A stretch of 59,601 nucleotides of DNA from IMG/VR virus record IMGVR_UViG_3300028577_000006, one strand, 5' to 3'. The stretch comes from a virus (Duplodnaviria > Heunggongvirae > Uroviricota > Caudoviricetes). The notes beneath the pieces are model-generated. The model ran no database searches. It was not told the origin of the DNA and was given only the letters and a program-made list of their open reading frames with translations. Both the position numbers and the translations under genes were made by a program. Every line of letters begins with the position of its first letter. Within the stretch, counting starts at the first letter, position 1. This document shows positions 1 to 59,601 of the stretch, piece after piece.

Positions 1-8337: not shown

Positions 8338-8657
8338 CAGACGTACGTTGGCTCGCCTGTGCCCCAGCGCCGCGCGAACTTGATGCCCGCGATTGCGCGC
8401 TCTCGGCCGAGATCGGTCACCACGTACAGCGGCATGCCGCCGGTGATTGCGTTGCCGAGGCTGGTGCGCTTGGCGAGCCCCTCTTCCACGAGCGCATCCC
8501 AGATCTCGACGTCGGATGCGCCCGCGACGTAGTGGTTCCGGAACGGCTTCGTCCAGCGGCGTCGCTTTCCACCGTCTTCCTGGATACCGAGCGCGTGGCG
8601 CATCATCTCGTACTTCACAATCGGCTCTCCTGTTCCTTCTTGTCCTTGGTCGCACAC
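8337..8657 (-). CDS. conserved phage hypothetical protein (RHALG..RNHY type)
   Basis: MRHALG...FRNHYVAG...LVEEGLA...YVVTDLG; exact start uncertain. Confidence 0.6.
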   Translation of the reverse strand: MCDQGQEGTGEPIVKYEMMRHALGIQEDGGKRRRWTKPFRNHYVAGASDVEIWDALVEEGLAKRTSLGNAITGGMPLYVVTDLGRERAIAGIKFARRWGTGEPTYV

Positions 8658-9118
8658 GCCGCGATCAGCTCTTCGGGATGCTCACGTGAACGCAGTGCCC
8701 GCGTGAGCACGTCTCGCAGCTCTTTGACTTGGTCCCATTCGAGAAGTTCGCCGATCTCCGCGTCCTGCTCGAAGCTGTTGATCTGCCGAGACCACGGCCA
8801 CAGCCCTCGCCGCCGACCGTCTGCGAGAATCTGGAAGTCGCCGTCGAAGGAAACGCTGCACTGTGTGCGGTAGATCGCCATCTCTTTCAGCGAGCGATCT
8901 GGAGGCCTATTCCACCGCCTCTTGCCGCACACGCCGCAGAACTTCACTGTCTCGTAGAAGTCGCCTACCGCGTGCGTGCCGCCCGGCATCACGTGTCCAC
9001 ATGGGCATCGCCATCGCATTGCCGCCTCGCGCGCCGTGTGCTCGGCGCCAGGCCCGTCAAGTTGCGTGAGCATGTACGCGCGGAACTCTTCGTCGACCCA
9101 CGACTCGGGGCTCTTCAT
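8615..9118 (-). CDS. hypothetical protein with CxC/CxxC Zn motif
   Basis: ATG 9118 lies 7 nt after a TACTGT -10 (leaderless). Confidence 0.55.
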   Translation of the reverse strand: MKSPESWVDEEFRAYMLTQLDGPGAEHTAREAAMRWRCPCGHVMPGGTHAVGDFYETVKFCGVCGKRRWNRPPDRSLKEMAIYRTQCSVSFDGDFQILADGRRRGLWPWSRQINSFEQDAEIGELLEWDQVKELRDVLTRALRSREHPEELIAACATKDKKEQESRL

Positions 9119-9119
9119 G

Positions 9120-9154
9120 TGTCTGACAGTACGAGAGGCGCGATCCGGAGGCAA
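9120..9154 (-). promoter_or_regulatory. sigma70-like promoter with overlapping TGTCNGACA
   Basis: Minus strand TTGCCT(9154-9149)-N17-TACTGT(9131-9126); palindrome 9120-9128. Confidence 0.6.
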
Positions 9155-9157
9155 GCG

Positions 9158-9712
9158 TCACTCGCCGCTGGCGGTGGTCTTGCTCGGGGCCACCAGCCTG
9201 AAGGTGGCGTGCACGTGGATCTTGCCGACGTACATGCGCGGACCACGGATTATGATCAGCCCAGGCACGCGGGCGGGCAACTGGATCGCGCCACCCACGC
9301 CCGACTGCAAGTTGATGGACACCGTGGGCGCGAGGCCGTTGCACAGATCGACGTACGGCGCCGGCTGGCTTGTTCGCACGTCCGTCTGCACATCGAGCCG
9401 CACGAGCAAGTCCTTGCTCTTGTCGTTGCTCACGAACTCGAACTGGTGACGCAGCTCTTCTCGTCCGGCGTGGTTGACCGCACGGCAGTGCTCTGTCCAG
9501 TCACTCGGCGCACCGCGCTCCGACTCGACCTTGCCGAACGTCATGTTCAGCGTGAAGCGGAAGGCCGGTACCGGTGGCGGCCGACCGAGCAGGCGAGCTT
9601 CGGCCGCGGCGTTCTGGTCGTAGATCGAGAGCAGCCAGTCCGGGCTCCTCGCAACCTCGTCGGCGGTTCGTTCCATCGAACGGCGCAGGGCAGAGATCTC
9701 TTCGTCGTCCAT
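9158..9712 (-). CDS. hypothetical protein
   Basis: 184-aa ORF divergent from the helicase. Confidence 0.5.
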   Translation of the reverse strand: MDDEEISALRRSMERTADEVARSPDWLLSIYDQNAAAEARLLGRPPPVPAFRFTLNMTFGKVESERGAPSDWTEHCRAVNHAGREELRHQFEFVSNDKSKDLLVRLDVQTDVRTSQPAPYVDLCNGLAPTVSINLQSGVGGAIQLPARVPGLIIIRGPRMYVGKIHVHATFRLVAPSKTTASGE

Positions 9713-9763
9713 CCGGTCGAGGCTACATGATGCAGACGCGACGCGCTAGACACGTGTCTGACA

Positions 9764-11110
9764 GTGGGCTACAAAACGCAGCGCATGGATCTGCGACCAT
9801 ACCAGGCGGCGGCTGTTACGGCGATTGCTGGTAGGATGCGGAAACACCGCCGCGTGCTCGCCGTTGCTCCGACCGGATCAGGCAAGAGCGTGATCGCAGC
9901 CGCCTTCGTAGCGTCTAGACCGCGCGCCCGTGTGCTGTGGGTGGCTCACCGCATCGAGCTGCTTCGCCAGGCGCTCTCCCAGTTGTCTGCTGCCGGAATC
10001 CATGGCGCTGGGATGCTTAGCGGAACGGAGCGGTTCGACGAGACGGCTCGCGTGGTGGTCGCAAGCATCGACATGCTCAGAGAGAATGCGACCGGGGCTC
10101 GCGACCTGGTCGTGATCGACGAGGCGCACCGGATCGAAGCCAAGAGCTACCAGGATCTGCTTCTCGCGCTTCCAGACGCGAAGACGCTGGGGCTCACCGC
10201 GACTCCTTGGCGGCTGGACGGTCGTGGCTTGGCCAACACGTTCGACAACATGCTCGTGATGGCCTCGATGGAAGAGCTGATGGTCGACGGGCACATCGCG
10301 CGCCCGCTGACGTACGGCATCACGCTCAACAAGGCGCGCGAGATGGTACGCGGCATCGAATCGCGAAAGGGCGACTATGCCGTTGGGGCGCTCGGCGAGG
10401 CGTTGATGAAAGCGCCTCTGCTTGCAGATGTCGTGTCGGAAACGCAACGTCTCGCGCCTGGTTTGCCGACGCTTGTTTTCGCCGTCTCCCGCACGCACGG
10501 TCACGCGTTGCACGACAGGTTTGTCCAGGATGGACGCCGATGCGCTTATGTAGATGGAGAGACACCGGCCGCAGAACGAACACGGGTGCTGGCCAGCCTG
10601 CGTAGTGGCGCTGTTGATGTGCTCGTAAACATCGACGTCCTTACGGAGGGCTTCGACTGTCCGCCTGTGAAGTGCGTCGCGATCGTGAGGCCAACGCGTA
10701 GCCTGACGCGTTTCCTACAGTACGTCGGCCGCGCATCGCGCCCGTACATGGGCAAGCGGCCGATCATCTTGGATCATGCTGGTAACTGCTATCGACACGG
10801 ATTGCCGGACGCCGTGCGAGAGTGGTCGCTAGACGATGCCCAGCCTTCCGACGCCACCGGCGTTGCCCCCGTCAGGCAATGCCATGCGTGCGGAGCGATG
10901 ATGCACGCAGGCGTTCTCATGTGCCCAGAGTGTGGAGCAGAGCAGCGGCAATCAGAACGCAGCATGGAAGAGGAACGCGGCAGACTTGAGCGCCTCCGCC
11001 TGGACGCCGATCACCGGTCGGCTCTGCTTGCGCGACTGAACGCTCTGGCACGGCGACGAGGCCTTAGCGATCGGTGGGTCGAGAAGACCATGCAGCGTTT
11101 GACGGCATAG
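9764..11110 (+). CDS. SF2 DEAH-box helicase, RadD/YejH-like, with C-terminal Zn ribbon
   Basis: LRPYQ, APTGSGKS, DEAH, GLTATP, VLTEGFD, QYVGRASR, CHAC..CPEC; start 9764 or 9785. Confidence 0.92.
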   Translation: MGYKTQRMDLRPYQAAAVTAIAGRMRKHRRVLAVAPTGSGKSVIAAAFVASRPRARVLWVAHRIELLRQALSQLSAAGIHGAGMLSGTERFDETARVVVASIDMLRENATGARDLVVIDEAHRIEAKSYQDLLLALPDAKTLGLTATPWRLDGRGLANTFDNMLVMASMEELMVDGHIARPLTYGITLNKAREMVRGIESRKGDYAVGALGEALMKAPLLADVVSETQRLAPGLPTLVFAVSRTHGHALHDRFVQDGRRCAYVDGETPAAERTRVLASLRSGAVDVLVNIDVLTEGFDCPPVKCVAIVRPTRSLTRFLQYVGRASRPYMGKRPIILDHAGNCYRHGLPDAVREWSLDDAQPSDATGVAPVRQCHACGAMMHAGVLMCPECGAEQRQSERSMEEERGRLERLRLDADHRSALLARLNALARRRGLSDRWVEKTMQRLTA

Positions 11111-11112
11111 TC

Positions 11113-11553
11113 ATGCACCCTGTCCATCCGCGCCAGGTACGTATCGAGAAGGCCTGCCTCGTATGCGCGAAGGTGATGCGTGTCATCCGCAGTCAGGCTG
11201 GCCGCAGCTATTGTTCGAAAGAGTGCGCAAAGCAAGCGTCGTCGTTACGCTACGCCGTGGGCGAGGTGCCGATGACCGTGGCAGAGATCGCAGAGATCGC
11301 TGGATGCGAACTGACGGCGATGCGGAAGCGTATATACGCAGCTCGTCTAACGCCTGGTAGCGAAGTGCCGGTGCGGTTGTTTGGCATGTCGAAAGCGAAC
11401 ATGGAGCGTGTGCAGCGGCAGCCTCGTGTGCAGCTCACGTGTGAGCGGTGTGCTGTTGCATTCGAGTGGAGGGCTAAGCAGGGAAGGCGCTTCTGTAGTC
11501 GTGCGTGCTATCTGGAGACGGTGACAGGGCGCGCCCACGTTCTCCCCTCGTAG
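11113..11553 (+). CDS. putative DNA-binding protein with Cys-rich Zn motifs and HTH-like segment
   Basis: CLVC...YCSKEC, TVAEIAEIAG, CERC...FCSRAC. Confidence 0.55.
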   Translation: MHPVHPRQVRIEKACLVCAKVMRVIRSQAGRSYCSKECAKQASSLRYAVGEVPMTVAEIAEIAGCELTAMRKRIYAARLTPGSEVPVRLFGMSKANMERVQRQPRVQLTCERCAVAFEWRAKQGRRFCSRACYLETVTGRAHVLPS

Positions 11554-11573
11554 AGCGTGTTATCCTTTGGGCC

Positions 11574-12566
11574 GTGGACATCCTGCCCAAGCAAGCGGCG
11601 CTGTCCCGGAAGACGGCGGCCGACGACGAGAACGAACGCGCGGCCCAGATCCGGGATGCCGTGCGCGCGTACCTGATCGACAAGCCCAAGCGTACGCGCG
11701 ACACGTACCTCGTCGGGCTCAAGCAGTTCTTCGTGCTCGTCGCAGGTAAGCGGCTCGACGAGATCACCATGACCGACGCGGCCTCTTTCAAGCGCTGGCT
11801 CGTGGAGCAGGGGTACGCCAAGAACACGATCTGCGTTCGCCTCGCCGCGGTAGACGGTCTGTTCACGTTCCTCACGCGCCAACTGCGAGACGACGGCACG
11901 CAGATGCTGGCTCGCAACCCGTTCGACGTCGTGACGCGCAAGGACGTGCTGCCGACGCCGTTCATCAACGCGGTGCCCGTGGAGAAGAGCGCGTTCCGTT
12001 CAATGCTCGATGCGCTGCCCGCGGACCGCGTTGGTGTCCGAGATCGCGCGGTGCTGATCTTCTTCGGTCACACCGGCCGTCGCCGGTCAGAAGTCGCGCG
12101 CCTGAAGCTTGGTGATCTGGACCTGAGCAAGAAGCCGTACACGTACAAGGTCGAGGTGAAGGGCGGTCGCGTGAAGCGCTTCGAGCTTCCTGACGAAGCG
12201 TACGTAGCGATGCGTGAGCACTGGGTCAGCGCTCGACGTCTCTCCCGCCTGACCGCAGACAGCGCGGTGTTCGGCGACGCAGGTCCGTCCGGCGACGAAG
12301 AGTCAGAACGCGCACTGCATCACCGTACGATGTGGGAGATCGTGAAGCGCGCGGCGCGGCGGGCTGGGCTCGACGAGACGAAGATCAAGCCGCACGGCCT
12401 GAGGCACATGTACGCGCGGATGCTCGACGAAGAAGGGGTCCGACTTCAGGACATCCAGGGCGCCCTCGGCCACGGCTCTTCTTCTACGACCGACGGCTAC
12501 CTCGGCCAGCTGCGCGCGCCGCCGTCCGTACAACAGACGGTCCGCCAGGCCCTCGAAAAGGCATAG
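11574..12566 (+). CDS. tyrosine recombinase (XerC/D/integrase family)
   Basis: N-terminal SAM-like domain; catalytic R (TGRRRSE), K, HGLRH, LGH, Y; likely GTG start 7 nt after TG-n-TATCCT(11561-11566). Confidence 0.93.
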   Translation: MDILPKQAALSRKTAADDENERAAQIRDAVRAYLIDKPKRTRDTYLVGLKQFFVLVAGKRLDEITMTDAASFKRWLVEQGYAKNTICVRLAAVDGLFTFLTRQLRDDGTQMLARNPFDVVTRKDVLPTPFINAVPVEKSAFRSMLDALPADRVGVRDRAVLIFFGHTGRRRSEVARLKLGDLDLSKKPYTYKVEVKGGRVKRFELPDEAYVAMREHWVSARRLSRLTADSAVFGDAGPSGDEESERALHHRTMWEIVKRAARRAGLDETKIKPHGLRHMYARMLDEEGVRLQDIQGALGHGSSSTTDGYLGQLRAPPSVQQTVRQALEKA

Positions 12567-12576
12567 GCGTAAGTAT

Positions 12577-12595
12577 CCGGAATCTCCGGGTTTTT
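12577..12595 (+). terminator. intrinsic terminator after the recombinase
   Basis: CCGGA-ATC-TCCGG hairpin followed by GTTTTT. Confidence 0.5.
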
Positions 12596-12630
12596 AGCCT
12601 GGCATACACGCCCCCTGAATGTATGTTTCA

Positions 12631-12671
12631 GGATTGTCCAGAGGACATTCATATTGTCCCGTGGACAATCC
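12631..12671. repeat. 41-bp imperfect palindrome, candidate recombination site
   Basis: GGATTGTCCAGAGGACA-TTCATAT-TGTCCCGTGGACAATCC: 17-bp arms (15/17 matched) around a 7-bp asymmetric core. Confidence 0.75.
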
Positions 12672-13036
12672 GGTTCGTTTCGGCTACGCCCGACGCATGC
12701 AGTTCCGCATTCAGCTCTCGTCCAACACCGTCTTTCTCATCTGCGCGATCGTGGTGCTGTTCTGCCTGTTCATGGTTCGCGAGACGACGCGCTCGCGCGA
12801 AGCGCCGCCGACGTCAGCACAGGACGCTGGGCAGTAGGATGCCGAAGATCATCGGGACGCGCGGCGATGCGTTTGGTGGCGGCACCGCGGTCGCTCGTCA
12901 CAGCGCGTTCATCTCCCTTCTTCGCGAGATCGCGCTCCTCTACTTCGTGATGTTCGCTTTCTCTGCGCCGTTCGTCTGCTGCTGCGTCATGGTGATGTGG
13001 GTGATGCATGCGCTGCGATGAAAGGCGGCGCGACTG

Positions 13037-13369
13037 ATGGCTGGCAAGCCACGCGTACTGCATCAAGAGCCGCCGACGGACGCAGAGACAAGGTCCGGCG
13101 ACGTGTTCGACTGCCCCGGCTGCGTCGCGACATGGGCGCTGCGCTACAAGCATCCGCGCGAGAAGCTCTGCCTCGCCTGTGGTCGAGAGCTTGGTCGAGA
13201 GCGCAAGCGTGCGCAGCGTGCACGTGCGCGTGGCGAAGACGCGCCGCCGCCGCCAGTGCCGCAGCACCGCGCGGAAGACGTTGCAGGCGAAGAGGTGGAT
13301 CGAGTGGTCGCGCAGGCGACGCGAAAGCGCGGCACCAAGAAGTCGCAGACGGGACTGATGCGGCGATGA
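13037..13369 (+). CDS. Zn-ribbon protein
   Basis: CPGC...CLAC followed by a basic tail. Confidence 0.5.
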   Translation: MAGKPRVLHQEPPTDAETRSGDVFDCPGCVATWALRYKHPREKLCLACGRELGRERKRAQRARARGEDAPPPPVPQHRAEDVAGEEVDRVVAQATRKRGTKKSQTGLMRR

Positions 13370-13752
13370 AGACGACAACGAGCGACGACGGTACGGTCAC
13401 GGCCACCTTCACGTTCATCGATCACTACATCTTCGAGCTGAAGCGCGTTCGCGATCTCGTTGATGAAGCGATCACGCGTCTCGAACACGTCGACAGAGAC
13501 ATCCGGTCAGACGGCAAGATCGAGGGGCGCGCGTACGTGCCGTTCAACGCAGCGCAGGCAGGCGGAGCGATGCAGGCGGCAATCACGATGCTGGTTGAGC
13601 TGAGCGTCGACTTCGCTGGCGTACGCGCCAGGTTCTCTCCTGTCGGTTCTTCCGACGGTGGGCGACATGTGTACGCAGAAGAGCTACGCCCGCGAATCGT
13701 GGAAGCAAAACAGCACGAGCGTGCACAGCCGCTTCAATGGGTGCGGCGATGA
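13366..13752 (+). CDS. hypothetical protein
   Basis: ATGA overlaps on both sides. Confidence 0.55.
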   Translation: MKTTTSDDGTVTATFTFIDHYIFELKRVRDLVDEAITRLEHVDRDIRSDGKIEGRAYVPFNAAQAGGAMQAAITMLVELSVDFAGVRARFSPVGSSDGGRHVYAEELRPRIVEAKQHERAQPLQWVRR

Positions 13753-14066
13753 ACGAGATCCCGAATAGATCATACGTCGAGGCGGTGCAGCACTCGATGC
13801 ACTGTTCAATCGATGGTGTCATCTGCTTGGTGCGTGATGTGTACCAGTACCGCGTGATCTCGCGACCATGCGCCGGTGGCTACCGCGCGATGATCTGGGA
13901 CCTGGACGGGCCGCCGAACGAACGGCGGCTCGTTTTCAAGTCCAGCGCGTTACTCGACTCATACGCCGAGGGCGTCTGGTACGGCACGGAGGTCGTGTGC
14001 GCGCACGTCGAGGGCTGGGGCCCGTCGGTCGAACAGGGCAGCACTGTGCCCGTGGAGTTGCCGTGA
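13749..14066 (+). CDS. hypothetical protein
   Basis: Operonic 4-bp overlaps. Confidence 0.55.
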   Translation: MNEIPNRSYVEAVQHSMHCSIDGVICLVRDVYQYRVISRPCAGGYRAMIWDLDGPPNERRLVFKSSALLDSYAEGVWYGTEVVCAHVEGWGPSVEQGSTVPVELP

Positions 14067-14347
14067 AGATTCGCCGCCAACGCGAGATCACGATCGGCTC
14101 GACGACCGTGCGCGTGGACGAACCATCCGCAGCACAGGTCCGGCGTGGCGTTGAGCAATCGACCAAGGCGCTTGATGCGCTCGTACGTGCGGTGGCCCGT
14201 CCTGGCGTGAAGCTTGGGCCCGAGCATGGCACGCGCGTACCGCTGTACCGCGCCGATCCAGAGCACGCTGGCGGCCTCATCCGGAAGTTGAACGGCGTCG
14301 AAGAGCGCGGCGTGATCAAGAACGGGAAGTTCAAGGTGCGCACGTGA
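14063..14347 (+). CDS. hypothetical protein
   Basis: GTGA overlaps. Confidence 0.5.
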   Translation: MKIRRQREITIGSTTVRVDEPSAAQVRRGVEQSTKALDALVRAVARPGVKLGPEHGTRVPLYRADPEHAGGLIRKLNGVEERGVIKNGKFKVRT

Positions 14348-14970
14348 CGCCGGCAGAACGCGACAATGACTTGCTCATCCTCCAGATGATGCGTCGCCGC
14401 GAGGTGATGCATGTCGTCTGCAACAACAAGCCTGTGCGCATCCCCGTGCTCGTCACGCTCGCCGCCAGGACGTGGCGCGACCAGAAGCTCGCCGGGCGCC
14501 TGCTCAAGAGGACTGTGCTTCAGATGGTGGACGAGGGCGCGCTGTTGGTGGGCGACGACTATCTCGTGCGCTTGGGTCCGATGCCCGCGACCGAGCAAGA
14601 GCGCGTGCTCCGCTTCGTTCGGGATGTCTGGGGCCACGACTCACTGCACGAGCAGATCGTGCACACGACCTCACGGATGCGGCGCGCCGAGTTCACCCCC
14701 CGTGCGGTCATCACGCGCATGCGCGGACGAAAGCCGCGCCCGACGGCTGGCGACGTCATGGGCGCGATGATGTGGCTGACGACGATGGCCAAGGCATACG
14801 AGATGACGTTCATCTTTCGTGGCGAGCAAGACCACGTCCTCGACATGCACACGGGCATCGCGGCACTCGCGCCCGGCTTCGTGTACACGGATCCGAGCGG
14901 CAAGATTTTCAGCGGCCACGATCTCGCCGAGCGGCTGTACCCCGTCTTCAAGAAGAAGAACGCGCCGTGA
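14344..14970 (+). CDS. hypothetical protein
   Basis: 208-aa ORF with GTGA overlaps. Confidence 0.6.
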   Translation: MTPAERDNDLLILQMMRRREVMHVVCNNKPVRIPVLVTLAARTWRDQKLAGRLLKRTVLQMVDEGALLVGDDYLVRLGPMPATEQERVLRFVRDVWGHDSLHEQIVHTTSRMRRAEFTPRAVITRMRGRKPRPTAGDVMGAMMWLTTMAKAYEMTFIFRGEQDHVLDMHTGIAALAPGFVYTDPSGKIFSGHDLAERLYPVFKKKNAP

Positions 14971-15152
14971 ACCGTGACCGTGACGATCGCCGCGCCGAGC
15001 ATGAACAACATGCCGCCTTCAGCAGCGTGATGATGCTGGTGCTTGCCGTTGCGTTCCTATGCTTGGACGCGCCCGGTTGGACGCTCTTCTGCGGCATCCT
15101 CGGCTTGGCGTGGCTCGCGTCCTCGGTCACCGAGCGCGGCGCGCGCGACTAG
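14967..15152 (+). CDS. small 2-TM membrane protein
   Basis: Two hydrophobic helices. Confidence 0.45.
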   Translation: MNRDRDDRRAEHEQHAAFSSVMMLVLAVAFLCLDAPGWTLFCGILGLAWLASSVTERGARD

Positions 15153-15399
15153 GCTCGATTTCCCGGAGCCTGCGGCGAGCATCGCGGAGTTCTTTTTGCA
15201 GCTCCGTGATTCTCTCCTTCAGCGATTCAGATGCTAGCGTCATCTTCGCAAGAGGCTTCCAGCCAATCGAACGCTCCGATCCGTCGATCTCGACAAGAAG
15301 TCCAACAAGACGCTGCTTGGCGGCGATGCGGAAGAAGCGCCCGCGTCCTTCGCCAGACTCCTCGACGATGTCGTCGATGCGAAAGCCACGCGCCGTCAT
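15127..15399 (-). CDS. hypothetical coiled-coil protein
   Basis: 90 aa, ATGA overlap. Confidence 0.5.
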   Translation of the reverse strand: MTARGFRIDDIVEESGEGRGRFFRIAAKQRLVGLLVEIDGSERSIGWKPLAKMTLASESLKERITELQKELRDARRRLREIEPSRARRAR

Positions 15400-15860
15400 C
15401 GGCCATCGCCCTCTCGGGCAACGAACTCGCCGTAGAGCACCAGTTCGACGTCGCGAGGCTCATCGCTCGCGTTGAGCAGAGAAACGGCGACGGTCGTGCC
15501 CCACTCCAGCCGTCGGGCGATCACGTTGCGCCACGGCGCCACCACGTTGCGATCCGACGGCGGCAGATACGGAAAGGCTCGCCCTTCTACGCCCTCGTCA
15601 GGCAGCCGGCCCATCATCATCATGTCGCTTCCAGAGTCGGTGAGCACCAGCAGACGGAAGTACGGCGCGCACTCCTCGCCGACGCAGATCCGGTAAGGCA
15701 TCACCGCCTGCCGCCCCAGCTGCTGGATTATCTGCACCCGCGCGCGAGCAGGAGTCGCGCGAGCAAAGAACGTCATGACCGGGACCCCGCCTTCGAAGAT
15801 GTGCGCTGTGCCGCGGAGAACAGCCATACGATACGGATCGGCCACCGCGCTCTTCGTCAT
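15396..15860 (-). CDS. hypothetical protein
   Basis: Likely start MTKSAV at about 15860. Confidence 0.45.
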   Translation of the reverse strand: MTKSAVADPYRMAVLRGTAHIFEGGVPVMTFFARATPARARVQIIQQLGRQAVMPYRICVGEECAPYFRLLVLTDSGSDMMMMGRLPDEGVEGRAFPYLPPSDRNVVAPWRNVIARRLEWGTTVAVSLLNASDEPRDVELVLYGEFVAREGDGR

Positions 15861-16211
15861 CGGCCACCGCGCTTCGAGTCGACGTAGACCATCACGCCGA
15901 TCAGCGAGACCGCGCCGAGGATCGTATAGAGCGCGATGTGCCACATGCTCATCATCGGCGTGCTTTGAGCAGGTCGTGCACAGCCAGGAAGAGCGGCGCG
16001 TGCGTTGGCACCCGGTTCTTGCCAGCCCAGTCGACAGAGTCGACTACCAGCTGCAACAGCGTTTCCAGTTCCTCGGCCGCCTGCGCACGAGCTTCTTCCT
16101 TCGCGAGCAGCGGCACCCTCGGTGATCGAGGAGAAGATGGGCTTGGACGGATCGTAGCGCGTGCTCATGCGGCCGATGGTACGCGGCGGCTCTTTGTCCG
16201 ACAAGTCACGC

Positions 16212-16250
16212 TGGACAAGATTCGGACGGCCGTGTAGCTTACGACACACC
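16212..16250 (+). promoter_or_regulatory. sigma70-like promoter plus GCTTRCGACACAC motif
   Basis: TGGACA(16212-16217)-N17-TAGCTT(16235-16240); motif 16237-16249. Confidence 0.55.
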
Positions 16251-16279
16251 AAGCCGGCGAACATGCCGGTGGCGAGGGC

Positions 16280-16579
16280 GTGATGGGCGGACCGACGGAG
16301 AAGAGGATTGCGACGTGGCGGGCGCACGCGAAGGCCGGCGCGCACTGCGTCGCGACGCTCGCCGACGTCGAAGGCATGCTCGCCGAGATCGATCGGCTCT
16401 CCGCGCTCGTGCCGAGCATGATGCTCATCGCGTGCGAAGCGGGTCTCGCAGCTGGGCTCCAACACGCCGCCGAAGTGACGAAGGTGGACATCGAGCTTGC
16501 TGGTGACGTACAGGAACGTCTGGTGAGCGCGGCTCTTGGCGCGATCGCGCCGGTCGAAGGCGTACAGGTGAAGACATGA
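16280..16579 (+). CDS. hypothetical protein
   Basis: GAGG RBS, ATGA overlap. Confidence 0.55.
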   Translation: MMGGPTEKRIATWRAHAKAGAHCVATLADVEGMLAEIDRLSALVPSMMLIACEAGLAAGLQHAAEVTKVDIELAGDVQERLVSAALGAIAPVEGVQVKT

Positions 16580-17976
16580 CGAAGGACTGGACCGTCGGCC
16601 CTGATGGGCGCTCGAACACGTCGCCGGAGTTCGTGAAGATCTGCGGGGTGATCGAAGGGATCATCCGCAACAGTGCGTTCGACTTGATGGGAGGTCGTGC
16701 GGGCACGACAGCTGGCGTCATCGCCGCGCAGTTGGCGCACGTGCATGGGTTCGCTCCGAGAGGGAAGCTGCCAGGCACGCTTGTGGAGGCGCTTCGCTTC
16801 GCCAAGTACGAGTTCGAGAAAGCTGGCGATCGGCAAAGCACCTCCGTGACGACGCTGGCGCTCGCCGAGTACGATGAAGTCGGCGGCACGACCGAACGCG
16901 TGCACGATGCGGCGACGGCACTGCTGGAGAGCGTGCGCGACCTTCTTCGTCGTCTCGAACCTGATGACGCAGAGTCGGAGCAAGGCATTGCGCTCGTGGA
17001 ACATGCCGCAGCGCTCAAGGCCGCGCTTGCCGGCGCTCCCGAGACGATGCAGCGACTGCATCAGCGCGCAGAACACGAAAAAGATCTCCGTCTCCAGGCC
17101 GAGGCCCGCGAGCGTACGGCGCTGAACAGCGCTCGTGGGGTTCGCGTCGCTGCTCTACACGAAGCGGCGAAGTTGCTGGAGGCGCCGGGCTACGACGACC
17201 GCTGCGCCGAGATGGCAGATCGCATCCGAGACTTGGCAGCGCAGGCGGAGACGCAGCGAGTGCCGAAGTGCAAGATCTGCCACGCAGAGCCCAACGGCGC
17301 GGGCAGGGTCGAACATGGCCGTGGCTGCCGCGCGCTGCGCCCAGGGGGCGGGGGAGTCGAGTACGTCGACATGCCGCATCGCAGCTTCTCTTCTTCCGTG
17401 CTCTCGGGCACGGCCACGAAGGCCGATCTGCGTCCCGCGAGCATCGCGATGGGCATGATGCACACGCATCACGCCCTCTGCGAGGCCTGGAACTCGATGG
17501 AGCCCTCGGAGCGTACGCAGACTGCGCGCGAGTTCGCCGAGATCTTGGCCGACAAGACGCCGAGCATCGAACAGCCATCGCTGCGTGCGTGGGGGGAGAG
17601 ATGCGCCCGCATCGGCCTCTCGTGCGGCACCTCTGCTGCGATCGCAAAGTCGATCGACTACGAACGCGATCTGCCGAGCGTCATGACGGCTGCCGGCGAT
17701 CTGCCGAGCGGCGACAGCGACGGCAAGCACATCGCCGCTCTCATCCTTCGCCAGGTCGCCGACGAGTACAACCACACGTACGTCACCGGCACGGCGGACT
17801 GGTTGCGTTTGCAAGCGGCGCGTTTGAGCGAACGCGTGGACGCGAGCGAAGAGACGCGCGACTACGACAAGCTGAACAGCGAGGAGTGGGCCGCGCTCGA
17901 AGACATCTTGCGTAACCCGCCGGTGATCCCATCGTGGTTCCGCGCAGCCGTCCGTGGACGGCGAGGTGCACAGTGA
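16576..17976 (+). CDS. multidomain hypothetical protein
   Basis: 466 aa; helical regions, CKIC..HGRGC Zn-like motif. Confidence 0.65.
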   Translation: MTKDWTVGPDGRSNTSPEFVKICGVIEGIIRNSAFDLMGGRAGTTAGVIAAQLAHVHGFAPRGKLPGTLVEALRFAKYEFEKAGDRQSTSVTTLALAEYDEVGGTTERVHDAATALLESVRDLLRRLEPDDAESEQGIALVEHAAALKAALAGAPETMQRLHQRAEHEKDLRLQAEARERTALNSARGVRVAALHEAAKLLEAPGYDDRCAEMADRIRDLAAQAETQRVPKCKICHAEPNGAGRVEHGRGCRALRPGGGGVEYVDMPHRSFSSSVLSGTATKADLRPASIAMGMMHTHHALCEAWNSMEPSERTQTAREFAEILADKTPSIEQPSLRAWGERCARIGLSCGTSAAIAKSIDYERDLPSVMTAAGDLPSGDSDGKHIAALILRQVADEYNHTYVTGTADWLRLQAARLSERVDASEETRDYDKLNSEEWAALEDILRNPPVIPSWFRAAVRGRRGAQ

Positions 17977-18404
17977 TCCGAGAGGCTGCCAACCGGCTCC
18001 TGGACGCGCTCACCAACGGGCTCGTCGACAGCCGCGTGCAGCACTCCGCGTTCATCACGGAAGAGATGGGTCTGCGCGATGCGTTGGCAGCAGCGCCGCC
18101 GTTGCCGTCAAAGCGACCGTCTGATGACCTGACGCACCAGAGCGCCTCTGTGCTTGGCGTGAAGGTCGCTACCGACGATGGCGACTTCAAAGACCTCGCG
18201 TACTGCGACTCTCCGCTCGGCCGCGTGAGCTTCACCCGCGCCCGGATGGATCGCTGGGAGTGGTACCTGGAGACCATCCATCGAGAGGCGGATGATTTCG
18301 ACACGATCTCGTGCAGCGGCCAGTTCCATGGCCTGGAAGCAGCCGCAAGCGACTGCGACAAGCAGTTGCGCGCACTCGTGAAGAAGGCACAGGCGTTGCC
18401 GTGA
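17973..18404 (+). CDS. hypothetical protein
   Basis: GTGA overlaps. Confidence 0.55.
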   Translation: MIREAANRLLDALTNGLVDSRVQHSAFITEEMGLRDALAAAPPLPSKRPSDDLTHQSASVLGVKVATDDGDFKDLAYCDSPLGRVSFTRARMDRWEWYLETIHREADDFDTISCSGQFHGLEAAASDCDKQLRALVKKAQALP

Positions 18405-18991
18405 GCGACGAATCTCCCGCGCGACAACTCGTCGGCATCGTCTGGCGAGGCGCTCCACGGCGCTCGTGGCGTCATCTGAACGGCACGCTGAAGAGCGCGG
18501 TGCACCTCGCGATCTCCGCGGGCTTGAAGTTCGCGGCCGATGACTTCGAGCACTTCTTCAACAGCAAGCACGGACGCTTCTGGTTCAGCGAAGATCACGA
18601 GAGCTTCTACGCGGCAGCTGTCCAGCACAACAACACAGCCGCGTGCCGGTCGTGGGAGAAGTTCGTGGGGCGACCGCCAGTGATCTTGGACGGAAACCGT
18701 CTGTACATTGGAGCACAGATGGACCCCAAGTATCTCCCCCAAGACAAGGTCGACGGGCGGTTCGCGGTGGTTACCTCGTTTTCGCTCACAGACCGGGCAT
18801 CGCTCATCGTCTGCCAGTACGGCAAAGGAGTGCATGCGCCTGGGCAGCTGCTCGCAGCCGCGATCGGCACAGCGCTTGCGCCCGCAAAGCCGACGCGGAA
18901 GTTCCGGCTGACGTTCGACGAGATCCGTGCAGGGGAACGTGCTCGCGTGAAGGCGGCAAAGGCCGAGAAGGAAGTGGCTCATGTCCGGTGA
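18401..18991 (+). CDS. hypothetical protein
   Basis: 196 aa, GTGA overlap. Confidence 0.6.
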   Translation: MSDESPARQLVGIVWRGAPRRSWRHLNGTLKSAVHLAISAGLKFAADDFEHFFNSKHGRFWFSEDHESFYAAAVQHNNTAACRSWEKFVGRPPVILDGNRLYIGAQMDPKYLPQDKVDGRFAVVTSFSLTDRASLIVCQYGKGVHAPGQLLAAAIGTALAPAKPTRKFRLTFDEIRAGERARVKAAKAEKEVAHVR

Positions 18992-20306
18992 GAAGCTCGT
19001 TCGTGCAGTTGTCGCGGCGTGCAAAGACTACTTCACCGATCATGCTCGATGGCCAGATCTCGCTGACGCCAACGAAATCCTTGCCATGCTCGGCAGTGCT
19101 CAGCCCACCGCGTACCAGGAGCTGCACAGCATCGCCGAGCTTCGCAAGCGTCTGGACGAGCGCCGCGAAACGGCGGAGGCGGCGATCTCTGCTCGTGACC
19201 GCGCCGTAGAACAGCAGCGGATGGCGGAAGCTCTGGCGCGTAAAGCCGAAGCTCAGCGTGACGCCGCACATCGCGAGGTAGGCAAGCGCGACGCTCGCGT
19301 TGGGCTTTTGGAGGACGCCCTCAAGGCCGCTGGGCACGGCAAGCTGCTGGCTCGATACGACGAGCTTGCTGCGGCGAAGGAGGCTGCGGAGCAGGCCGGC
19401 GGCGAGAACCTGGATCGCGCCATCAAGGCCGAGAACAACGCGTGGGAGGTCGCCCAGGATACGCACCTCGGCACGATCGAGGGCATGCAGGAAGCGCTCG
19501 CTGAGCGCGATCGACAGCTGGCGAACGCCAAGCAGGACATCGTCTCGATGGAGACGATGTTCGATGTGCTCGATTCAGATCGGCATGCAGCCGTTGCGGC
19601 GCTGTTCAAGACGCTGAGCGAGCTGAGAGGCAGCCCGTCGAAGCCGTCGAAGGAAGACTGGGAGGCGGCGGCGAAAGCCGGCGGCGTGGACTGGAAAGAG
19701 GTGCCCGCGGGCGCCGCGTACATGGAAATGGTCTATCGCCTGATCGAAGAGCAGCGTAACTGTGCCGCGGTGAAAGACGCGAAAACGACGCGTGACGGAA
19801 GCCGATTGGCACGCAAACTTGCCGAGCTACAGGCCACCATCGATCGACAGAAGCTGGCGCTCGATGGCATCGCGTCCCAGTGCATGTGCGACGGCTGTGA
19901 GAGCTGTGAACACCGGGCGTCGAACTCGTATGCCATCGCCGATGCGTGCGATCGCGATGCGATGCTCGGCGACAAGACCTGTCGCGCATGCATGCGTGCG
20001 CAGCGTACGGCGGCGCCGCCAACAGCCGTCGTGTACGTCCAGGAAGGGCAGAGCGTTGCCGAGGCGATCGCAGCAGCGCCGGATGGCGCGGAGGTAGTGC
20101 TCGCTCCGGGCAAGTACGGCGACGGTGATGATGACGAAGAGGCGGACGACACCGACGAGTACCACGTCGAAGTGCAGTGGACGTACCGCGTCACAGTCGA
20201 GGCAGACAACGAAGAAGATGCCAAGGAGAAGGCGCTCGAAGAGGCTATCGAACGCAACTACGCGGGCGGGGCACCGGACACGGAAGACGTGGAAATCGTC
20301 GGGTAG
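18981..20306 (+). CDS. coiled-coil protein with Cys-rich motif and acidic C-terminus
   Basis: Long heptad-rich region; CMCDGCESC; DDDEEADD tract. Confidence 0.65.
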   Translation: MSGEKLVRAVVAACKDYFTDHARWPDLADANEILAMLGSAQPTAYQELHSIAELRKRLDERRETAEAAISARDRAVEQQRMAEALARKAEAQRDAAHREVGKRDARVGLLEDALKAAGHGKLLARYDELAAAKEAAEQAGGENLDRAIKAENNAWEVAQDTHLGTIEGMQEALAERDRQLANAKQDIVSMETMFDVLDSDRHAAVAALFKTLSELRGSPSKPSKEDWEAAAKAGGVDWKEVPAGAAYMEMVYRLIEEQRNCAAVKDAKTTRDGSRLARKLAELQATIDRQKLALDGIASQCMCDGCESCEHRASNSYAIADACDRDAMLGDKTCRACMRAQRTAAPPTAVVYVQEGQSVAEAIAAAPDGAEVVLAPGKYGDGDDDEEADDTDEYHVEVQWTYRVTVEADNEEDAKEKALEEAIERNYAGGAPDTEDVEIVG

Positions 20307-20319
20307 AAAGGGGCCGATC

Positions 20320-20628
20320 GTGAATCTCAGTGCTTTGCGTGATGCATACGAGCGCGCTGCGCGGATGGAAGCGCTGAAAGAGCGCTACGTGACCGCAGTG
20401 CTCATCGAGGTCTCGTCTGGCCTGTCGACTGGTGCGATCGCACCCGATGCGCTGGAAGGAATCGTCAGCGCCGATGCGCTGATCGAGCTGATCTTGCGGT
20501 TGGGACTCGCCGATGACTTGCCCGAGCACGCGCCGGAGCAGCTTCGTGAAATCACCGAGCGCTGGCGCCTGCGCATGTTGAATCCGGCATTCAGGCCGCA
20601 GCCGTTGTTCGAGGAGACTGGCACGTGA
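20320..20628 (+). CDS. hypothetical protein
   Basis: AAAGGGG RBS before GTG. Confidence 0.5.
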   Translation: MNLSALRDAYERAARMEALKERYVTAVLIEVSSGLSTGAIAPDALEGIVSADALIELILRLGLADDLPEHAPEQLREITERWRLRMLNPAFRPQPLFEETGT

Positions 20629-20927
20629 TCTGGGTCATCGCTTTCGTTCTGCTTCTCGCCGCCGCTACGTCCGCAGGCCTCTGTGTCGCCATGTGGCGCA
20701 CTCTGATCGCCTCGGATCGTCAGTGGATACTTCGCATCCTAGCGGGCGGGCGTGAGATGACCGGGCTTCAGATCATGGAAGCGAGCGACGACGTGCTGAC
20801 GGCGCGCATCTACGGCACGTTGCGGTCGATGGAACACCAAGGGCTGCTCGTGTCGAGGGTCGACTACATGTGCATCGAAGCCAGAAACGGCCGGCCGCGC
20901 ATCTACTACAAACGGGCGGAACTGTGA
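20625..20927 (+). CDS. PadR-like winged-helix regulator with N-terminal TM helix
   Basis: Hydrophobic N-terminus, then ILRILAGG.EMTGLQI...IYGTLRSMEHQGLLVSR...RPRIYYK. Confidence 0.65.
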   Translation: MIWVIAFVLLLAAATSAGLCVAMWRTLIASDRQWILRILAGGREMTGLQIMEASDDVLTARIYGTLRSMEHQGLLVSRVDYMCIEARNGRPRIYYKRAEL

Positions 20928-21298
20928 CCATCGACTGGCTTCATGAACTAATCGACCAGCGCACCCGCGAGCGTGATGAGCGCGACCGCATCATCGCCGA
21001 CGTGCGTCACATGGCTGACGAGGTCGTGGATGGCGTTCAGCACAGACCGGCGATGTGGGGCACGCCTCTTTCGTGCGAGCTGATGTTCCTGCTCGCGCTG
21101 GAGTTCAAGCTCGTCGCCGCGGATCGGTACCCTGGCTTCGTGCTGTCCGAGTGGCAGGCATTCGCAAACAAGCGTCTCGGGAGGGCGGAGGCGCATCCCA
21201 TGTCTGCGCGGGTCTCTCCCGAAGAGTTGTGCGCGGCAATGCGTGACTTCGTCGCAGGGCCGTTTGCTGCGATGCTCACCCTACAGGAGACGCCGTGA
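20924..21298 (+). CDS. hypothetical protein
   Basis: GTGA overlaps. Confidence 0.55.
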   Translation: MTIDWLHELIDQRTRERDERDRIIADVRHMADEVVDGVQHRPAMWGTPLSCELMFLLALEFKLVAADRYPGFVLSEWQAFANKRLGRAEAHPMSARVSPEELCAAMRDFVAGPFAAMLTLQETP

Positions 21299-21636
21299 AG
21301 CTGCTCGAAGAACCTACGGACGCCACGCGGTGGTCGGGCGCGTTTCAGACGGGCGCGGCTGCCTGCGGCAGCGTAGCGATGTTTGTCGGCATGGTTGGTG
21401 TTTTCAGCCTGGGCAACCTGAGCTTCATCGGATGGTGTCTCGCTGGCGTCACCATGCTGAGCCTGGCCGTCTCCGTCGGCAGGCTGCGGGATCGCGAGAT
21501 GAAGATGCTGCGAAAGCTAGCGCGCCTTCAGGACGCGCAGCTATGCGCCGCAGATGACGCGTTTGGACGGGACAATGTCCTCGCCGCCTGGCAGGCCCGC
21601 AAGGGCGCGTACGCGGAGTGGCGTGATGAGCCCTGA
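21295..21636 (+). CDS. 2-TM membrane protein
   Basis: Two hydrophobic helices. Confidence 0.5.
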   Translation: MKLLEEPTDATRWSGAFQTGAAACGSVAMFVGMVGVFSLGNLSFIGWCLAGVTMLSLAVSVGRLRDREMKMLRKLARLQDAQLCAADDAFGRDNVLAAWQARKGAYAEWRDEP

Positions 21637-21993
21637 CGTTTTCGCCCGCGCTTGGTCGATCGCCTACGCCATCACGTACGGGCACGATTCTCGGCCGCTG
21701 GATCTAGCGTGGGCCGGCTGCAACCGTTTCGAGCTGGACAGAGACGGGCCAGAGATCTCTCGGATGGCACGCTACGTCGCTGCGATGGACAAGGCGGTCG
21801 CCGACGCAGACGCCGAGGGGCTTGCGCCGTGGGACGCAGCAAGGAAGATCGCTCGCGTCGAGGCCGAGGCGCTGGGCTATTCGAAGCACGCGACCTGGCG
21901 CATGATGCTGGACCTGACGCTCATGGAGCACGCGCAGAAGGATGCAAAGTTCATCCAGATCGGCCCGGTGACGCACGGCACGATCGAAGAATG
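21626..21993 (+). pseudogene. 5' part of a gene interrupted by the IS1595 element
   Basis: Reading frame ...HGTIEEC runs into the left IR; it rejoins SFDQPYYLFG... at about 25531 when the element is removed. Confidence 0.65.
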
Positions 21994-22006
21994 CATGCTT
22001 ATCCGG

Positions 22007-22035
22007 TTGACACCCAAGGCACCCATCGCTAGTGT
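22007..22035 (+). promoter_or_regulatory. inward sigma70 promoter in the left IR
   Basis: TTGACA-N17-TAGTGT. Confidence 0.7.
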
Positions 22036-22077
22036 ACGCCCAGATCCGACGAACATGTCGGACAGAAGGACGAAGAA

Positions 22078-22911
22078 ATGCGCAACGCGTTGATTTTGTT
22101 TGGTATTGTCTGCTTTTCTAGCGTCGCGGTAGTGCCGCCCTTGTTGGGGTGCGGCGGCGGAGCTTTCCTTTCGCTCGCGCAGGATGAGCAGCACGCGTTC
22201 ATCGAGTGTCGTGCCGCGCTGCGGCGCGAGCACCACGACGACCTGTTGTTTCTCGACTACGACTCGTATGCTCGCGCGGGCTCGTCATCGCGTCGGCGCG
22301 CCTGGTTGGGTGCCACCGGCTGCTTTGTTCGCCCGGACGCCGCTCCGTCGGCGCCGCCTGTGGCCGTGGAACCGCCGCTGCGCCCAGCCGACTATTCAGC
22401 TGGTGGCTACGTCCACGAAGTGGACGAGTTCAACGGACGCGAACGGTTCATCGTCCGAGCTTTCATTCGTCCAGAGGCGAGCGCGACCCACAGCGAAATG
22501 CATGACACCGGCGGAGTTGCCACGTTTCTAATGCTCGGCGGAAGCATGCGCGGGGGCGCCGCCCTGTTGATGACCTTTTCGTTTCAAGGGTGGCAGTATC
22601 TCGATTGCCATAGCGTCGACATACTGGCTGACGGCATCCCAGTGGAGACACTCGCGGCAACCCACGACGGGCAGGTTGGATACGCCGGTAGCGTTACGGA
22701 GACCGTGGGAACAGGCCTCACGCGCTCATCGCTGATGCTCATGTCGGCTGCCACAGAGAATCGCGTTCGCATCTGCAATACCGTCTACCGACTCGATGCG
22801 TCAACGGCACACGACCTGGGCAGGTTGTTGGACGCGAGCGAGCCTGCTCCCTCCGAAGCTTTTGTTCCTGATGCGAGCGACGATTCGTCTGACACAGATC
22901 AGGTTCATTGA
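22078..22911 (+). CDS. putative lipoprotein (IS passenger)
   Basis: Signal peptide ending PPLLGC; more AT-rich codon usage than the flanks. Confidence 0.6.
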   Translation: MRNALILFGIVCFSSVAVVPPLLGCGGGAFLSLAQDEQHAFIECRAALRREHHDDLLFLDYDSYARAGSSSRRRAWLGATGCFVRPDAAPSAPPVAVEPPLRPADYSAGGYVHEVDEFNGRERFIVRAFIRPEASATHSEMHDTGGVATFLMLGGSMRGGAALLMTFSFQGWQYLDCHSVDILADGIPVETLAATHDGQVGYAGSVTETVGTGLTRSSLMLMSAATENRVRICNTVYRLDASTAHDLGRLLDASEPAPSEAFVPDASDDSSDTDQVH

Positions 22912-23921
22912 CCGTGGATCGGTCGTTTCCGCAGAGCCTTCCGGACTTCCAGCGCATGTTCCCCACGGACGATGCGTGCGCGAAATATCTGGAAGGCGTC
23001 CGCTGGCCAAGCGGTTTCGTGTGCCCGTGGTGCCGCGTGGCCGAGCAGCCATATCGTTTCGAGAACAGGCCCGGCGTGCTGCGCTGCCGTGCCTGCAAGA
23101 AGGACGTGGGGCTGATGGCTGGCACCGTGATGGAGCGCTCGCACACGCCGCTCTCGACGTGGTTCTGGGCAGCCTACCTCGTGTCGTCACTGACGCCCGG
23201 CATGAGCGCCGTGCAGTTCCAGCGCCAGCTTGGTCTCACGCGCTACGAGACGGCGTTCTCGATCTTGCACAAGCTTCGCGCAGGAATGGTGCGCCCCAAC
23301 CGCGACATGATCGGCGGCGAACATCCGGTCGAGCTTGACGAGACCTGGGTCGGCGGCCGGACGCGTGGTGAGGGCAAGGGCACGCATCACAAGACGCTGG
23401 TGATCGGCGCAGTCGAAGTGCGTCACCGAGTAGCCGGCGATGCCGTGGATGTGCTCCAGAACAAGGCCAAGCCACGACGCGGGAACAAGTACGCAGGCCG
23501 CCTACGACTCGCGATCGTGCCGAACCGTACGGCCAAGACGCTGGTTGGATGGGCCAACGCGAACATCGTCGGCCGATCCACGGTGACCACGGATGACTGG
23601 GCCGGATACGACCGGCTCTGCGACCAGGGCTACCACCACATCCAGGTCGCCGAGCGCGGTGATCCGTCGGTCACCGAAGAGCACCTTCCGCTCGTCCATC
23701 TGATCTACAGCAACCTGAAGGCGTGGCTCAACGGCGTGCACCACGGCGTGGCACCTCAGCATCTGCAAGCGTACCTGAACGAGTTCACGTTCCGCTTCAA
23801 CCGGCGCTTCTACCCGTTCTCATCGTTTCGATCGCTTCTTGGCATCAGCGGCGGTTCGGAGAGCCCCACGCTCGACGAGCTTTACTCTGGCGAGTGGAAG
23901 CATCCAGGCGAGGCTGCGTGA
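22908..23921 (+). CDS. IS1595-family transposase (Zn ribbon, HTH, DDE)
   Basis: FPTDDACAKYL..VRWP.GF.CP.C...C..C...TPLSTWF...QRQLG..YETAF.ILHKLR...ELDETWVGG...TDDW.GY...HLQAYLNEF.FRFNRR. Confidence 0.93.
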   Translation: MTVDRSFPQSLPDFQRMFPTDDACAKYLEGVRWPSGFVCPWCRVAEQPYRFENRPGVLRCRACKKDVGLMAGTVMERSHTPLSTWFWAAYLVSSLTPGMSAVQFQRQLGLTRYETAFSILHKLRAGMVRPNRDMIGGEHPVELDETWVGGRTRGEGKGTHHKTLVIGAVEVRHRVAGDAVDVLQNKAKPRRGNKYAGRLRLAIVPNRTAKTLVGWANANIVGRSTVTTDDWAGYDRLCDQGYHHIQVAERGDPSVTEEHLPLVHLIYSNLKAWLNGVHHGVAPQHLQAYLNEFTFRFNRRFYPFSSFRSLLGISGGSESPTLDELYSGEWKHPGEAA

Positions 23922-23981
23922 TGGACACGATTCCATGCCGCGTGCGTACTTTTGCGCGCTAGTGTGTGAACAGAGGTGAGT

Positions 23982-25004
23982 ATGGATCTGTCCCCTTCAC
24001 GCGTACTGGTCTGGTTCTCGTGCGGCGCGGCGTCAGCTGTGGCCGCTGCGCTTGCCGTGAAGAAATACGGCGAGCGGTGTGAGGTCGTGACGTGTGACAC
24101 GCGTTCGACCGAGCACCCCGACAACGAGCGGTTCCTCCGTGATGTGGAGCGGTGGATCGGACGTTCGATACGCGACCTGCGCTCCGTGGAGTTTGCCTCG
24201 ATCGACGAGGTGTACGAGAAGGCGCGTTACATGTCCGGCCATGCCGGCGCGCGCTGCACGGTCGAGATGAAGAAGGTGCCGCGCCTCGCCTTCCAGCGTG
24301 CCGACGACTTGCACGTCTTCGGCTTTACGTTCGACGAGGCGAAGCGCGCCGCCGACTTCGAGAAGAACAACGCCGAGATCGACGTGGAGCACATCCTCAT
24401 CGATGAGCGCGTCACGAAAGAGGACTGCTACACCCTGCTCACCGATGCTGGAATCCGTCTGCCAGAAATGTACGCTCTCGGGTTCGACCACAACAACTGC
24501 ATCGGATGCGTGAAGGCCACGAGCCCGGACTACTGGAACCTCGTCCGCAAGCACTTTCCCGAGGTGTACGCGCGTCGCGCGGCACAGTCCGAGGCCCTCG
24601 GGGTTCGTCTCGCGCGCGTCTCCCGGAAGCTCGGCGAGACGCTTCCGCGCGCGCTCCCTGAGCGTCGCAAGGGCAAGATCGTCAGCTACCGTGTGTTCCT
24701 CTCGGTCCTGCCGCCCGACGCGGCGGGGGGCGGTATGGAAGCGATCGAGTGCGGTCCTGTTTGTCAGACACCGGCGACTCTTGGTGAGAACGGCTTCGAT
24801 GGCATGGAGGATCTACATAACCACGTCGCACGGGTGGACCTGTCCACGCCGGAGAAACGCCACGCGTTTGATATGTGGAAAGACAAGGACGGTACGAAGC
24901 CAGGGCTTGTGCCGTTGCTGGCAACGCGCGACCGCTGTCCGTTATGTGGCGCAGCGAGCTGCTGGGGCTCTGAGGGCCAAGGCTGTGCGCCGAGGATTTC
25001 TTAA
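23982..25004 (+). CDS. PAPS-reductase-like / adenine nucleotide alpha-hydrolase family protein (IS passenger)
   Basis: WFSCGAASAVA PP-loop-like motif; EHPDN.RFL; CT..MKK; GF..DE..RA; YALGF.HNNCIGCVK. Confidence 0.8.
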   Translation: MDLSPSRVLVWFSCGAASAVAAALAVKKYGERCEVVTCDTRSTEHPDNERFLRDVERWIGRSIRDLRSVEFASIDEVYEKARYMSGHAGARCTVEMKKVPRLAFQRADDLHVFGFTFDEAKRAADFEKNNAEIDVEHILIDERVTKEDCYTLLTDAGIRLPEMYALGFDHNNCIGCVKATSPDYWNLVRKHFPEVYARRAAQSEALGVRLARVSRKLGETLPRALPERRKGKIVSYRVFLSVLPPDAAGGGMEAIECGPVCQTPATLGENGFDGMEDLHNHVARVDLSTPEKRHAFDMWKDKDGTKPGLVPLLATRDRCPLCGAASCWGSEGQGCAPRIS

Positions 25005-25200
25005 ACCATGGATTACGCAGAAGTACAGCAGGCGGCGCAGTGGCTACTCGACCGCCCCTCGCCTGAACAACATCGGCTCGCACTGAGGTTCAACGACCGA
25101 ACCAATGACGGTGATGTGCTCATCATTTCTGTTGCGATGGCACTTGGCTGGAGGCCGCAAGAGACGCAAGGTCCGTATCGATGACCAAGGACGAAAGAAC

Positions 25201-25455
25201 ATGGCGACGATTCGAATAGGAAACTACGAAGTGGACGTAGCGCGATGTGATTCCGACAACAGCTGGAAAGCCGACGTTGTCATTGATTGCGGCAGCTTCA
25301 TTGGACGACGGCCGTTCTGCTCGTTCAACGGATACGGCTCTGAGGCCGAGGTTACGACTGCCGCACGCGTTGCCGTCGTTAACGACATGGAGCGCATCGC
25401 CTCCAATCTAGAAAAGGCGCTTGGAGAAGAGCTTGCGAGGCAGCGAAGAAGCTAG
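25201..25455 (+). CDS. small hypothetical protein (IS passenger)
   Basis: 84 aa, ends just inside the right IR. Confidence 0.45.
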   Translation: MATIRIGNYEVDVARCDSDNSWKADVVIDCGSFIGRRPFCSFNGYGSEAEVTTAARVAVVNDMERIASNLEKALGEELARQRRS

Positions 25456-25530
25456 ACTTTGGGTCTTCGGAGGCTAACGCTGTGAATACACTACCGATGG
25501 TGATGTTGGGTGTTAACCGGATAAGCATGG

Positions 25531-25765
25531 CTCGTTCGACCAGCCGTACTACTTGTTCGGCATCGCACGAAGAACGACGGCTCTCGACGGGCGCTACGAC
25601 GGCATCTTGCTGCCCGAGAGTCTGCTGACCGACTGCCCGGCGTTCATGCAAGGCGCGCACTACAGCGTCGTGATCGATGGTACACACGGAAAGTCCCCGC
25701 TCTACTGGGGATGGCGAGAATGGAAGTACGTCGGCATGCCGCTCGACGAGAACGTGAGGACGTGA
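25531..25765 (+). pseudogene. 3' part of the IS-interrupted gene
   Basis: SFDQPYYLFGIARR...PLDENVRT*; in frame with 21626-21993 after removing the element. Confidence 0.6.
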
Positions 25766-26001
25766 TGGGACTGAAGTACTGGCGCTGCTATTCGTGTGAT
25801 CACGCCGAGCCCTGCGAACCGCAGCGGGACTTCGACGTTGGCGATTCGGAAGCCTGTGCGCGTTGCGGCGCGAATGCTGTCGTCGAGCAGGGCGCACCCG
25901 TCGTCGATGTCGTGGGCTCTTCGCCACCTCCGTGCGTCCACGGCGAGGTGTACGTGTGCACGCAGTGCCCCGACCAGCGTTGGCGTTCCGCGAGCCTCTG
26001 A
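25765..26001 (+). CDS. small Zn-finger protein
   Basis: CYSC...CARC...CVH..VCTQC. Confidence 0.5.
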   Translation: MGLKYWRCYSCDHAEPCEPQRDFDVGDSEACARCGANAVVEQGAPVVDVVGSSPPPCVHGEVYVCTQCPDQRWRSASL

Positions 26002-26708
26002 TGCCACGTCTGGTTTTCGTCAGCGATACGCACACGATGCACGCTCAGACGACGCAGCACATCGTTGCCGCATCGGCCGACATCCTTGTGCACGCAGGCG
26101 ACTTCAGCAGCACAGGCAAGCGCTCGGAGATTGCCGACTTCGCCGACTGGTGCTCGATGCTGCTCAAGAAGGGCTACGTCAAGCACGTGGTCGTTGTCGC
26201 CGGCAACCACGACATCCTGCTGGACTCGACGTGTGCGCCATACAGCCGTCGAGACGATCCGGACGGCCAGCGCCAGTGCATCGAGCGGATCCGCGCGGCA
26301 GGCGTGGTCTATCTTTGCGATTCAGGCGCAACGGTTGCGGGCCTGCGCTTCTACGGCATTCCGTGGACGCCGCGGTTTTTCGACTGGGCGTTCCAGATCG
26401 ACTCGCCAGGACAGGACGAAGACGTCTTCGGGAAGGTGCCGGCAGATCTCGACGTGCTCGTCACGCACGGCCCGCCCTACGGCATCGGAGACCTGGTGCC
26501 GCGCGGCGAGCGCACAGGCTCTCGCGCCCACCTGCGGACGATCGAGCGTCTCAAGCCACGCGTCAACGTTTTCGGTCACATCCACGAAGGTTACGGCATG
26601 ACGATGACGCCATGGGGAACACTCTGCATCAACGCGAGCACGTGCACCGGCGACTACAAGCCACGCAACAAGCCGATCGTGCTGGACCTGTCCATGGAGA
26701 ACGAATGA
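26001..26708 (+). CDS. calcineurin-like metallophosphoesterase
   Basis: SDTH / HAGD / AGNHD / THGPP / GHIHE motifs. Confidence 0.92.
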   Translation: MPRLVFVSDTHTMHAQTTQHIVAASADILVHAGDFSSTGKRSEIADFADWCSMLLKKGYVKHVVVVAGNHDILLDSTCAPYSRRDDPDGQRQCIERIRAAGVVYLCDSGATVAGLRFYGIPWTPRFFDWAFQIDSPGQDEDVFGKVPADLDVLVTHGPPYGIGDLVPRGERTGSRAHLRTIERLKPRVNVFGHIHEGYGMTMTPWGTLCINASTCTGDYKPRNKPIVLDLSMENE

Positions 26709-27223
26709 TGCCGCTGTGGGTCAAGCTGGAAGACGTGGAGGACGCCTTGGTGGCGCCCGTCGGCAACGCTGAAGTAGTGAAGATGCTCGCGGCCGGCGCT
26801 GTGAGCGCTCCGGTTGGCGGAGTCCATCAGGACGAGCGACTCCGAGTAGCGGCGATGCGGGCGTCCTACGCGTGGCGAAATCTGCACGGCGTGCAGGGTG
26901 TTCCGACCGAAGAGCCAGACGCTGAGGCCGAGTATCTGGAGGCGATGGAGATGCTCCAGGTTGTCCTCGTCGAGTCCGAGCCGCCCAAAGGACGGCGCCC
27001 CTCGGGTCGGTGTTCGGAATGCAGCGCGCCGTTCGAATGGCGCAGTGGCAAAGGACTGCCGTGGTCCATACGCATTGGCGCTGACATCGTCCCGTGCGCA
27101 ATAGCAGAGGATATCTACCTGTGGCGTTGCGTGGGCTGCGACAACCACATGATGGATCGCAAGAAGGTCGAAGAGGTTGAGGCCGCCGCGCACGCGTGGC
27201 ATCTGGAGCGCAGCGCGCCATGA
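26705..27223 (+). CDS. hypothetical protein with C-terminal Zn ribbon (MqsA-like CxxC pair)
   Basis: CSEC...CVGC; ATGA overlaps. Confidence 0.5.
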   Translation: MMPLWVKLEDVEDALVAPVGNAEVVKMLAAGAVSAPVGGVHQDERLRVAAMRASYAWRNLHGVQGVPTEEPDAEAEYLEAMEMLQVVLVESEPPKGRRPSGRCSECSAPFEWRSGKGLPWSIRIGADIVPCAIAEDIYLWRCVGCDNHMMDRKKVEEVEAAAHAWHLERSAP

Positions 27224-27594
27224 AGCACGGTCCAAAGAACCCGCGCAACGTCATGAAGTTCAGCATTCACCTCGCGAATCCGGAATACGGGATCTTCGAG
27301 GGCTGGATGTGGCACGCGACCCATGGTCGCGAGATCGTCGAGTTCCGTGCAAAGCTGAAGCGTGGTACCGAGCCCATGTCACGCGGCACGCTGTGCTTCT
27401 ACATGACCGGCTTCACGCTCGTCACACTCAACAGCAAGACGCTCACGCGCGGCGTGAAGATCCCGTTCACTGGATGCCCGCTTCCGAGTGGCGAGAACAT
27501 CTACACGACGTTCGAGTCGCGCTACAGCGATCCGACGAACAAGCAGTGCATCGTCGAGTGCGAAGTGCACACCAGAAAGAGCGACAAGTCGTGA
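27220..27594 (+). CDS. hypothetical protein
   Basis: ATGA/GTGA overlaps. Confidence 0.55.
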   Translation: MKHGPKNPRNVMKFSIHLANPEYGIFEGWMWHATHGREIVEFRAKLKRGTEPMSRGTLCFYMTGFTLVTLNSKTLTRGVKIPFTGCPLPSGENIYTTFESRYSDPTNKQCIVECEVHTRKSDKS

Positions 27595-27851
27595 GCTATC
27601 ATCTGCACGAGTTCGAGCTTGGCGGCCCAGAGGACGGAGGCTGGGAAAGCGGTCGATGCCGTTACTGCGGCGAAGACGAAGCACACTGGCACCACCGCGA
27701 CGACTCTGGCTTCCCGTGGCAGGACATGAACAGCGTCTTCAATCGCATGCGTGCAGACGGAAGCCTATCGCCGTACATGGACGGCCTGACGCATGACGAG
27801 AAGGTTCGCGAAGAGCGTGTCGAGCGCGAGCGTGCTGGCGGTGCGACGTGA
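27591..27851 (+). CDS. hypothetical protein
   Basis: CRYC..H motif; overlaps. Confidence 0.5.
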   Translation: MSYHLHEFELGGPEDGGWESGRCRYCGEDEAHWHHRDDSGFPWQDMNSVFNRMRADGSLSPYMDGLTHDEKVREERVERERAGGAT

Positions 27852-28279
27852 AGAAGATGCCGCACATGTACCTCCGGGCGCTCTCCAGGCCGCACGAGCC
27901 GGGCGATCCACCACGCCGTTGGCGTTGCGAGTACTGCAAGACCGAGGGGGTGATGGACGAAATCTGCAAGGTCTCGTGCCCGTACGACTATCCGCCATGC
28001 AAGCACTGTGGTCTGCGAGGTGAGTGCGCGCGCGACTGCTCCGGCATGATGGGTCTTCTCGGCGGACTCGCCGCTGGCGAGAATCCGAAGGTGCACGTCA
28101 TCGGCATGCCGAATCCCGATTTGACCGCCTGCAAGTCGTGCCTCGGTCGCGGCTTCTACCCCACCAAGAACAAGCGGAAGTGGCCGAAGGGCGCCAAGCC
28201 TGACGAGATCGGGTACGTGTTCGTGAAGTGCGAGAAGTGCGGCGCCACTGGCAAGCGCGCGGATGCGGCAGAAGCATGA
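27848..28279 (+). CDS. Cys-rich Zn-finger protein (DnaJ-type CxxCxGxG-like repeats)
   Basis: CEYC, CKHC, CKSCLGRG, CEKCGATG. Confidence 0.6.
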   Translation: MKKMPHMYLRALSRPHEPGDPPRRWRCEYCKTEGVMDEICKVSCPYDYPPCKHCGLRGECARDCSGMMGLLGGLAAGENPKVHVIGMPNPDLTACKSCLGRGFYPTKNKRKWPKGAKPDEIGYVFVKCEKCGATGKRADAAEA

Positions 28280-28488
28280 GTGACCGCGAGGACTACGTGT
28301 CAACGGTCAACGGCCAATGGGTTCGGCAGGACGAGGCCCGGAGTGCTTTGCTGCGCGCGCTCTACGAGGCGCAGTCGATCGCCGCGTCCATCGGACAGCA
28401 GACGGATCGTGAAGAAGCCAAACGAGGCGACGACATGGCGCATGAGATCGATCGCCTTGCGCGTTCCGTGGAGCAGTGGCGGCGATGA
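28276..28488 (+). CDS. hypothetical protein
   Basis: ATGA overlaps. Confidence 0.45.
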   Translation: MSDREDYVSTVNGQWVRQDEARSALLRALYEAQSIAASIGQQTDREEAKRGDDMAHEIDRLARSVEQWRR

Positions 28489-29072
28489 CCTCCGTGCGTA
28501 CGCCGCTGCCGCCAGACGGCTGGGTACTCTACGATCCGAGCTTCGTGCCCGGTCAGCGAGATCTGATGGCCACGCTCGTCGAGGCGCTTCCGCTGCGTCA
28601 AGAAGTGCTGCACATCTATGGCGCGCCGCGCAAAACGCCACGCCTCGTCAGCTGGCACGGGGATCCTGGCGCGACCTACGGCTACTCCGGCACATCGCAC
28701 ACGGCACACGGATGGACGCCGCAGCTGCTGGAGCTTAGGGAGCGGCTGCGGCCGGTCGGCGTCTTCAACTCGGTGCTCGTGAACTACTACCGCGATGGTG
28801 ACGACAGCGTTGGCTTCCACGCGGACAACGAGCCCGAGCTTGGACCCGACTCTCCGAACGACGTGCTGATCGCGTCGATCTCGCTCGGCGGCAAACGTCG
28901 CTTCGTGCTCAAGCACACGGGCACGAAAGAGACGCGTGACTTCATGCTGGGTGGTGGTGACCTGTTCGTCATGGGCGGCGCGACGCAGAAGCACTGGATC
29001 CACAGCGTGCCGAAGACGACGTTGCCGGTGCTGCCGAGGATGAATCTCACGTTCAGACAGGTGAAGACATGA
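28485..29072 (+). CDS. alkB: AlkB-family 2OG-Fe(II) dioxygenase (ALKBH2/3-like)
   Basis: PRLVSWHG...Y.YSG...FNSVLVNYYRDGDDSVGFHADNE...SISLG..RRF...HSVPK...RMNLTFR. Confidence 0.9.
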   Translation: MTSVRTPLPPDGWVLYDPSFVPGQRDLMATLVEALPLRQEVLHIYGAPRKTPRLVSWHGDPGATYGYSGTSHTAHGWTPQLLELRERLRPVGVFNSVLVNYYRDGDDSVGFHADNEPELGPDSPNDVLIASISLGGKRRFVLKHTGTKETRDFMLGGGDLFVMGGATQKHWIHSVPKTTLPVLPRMNLTFRQVKT

Positions 29073-29323
29073 GGCTCTGCTTTTTGGCCATGGCGCTCTG
29101 CGCATGCTCTACGCCAACCGCACCACGGCGCGCGACGATGCCGCTCGCCCAGTTCAACGCGGACCCGTGGAATCGCTGCCAAGCGCACATACGCGAGATC
29201 GCGTGTGCCGGCGGCACGACGAATCTGTCGGAAGACATCGAATGCATCCAGTCGCTGCACATGGAGTACGCCCGCGCGTACGATCGGCTGGCATGGCTGG
29301 AGCAGTACGACTGCGAGTTTTGA
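29069..29323 (+). CDS. small putative lipoprotein
   Basis: MRLCFLAMALCAC lipobox-like N-terminus. Confidence 0.5.
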   Translation: MRLCFLAMALCACSTPTAPRRATMPLAQFNADPWNRCQAHIREIACAGGTTNLSEDIECIQSLHMEYARAYDRLAWLEQYDCEF

Positions 29324-29326
29324 ACG

Positions 29327-29578
29327 ATGACGTTTCCAATCCTCTACACGAGCGCACGTGATTGGCACCTGAACGCCGAGCCGCCCGACGGGCATGCCCG
29401 CCTTCGCGTCGCGACCGAAGTTCTCCCCGGAGACCTGGTTCGCTTTCGTGGATGCGCCGAGTGGGAAGAGGTGCTTGCCGTCGATCACGCTCGAAAAGCC
29501 GTCATGATCGAGTGGCGTGGCTTCAAACGAGAGAGCGGAACACACAACCTCATTGATGCGTGTCGCACGCAGCGTTAA
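29327..29578 (+). CDS. hypothetical protein
   Basis: 83-aa ORF. Confidence 0.45.
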   Translation: MTFPILYTSARDWHLNAEPPDGHARLRVATEVLPGDLVRFRGCAEWEEVLAVDHARKAVMIEWRGFKRESGTHNLIDACRTQR

Positions 29579-29585
29579 CACGTGC

Positions 29586-29620
29586 TTGCGGCTGACATGG
29601 CGACCAAGTAGTGTCGGACA
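29586..29620 (+). promoter_or_regulatory. sigma70-like promoter with overlapping TGTCNGACA
   Basis: TTGCGG(29586-29591)-N17-TAGTGT(29609-29614); palindrome 29612-29620. Confidence 0.65.
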
Positions 29621-29622
29621 AC

Positions 29623-29985
29623 ATGGTCACATCCGATCCGCTTCGGCGCTGGAGCTTTCGACTAATCTGCTTCGCCCGCGACAACCAGGAGCTTCCGATG
29701 GAAAGCGTGCTCTTTCAGTGTGCACAGGCGAATCCCGAAGAGTGGAATGCCGCGCTCAACGCCGCCGCCGACGGGCCGGTCGCATTCATCGATGGCGGCG
29801 ACACCTCCCAACGGTTTTTCACGGAGGGCGAGCTGGAGCGCAACTTGTCCGACGAAGAGAAGGCTTGGTGGGCCACAGCAAAGCCTGGCGACACGCGTCG
29901 CGTTGCGAACGGCGGCTACTACCCTGGAACGGACGCGATCGTGATCAAGCTCGGAGCCGTTCAGCAGACGGAGCGCTCGCGATGA
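29623..29985 (+). CDS. hypothetical protein
   Basis: ATG 8 nt after the -10 (leaderless). Confidence 0.55.
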   Translation: MVTSDPLRRWSFRLICFARDNQELPMESVLFQCAQANPEEWNAALNAAADGPVAFIDGGDTSQRFFTEGELERNLSDEEKAWWATAKPGDTRRVANGGYYPGTDAIVIKLGAVQQTERSR

Positions 29986-30287
29986 GTACCTCGATGGAAG
30001 CGCGGCTCGCTGAGATCCGCGAGATGAACAAGCATCGCAAGTGCCCGTACGTTGAGCGCTGCAACAGCCGTCGGTGTCCTCTGCATGGGCAAGAGGCGCG
30101 CGCGATGAACGACCTCATCGAGATGGTCGAGACGTTGCAGTCGCAGGTCGAGGCGGCGTTCGCGCTCGACGAGGTGTCCATGCGCACGCCGATCCGCGAG
30201 TTCAAGAACAACGTCGCGCGTGCGGAGAAGGCAGAAGCAGCGCTCGCAGACATCGAGACCAGGCTGAAGGCTTTTCTAGTGGGATGA
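29982..30287 (+). CDS. hypothetical protein
   Basis: ATGA overlap; CPY..C...C..H followed by a coiled coil. Confidence 0.5.
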   Translation: MSTSMEARLAEIREMNKHRKCPYVERCNSRRCPLHGQEARAMNDLIEMVETLQSQVEAAFALDEVSMRTPIREFKNNVARAEKAEAALADIETRLKAFLVG

Positions 30288-30293
30288 CCCCAC

Positions 30294-30328
30294 TTGCGTC
30301 GCGCAGCGAATCACAGTAGTGTCGGACA
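30294..30328 (+). promoter_or_regulatory. sigma70-like promoter with overlapping TGTCNGACA
   Basis: TTGCGT(30294-30299)-N17-TAGTGT(30317-30322); palindrome 30320-30328. Confidence 0.65.
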
Positions 30329-30348
30329 TTCGGTAGAGGTTTCTGACG

Positions 30349-30657
30349 ATGATGGCGATTGTGTTTGCTCTGGGGATGGCGACCGGTGGGCTCCTGCTCT
30401 CTCTGGTTTGGTGGATGCTCGGCGAGCGCGCTATGCGCGTCATCGACGTAAAGCCCACCGGCCCGCGCAAGCACCGCAACCTCTCCGTGAGAGTCGACAT
30501 CGGCGGCGAAAAGCGCCTGTACATGGGCAGCGTGACCGTCTGGCACCTGGTGACGGATGCTGGCTTGGTCCGAGCGCCGACTTCGATCGAAGAGAGGCTC
30601 GCCGACGTCTGGGAGACGTACGACCAGGAAAACCCCGACTGGGGCTCCAATAGCTGA
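30349..30657 (+). CDS. membrane-anchored hypothetical protein
   Basis: N-terminal TM helix. Confidence 0.5.
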   Translation: MMAIVFALGMATGGLLLSLVWWMLGERAMRVIDVKPTGPRKHRNLSVRVDIGGEKRLYMGSVTVWHLVTDAGLVRAPTSIEERLADVWETYDQENPDWGSNS

Positions 30658-30711
30658 AGACGGCGTCCCGTTGGACGGCGTTGGTGTCTGGATTCGAAGG
30701 AGAAGAGTGAG

Positions 30712-31101
30712 ATGGGAAAGAAGCTGTTCGTGGGCGGTCTTCCGTGGTCGACCGATGATGCTGCACTCGCAGCCGCTTTCGCGCCGTTCGGTACGGTGAC
30801 GGAGGCCAAGGTCATCACCGATCGTGAGACCGGCAAGTCGCGTGGGTTCGGGTTCGTGACGTACTCGTCGGATGCCGAGGCGGCGAAGGCGATCCCGGCG
30901 ATGGACGGAGCCACGATCGGCATCCGGGTGATCAACGTCAACGAGGCGCAGGAGCGCTCGGGCGGCGGGGGCGGCGGAGGACGTGGAGGCGGCGGCGCAG
31001 GTCGCTTCGACGACCGTGGTGGCGGCGGGGGTGGCGGACGCAGCGGTGATCGCGGCGACGACCAGCGTGGACGACGCGGCGACCGCGGCGACCGCTGGTG
31101 A
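30712..31101 (+). CDS. RRM RNA-binding protein with glycine/arginine-rich tail
   Basis: RNP2 LFVGGL, RNP1 RGFGFVTY, VNEAQER then poly-G/RGG. Confidence 0.93.
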   Translation: MGKKLFVGGLPWSTDDAALAAAFAPFGTVTEAKVITDRETGKSRGFGFVTYSSDAEAAKAIPAMDGATIGIRVINVNEAQERSGGGGGGGRGGGGAGRFDDRGGGGGGGRSGDRGDDQRGRRGDRGDRW

Positions 31102-31183
31102 ACTGACTTCGGTCTCGTTCCGGCAGCACGGGCGTCTGGGCGCCGTCCGTGCTGTGCATTCCTATGCCCGGAACGAGATCTCG

Positions 31184-31408
31184 ATGGCGAAGAAGAGCGA
31201 GAGAAAGGGACGAGTCCGCTGGGACTCCGAACTGGGCGGCTACTACGGCTGGGTGCAGATCTTCAGCACGCGGTGGCAGCGCAAAACGATCGGCTGCTCT
31301 ACCCCCGAGCGCGCGGTCGAGTTCTTGGTCAAGGCCGGACTGCTCAAGACGAACATCGAGATCGGTCCGGAAGCTCCGGCGCATGAGCGCCCTCTGCTCG
31401 TCCGATGA
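31184..31408 (+). CDS. hypothetical protein
   Basis: 74 aa, ATGA overlap. Confidence 0.4.
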   Translation: MAKKSERKGRVRWDSELGGYYGWVQIFSTRWQRKTIGCSTPERAVEFLVKAGLLKTNIEIGPEAPAHERPLLVR

Positions 31409-32724
31409 GCCGCGCATACATCGTGCCGCCGCCGTCGCCTCACGCAAAGCACACGCGTGGGGACCCTGACGAGGACTACGAAATCTACCAGCTTGGCAAC
31501 GGCAAGGCAGGGCGCACGCTCGACGAGCATGGGCCTGCGGCGCTTCGGGGTTGCCGGCGAGGGCCTAAGATCATGAGCGCAAACCAGAACGACTTCTCCA
31601 CCACGTACAAGAACGCGCTCGACAGGGCGCACGGATTCACTCGTGGCGCAGAGGCATTCGACCAGCTGGCGCGCGCGTACACGTTCGCACTCGGCCACAC
31701 CGCGCCAGTGATGATCGGCTACGCGGGCGGACAGCGACCGTTCACGCAGCAAGCCTGCGACGAGCTTCTCGCGCTGCTCGACAAGGACGGCTTCACGCTC
31801 GTGTCTCGCGAGTTCTCTCCTCCGAGCCGCACCTGCGTCTTGTTCGATCAGACGGTCTGGCGCGCCCCCCACGGCGCCGTCGCGCTCGTGCAGGCGCGAT
31901 CGGGACGCGTCGACCAAGGCGACAACATCACCGTGCTCAGTACCGACGTCGAGATGATCGAGCGGTACACGGCGTGGTGGGAGAGCGGCAAGGTCCAAGA
32001 GTCGCCGGTCGCGAAGATCAGTGGCGTCTTTTCCGGGCAGAACGGTATCGAGATTCGCGAGTTCTCGACTCCCATCGGCTGGCCGCTGGAGCGCGGCAAC
32101 TACACCAAGGACGTGCTCTCGTTCTACGACACGCTCTGCACCGAGCTGATCTCGCCAACACCATCCGGTCGCTTGGCCATCCTCGACGGCAAGCCAGGTG
32201 GAGGGAAAACGTATCTGTTGCGCGGACTCGTTCAAGACCTGTCCGACCGCGCGCACTTCATCTACCTGCCGGCGTCGATGGTCGCGAGCCTCGACGGGCC
32301 ACAGATGCTCTCGCTCCTAAACGAAGAGCAGCGCTACTCGTATCGCGACGAGGGAGCGGACGCGCCGAAGCCGAAGATCTTCGTGGTCGAAGACGCTGAC
32401 GACTGCCTCGTGTCACGAGGGTCAGACAACATGAGTTCGATTCGCAACCTGCTGAACTTCTGCGACGGCTTCCTCGGCATGATGCTCGACGTGCGCATCG
32501 TCGCGACGACGAACAGCGGCCACATCGGTCGGACCGACAAAGTCGACGCCGCGCTTCTGCGTCCCGGTCGCCTGATCGCGCGCTCCACGGTGCCGCCTCT
32601 TTCGGCGGACGACCTACGCGCTTGGTTCGATCGACGTGCGCTGTCGCCGGAGAAGCTGGCCGACGGAATGACGCTCGCCGAAGCCTACGCCAAAGCGCGT
32701 GAGATGGGATGGAAGCCGTCGTGA
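31405..32724 (+). CDS. AAA+ ATPase (BCS1-like core)
   Basis: Walker A GKPGGGKT, Walker B VVEDAD, LLNFCDG, ATTN, DAALLRPGR; start may be 31573. Confidence 0.85.
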   Translation: MSRAYIVPPPSPHAKHTRGDPDEDYEIYQLGNGKAGRTLDEHGPAALRGCRRGPKIMSANQNDFSTTYKNALDRAHGFTRGAEAFDQLARAYTFALGHTAPVMIGYAGGQRPFTQQACDELLALLDKDGFTLVSREFSPPSRTCVLFDQTVWRAPHGAVALVQARSGRVDQGDNITVLSTDVEMIERYTAWWESGKVQESPVAKISGVFSGQNGIEIREFSTPIGWPLERGNYTKDVLSFYDTLCTELISPTPSGRLAILDGKPGGGKTYLLRGLVQDLSDRAHFIYLPASMVASLDGPQMLSLLNEEQRYSYRDEGADAPKPKIFVVEDADDCLVSRGSDNMSSIRNLLNFCDGFLGMMLDVRIVATTNSGHIGRTDKVDAALLRPGRLIARSTVPPLSADDLRAWFDRRALSPEKLADGMTLAEAYAKAREMGWKPS

Positions 32725-33113
32725 GCAAGCTTCCGATCTCGTCGTTCGAAGCGCTCTTCGAGAGCATCGTTCCCAAGATGGACGAGCGCTCCCGCGTGCG
32801 TGCGGCCCTCAGCTTTCACAACGCGAACCGACGCGAGCGGCGGCGGCGAATGGCGTGGGCCATGAGATTCATGGACGAGTACCGGCGCGTGTGTTCGATC
32901 AACACGTTTGGCACAGCGTTCATGCTCACCGACATCGAGCACGTGATAGAGGCTGACATCCTGGCGCTTCAAGAAGATCTGCCGATGTGGTCGTACGCGG
33001 ACGACGAAACCCTGTTGCGCAACGTTGGACCTCTACACGCGCCGTGGAAGGCGCTGCTCGAAGAGTATCTGGCCGAGACAGACGCGATGGTTGCTGGCCT
33101 GGGAGAAGCCTGA
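32721..33113 (+). CDS. hypothetical protein
   Basis: GTGA overlap. Confidence 0.55.
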   Translation: MSKLPISSFEALFESIVPKMDERSRVRAALSFHNANRRERRRRMAWAMRFMDEYRRVCSINTFGTAFMLTDIEHVIEADILALQEDLPMWSYADDETLLRNVGPLHAPWKALLEEYLAETDAMVAGLGEA

Positions 33114-33114
33114 C

Positions 33115-33564
33115 GTGACAACGAGCTACGACGAGATCTACAAGAACTGGGCCTCCTTCCCTGACTGCCGCATTCGCGTCGACATCGGTGGCGACGGCGG
33201 CGAGAACATGTGGGGCAAGGAGCTTCCCGGCGGCCTCTACGGCATCAACAACGACCCGCTGCACCTGGAATACCGGTGGCAGGACATCGTGTCGAGGCGC
33301 GAGATCCGAGACGACAAGGCAGTCGTCCATCGTCGCTGGAAGACGAAAACGCACTTCACCTTCGATGATCCGAAGGACAAGGAGCAGTCGAAGGCTCTGC
33401 GTGAGAAGATGCTCGCGGCATTCAAGGCGACGGCGCGGACCGCGCTAGGCTTCTGGGCACCTGGAGTCTGCTACGCCCACTTCGAAGACCGGCTGACGAT
33501 GCCTGGCGCGCTCCTCACCGGCGTCTGCGTTCTTTCGCTGCACGAATCCAATGTCGAAGAGTGA
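33115..33564 (+). CDS. hypothetical protein
   Basis: Operonic ORF. Confidence 0.55.
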   Translation: MTTSYDEIYKNWASFPDCRIRVDIGGDGGENMWGKELPGGLYGINNDPLHLEYRWQDIVSRREIRDDKAVVHRRWKTKTHFTFDDPKDKEQSKALREKMLAAFKATARTALGFWAPGVCYAHFEDRLTMPGALLTGVCVLSLHESNVEE

Positions 33565-34402
33565 GCGAACCGTCACGTTCTCGGAGCACGAAGTGCTGGG
33601 GACGCTCGCTGGTCGCAAGACGTCGTTTCGGCGACCTGTAAATCGCAACGACTTCGTCATGGGCCCTGAGCGTGGCATGTACCTTCGCGAAGACGCATCT
33701 GCGTGGTACATCGGTGGCTCTTACGTCATCTCTGGGGCAACGAAGCTCGCCAACGGGAAGTACACGCTCTCTGGCGCAGAGGCGCCGCCGGAGTACAGAG
33801 CACGCGGCATCTACGGTCGTCCTGGCACCATCCTGCGTGTGCGTGAGACCTGGAGTCCGGACTTGGCGACCGTCTACCCCTTCGACAAGATCGTGTACCG
33901 CGCTGGCATGATCGACGATCCTGTCGACGACTCCAAGCGACACGAGGTCGTCTGCAAGTACGAGAAGACCGGTGTGCGCTGGGGCGACTGCCTGCGATGC
34001 GCAACCAACGAGCGCGGCTTCCGCTGGCGCTCGGCGACCACGATGCGACCAGGAGCATCGCGGCTGACGCTCAAGGTCACCGCCACGCGGATCGAGCGGC
34101 TTCACGCGATCACCGAAGCCGCCGCGCGCGCAGAAGGCATCGAAGGCTCGCGACCGGTCGACGGTGAGCCATTCACTTGGCGTGACTACGACATGTTTCC
34201 AAACAATCTGCGCGGCGTACTGCGTCATGATTCGACCGAGTGGTTCGGCTCGCCGCTCGACAGCTACAAGACGTACTGGAAGCTGATGCACGGCGCGAAG
34301 GCGTCGTGGGAGAGCAACCCGCTCGTGTGGGTCATCACCTTCGAGCGCATGCCGAGCAGTCTCTGGGACCACGTGGTTCCGGCAAGCGCTGTGGTCCACT
34401 GA
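33551..34402 (+). CDS. ASCH/PUA-like phage protein
   Basis: AGRKTSFRR...LRVRETW...RWRSATTM...SRLTLKVT.TRIERL..IT...A.AEG...W.SNPLVWVITF. Confidence 0.65.
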   Translation: MSKSERTVTFSEHEVLGTLAGRKTSFRRPVNRNDFVMGPERGMYLREDASAWYIGGSYVISGATKLANGKYTLSGAEAPPEYRARGIYGRPGTILRVRETWSPDLATVYPFDKIVYRAGMIDDPVDDSKRHEVVCKYEKTGVRWGDCLRCATNERGFRWRSATTMRPGASRLTLKVTATRIERLHAITEAAARAEGIEGSRPVDGEPFTWRDYDMFPNNLRGVLRHDSTEWFGSPLDSYKTYWKLMHGAKASWESNPLVWVITFERMPSSLWDHVVPASAVVH

Positions 34403-34947
34403 TGCGCAAGCGTCACGAGCGGGCGCTGACGCTTCACGCGGCCGACGTGCGGGCGCTTGCCGCCGGCAAGACGCAGATCTGCGTGCCCATCACGCTCACC
34501 GAGTTCAAGCGCTCCCAGACGAAAGGCTACGACTGGACGTTCCGATACGCGCCGGGCTATCGCGTCCAGAAGCCAGGGTCCGGACTGTGGCAGGACTTTC
34601 GTGAGGCCAACCTGATCGCGCACGATCGCTTCTGCCCGTTTGCCTGCAAGCGCCTCTGGGTGCGCGAGACGTGGGGCGCGGTCTCGCCGCGCGAAGACTT
34701 CGCGCCGATCGCAGAGTGCCGCTACGAGTACCGAGCGGACAAGCCGGCGGGGCATTTTCCGGGCGACTGGCACCACGCTCCAGACGACGCGGAAGCCTGC
34801 CGGTGGCGCTCGGCGACGCAGATGCCGCGGTACGCGTCCAGGTTCGATCTGGAGGTTCAGAGCGTCACCGTGGGGCGCCTGGACGCGGAAAGCCCGTGGA
34901 CCTGGATCGTCGACTTCAAAGTCGTCGCGCATCAGTCCCACAACTAG
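34402..34947 (+). CDS. ASCH/PUA-like phage protein (shorter paralogue)
   Basis: AGKTQ...LWVRETW...RWRSATQMPRYASRFDLEV...PWTWIVDF. Confidence 0.6.
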   Translation: MRKRHERALTLHAADVRALAAGKTQICVPITLTEFKRSQTKGYDWTFRYAPGYRVQKPGSGLWQDFREANLIAHDRFCPFACKRLWVRETWGAVSPREDFAPIAECRYEYRADKPAGHFPGDWHHAPDDAEACRWRSATQMPRYASRFDLEVQSVTVGRLDAESPWTWIVDFKVVAHQSHN

Positions 34948-36269
34948 AAAGCACCGCGGCGGATGCGACGCCAGCCTTGTGCGCGCAGGGCTTGCGTCGT
35001 CGTCATTCTCTCGTCGGAGGCGGCGCTCATCCCGATCCACTCATGACCCTGTGCCATGTCCGAGACATGGAGCCGCACGACCAACTGTTCCTCGTTCATC
35101 CGCATCCACACGTCGCCGATTCTGGATGGGCCCGTACCGTCGTCGGAAAGCCGTTTCACCTCTTCGCGCAGACGGTGAAGCTCGGCAACCATTTCGCCAG
35201 CAGCCTGCACGGAACAGTCGCCGAGGTCGTGGCAGTTGGACCACTCGTCGTCGCAGTGCCCGAGGAACGCGTGGATGTCCTCGATCTGCTTGACGCGCTC
35301 TTCGTGGATGTCGAGTTCACGTTCCGCGTGGTGTTCCAGCTCGTCGTACTCCTTCTGCATCTGGCGGCGGCCTGCTTCAACGGCGGCCTCGATGACCTCG
35401 TCGGCACCGGGGCCAGGCCCGAGGCGCACTGCACATCGGTCGCATCGCACGTAGCCAGGCTCCGAAAGCGCAACCAGTGTGCCCAGGCAGCGGTTGTGGC
35501 CGCACCGATCGCCCGGCAGCGGAACCGCGGACCAGGAGACGGCGTTGCTTTGGCGCCACGCCTGCTCTTCATCGCGGCCTTGCTGCACTGCCGTCTTCAC
35601 CTCTTCGCCGAGGCGCTTCATCTGCCAGCGCGCGTTGCTCACGCGGGCGTGCAGCGCATCGACGTAGCCGAGCAGCCACATCACGTCTTCCTGCCATGGC
35701 GTACGCCAGCTGGCTTCCGGCGTCACGAGCGCGCGCAGGCGGCGGAGCTTCTGCTCGGTGGGCGAATCGACGATCTTCTCGACGGGCTCTGGACGATCGA
35801 GACCCATCACGCGGGCGAGCGTCTCCAGGTTTTCTTCGGTCGGGTTCACGGCGAAGACGCGGAGCGCCTCTTCCGACCCGGGCCGCACGGGCGTCATCAT
35901 CTGCGGCACGCACGTCGGATCTGGATTCACGAACGGCGGCTTCAGCTCACGGCAGATCTGCTGCCAGGCGTACTCGGGGCCGACCGTGTCCGTAGTGATG
36001 CTCAGCACGCTCGGCAGCACAACTCCAAAAGCGCTGACTGCGTAGATGTGGTACGAAATCTTGTCTGGGGCAGAGGAGTCCGAGCCCATAAAACGGAACC
36101 CAAGCACAAGACCGTCGCTGTTTGGGGTTCGATTCGCCGCCATCAGCGCTTTGATGCGACGATGCAGCGTCAACCAAGCCACATGGTCGAGCCCATCCTG
36201 AACGGCGGCGTCCAGGTCGCGTGACCACGCCGGGCTGAGCGCAAGCTCTTCGTGCAGTTCTCTGCTCAT
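34944..36269 (-). CDS. multidomain hypothetical protein
   Basis: About 441 aa; coiled coils and a CGHNRC...CDRC motif; first gene of the long minus-strand block. Confidence 0.6.
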   Translation of the reverse strand: MSRELHEELALSPAWSRDLDAAVQDGLDHVAWLTLHRRIKALMAANRTPNSDGLVLGFRFMGSDSSAPDKISYHIYAVSAFGVVLPSVLSITTDTVGPEYAWQQICRELKPPFVNPDPTCVPQMMTPVRPGSEEALRVFAVNPTEENLETLARVMGLDRPEPVEKIVDSPTEQKLRRLRALVTPEASWRTPWQEDVMWLLGYVDALHARVSNARWQMKRLGEEVKTAVQQGRDEEQAWRQSNAVSWSAVPLPGDRCGHNRCLGTLVALSEPGYVRCDRCAVRLGPGPGADEVIEAAVEAGRRQMQKEYDELEHHAERELDIHEERVKQIEDIHAFLGHCDDEWSNCHDLGDCSVQAAGEMVAELHRLREEVKRLSDDGTGPSRIGDVWMRMNEEQLVVRLHVSDMAQGHEWIGMSAASDERMTTTQALRAQGWRRIRRGAF

Positions 36270-36538
36270 CGGTTTCTCCCAGTCGGACCCAGCGATGTCT
36301 CCGGATCGGCGAAGTCTTCCTCGCACACGATGCTGCTCCCGATGATCGTCGCATCGGGCGGCATGCGCTTGTCCTTGTAGCGCAGATCTGCTGCGAACTT
36401 CTTCGCCTGTTCCAGCGCTTCGAGTCTCGTGGAGGTGTCAACGAAGGCGCGCGTCGAGCCGCTCGCAACCGAGCCCTCCGGTGTGTGCTTCATCCACACG
36501 AGGGTCACGAAGTACTTGGTCACGTTCTTGTCTGACAC
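36266..36538 (-). CDS. hypothetical protein
   Basis: 90 aa, ATGA overlap. Confidence 0.5.
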   Translation of the reverse strand: MSDKNVTKYFVTLVWMKHTPEGSVASGSTRAFVDTSTRLEALEQAKKFAADLRYKDKRMPPDATIIGSSIVCEEDFADPETSLGPTGRNR

Positions 36539-37440
36539 TGGACCTCGACGATGTCACGTACCTGCTGCCAGGTGAGCTTGCTTCCGCGCGCGCGGTTGGA
36601 TCCGCCGATCAGATCGGAGCCGCCCCAGGGCGCGTCGTCGGCCGCACTGAGCGCGGCGTACAGCTCTGGCACCGGAAAGTCGACGTACCGCGACCGTCGG
36701 CCGATGGTGTAGACCATTCGGCCGTCGGGGCGACGTGCGACGATGCTGATGTACCCAGAGAGAGCGCCCTGCGAGAAGAGAGCGTAGCGTGCCTCGTTGC
36801 CGCCGATCTCGTCAACGATCTTGAAACGCGCCCCTTCGTGCAGCACGGTCGCGCGCGTATCGAGTTCCTTCTCCTTCGCGACGCCCATGAAGCACGCGTC
36901 GAGATTCGCCATCACGGCGCGCAGGCAGTTCAGCATCGTCGCCGAGCCCGCCGTCGCAAGCTCGCCGGACTTCCGCAGGTCGGTGTACGGAGCGAAGGCC
37001 CAACAGTGCTGCCGCACCAGCTGGTCGTCGAGGCTCATCGGAAACGCGCCGCCAGTGATGTCCCAGCGATCGTTCAGCGCGAGTAACCTGTTGATGACGG
37101 GATGGCTCTGCACGCCGCTGAACTGCTTGTGGCGCATGATCAGCCAGAGCGCGAACGCGGTGTCCTGGTCTGGATCGTTCACGTAGACGCGCGCTCGGCC
37201 GCCGAAGCGCTCCATGAGACCGCCCTTGAGCGCGAAGAGCACCTGCATCGCCGTGCTCATCGTCGCCTCGCGCACGACCCCGTCATGGTGGTCGAAGTTG
37301 ACGTGCAGCGTCTTCTCGTCCCACGCAGGGCCACCAGAGACCATCCCGTCGAGCGCGATGCCGCGGGCCGGCGTCTGCAAGAACTCGCTCCAGGTCATCG
37401 TCTGCCGCGGCAGCACCGCGATTTCGATCGGCTGTTCCAT
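36520..37440 (-). CDS. DHH-like phosphoesterase
   Basis: ALDG / NFDHH / NDPDQD metal-binding-type motifs; C-terminal WGGS...GGS DHHA1-like segment. Confidence 0.55.
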   Translation of the reverse strand: MEQPIEIAVLPRQTMTWSEFLQTPARGIALDGMVSGGPAWDEKTLHVNFDHHDGVVREATMSTAMQVLFALKGGLMERFGGRARVYVNDPDQDTAFALWLIMRHKQFSGVQSHPVINRLLALNDRWDITGGAFPMSLDDQLVRQHCWAFAPYTDLRKSGELATAGSATMLNCLRAVMANLDACFMGVAKEKELDTRATVLHEGARFKIVDEIGGNEARYALFSQGALSGYISIVARRPDGRMVYTIGRRSRYVDFPVPELYAALSAADDAPWGGSDLIGGSNRARGSKLTWQQVRDIVEVQCQTRT

Positions 37441-37487
37441 CGAACCCCCTCTACCACGTCACACGGTAACCACGAGGCGGGCGGTTG

Positions 37488-37763
37488 CTACCCGATTTTC
37501 GTCGGCCTACCCGCGCTGAAAACAGGCTCGTACTCGATGTACACTGGGACCTGGTAGAGGCTGCCGTCGGGCGCGCGAACGTTCACGTCAATACCGCAGT
37601 CGGGGAATGGATCGCCGGAGTACATGCCATCACGCCGCCATTGCTCGACCGCTTTCCTGGCAGCGTGCTCGTAGTCCATGTCCGTGCCCCACGGCAGGCT
37701 GTCCGTGATCGCCGTGGCGTCTTCCTCATCGCACGCGTCAGGGTCCCAGACCATGAGCTTCAT
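37488..37763 (-). CDS. hypothetical protein
   Basis: GGAGG RBS. Confidence 0.5.
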   Translation of the reverse strand: MKLMVWDPDACDEEDATAITDSLPWGTDMDYEHAARKAVEQWRRDGMYSGDPFPDCGIDVNVRAPDGSLYQVPVYIEYEPVFSAGRPTKIG

Positions 37764-37941
37764 CGCCCAAGCCTCCTGTCGACGTATCTGCCAAGGAAGA
37801 AACCGCAACCGAGGGTTCCAAGCATTCCCATCATGAACACGATCATCAGCCAGACGCTCTGCGTCGGTGACCCGATGAAACGCCAGATGCTGCCATACAG
37901 CATGCCGAGCACGAGGCAGCAGAGGTCTGATGCGCTGAACT

Positions 37942-38862
37942 TCACGTCGAAGTGCTCTCGTCGATCTTCTCGCCCAAGAAGAACAAGAAGAGCTTGCGGG
38001 CGGCCTCGTGCGGCAGACACGGGTCGCCATACTCGACGCCGTAGCGCTTGAACTGAACGCAGCCGCCGATCACGCGCGAGAAGGATACTTGGCACCAGTG
38101 ATCTTTCGGCGACGGGAGCGTCATCGTCGTGCCATCGACTGGCAGGCACGCCAGGAGCCAGCCGTACTGCGTGACGAAGGTTTCCTCGTCCATGGACGGC
38201 GGATACGCGATCGGCTTCCAGTCCGCTGCCGGCGCCAACCGACCGGCGCCACTTTGTGGCGCGGCGAGCCCTGTGTGCATGACGTCCCAAGCCGGCAACG
38301 AGGTGTTATCCGTGAACCGCACGTGCGAGACGCCGAATAGCGTAAGCATGGAGTCCACGACCCTGTGCACGCTGACGCCGTGTTGCTGAAGATCGCTCCA
38401 GCGAGCGACGATCGTCCCACGCGGATAGTCCTCTTGCCGCCACTTGGTGTGCGCGATGAAGCGCACCAGTCCTTCGCCGACCCACCTCACGCCCCCGCGG
38501 GGCCGGTTGAGTCTGATCAGCACTCTGCGACACGCAACCGGCGCGCCGAAGGCTCTGTAGCTGTCGCGCGCCACAACGATGCCGGTGTCGTCCGGACAGT
38601 CACGAACGACGACCTCATCGCCGATTTCGTACAGCGGATCTCCGTGATCCACGGTGATGGGCGTGACGTGCATGGGTCGCCACGGCGCGTCCACCCACTC
38701 TCCGCGGATGGGCGCTGCAATGCGCACGTCCGGATGCTGAATGCCGGTCACGTAGCCCTCGGCCCGAGGAGATCCCTGGCCGAACTGCACTCGGTCTCCG
38801 ATCTTGAACTCGTGCGTGGCTGCCATGAGCTGATTCCTGTCGCCGCTGAGCATCATCGTCAT
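37942..38862 (-). CDS. hypothetical protein with SH3/KOW-like repeats
   Basis: FKIGDRVQ.. and YEIGDEVVV.. segments. Confidence 0.55.
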   Translation of the reverse strand: MTMMLSGDRNQLMAATHEFKIGDRVQFGQGSPRAEGYVTGIQHPDVRIAAPIRGEWVDAPWRPMHVTPITVDHGDPLYEIGDEVVVRDCPDDTGIVVARDSYRAFGAPVACRRVLIRLNRPRGGVRWVGEGLVRFIAHTKWRQEDYPRGTIVARWSDLQQHGVSVHRVVDSMLTLFGVSHVRFTDNTSLPAWDVMHTGLAAPQSGAGRLAPAADWKPIAYPPSMDEETFVTQYGWLLACLPVDGTTMTLPSPKDHWCQVSFSRVIGGCVQFKRYGVEYGDPCLPHEAARKLFLFFLGEKIDESTST

Positions 38863-39194
38863 GTGGACTCCGTGAGCTTGACGTCGTTCTTCGTCTCGAT
38901 GCGCTCGATGACCGCGCGCTGAAGGTCGATCACGTGCCCTGGACACGTGTTGGCCATCCGCAGCGCACACACGACCAGGTCGGCCACGTAGCGGTCGACT
39001 TCCTCTGGCTTGAAGTCGCAGCCGCCGTGCTCGGCGTCGTTGACGAGCGCCGCCAGCTTGCCTGCGGCCTTCTGCACGTGCAGCAGTGCGTGCCCGAAAT
39101 CTTTGTGCGCCATCGGAGACGAGCGGAAATCTCGATGGTAGTGGATCGTCCACGGCAGGCTCGTTTGCAACTCGCGGATCGTCTTGTCGGTCAT
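38859..39194 (-). CDS. MazG-like (NTP-PPase fold) protein, acidic catalytic motif degenerate
   Basis: HALLHVQKAAGKLAALV...EEVDRYVADLVVCALRMAN...IDLQRAVIERIETKN. Confidence 0.5.
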   Translation of the reverse strand: MTDKTIRELQTSLPWTIHYHRDFRSSPMAHKDFGHALLHVQKAAGKLAALVNDAEHGGCDFKPEEVDRYVADLVVCALRMANTCPGHVIDLQRAVIERIETKNDVKLTEST

Positions 39195-39520
39195 CGCTTG
39201 GCTCCCAGCTTGCGCGCCACGCGGCGCAGTTCAGACGGCTTCGTGCCCATCTTGGAGCAGATGCCCTCAAGCCCCTCGAAGGCGTCGGTCAGGCGTCGCG
39301 GATACGCGTTGTACTTCGTGCGGCCCTTGAGGACGACGCGCTCTTCGCCGTACATCTCGACCGCGGTGCGCCACTCGCGTCGATGAGCGCGATAGAGGTA
39401 GTCCTCGGCCTCTTTCAGGCGCTTCCAAGCGGCTTCGATCTCGTCGGCTTGCTTGCGAATCCATTCGGCGAGCCCCTCATGGTCGACGGTCACGCCCAGC
39501 TTCATGTGCTTCTTCTTCAT
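39191..39520 (-). CDS. hypothetical protein
   Basis: GAGG RBS. Confidence 0.5.
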   Translation of the reverse strand: MKKKHMKLGVTVDHEGLAEWIRKQADEIEAAWKRLKEAEDYLYRAHRREWRTAVEMYGEERVVLKGRTKYNAYPRRLTDAFEGLEGICSKMGTKPSELRRVARKLGAKR

Positions 39521-39966
39521 CGCTTCCTCATGATGCGCTCGGCAATCGATACGTCTTCCAGGAGCGTTTGAAGTGCCGCCTCCAGCTCGCTCGTCGTCTG
39601 GCACACGATCTGTGGCGCAAGACGAGGAGCGGCGCATGGCGCGATTTTCACTGGGTACCCGCCATGACGGATCGCGATGTGCTGCACCATGTCCCGTACT
39701 GCCATAGGCAGACCCATGCTTTCCACACTCGCGAGCAGTACGCCTTCATCCTCTTTGCCGCGGCGCGCCTCGATGTCCCATGCGCGCTCACGCGCGCGAT
39801 GTGCATCGATACGGACCGCACCGTTCGTGATCGAGAGGCATGCAGCGTTCATCGCATCAACGAACTTCTCGATGTCCTTGCGCAAGAGATCGATCTCATC
39901 GGCGGCGCGAACGCCGCGCATGAGCGCCTCAGAAAAGAGCGCCTCAGAAAAGAGTTTCTTTGTCAC
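39517..39966 (-). CDS. hypothetical protein
   Basis: Operonic ORF. Confidence 0.5.
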   Translation of the reverse strand: MTKKLFSEALFSEALMRGVRAADEIDLLRKDIEKFVDAMNAACLSITNGAVRIDAHRARERAWDIEARRGKEDEGVLLASVESMGLPMAVRDMVQHIAIRHGGYPVKIAPCAAPRLAPQIVCQTTSELEAALQTLLEDVSIAERIMRKR

Positions 39967-40294
39967 TCTTGAACCCTCCCTTCTTGCGCGGCAGCGACTT
40001 CATGTCTTCCTTGAGCTTTTCGGCGATCGCGCTCGTGCGTGGATGCGTTGCGATCTGCTCACGCAGCTTCGTGCGGACGATCTCGACCGCCTCCGTCTGT
40101 GCGGTGGAGGCGGCGCCTGCATGCAGCGGCACGTAGTCATGCATTCCGAGATCGCCGCAGATCATGAACCACACGTCTTCGCCGCGGCGTACGACCGAGA
40201 TGCCAAGGCGCCCCGTGTTGAGGTACCAGGAGATCGGCTCGATGCGCCCGCGTGACCCCGGCGGATACGTCGTGTTGTCGAACCAGGTGTTCAC
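39944..40294 (-). CDS. hypothetical protein
   Basis: 116-aa ORF. Confidence 0.55.
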   Translation of the reverse strand: MNTWFDNTTYPPGSRGRIEPISWYLNTGRLGISVVRRGEDVWFMICGDLGMHDYVPLHAGAASTAQTEAVEIVRTKLREQIATHPRTSAIAEKLKEDMKSLPRKKGGFKSDKETLF

Positions 40295-40295
40295 A

Positions 40296-40487
40296 TCAAT
40301 CGTCCAGCGGACGCATGACTTCGACTTCGACTACCGGACTGGACTCCGTGACCGGTTCTGCCGTGGGCGCTATCCAGTGCAGCGTCGCGCTATCCGCCTC
40401 GCCCTGGCTGATCGTTTCGTTGTCGAGCAGCATCTTGACGAGCGCTTGCTGCACTTCTGGACCCGTCACCTGGAATCGAATCTTCAT
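40296..40487 (-). CDS. small hypothetical protein
   Basis: GAAGG RBS. Confidence 0.4.
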   Translation of the reverse strand: MKIRFQVTGPEVQQALVKMLLDNETISQGEADSATLHWIAPTAEPVTESSPVVEVEVMRPLDD

Positions 40488-40513
40488 GGCCTTCTCGTTC
40501 TTTCGGCAGTCGG

Positions 40514-40729
40514 TCATCGCGGACCTTCGTACAGCTTGGCGAGCTTGCTGATCGCCTCATGCAGCCTCTCGAAGTCGGCCCTATCGCTGGCGCTGTCGAT
40601 GTGCCGACTGAGGTTCAACAGGACGTTGCAGAGGCCTCCGCGCACGTTGGGCGCACCATCGACATACGCAGCCACGACCTCGGCAACGGCGGCCTCTTTC
40701 TCTGTCTCGTAGCTGGGCGTGGACGCCAT
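40514..40729 (-). CDS. small hypothetical protein
   Basis: TGATG overlap with the ligase stop. Confidence 0.45.
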   Translation of the reverse strand: MASTPSYETEKEAAVAEVVAAYVDGAPNVRGGLCNVLLNLSRHIDSASDRADFERLHEAISKLAKLYEGPR

Positions 40730-41727
40730 CAGCGCTCCAGATAGCGATTGCTGACGAGCTTGAGCTGGAGGTAGCCGATCTCCGGATCTGTTCGCTCGTT
40801 CTCTGGTGTGATCACGATGCCCTCGGCGAGATGCTTGGCGATGGCACTGTCGCCCATCGAAAGCTCCTCCATCTTCGCCTCCGAGTACGGACCGACGTAG
40901 AGCAACGGCACTCGGAGCGCCGATTCCTCCACGCCGTCGACCCTGAAGTCCCAGAAGTCGGCCATCTTCTCCCACGCGTTGCCGCGCAGCACCGCGAAGG
41001 CTGCGAACTTGATCTGTCCACGATCCGTGTCGTAGCGAAGATCTTGGACCTGGCCGAAGACTTCTCCGTAGAGCACGGCGTCGGGATTCGCACGGCACCA
41101 CGTCTCGATCCACGGGTTCTGCCTGAGGCCCTGCCACCACGGATCTCCAGGCTGCCGACCCTCTGCCGGCGGGCGCTTCCACTGCGTCCGTGAGCCGCAC
41201 CACATGCGGTCTTCGCGAAATGCGTAGCGAGCGTTGGCGCCATGCAGCTTCTCGGTGACGCACACGATCTCGCCTTCGACGAGAAGGTGCTTGTAGCGTC
41301 GCCAGTTCTCGACGTCGAACTTCGGCACGTGTGCGAGGGCATCGCACGGCCGCTCTGCGTCGCCGTCAGTGCCGAACTGGATCGGCGGCTCCCAGCGCTT
41401 GATGCCGAGCTTCTCCATCACGTCTTCGCCCTCGGCTGCGCCCTCTGGCGCACGCACGAGCAGGCCCTGCGACCAGGTGCCACGCAGACGCTTGGCCTTG
41501 ATGCGCCGCTTGTCGCCAAGGAACGCGAACAGCGCGCCGGCCGGATGCTCTTCAGGCGACGGCACGATGTAGTCGGGCTCGATGTACGCGCAGAGGTCTC
41601 CGGGCTGGAAGTCGCCCAGGCGCACCGCGCAGGTCCATCCGTGGATGAGCACCAGGCCGAGCGAATCGGCGTTGGGGTGCTTCTGGATCTCTTTGATGCG
41701 AACGACGTCGACTCGATGCGTGCTCAC
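40729..41727 (-). CDS. RNA ligase, DRB0094 (Rnl2-type) family
   Basis: N-terminal HPNADSL...F.PGD..AYIE.D and LRGTWSQGL; motif I EKLHG; YGEVFG; EGIVI; LKLVS; GAAGGAG RBS before GTG 41727. Confidence 0.9.
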   Translation of the reverse strand: MSTHRVDVVRIKEIQKHPNADSLGLVLIHGWTCAVRLGDFQPGDLCAYIEPDYIVPSPEEHPAGALFAFLGDKRRIKAKRLRGTWSQGLLVRAPEGAAEGEDVMEKLGIKRWEPPIQFGTDGDAERPCDALAHVPKFDVENWRRYKHLLVEGEIVCVTEKLHGANARYAFREDRMWCGSRTQWKRPPAEGRQPGDPWWQGLRQNPWIETWCRANPDAVLYGEVFGQVQDLRYDTDRGQIKFAAFAVLRGNAWEKMADFWDFRVDGVEESALRVPLLYVGPYSEAKMEELSMGDSAIAKHLAEGIVITPENERTDPEIGYLQLKLVSNRYLER

Positions 41728-41738
41728 GTTCGACTCCT

Positions 41739-42203
41739 TCAGCCGCGGTACGGCGGCGGCGTTTCCCAGTCGGGCGGTGGAACCCAGCCCATCGCCTTCG
41801 CCGCGTCGGCCCACGGCGCCGAACGGGCCCGAAGCACGGCCGCCATGATCGTGTCCGCTGCCGCCTGCGCATCTTCACGTGCGAACCAGTAGTAGTAGAG
41901 CGGATCGCCGTCATCGTCTTTCTTCACGCAGACCGCAGCTGACGCGCAGTACTGGTGCACGCACTTCATGTCGCGCGCGTCAGCCTCGCTCTCTTCGTCC
42001 GTGTCGTCATCATCCTCGTCGTCGGCGTCGGCGTCCGGCCCGAGGGCCCCGCCGAGAAACGACGTCACATCTCCACTGCGCTCGTCGTCGTACTCGTGCG
42101 GCTGATCGCAATCGGGTATGTACCAGCGCAGCGTCCAGCCCGCAGGTGCAGGCATCACGATCAGCATGTCGCCCTTGGCCTCGTGCACGTTCTCGTCGAT
42201 CAC
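41739..42203 (-). CDS. hypothetical acidic protein
   Basis: GTGA overlap; C-terminal W...AKAMGW.PP motif shared with the upstream gene. Confidence 0.5.
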   Translation of the reverse strand: MIDENVHEAKGDMLIVMPAPAGWTLRWYIPDCDQPHEYDDERSGDVTSFLGGALGPDADADDEDDDDTDEESEADARDMKCVHQYCASAAVCVKKDDDGDPLYYYWFAREDAQAAADTIMAAVLRARSAPWADAAKAMGWVPPPDWETPPPYRG

Positions 42204-42616
42204 GGCTTCCATCCCTTCGGCGGCTTCCATCCGGCCGCAGTCGCTTGCTTCGCCCACTCCGGCCACGGCACGCCGGTGTCGTACTCGGCGTCCGCCGCCT
42301 TCAACGCCGCGCGCATCGCGGCACAGAACTTCTTCGCAGACGCCTCCGACTCGAACTCGTATCCGTCGTGACCACGGGAAGCCGACGGATGCGTGCTGAC
42401 CCACTCGCGCGCAGCGATTTCCACCGCGTAGAACTGGAAGTCGCTTCGTGCCGTATCTGATGCGCGGTCATTCTTCGAGACGTTCATCGCATCCCGCAGC
42501 TCGGCGAGAGGCCTCTTGTGCTCCTGGCCAATATGCGCGCCTTCCTCCCCGTCCACGTCGATCCATGCGACGTACGCCTGATAACGATCGATCGACACGG
42601 CAAACGGCGACTTCAT
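42200..42616 (-). CDS. hypothetical protein
   Basis: 138 aa ending WPEWAKQATAAGWKPPKGWKP. Confidence 0.55.
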   Translation of the reverse strand: MKSPFAVSIDRYQAYVAWIDVDGEEGAHIGQEHKRPLAELRDAMNVSKNDRASDTARSDFQFYAVEIAAREWVSTHPSASRGHDGYEFESEASAKKFCAAMRAALKAADAEYDTGVPWPEWAKQATAAGWKPPKGWKP

Positions 42617-43095
42617 GAACGCTCCATGATGTAGGCAACGAAATCAGCGGGAAGACGCACGCCGTGCTCTTCGATGTAGTGAGGCAAGGCCTCGGGCCAG
42701 ACCCAAACCTCGTCGGTCATGTCAGCCGAGCCGGGCAGCGCCATCTTGCATCCGCATCGGCAGTGCGAGAGACCCATCCAGCGCGACTTCACGCGGCCCG
42801 TCTGCAAGTACTTCAGAACACGACGGCGCTCTTTCGCGTTCCAGGCGCGATCGATCATCGTGTTCGGGTGAGGCAACAGTGAGCCTGGCCCAGTCGACCA
42901 GAACCCCACTGGCTTCAGACGACGCGGTGGTGCTGTGAACGACACGATGTCGAGCACCGTGCCGTATCCGACCTCAAGCTCCAGCGGACTGCATGTCTTC
43001 TTGAGGTCATCGAAGAAGACCAGCATCGGATGGCTGGCAACAGGACACTCGTCGCTCGGCTCTTCGCCGGCCGCGTCTTCGTTCTCGTTCGACAT
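42613..43095 (-). CDS. conserved hypothetical protein
   Basis: GFW...P...W.G.S.CR.C....G..D.TD..W.WPE.L.HYI..H.V.LP..F, a widespread bacterial/phage motif. Confidence 0.6.
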   Translation of the reverse strand: MSNENEDAAGEEPSDECPVASHPMLVFFDDLKKTCSPLELEVGYGTVLDIVSFTAPPRRLKPVGFWSTGPGSLLPHPNTMIDRAWNAKERRRVLKYLQTGRVKSRWMGLSHCRCGCKMALPGSADMTDEVWVWPEALPHYIEEHGVRLPADFVAYIMERS

Positions 43096-43101
43096 GCCAC
43101 G

Positions 43102-43356
43102 CTACTCGCGGTTGATCTTCTTCGACGTGAAGTCGTGGAACGCGAAGGTCGGCCGCAGAGGCACGACACCGATGGCCGGATGCGCGATGCAGTTGTGGAC
43201 GAACCACCAGAAGTGATGCGGCAGGGCCGAGCCCGTCTCCTTCTTCCACTTCTCGATTCGCCAGCCGAAGCGGCCGTACGACGTCGAGAGGCGCTTTCTG
43301 AGCGCCCGGGACTCGCGGGCTTCGTGATCCAGCTGGTCGAGGAACTCTCGGTTCAT
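43102..43356 (-). CDS. hypothetical protein
   Basis: HNCIAHP...HD motif; candidate promoter TTGACA-N17-TACGAC upstream. Confidence 0.55.
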   Translation of the reverse strand: MNREFLDQLDHEARESRALRKRLSTSYGRFGWRIEKWKKETGSALPHHFWWFVHNCIAHPAIGVVPLRPTFAFHDFTSKKINRE

Positions 43357-43427
43357 ACTGCCCCCGTCATCAGGTGTGTCGTACGTGCTTGCGACATACT
43401 TGTCAAGAACGAACACCCGGCGGCGCC

Positions 43428-43970
43428 TCAGAAGAGAGGAAGGTGGCCGAGGGAAATCACGTCCGGGCGGCGCGAGCCTTCGGTGAAAACGGCGAGTGTC
43501 GCAACGTGCTCGGCTCCGGCCTTGCGGGCCAGGGCCTTCAGCGCTTCAAGCGTTCCGCCTGAGGACACCACGTCATCCACGAAAGCCGCGCGCTTCCCGA
43601 AAAGATCGAGCGCGTCATCCTCCGAGAGGTAAAGCGCTTGGACTCGGTTCGTGGTGATGCTCTTCACTTCTACCGAGAGCACGTTCTCGCCCATGTATGG
43701 CTTCCGCTCCTTGCGAGCGACGTACGTTGGAAGACCGCTCTGGCGACCGAGAACATGGAGCAGAGCCTGGGCCTTCCCGTCGGGCATGATGAGCGCTTCG
43801 ACCCCTTCGGGGATCTGCGGCGCAAGCTCCAGGCCGGCGGCCTCCGACAGCTCCCAGTCCCCCAGGATGTTGAAGAGGGCTACGCGAACGCCCGGAGCGA
43901 CTTCGCGGATCGGAAGCCGACGGGTCGTCGCGCCGATGTGAATCACGTGGCTCGTTGTGTCGGTATTCAT
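43428..43970 (-). CDS. type I phosphoribosyltransferase (adenine PRT-like)
   Basis: PRPP-binding loop AFVDDVVSSGGTL; VARKERKPYM. Confidence 0.88.
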   Translation of the reverse strand: MNTDTTSHVIHIGATTRRLPIREVAPGVRVALFNILGDWELSEAAGLELAPQIPEGVEALIMPDGKAQALLHVLGRQSGLPTYVARKERKPYMGENVLSVEVKSITTNRVQALYLSEDDALDLFGKRAAFVDDVVSSGGTLEALKALARKAGAEHVATLAVFTEGSRRPDVISLGHLPLF

Positions 43971-43976
43971 GACGCC

Positions 43977-44444
43977 TTACAGATACGTGGGCTTCTCCAG
44001 CATCGCAATGAGTAGCTCGATGTGCTCATCGAGAAGGCCATGCTCCCAGGTGGTGCGGATCAAACGTGGGTACAAGACGTCGGTCATGTCGTCGGAGTCG
44101 TCCAAGATCGCGAAGCGCCGCGGATCGTGACTGTCGAGCCATTCTTGGATCTGCGGGCCACGGAAGCCGCCGCCACCTGGCGTTTTGCCGATCACGCGTG
44201 CACGCGTCACTCCGCGACGACGAAGCGTGCGCTGTATCCACTTGCAGCTGTGCGTGATGCGCCAGGTCGACGAGATCACCAGCTCGCACGAGGTCGCCTT
44301 GATGACGCGATTCAGCCGAGCGCCGGCCGCAGGGTTGAAGTGCCGCGTAGCTCCGATGTCGTCCATGTCCGCCATCCAACCGCGATGCAGCCAATCGGCG
44401 CTGTTCAAGACGCCGTCGATATCGAGGAAGATGACTGGATTCAT
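43977..44444 (-). CDS. HAD phosphatase, Swiss-Army-Knife RNA-repair type (HAD_SAK_2-like)
   Basis: IFLDIDGVLN / VISSTWR / IGKTP / RG..I.EWL / FAILDD..D. Confidence 0.85.
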   Translation of the reverse strand: MNPVIFLDIDGVLNSADWLHRGWMADMDDIGATRHFNPAAGARLNRVIKATSCELVISSTWRITHSCKWIQRTLRRRGVTRARVIGKTPGGGGFRGPQIQEWLDSHDPRRFAILDDSDDMTDVLYPRLIRTTWEHGLLDEHIELLIAMLEKPTYL

Positions 44445-44818
44445 CCGAAGACTCCGGCGGCGATCCTCATCGCGCGAGCTGGCGACGGGCCGCGTCCAAA
44501 GCGCTTGTCCCACTTCGCCCAGTTGCGATCGGTCGGAGTGTATTCGCCAGCACGCCTGTTACAGCATGACCGACAGGCGTACTCGTTTATGAACGGCGAC
44601 ACCCGCTTGCCATCGATCGCCACGACCCTCCAGCCCGTGCGCCAGTGAACCGACTTTTCGCAGAAGTGACAGCGCGCCGTGACGACCGTGGCAACTACCA
44701 CGCGGCGCCACCGTGTCTTCTCCAGATGACGCTGATGGGCAACCCAGCGCACCGCGCGCTCCCAGAGCGAAGGCTCGCTCTTGGACGGCGCCGGTTCACG
44801 ATACGGAGACATCGACAA
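44441..44818 (-). CDS. Zn-ribbon protein (PYR N-terminus)
   Basis: MSPYREP...; CHFC...CRSC. Confidence 0.5.
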   Translation of the reverse strand: MSMSPYREPAPSKSEPSLWERAVRWVAHQRHLEKTRWRRVVVATVVTARCHFCEKSVHWRTGWRVVAIDGKRVSPFINEYACRSCCNRRAGEYTPTDRNWAKWDKRFGRGPSPARAMRIAAGVFG

Positions 44819-45140
44819 CCTCGGGCGGGTTCGCTTCGAGCCAGTCCATGACCACGCGGATGTGGCGGCCGGCGGAGACCTGGTTGGTAGTCTGTAACAA
44901 ATCTACCGCATCGAGCACGGTGGCTGCGAGCGTCCGAAGCTGCTTCTTCGACAGCAGTAGTACGCGCGTGTCCACGACGTCGATCACTGCCTCCAAATCG
45001 ATGTCGCGGATCCCAAGCGACCTGTTCGGATGCTCGCCATCCCACTTCGCGCGTTCGCGGTAGATCTTCTCGCAGAGCACCTCGCGCGTGAGCAGCGCGG
45101 TGGCCGATGCGATCTCCGACAGGCTGCTACCACGGCTCAC
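44796..45140 (-). CDS. hypothetical protein
   Basis: 114-aa ORF. Confidence 0.5.
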   Translation of the reverse strand: MSRGSSLSEIASATALLTREVLCEKIYRERAKWDGEHPNRSLGIRDIDLEAVIDVVDTRVLLLSKKQLRTLAATVLDAVDLLQTTNQVSAGRHIRVVMDWLEANPPEVVDVSVS

Positions 45141-45487
45141 GGTGCCTCCGGATCTGCCTGGCGCCGGGCGGCGTCGAACGCATCGAGAAGATCGAGCAAC
45201 ATCCAGGCGCGCTCGTTCAGCACGTTGCCTTCGTCGATGGTGCGTACGTCAGGATCGCGCGAGGTGTTGCCGCAGCGAAGGTCGTGCTCCACGCGTGCCC
45301 GGATCTCGTCCTCTCGCTCCGGCAACAACTGAAACGACAGAAGCGCAGCGTTGCTCTCGTGATGAGCTTGTTCGAGCCTGAGCTGCACCACGGTCTCCGT
45401 GTCGCGCCCTTGCGACTCGATCCAATCGGCGATGCGCTTGAGCACCTGCGCGCGAGCGAGCGCCAGCAACGCCTCGCCCCTACGCAT
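45137..45487 (-). CDS. hypothetical protein
   Basis: 116-aa ORF. Confidence 0.5.
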   Translation of the reverse strand: MRRGEALLALARAQVLKRIADWIESQGRDTETVVQLRLEQAHHESNAALLSFQLLPEREDEIRARVEHDLRCGNTSRDPDVRTIDEGNVLNERAWMLLDLLDAFDAARRQADPEAP

Positions 45488-45854
45488 GACGCTCTCGGCG
45501 TGCTCGGCGACGCTTCTTCGGCATGGTGTCTTCGAGACGCTCGTGCTGCGGCCCGTCCAGCGTCATCTTGCCGACAGCCTCGCGAAAGCTCGGGTCCGAC
45601 ATCGCGCGCATTCGCAGGGCCAGGTTGTTGCCGGGCCCCAGCTGATGCAGCGTCCAGCCAACGCAGTGACGCTCTTTGCCTGGCGTGGTCTCGTGGCACG
45701 CCATCACATGCATCGCTCGACCGACGCCCGACATGTCGCCGGGGCGTGCGATCGTGCATGAGAGCGCTTCATGCTGCTCCTCACTGTAGCCTCCTGGGAT
45801 GTCCTTCTCCGGACGCGTGCTCTTCTTCCACGGGCATGCCTTGCACTGCTTCAT
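45480..45854 (-). CDS. Cys/His-rich conserved protein (DUF6283-like)
   Basis: CKACPW...MACHE...HCVGW. Confidence 0.55.
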   Translation of the reverse strand: MKQCKACPWKKSTRPEKDIPGGYSEEQHEALSCTIARPGDMSGVGRAMHVMACHETTPGKERHCVGWTLHQLGPGNNLALRMRAMSDPSFREAVGKMTLDGPQHERLEDTMPKKRRRARRERHA

Positions 45855-46246
45855 CAGCGCCCTCCATCATCGAGGGCGGGCGGCCTGCGCGCTTCGGCGT
45901 CAAGCAGTGCGCGAGACCACTTCGCTGAAGACGATGCCGCAGCGGCAGACTGAGAGTCCGCTAGCGCGGCGGCTCGCATTCTTTCTCGGTGCTGCCGCTC
46001 GTGCGTGAGATCCATGAGGCGCCCCTCAAGATCGTGGGCGTACCGGCGCAGACGTTCGCCTTCCTTGATCATCTGCTCCAGCGGCCTGGCCGTTCGCGCC
46101 ACGATCTCTGGCACCGTGACGGCGCGGATCTCCGCAACCCTGTCCGACAGCAGCTCCAGCGGCTCACCGCCGCTCTCCCGCGCAGCGCGATCGTAGCCTT
46201 CACGAAAAGCAGCCTCGACGATCGAGTTCAGAAGCGCATCGTTCAT
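45854..46246 (-). CDS. hypothetical coiled-coil protein
   Basis: GGGGAGG RBS. Confidence 0.5.
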   Translation of the reverse strand: MNDALLNSIVEAAFREGYDRAARESGGEPLELLSDRVAEIRAVTVPEIVARTARPLEQMIKEGERLRRYAHDLEGRLMDLTHERQHRERMRAAALADSQSAAAASSSAKWSRALLDAEARRPPALDDGGR

Positions 46247-46644
46247 CACGGCCTCCCCAGCTGGCTCGCAGCTGCATCCAGACAGTCGGCACGATCCAGA
46301 AGCGTGAAGCGCGCCTGATCTTGAAGGCGCTCGGCACATTCGCGAAAGGCCGATGCGCGTGCGCGCAGAGCCACGCGCATCGTCTCGATGCCCTGCGTCC
46401 TGCCTTGCTGCCGGAGAGCTTCGACCGCGTCCACGACATCGTCGATCGGCGTCGCCGTCCGCGTGATGCTGCCGTAGGTACCGGCACCGGCTGCAAGCCG
46501 CGCGATCACCGAGAGCACGTTCGAGACCATGTGCATGCCGCCGTCGCGACGGCCACGCTTCTCGGCTGCCTCTATCTCGGCAGCGAACTCGGCGGCAATC
46601 TTCAGGCCCTCTTCATACAGACGGGGCGCAGGAACACTGGTCAT
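46246..46644 (-). CDS. hypothetical protein
   Basis: 132 aa; its first 13 codons are duplicated at 47479-47518. Confidence 0.55.
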   Translation of the reverse strand: MTSVPAPRLYEEGLKIAAEFAAEIEAAEKRGRRDGGMHMVSNVLSVIARLAAGAGTYGSITRTATPIDDVVDAVEALRQQGRTQGIETMRVALRARASAFRECAERLQDQARFTLLDRADCLDAAASQLGRP

Positions 46645-46842
46645 GAGTTTTTCTCCGATGCCTTCTCGACCTCGACCAGCGCCATGATGCGCTCTTCGAG
46701 CGCGCCAAGCGGGAAGCCGGCCGCCCGCGCCGCGGTGATGCCGAGCAACACGCTCTTCGCTTCACGCGCTACATCGTTTCTGCGGTGCGTCATCGGCAGC
46801 CAGCGCTCGTGCCACTCCGGGATGCGCGTAAGCAGCCTCTCG
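46605..46842. repeat. 238-bp direct repeat, copy 1
   Basis: Identical to 47479-47716 except one A/G. Confidence 0.95.
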
Positions 46843-46885
46843 GGGGGCGCTACCGGATCGCGTGGGGCGATCGTATAGTTGCTGG

Positions 46886-47449
46886 GTGGACGTCGCCCTC
46901 CCGACCACGTGCGAGCCTCCGAAGCCGGTCGATCTCCTAGAGGAGATGACGCCAGCGGCTTGGGCGACGTACTACCGTTCGGTCTGGGATGCGCGCCTGG
47001 ACATGACGCTGGCCACCGAATACTTCGGTCGCGCTTCGCGGTACATGGGTGGCGCCGAGACGTTCCTTCAATGGATCGTGACGCTTGGTTCGGCCGGCGC
47101 GGTCGCTTCATTGGTTGCTCACGCAACGCTTCCGGCCGGGATCGTCGCTGGTCTCGCGGCGAGCTGTTCGGCGGCGATCCAGGTGATGCAGCTGAAGTCG
47201 CGTGCCGCCAACGTTGCGATGATCGCGGAGGCGGCTGCGGCTCGCGCGGCTTACTGGAACGAAGCGTTCGTGATGGTTCGAGACGGTAAGTACCTCGGAC
47301 CGTTCTCGAAGCTTCACGAGCCGGATCGCGCGATCGCGAGCGCAGCCCTCGCGCAGCGAGTTCCCGACGTTGCATGGGTTCAGCGGCGAATCATGAACGC
47401 GATCACGAAGACCGACTCGATCGTCCTCGAAACGCGCTCGACGACGTGA
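46886..47449 (+). CDS. 2-TM protein, SLATT-like
   Basis: Helix-TM-TM-helix layout (LQWIVTLGSAGAVASL / AGIVAGLAASCSAAIQV); opposite strand to the surrounding operon; TATAGT(46874-46879) lies 6 nt before GTG 46886. Confidence 0.6.
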   Translation: MDVALPTTCEPPKPVDLLEEMTPAAWATYYRSVWDARLDMTLATEYFGRASRYMGGAETFLQWIVTLGSAGAVASLVAHATLPAGIVAGLAASCSAAIQVMQLKSRAANVAMIAEAAAARAAYWNEAFVMVRDGKYLGPFSKLHEPDRAIASAALAQRVPDVAWVQRRIMNAITKTDSIVLETRSTT

Positions 47450-47478
47450 GCGGCGATAAGCGTCCACCGCCCCGTCCG

Positions 47479-47716
47479 GGCCCTCTTCATACAGACGGGG
47501 CGCAGGAACACTGGTCATGAGTTTTTCTCCGATGCCTTCTCGACCTCGACCAGCGCCATGATGCGCTCTTCGAGCGCGCCAAGCGGGAAGCCGGCCGCCC
47601 GCGCCGCGGTGATGCCGAGCAACACGCTCTTCGCTTCACGCGCTACGTCGTTTCTGCGGTGCGTCATCGGCAGCCAGCGCTCGTGCCACTCCGGGATGCG
47701 CGTAAGCAGCCTCTCG
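47479..47716. repeat. 238-bp direct repeat, copy 2
   Basis: 237/238 identical to 46605-46842. Confidence 0.95.
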
Positions 47717-48213
47717 TACGCCTCCACCCTGCTTCGGTAGTGGGGGTCAGCCTCGATGCGCTCGTTCATCACAGCAACACGGGCGCCGAACTCGCGAAGC
47801 GTGGCGGCGGCGAGCGATGCAATGTCCTTGTTCTCTTCGGCATCGTGCGCAGTCGTTTCGCCGCTGATCGCGTGCAGCAAGATGTCGAGCACTCGATCGT
47901 GCTCTTTCTTGAGCCTCGCGTACCTCTCATCGTCTTCTGCGTCCAGCTCCTTCAGCTCCTCCAACGAGCGACGGAAGCCCTCGTCCGCCTGGCGGGCCCA
48001 GTCGCGCGCGATGGACTGTACGATGCCCGAGAGCGGCATGGCGCCGCCCGTGCCGGATGCGTGGCCGTACCTGTCGAGCGCGTCGACCATCGCCTCGCGC
48101 TCCGCAAGCAGCGCCTTCACGAGAGCATCCTGCGCACACAATCGGTCGTTGACCGTTGCTGCCGCCTCGGTGCGTGCGACCAGGCGGCGGATCTCTTCGT
48201 CGCCGTCACTCAC
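47515..48213 (-). CDS. hypothetical coiled-coil protein
   Basis: 232 aa; its C-terminal 66 codons are duplicated in repeat copy 1. Confidence 0.6.
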   Translation of the reverse strand: MSDGDEEIRRLVARTEAAATVNDRLCAQDALVKALLAEREAMVDALDRYGHASGTGGAMPLSGIVQSIARDWARQADEGFRRSLEELKELDAEDDERYARLKKEHDRVLDILLHAISGETTAHDAEENKDIASLAAATLREFGARVAVMNERIEADPHYRSRVEAYERLLTRIPEWHERWLPMTHRRNDVAREAKSVLLGITAARAAGFPLGALEERIMALVEVEKASEKNS

Positions 48214-48493
48214 TGTCGCCCCACGGCTCCTGATGGCCGATGAGAAACGGAATCCCGCTCTCGGCGCACGCGCACCCGTAGTCCGTCACGCCGCGATACT
48301 CGGCATCAAGCAGGTGGCACGTGCGCTCGCACTGCTCCGCACGATGCACCTCCGGCGCCGTGTGCACGTAGCGCCAGAAGAAGAAACCGCCGGCCACAAC
48401 CAGCCCCAGCAAGATCATCCAGAGCACGTTGTTCGCCCAGTAGGACCAGCCGCCGCGCGTAGCCGTCGCGTTCTCACTCTCGTCACGACTCAT
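48206..48493 (-). CDS. single-TM protein with Cys-rich C-terminus
   Basis: TM helix then CERTC...GCAC. Confidence 0.55.
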   Translation of the reverse strand: MSRDESENATATRGGWSYWANNVLWMILLGLVVAGGFFFWRYVHTAPEVHRAEQCERTCHLLDAEYRGVTDYGCACAESGIPFLIGHQEPWGDSE

Positions 48494-48518
48494 GCGACGG
48501 GCGTAGCATTTCGCGCCC

Positions 48519-48593
48519 TGTCGGACAAGTGCTTACGACACACTCTCGCGTCAAGCGAGGCGTGTGTGCATCGGCACCACGTGGGGGTAGAAT
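48519..48593. promoter_or_regulatory. divergent control region carrying both motifs and a TAGAAT -10
   Basis: TGTCGGACA 48519-48527; GCTTACGACACAC 48531-48543; TAGAAT 48588-48593. Confidence 0.55.
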
Positions 48594-48599
48594 GCACGC

Positions 48600-49022
48600 A
48601 TGGGCGTCGGTGCTGGAATCTTGTTCGTGGCGGAATCGACTGGGCGCGTGCTTCTCGCGCTACGGTGCCGCGACACGACCTTTCCTGGCACCTGGTGCGT
48701 CGTGGGCGGCATGGTCGAGCACGGCGAGACGCCGGTCGAGGCTGCTCTCCGCGAGGCCGAGGAAGAGGTTGGGTACACTGGCGACGTTGATCTGTACCGC
48801 GGGCACGTCTTCAAGTCGCCGACGTTCACGTACCACAACTTCGTCGGCTTCGTGCCCACGCAGTTCCGGCCGATCTTGAACGACGAGTCGCTCGAAGCCA
48901 CGTGGTTCGATCCACGAAGGCTGCCAGAGCCGCTTCATCCGGGAACCGAGGAGTTCCTGGTCTCGATCGACAAGGCGATGCGCCGGTCCGGCACGACGAT
49001 GCTCAAGCGTCGGAAGCGGTGA
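48600..49022 (+). CDS. Nudix hydrolase
   Basis: Nudix box GGMVEHGETPVEAALREAEEEVG; C-terminal LN.ES....W...LP.PLHP. Confidence 0.9.
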   Translation: MGVGAGILFVAESTGRVLLALRCRDTTFPGTWCVVGGMVEHGETPVEAALREAEEEVGYTGDVDLYRGHVFKSPTFTYHNFVGFVPTQFRPILNDESLEATWFDPRRLPEPLHPGTEEFLVSIDKAMRRSGTTMLKRRKR

Positions 49023-49323
49023 TTTTCTTCTTGTCGCGCGCAGCCTTGCGCCGAGCGGCCTCTTCAGCCTTTGCCGCGTCGGCGGCGGCCTGCTTCGCCT
49101 TCGCGGCGCCCAGACACCTCGCGCATGAAGGGTGCTCCGACTGTCCGCCCCACTCGGTCGTCCCGTAGCCCCATCCTTCAGGCCACTCGTGGACCGTGAA
49201 CGGCGCAGACATGCCGAACGGGATGTAGCTGATGTCCGTCTCGCCGCTCTCGAACATGAGAGTTGTGGTCGCGGGCTCGCCACACTCCGAGCAATGCACG
49301 CGGGCGCTGACGAAGAACTGCAT
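49003..49323 (-). CDS. hypothetical Zn-binding protein
   Basis: CSEC...CARC. Confidence 0.5.
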   Translation of the reverse strand: MQFFVSARVHCSECGEPATTTLMFESGETDISYIPFGMSAPFTVHEWPEGWGYGTTEWGGQSEHPSCARCLGAAKAKQAAADAAKAEEAARRKAARDKKKITASDA

Positions 49324-49325
49324 GG

Positions 49326-49613
49326 TCAGATCTCCGAGCAGGCGACGTAGCGGCGGCGTGGATCACGCTGCATCTCGTGCAACATGGTGCGCTCCGCTCC
49401 GTCGTCATCGTGGAACGTTAGTGACTGGAGGCGCGCGGTGCTCTCCGGGAGCGCCTCGACCTCGTGCCACGCATCATGCGGCTCGCCGCCGTACTGGTCG
49501 TCCAGAACGACGCGCTTGGCGTCCTCTGCGTCCACAGCGATGACCCAGTGGTCCGCGCCCTCGTCGACTCGAAACGCGAACAGCCCAGGACCGATCTCCG
49601 CTGCATGATCCAC
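49326..49613 (-). CDS. hypothetical protein
   Basis: GAGG RBS. Confidence 0.5.
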   Translation of the reverse strand: MDHAAEIGPGLFAFRVDEGADHWVIAVDAEDAKRVVLDDQYGGEPHDAWHEVEALPESTARLQSLTFHDDDGAERTMLHEMQRDPRRRYVACSEI

Positions 49614-49616
49614 ATC

Positions 49617-50183
49617 TCACCTCATTTCGTACAGATTCAGGACCGACGCCCATCCGCTCGGCAAGAGCGACGGGGCTTCCTCAAGCTCGGAACCGTACTT
49701 CACGACCATCTCCAGAAAGTACTTCGCGTGAAAGAAGGCCTCGACGATGGGGCGCGTGGCCTGAAGCCACTCCGCGTTAGAAGCGTGATCGAACTTCTTG
49801 TTCGTGCCCTCTTCGACGATCTGCACGAACCACGGGTTGAGCGGTCCCGAATGCAGCGCTGCGAGCGTGTTGAAGATCGTCAGCGTCTGGCTCTGAAGGC
49901 TGTAGACCTTGAAGCTCTGATGGTAGAAGCGGTAGATCGCGTCCTCGTAGTACCACTCCGCGCTCATCTGCGCGAGAAGCTCGCGGAGCTTCGGCAGAGC
50001 ACGCTTGATAGACGAAAGCAGTAGAGCGTTTTGCGCGCCGCGTCTATCAATGTATGAGACCGTCCAGTCCGGTCGATCGTCCGTGTTGTCGCAGAGCCCC
50101 GAATGCCCGTGCTCACGGATGCACGTCAGCTGCGGACAGGTGCCGTCGTTGTCGCCCAGGTACCGTCCACACAGCTGTTTCAT
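49617..50183 (-). CDS. conserved hypothetical protein
   Basis: YEDAIYRFYHQSFKVY.LQ..T...RPIVEAFFHAKYFLEM...PS.L..GWA.VL.LY. Confidence 0.65.
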   Translation of the reverse strand: MKQLCGRYLGDNDGTCPQLTCIREHGHSGLCDNTDDRPDWTVSYIDRRGAQNALLLSSIKRALPKLRELLAQMSAEWYYEDAIYRFYHQSFKVYSLQSQTLTIFNTLAALHSGPLNPWFVQIVEEGTNKKFDHASNAEWLQATRPIVEAFFHAKYFLEMVVKYGSELEEAPSLLPSGWASVLNLYEMR

Positions 50184-50392
50184 GCGCTTCGGGCCACGTT
50201 CCAGAGGCGCTCGCCGCGTTCGGTGCGTGCGAGTTCACGGATGCTTGGATCACGTGCATCGACTGCGATGCGGCTGACCTCGGCGTTGGGGAGACTGCGA
50301 AGCCACTGGGCGATGGTGATGTCGCTCTTGGCGACCTTGTCGACGATGACGCGGGTCATAAGGCCGACTGTGGTAGCACAGGAAAACGTCAC
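50180..50392 (-). CDS. small hypothetical protein
   Basis: GTGA/ATGA overlaps. Confidence 0.4.
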   Translation of the reverse strand: MTFSCATTVGLMTRVIVDKVAKSDITIAQWLRSLPNAEVSRIAVDARDPSIRELARTERGERLWNVARSA

Positions 50393-51009
50393 GGCACGTC
50401 TTCGACCTTGTACTGCTTCTGGGCTTCCGCGATTTGTTCTGCGAACACGGACAGCACGCGCGCTCGGCGCACGGAAAGCTCATCGTGTGCGGCTTCCAGG
50501 CGCTCCTGCATCTCGACTGGCGCGGAGCCGCCGAGCCGCTCGATCGCAGCGATCTTCTCGCGAGCGTCCTTGATCGCGTGGGCTGCTTCGATGAAGCACA
50601 CCTTCGCCATTCGAGCGCGGGATGCTTGCCACCAGAGAGCCATCTCTTTCGTCATGTCGAAGGCGCTGCCGGCGGCGCTGCGATATCCTGGCGATTGTTG
50701 CTGCTGCTTGGCCGTCTGTTCGGCTTCCAGGCCTTCGCAGATCTCAGCGAGCAAGCGCGCGCCGCGCTCGGCAAGATCCTCGGCAGAACCGTAGGACGCG
50801 TAGCTCCTGCTGCCGCTGCCAAGCGTCATGCGATAGGGCACCGAGACGCGGCCAACGATCGTGCAGTTCTTGCTGTCCTCGCCGAGGATGACGTGACGAT
50901 CATCGCCACGCCCCGACTGCTGCCCGATGTAGATGCCAGCGGCGCCGCTGTGGTAGCCGTCGCCGTCCACCACGTCGCCGATCGTGGGCATGTACTTCTC
51001 TTCGCTCAT
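50389..51009 (-). CDS. hypothetical protein
   Basis: 206 aa, ATGA overlap. Confidence 0.6.
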   Translation of the reverse strand: MSEEKYMPTIGDVVDGDGYHSGAAGIYIGQQSGRGDDRHVILGEDSKNCTIVGRVSVPYRMTLGSGSRSYASYGSAEDLAERGARLLAEICEGLEAEQTAKQQQQSPGYRSAAGSAFDMTKEMALWWQASRARMAKVCFIEAAHAIKDAREKIAAIERLGGSAPVEMQERLEAAHDELSVRRARVLSVFAEQIAEAQKQYKVEDVP

Positions 51010-51386
51010 GTCGTCGGACCTTTCGGATGGACCTCAGGGTTCTTCGGGATCTGCGACTGCGCTTCGGACTGCGAGAGGAACGCAAGCGCGGCAACCTCGG
51101 GCGGCGGATCGCCGTCGTGATCTTCGCCCCACACGTGTCCGCAGTTCAGGTCTTCATCAGGCCACTCGTCACGGCCTGCGAGCTTGTCCACAAGCAGCTG
51201 GAAGATGTGCTCGCACCGCACACAGCGCTTGTACACGTCCACGGTGCCCTCGAAGACCGCCGTGACGTACACGTAGCGATGGCCCCGCTCGATCGTCTCC
51301 TTGCACGCACAGCATCTGTGCTCCTTGCGCGCCTTGCGCTCGGTGCGCGTGTACGCAGCATAGTGCTCGTCGACCGAGTGGCTCAT
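51006..51386 (-). CDS. conserved phage Zn-binding protein
   Basis: ARKEHRCCACKETI..G..Y....V.EG...YKRCVRC. Confidence 0.65.
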   Translation of the reverse strand: MSHSVDEHYAAYTRTERKARKEHRCCACKETIERGHRYVYVTAVFEGTVDVYKRCVRCEHIFQLLVDKLAGRDEWPDEDLNCGHVWGEDHDGDPPPEVAALAFLSQSEAQSQIPKNPEVHPKGPTT

Positions 51387-51922
51387 CAGCTTGCGCTCCT
51401 GGTCTCTTCGGCGGCCAGCTGCTTGAGGTACGCCTGCACGGCAGGGATGCAGACGTCGCGTACCTGGCGCATGCAGCCGGAGTCGGTCCTCTTGATCAGA
51501 TTCCACCACTCGTCACAATGCCCCGCGAGGGGGCTTGGGCGCTGCCCCTCCGCGACCTCGTTCCAGTCGCCGACGTCCTCGATCTCCCACCGCAGGAACT
51601 TCTCGTCCTCCGGATCGAGACACAGCGCATCGAGCTTTCGCAGATGCGCCTGCAATGTCTCTTCCTCGTCGGTCGTGTGCCAGCAATCTGCCGGCACCAT
51701 CTTGCCTGCGAGGTAGTCGGCGCCGGACGTGCGCACGAACTCGTGCATCGTCTGCCCGCCGCCGAGGCACTCCGGGTTCCAGCGGAAGCCCCACGTGCCG
51801 TCGTACTCGCGGATCACGAAGAGACCCAGCTCGTCATCGATGAGCGCGACCATCGAGTCGCCGTTAGGCAGCTTGAGGCAGTAGTGCGGCGTCGTGCCGG
51901 TGCGCGGCACACGATCAGTCAC
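51386..51922 (-). CDS. hypothetical protein
   Basis: GLFVIREYDGTWGF.W...DYLAGK; start approximate. Confidence 0.55.
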   Translation of the reverse strand: MTDRVPRTGTTPHYCLKLPNGDSMVALIDDELGLFVIREYDGTWGFRWNPECLGGGQTMHEFVRTSGADYLAGKMVPADCWHTTDEEETLQAHLRKLDALCLDPEDEKFLRWEIEDVGDWNEVAEGQRPSPLAGHCDEWWNLIKRTDSGCMRQVRDVCIPAVQAYLKQLAAEETRSAS

Positions 51923-52361
51923 AGCCGGGCTCGTTGAGGATGGCCCAGATACGCATGACCTTGTCGTCGGTGATTCTCTCGTCGAACCAACTGCCATCTT
52001 CGAACATCCTCTCGATACGATCGGCGACGTGATCAGCCCGCGGCGGCCACGAGGGCCAGCATTCGACGGAGTTCACTGGACCATCGACGACCGCCACGTC
52101 GGTGTGCGGCGACGGATCGAATCCTTCGGGCGCGCGATCGATACGGACGTCGAGCTTGCCAGACTTCTCGACGTGTTCGACCACCCACACTGCGTCCGTG
52201 CCGCGCCCGTACGTGACCGTGAAAACATCCTTGGTCGGATGCAGCACGACGAACATGGACTCATTTCCACCAGGAAACTCGTCCGACACGATTTCCGCCC
52301 TGCTGCCGGTGCCGTTGATCTCGATGAGATCGTCGCCGTGGCCGTAGATCTTGACGCTCAT
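51915..52361 (-). CDS. hypothetical protein
   Basis: VKIYGHGDDLIEING N-terminus seen in phage proteins. Confidence 0.6.
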   Translation of the reverse strand: MSVKIYGHGDDLIEINGTGSRAEIVSDEFPGGNESMFVVLHPTKDVFTVTYGRGTDAVWVVEHVEKSGKLDVRIDRAPEGFDPSPHTDVAVVDGPVNSVECWPSWPPRADHVADRIERMFEDGSWFDERITDDKVMRIWAILNEPGCD

Positions 52362-52864
52362 GGACGCCGCGCCTCCAGGCCGAGCTTGGCCTGATGCGCG
52401 TAGCCGGCGTCACCGTCGAGCCGCACCGGGCCGCTCGGTAGAATCGCATAGAGCGGCACCCCAAGATGCGCAGCGTCGTGATGTGCCTGTGCGCCGCCTC
52501 GAAGCGGCAAGTACGGCACGCCACGCAGCGGTCCTTCCCACGGCTCCTTGCCGACGCTGTTGCTCGTGACGGTGCGCGAAAACGGAGCGGCCACGAGAAT
52601 CTGCTCCAGGTGCATATAGACGAGGCGACAGACAACTTCGTACTCGCCCCAGTCGCCATCCCTGCGCAGCGTGTTCCAGACGAACTCCAAGCGCGGCACG
52701 GGCAACGCCGGCTCGTCGGCACACTTCGTATGCCGCCACCAGCCATTACGGCTACACTCAAGCTCGTCTTCGAGACGTTCGATCTGCTTTTCCAGTTCGG
52801 CAACACGAGCATCGCGTGCAACGATGATCTTGTTCAGCTGGTCAGCGACACTCGGCTCTTCCAT
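52358..52864 (-). CDS. hypothetical protein
   Basis: ATG 52864 follows the ncRNA cluster. Confidence 0.55.
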   Translation of the reverse strand: MEEPSVADQLNKIIVARDARVAELEKQIERLEDELECSRNGWWRHTKCADEPALPVPRLEFVWNTLRRDGDWGEYEVVCRLVYMHLEQILVAAPFSRTVTSNSVGKEPWEGPLRGVPYLPLRGGAQAHHDAAHLGVPLYAILPSGPVRLDGDAGYAHQAKLGLEARRP

Positions 52865-52886
52865 CTGCGCCCCCACGATAGACAGT

Positions 52887-52942
52887 CTCGGAACGGCACC
52901 GCGGCCCGCGGGGGGACACGGGTATGCAGGTGCCGTTCCGAG
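52887..52942 (-). ncRNA. long hairpin at the 3' end of the ncRNA cluster
   Basis: 14-bp perfect stem CTCGGAACGGCACC/GGTGCCGTTCCGAG extended by CCCGTG/CGCGGG. Confidence 0.6.
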
Positions 52943-52947
52943 GCTGA

Positions 52948-53027
52948 GGAGGCTGCACGGGAGTCGAACCCGCCTTGTGCCCGTCACGGTCTACCGTGCT
53001 CCGGGGCGTGCCCACGCACGCTGCCTC
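52948..53027 (-). ncRNA. tRNA-like RNA lacking a 7-nt anticodon loop
   Basis: Acceptor GAGGCAGC/GCAGCCTC (one A.A mismatch); D-like GCGT-GGGC-ACGC; extended stem CCCG..CACGG-TAGA-CCGTG.CGGG; T arm GCGGG-TTCGACT-CCCGT. Confidence 0.65.
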
Positions 53028-53033
53028 ATAGGC

Positions 53034-53066
53034 GGCCGAAGTGAGAGTAACCTTCTCACCCCGGCC
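53034..53066 (-). ncRNA. 13-bp hairpin
   Basis: GGCCGGGGTGAGA-AGGTTAC-TCTCACTTCGGCC; two G.U pairs form only on the minus strand. Confidence 0.55.
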
Positions 53067-53138
53067 TAGTCGGTTATCAAAAGGCCCGCTCTTGCAAGCA
53101 GATTTTGAATGCATTAGCGCTACCCACGCCCGGCATTG

Positions 53139-53238
53139 GGCACCCTTAGATCTGAGTTCCGGCGCTCTGCTGCTGAGCTACCCCTCGGTAGAGTCGAGGA
53201 GATCGGATTTGCACCGATGCCTCCGGATGGTGAGTGCC
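53139..53238 (-). ncRNA. circularly permuted tRNA-like RNA (YrlA/Y-RNA-like), unit 2
   Basis: TCCGG-AGGC-[T arm ATCGG-TGCAAAT-CCGAT]-[acceptor CTCCTCG-ACTCTAC-CGAGGGG]-TA-[D arm GCTC-AGCAGCA-GAGC]-G-CCGGA, closed by GGCACTC/GGGTGCC. Confidence 0.8.
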
Positions 53239-53311
53239 GTGGTGATGGCGTATCGAGCAATGCGGTTCAGCTTGTCCACTAGAAGCTGAGTCTGAGGTAT
53301 TACCTTTATCC

Positions 53312-53396
53312 AGCGAACGCTTTGCCTCTGCTATTCGGCTACTCCCCGGTAGAATCGGGGAGGTTGGACTTGCACCAACAGATTTGGGCGTACGCC
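53312..53396 (-). ncRNA. circularly permuted tRNA-like RNA (YrlA/Y-RNA-like), unit 1
   Basis: GGCGTACGC...[T arm GTTGG-TGCAAGT-CCAAC]-[acceptor CTCCCCG-ATTCTAC-CGGGGAG]-TA-[D arm GCC-GAATAGCAGA-GGC]...GCGTTCGCT closing stem. Confidence 0.8.
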
Positions 53397-53471
53397 TTCT
53401 TGAGTTTGAGATTGGTGGACCTTGAACCGAGCCGGCACTAGTGCCGACCGGATCGCTTTGGTGAATGGGCG

Positions 53472-59601: not shown

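What the first reader, a model, noticed from the sequence alone, without database searches (positions are those of the whole stretch)
53139..53396. Two tandem circularly permuted tRNA-like RNAs (YrlA/Y-RNA architecture) in a phage-like genome
Seen: on the minus strand, two units each read T arm -> acceptor 3' strand -> 7-nt loop (ATTCTAC / ACTCTAC) -> acceptor 5' strand -> D arm. Their ends pair where the anticodon stem would be: GGCGTACGC/GCGTTCGCT in unit 1; TCCGG/CCGGA plus GGCACTC/GGGTGCC in unit 2. The two units differ in sequence but keep their pairing (GTTGG/CCAAC vs ATCGG/CCGAT; CTCCCCG/CGGGGAG vs CTCCTCG/CGAGGGG), which is covariation within the locus. Both carry a TGCAA(G/A)T T loop instead of TTCGA. 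Established: this permuted, anticodon-less fold is the architecture of bacterial YrlA Y RNAs, which normally sit beside Ro60/Rsr (TROVE) and RtcB. No Ro60 gene is in this window. Inference: these may be orphan Y-like RNAs that hijack a host Ro60/PNPase complex, or decoys for anticodon-nuclease defences. An alternative fold also exists: unit-1 5' half plus unit-2 3' half (CGGGGAG/CTCCTCG) could form a linear tRNA with a ~110-nt insertion.
Basis: partly seen in the sequence, partly recalled or inferred. Interest (0 to 1): 0.92.

Follow-up and report, generated by a model that had tools for sequence, protein, structure and literature searches.

The report
Double tRNA-mimic RNA beside DUF7873
The two back-to-front tRNA look-alikes are real, but they are this giant phage's copy of a widespread, apparently undescribed structured RNA that always follows one conserved protein gene of unknown function (DUF7873), and they are distinct from the Y RNAs that sit next to the phage's own Ro60 gene 18 kb away.

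Summary
Observation confirmed. On the minus strand, 53396-53312 (U1) and 53238-53139 (U2) each read T arm, 7-bp acceptor hairpin, U8-A9, D arm, closed by a long stem where the anticodon arm would be. When de-permuted, ARAGORN calls them tRNAs; none of 500 shuffles is called.

Interpretation partly supported. The architecture is that of YrlA, but the RNAs are not orphans. The same contig carries a Ro60 gene 18.25 kb away on the same strand, with its own Y RNAs bearing GCCGAAG-type motifs. U1 and U2 lack that motif and score 17 bits or less against Rfam YrlA (gathering score 69).

The units belong with the upstream gene, DUF7873. All six tested phage relatives (51-82% identical protein) have two permuted modules just downstream. 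So do 56 of 80 bacterial loci from several phyla; 74 have at least one. The modules pair in 99.6% of cells, and 13 of 15 pairs show double changes. The odd UGCAA T loop covaries with the D loop: 55:18 is U:G in 111 modules, G:A in 12 and G:G in none.

In 151 sampled genomes of a Streptomyces order, 37 of the 88 with DUF7873 had no detectable TROVE domain.

Best reading: a Ro60-independent, two-headed tRNA-mimic RNA, probably partnered with DUF7873. The mechanism is inferred. This scan has already found the same gene-RNA pair on other DNA several times.

The parts
53472..54215 (-). DUF7873 gene (247 aa), the conserved upstream partner gene of the RNA
   Evidence: Pfam PF25283, 294 bits. 2417 homologues. 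In every relative tested it is followed by the permuted modules.
53399..53418 (-). Conserved leader motif CCACCAAUCUCAAACUCAAG just 5' of U1; a related CAAUCUCAGACUC occurs in Streptomyces
   Evidence: Alignment of phage relatives; S. phaeofaciens locus. Role unknown; possibly a start or a processing site.
53312..53396 (-). U1: first circularly permuted tRNA-like module with its closing stem
   Evidence: R1 core 85.6 bits (by construction). Orthologues score 43-73 bits in L018, L141-L145. Compensatory changes in the T stem and closing stem.
53342..53362 (-). U1 acceptor-like hairpin: 7 bp plus 7-nt loop AUUCUAC. The loop is expanded to 33 nt in L018.
53267..53289 (-). Conserved linker hairpin between the two modules
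   Evidence: Conserved in win/L018/L141/L142
53139..53238 (-). U2: second permuted tRNA-like module with a 5-bp inner stem, an asymmetric internal loop and a 7-bp outer stem
   Evidence: Rfam YrlA 17.1 bits, E 1.4. The orthologue in G001 is that genome's best YrlA match, 32.8 bits. The consensus fold keeps the outer stem.
53146..53157 (-). 12-nt 3' internal-loop segment ACUCAGAUCUAA, almost invariant in phage relatives
   Evidence: Candidate ligand-binding site (inference).
53075..53102 (-). Short hairpin plus U-run (terminator-like). The stem is replaced by a different, still complementary stem in strain variants L004/L007/L008.
53034..53066 (-). Hairpin with a conserved GGUUAC loop
52949..53027 (-). 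Linear tRNA-like element with a tetraloop instead of an anticodon loop. Conserved with compensatory changes in L018, L141 and L142.
   Evidence: Rfam tRNA-Sec 23 bits, below gathering score. ARAGORN only at 80% threshold. Alignment.
52882..52947 (-). Very stable hairpin closing the non-coding array (-44.7 kcal/mol, z -7.3)
   Evidence: Not present in L018/L141/L142.

Best explanation
U1 and U2 are the two tRNA-shaped heads of one conserved structured non-coding RNA, roughly 53410 to 53078 or beyond on the minus strand. This RNA is encoded immediately after a DUF7873 gene in many phages and bacteria. Each head folds like the upper body of a tRNA: acceptor stem stacked on the T arm, and a D/T-loop elbow. 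The tRNA ends are joined by a short loop, and the anticodon arm is replaced by a long stem with an internal loop. Shown: the fold, its conservation, its linkage to DUF7873, and its separation from the phage's Ro60/Y-RNA locus. Inferred: the RNA is made with or just after the DUF7873 message. [quoted passage not shown] It would work as a scaffold or tether together with the DUF7873 protein rather than with Ro60. In this phage clade the unit is extended by a further hairpin module and an anticodon-less linear tRNA-like element.
For: Fold: de-permuted units are called tRNAs and 0 of 500 shuffles are. Covariation of the core in 118 distinct bacterial modules: 99.6% of cells paired, 13 of 15 pairs changed on both sides, 0 of 500 shuffles reach this, and slid controls drop to 48-60%. 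Phage orthologues show double changes in T, acceptor and closing stems. Tertiary elbow: position 55 covaries with 18 (U:G 111, G:A 12, G:G 0; p 1.7e-12, not phylogeny-corrected). G19 and C56 are kept. The same switch occurs between orthologous U1 copies, window versus L141/L142. Linkage: two modules follow DUF7873 on the same strand in 6 of 6 phage relatives. At least one follows in 74 of 80 bacterial loci and exactly two in 56, with a median offset of 143 nt. Independence from Ro60: the array has no GNCGAAN0-1G, whereas YrlA-like RNAs near rsr in the same genome have GCCGAAG. rsr is 18.25 kb away here and 24.5 kb away in G001. A complete Streptomyces genome has DUF7873 plus the RNAs but no TROVE hit. 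37 of 88 DUF7873-positive genomes had no TROVE hit, and where both exist they lie 70-100 kb apart or on other contigs. RNase P/CCA precedent and the 7-bp rule: PMC4201824.
Against: No transcript, end-mapping, binding or processing datum exists for this locus. DUF7873 has no recognisable RNA-binding fold or any known fold, so partnership rests on gene adjacency alone. The phage does encode Ro60, and DUF7873 and TROVE co-occur weakly in one bacterial order (odds ratio 2.0, p 0.05). Streptomyces copies carry a GNCGAANG-like GGACGAACG in the U2 5' strand, so Ro60 binding in some hosts is not excluded. An earlier scan check priced the 'protein binds this RNA' reading at only 22 in 100. The RNA boundaries are guesses. 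The alignment used for pair counts was fitted to the model's structure.
Confidence: 0.6

Rival explanations
1. They are ordinary YrlA-type Y RNAs that serve the phage's own Ro60, merely placed further from rsr than usual.
For: Same architecture as YrlA. Ro60 lies on the same contig and strand. The U2 orthologue is the best RF02553 match in the relative G001. There is weak genome-level co-occurrence of DUF7873 and TROVE. Streptomyces copies have a GNCGAANG-like motif.
Against: The phage copies have no GNCGAAN0-1G, while the rsr-proximal RNAs of the same genome have it. Scores are far below the Rfam gathering score: 17 versus 69 bits. The units lie 18-25 kb from rsr, against the 4 kb used to define the family. 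The family persists in genomes with no TROVE hit. Sub-threshold YrlA hits also appear in 13 of 14 control genomes.
Confidence: 0.2
2. They are cis-acting 3' elements of the DUF7873 mRNA. The tRNA-like folds would recruit RNase P or RNase Z to cut and stabilise the message end (as for mascRNA or tRNA-punctuated transcripts) and have no function of their own.
For: They lie directly downstream of the gene on the same strand, with no sigma-70-like promoter found between. The 7-bp acceptor stems are predicted RNase P substrates.
Against: A single tRNA-like cut site would suffice for that role. Instead two heads, a linker hairpin, closing stems and a nearly invariant 12-nt internal loop are conserved across phyla. 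In L141 a whole gene (SIMPL) lies between DUF7873 and the RNA, yet the RNA is kept.
Confidence: 0.12
3. They are permuted or split tRNA genes that are processed and ligated into decoding tRNAs by the phage's RNA ligases.
For: tRNA-like halves in 3'-then-5' order. RNA ligases and RtcB occur in this phage lineage.
Against: There is no anticodon loop sequence and no bulge-helix-bulge motif at the junction. The closing stems vary in length and sequence between orthologues. The cross-unit chimera is not a tRNA by ARAGORN at default. The same RNA occurs in bacteria with full tRNA sets.
Confidence: 0.04
4. They are decoys for host tRNA-targeting defence nucleases, or self-cleaving twister-sister-like ribozymes.
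For: They mimic tRNA. Both units give 19-bit partial matches to Rfam Twister-sister through the GGUGCAAGYCC hairpin.
Against: Without an anticodon loop they cannot be anticodon-nuclease substrates. The same RNA is chromosomal in many bacteria. The twister-sister matches cover only model positions 13-67, lack the cleavage-site strands, and are below the gathering score of 34. In orthologues the loop reverts to an ordinary UUCAA T loop.
Confidence: 0.03

Closest known systems
YrlA (Y RNA-like A; Rfam RF02553; Chen et al. 2014, PMC4201824; Wang et al. 2018, 10.1101/312249)
   Same: A permuted tRNA-like domain (T arm, closed acceptor stem, D arm) sits on a long stem. The tRNA elbow contacts are kept. 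It occurs in bacteria and phages. Like the M. smegmatis YrlA, which RNase P cuts, it has a 7-bp acceptor stem.
   Different: There are two heads in one unit. It is linked to DUF7873, not to Ro60. The phage copies have no GNCGAAN0-1G. It scores below the Rfam gathering score. It is found in genomes without a detectable TROVE gene. This phage keeps separate Ro60-proximal YrlA-like RNAs.
[quoted passage not shown]
   Same: A tRNA-like RNA predicted to work with a protein partner other than Ro60.
   Different: b7a-tRNA is described there as strongly resembling an authentic, linear tRNA next to a Band-7 protein and RtcB. Here the modules are permuted and doubled, and the neighbour is DUF7873, which gives no Band-7 Pfam match.
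Circularly permuted tRNA genes of red algae and two-piece (permuted) tmRNA genes (own knowledge)
   Same: The gene order has the 3' half before the 5' half of a tRNA-like fold.
   Different: Those are processed into functional tRNA or tmRNA with free acceptor ends. Here there is no anticodon loop and no tag reading frame. ARAGORN finds no permuted tmRNA at default.
Rsr-proximal Y RNAs of this same phage (L015 954-1071 and 1159-1259; three more after rsr)
   Same: Same genome, same strand. Two of them have the same permuted tRNA-like core (R1 35.9 and 26.7 bits).
   Different: They carry a GCCGA(A/U)G 5' motif and score 30-37 bits on RF02553. They lie in the tRNA array next to rsr, not after DUF7873.

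Membership tests
YrlA / bacterial Y RNA (RF02553) | tRNA-like domain in the order T arm, closed acceptor-like stem, D arm, on a stem formed by the RNA ends | tested here: met
YrlA / bacterial Y RNA (RF02553) | Score at or above the Rfam gathering threshold (69 bits) | tested here: not met
   No hit at gathering score. U2 scores 17.1 bits, E 1.4; U1 gives no hit.
YrlA / bacterial Y RNA (RF02553) | GNCGAAN0-1G motif near the 5' end (proposed Ro60 contact, PMC4201824) | tested here: not met
   Regex scan of 53471-52880(-) finds none. The nearest is GGCGUACG in U1. The rsr-proximal RNAs have GCCGAAG.
YrlA / bacterial Y RNA (RF02553) | Encoded within 4 kb of the Ro60 gene on the same strand (criterion of Chen et al. 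2014) | tested here: not met
   Same strand, but 18.25 kb from rsr here and 24.5 kb in G001
YrlA / bacterial Y RNA (RF02553) | Bound by Ro60/Rsr | not testable with these tools
   Needs immunoprecipitation
YrlA / bacterial Y RNA (RF02553) | tRNA elbow tertiary contacts between the T and D loops | tested here: met
   G19 and C56 conserved. 18:55 covaries G:U / A:G with no G:G.
DUF7873-linked two-headed tRNA-mimic RNA (family defined only by this scan) | Lies directly downstream of a DUF7873 gene on the same strand | tested here: met
DUF7873-linked two-headed tRNA-mimic RNA (family defined only by this scan) | Two tandem permuted modules with orthologous U1-type and U2-type D arms, linker and closing stems | tested here: met
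   Joint alignment of 7 phage and 14 bacterial loci and its consensus fold
tRNA (RF00005 / ARAGORN) | Linear cloverleaf with an anticodon loop | tested here: not met
   No native hit. Recognised only after artificial de-permutation with an added loop.
Twister-sister ribozyme (RF02681) | Full model match at or above 34 bits, including the cleavage-site internal loop | tested here: not met
   19.1 and 18.7 bits, model positions 13-67 and 16-63 only

The most novel reading that the evidence does not exclude
DUF7873 and the two-headed tRNA-mimic RNA would form a ribonucleoprotein that works without Ro60. It would be a second, undescribed lineage of tRNA-mimic RNPs, spread over several bacterial phyla and many large phages. 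This phage runs it side by side with a classical Ro60/Y-RNA system, so the two are not redundant. The heads would be nicked by RNase P and CCA-tailed, giving the particle tRNA-like acceptor ends.
Probability: 0.3. Interest if true: 0.8.

Novelty: new variant of a known kind. Interest (0 to 1): 0.66.

Why it matters
Bacterial Y RNAs are the only described class of permuted tRNA mimics, and they are defined by their Ro60 partner. Here the same design is doubled, strongly conserved and tied to a different, very conserved protein: about 400 bits across one order, and present in at least 581 species genomes. It also occurs in genomes where no Ro60 was detected. That points to an unrecognised RNA-protein system in Streptomyces and other soil bacteria that large phages have borrowed. 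This window is a useful test bed because one genome carries both systems. A single infection experiment with two pull-downs could show whether the RNAs sort to Ro60 or to DUF7873. The 18:55 G:U to A:G switch is also a clean natural covariation of the tRNA elbow.

Tried and rejected
Rfam at gathering score on the window and on 14 bacterial loci found only tRNAs. BLASTN of the locus against INPHARED phages found no match. A strict unit pattern in IMG/VR gave 0 hits. A looser pattern gave 120 or more loci, many of them tandem-tRNA junctions that had to be filtered by acceptor pairing. No whole genome is held for the window, so the contig was walked by exact-protein look-ups.

Expression: no RNA holder is listed. 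Two runs only guessed to be RNA gave 151-nt contigs of a variant covering 52976-53154 only. This shows nothing about transcription or ends.

DUF7873 function: no PDB sequence relative, no Foldseek match, and only generic helical-bundle similarities at Z below 8. No NCBIfam or PHROG family matched, and no paper mentions DUF7873. The 508-aa gene upstream of DUF7873 in S. phaeofaciens is not Ro60. The supplementary tables of Chen et al. 2014 are not held, so I could not check whether any of their 355 YrlAs is DUF7873-linked. One relative (P0002) returned no DNA. Complex prediction was not used: it takes no RNA, and I do not claim any protein-protein contact.

Full report
THE OBSERVATION. I read the minus strand of 52800-53520. 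Both units are there exactly as described. U1 (53396-53312) has:
- a closing strand GGCGUACGC and an 8-nt variable region;
- a T arm GUUGG/UGCAAGU/CCAAC;
- a 7-bp acceptor stem CUCCCCG/CGGGGAG closed by AUUCUAC;
- U8-A9, a D arm, then AAA and the closing strand GCGUUCGCU.

U2 (53238-53139) has the same core. It adds a textbook D arm (GCUC/AGCAGCA/GAGC), a 5-bp inner stem UCCGG/CCGGA, and an outer stem GGCACUC/GGGUGCC. The two stems are separated by an asymmetric internal loop.

RNAfold reproduces the U1 fold (z -2.4). For U2 it keeps the acceptor hairpin and outer stem but not the T arm.

As a direct test of tRNA likeness I cut each unit in its acceptor loop and joined the 'anticodon stem' strands with an arbitrary 7-nt loop. 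ARAGORN at default then calls U2, and a U1 trimmed to a 5-bp stem, as cloverleaf tRNAs. It calls none of 500 shuffles. In the native order, ARAGORN and Rfam at gathering scores see nothing here. The sensitive Rfam scan gives YrlA 17.1 bits (E 1.4, gathering score 69) on U2 only. It also gives partial 19-bit twister-sister matches, caused by the GGUGCAAGUCC hairpin.

THE GENOME HAS ITS OWN Ro60. Earlier notes of this scan said that an rsr gene lies beyond the window's end. I checked this independently.
- Exact-protein look-ups recovered metagenome contigs identical to the window over 5950 overlapping bases.
- On them a 584-aa TROVE + vWA_Ro60 protein lies at window-equivalent 71650-73404, on the same strand as the units and 18.25 kb from U1.
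- A covariance model of the unit core (R1) finds further permuted modules in the tRNA array just upstream of rsr: L015 981-1038 at 35.9 bits and 1184-1236 at 26.7 bits.
- Rfam YrlA scores these at 30.4 and 36.8 bits over its full length.
- Those RNAs, and the ones after rsr, start with GCCGA(A/U/C)G, the GNCGAAN0-1G-type motif that Chen et al. proposed as the Ro60 contact.
- The U1/U2 array has no such motif. The nearest is GGCGUACG in U1, whose 5' strand varies freely among orthologues.

So the units are not orphans in a Ro-less genome. They also differ from the RNAs that sit with Ro60.

WHAT THE UNITS GO WITH. The upstream gene (53472-54215, minus strand) is a full-length DUF7873 (294 bits).
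- Ten near-identical strain contigs keep U1/U2 unchanged.
- A 297.7-kb IMG/VR phage (79% identical DUF7873) keeps the whole array, with many compensatory changes. The U1 T stem GUUGG/CCAAC becomes GCAGG/CCUGC. The U2 acceptor pairs 1-72 and 5-68 flip. The closing stems are re-paired. The U1 acceptor loop grows to 33 nt with its own hairpin.
- Five more phage relatives, down to 51% protein identity, each have two modules after DUF7873. In one a SIMPL gene is inserted between the gene and the RNA.
- A Streptomyces chromosome also has a module after its DUF7873.
- A scan of species genomes found at least 581 DUF7873 relatives. Of the 80 loci fetched, 74 have at least one R1 match downstream on the same strand and 56 have exactly two, with a median offset of 143 nt. 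The loci come from Streptomyces, Kitasatospora, Catellatospora, Catenulispora, Dactylosporangium, Abditibacteriota, Armatimonadota, Acidobacteriota, Ktedonobacterales and Deinococcales.
- A joint alignment of 7 phage and 14 bacterial loci shows one homologous unit of about 300 nt: leader motif, U1, linker, U2, 3' tail.

STRUCTURE STATISTICS. On 118 distinct bacterial modules, 99.6% of cells pair and 13 of 15 pairs change on both sides. No shuffle of 500 reaches the observed values, and sliding the partners drops pairing to 48-60%. The alignment was fitted to the model, so these counts lean towards the structure, but the margin is large. In a plain MAFFT alignment the closing stems pair in 70-100% of sequences, with many pair types.

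Among distinct modules with a paired acceptor stem, positions 55:18 are U:G in 111 and G:A in 12. They are never G:G. Seven are U with another base, some through alignment slips. G19 and C56 are kept (p 1.7e-12, not corrected for phylogeny). The switch occurs between orthologous copies: the window's U1 is G:A, while U1 in L141 and L142 is U:G. It recurs in several phyla. In the solved YrlA structure, these are the D-loop guanines that pair with and intercalate into the T loop. This is good evidence that the tRNA elbow forms.

IS Ro60 NEEDED? In five DUF7873 genomes, TROVE was found in four. Where both lay on the same contig it was hundreds of kb or more away; in the others it lay on a differently numbered contig. 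A complete Streptomyces genome had none. In 151 sampled genomes of that order:
- DUF7873 was found in 88 and TROVE in 77;
- both in 51, DUF7873 alone in 37, TROVE alone in 26, neither in 37 (odds ratio 2.0, p 0.05, uncorrected).

Where both lie on one contig they are 70-100 kb apart. Two caveats apply. Most Streptomyces TROVE hits covered only a 60-residue stretch of the model, and absence in draft genomes is not proof. In the related phage G001, rsr is 24.5 kb from the array. The array's U2 copy, which has an ordinary UUCAA T loop, is that genome's best YrlA match at 32.8 bits, but over the tRNA-like core only. The same model gives sub-threshold hits in 13 of 14 control genomes, so such scores mean little on their own.

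MECHANISM. Shown: a conserved, doubly tRNA-shaped RNA gene tied to DUF7873. The rest is inferred.
- The nearly invariant 12-nt segment ACUCAGAUCUAA on the 3' side of U2's internal loop looks like a binding site.
- A hairpin plus U-run at 53102-53075 may end the RNA. Strain variants replace its stem by a different complementary stem.
- DUF7873 models confidently (pLDDT 87) as long helices with beta hairpins, but it resembles nothing solved.

I therefore favour a Ro60-independent scaffold RNA working with DUF7873, and I hold the partnership at about 0.3. The main rivals are true Ro60 Y RNAs (0.2) and cis-acting processing elements of the DUF7873 message (0.12).

RELATION TO EARLIER WORK. Chen et al. 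reported only YrlA candidates within 4 kb of Ro60, so this class would have been filtered out. No paper in the library mentions DUF7873. After I had reached the DUF7873 link myself, a look-up showed that this scan has found the same gene-RNA pair on other DNA at least seven times, with the same reading. One later check kept the observation at 90 in 100 and the protein-binds-RNA claim at 22 in 100.

This window adds four things:
- a genome where the DUF7873 RNA and a Ro60/Y-RNA set coexist and can be compared directly;
- the 18:55 covariation;
- a clade-specific extension of the array by a GGUUAC hairpin and an anticodon-less linear tRNA-like element (52949-53027), both conserved with compensatory changes;
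- evidence against the cross-unit split-tRNA fold.

Noticed in passing
window 52949-53027 (-): A linear tRNA-like element with an 8-9 bp acceptor stem, a canonical T arm and a tetraloop in place of the anticodon loop. Conserved with compensatory acceptor and T-stem changes in L018, L141 and L142. Its T arm nearly copies that of the CUA-anticodon tRNA at 55-129.
   Followed up: partly
window 53075-53102 (-); L004/L007/L008: Strain variants replace the hairpin CUGCU-UGCAAG-AGCGG with CCGGA-UGUCAAG-UCCGG: a whole-stem compensatory swap between near-identical genomes, followed by a U-run (terminator-like).
   Followed up: partly
L094 (IMGVR_UViG_3300033233_000006) 980-2360; L065 1340-1800: Dense arrays of tRNA-like units whose T loops are UGCRA and whose D loops have A18 instead of G18. 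The G55:A18 elbow variant may therefore also occur in linear phage tRNA-like genes.
   Followed up: no
L146 (Streptomyces phaeofaciens) 102-506: The RNase P RNA gene (292 bits) lies about 2 kb upstream of DUF7873 and the tRNA-mimic RNA, with an unannotated 508-aa gene between. I did not check whether this neighbourhood is conserved.
   Followed up: no
L152, L153, L156, L215 etc., 5' closing strand of U2: Streptomyces copies of U2 carry GGACGAAC(G), which fits the Ro60-contact motif GNCGAANG. The phage copies do not.
   Followed up: partly
G001:C1:114131-116566 (+): RtcB in the related jumbo phage matches the Pfam model in two pieces about 1 kb apart within one 921-aa open frame. This suggests an intein or other insertion.
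   Followed up: no
L141 3262-3915: A SIMPL-domain gene is inserted between DUF7873 and the RNA array in one phage lineage (also in the contig of P0002). The RNA is kept downstream.
   Followed up: no
window 55-129 (+): A tRNA with a CUA anticodon (ARAGORN labels it Pyl; 53 bits on RF00005), i.e. an amber-reading tRNA at the edge of the window.
   Followed up: no
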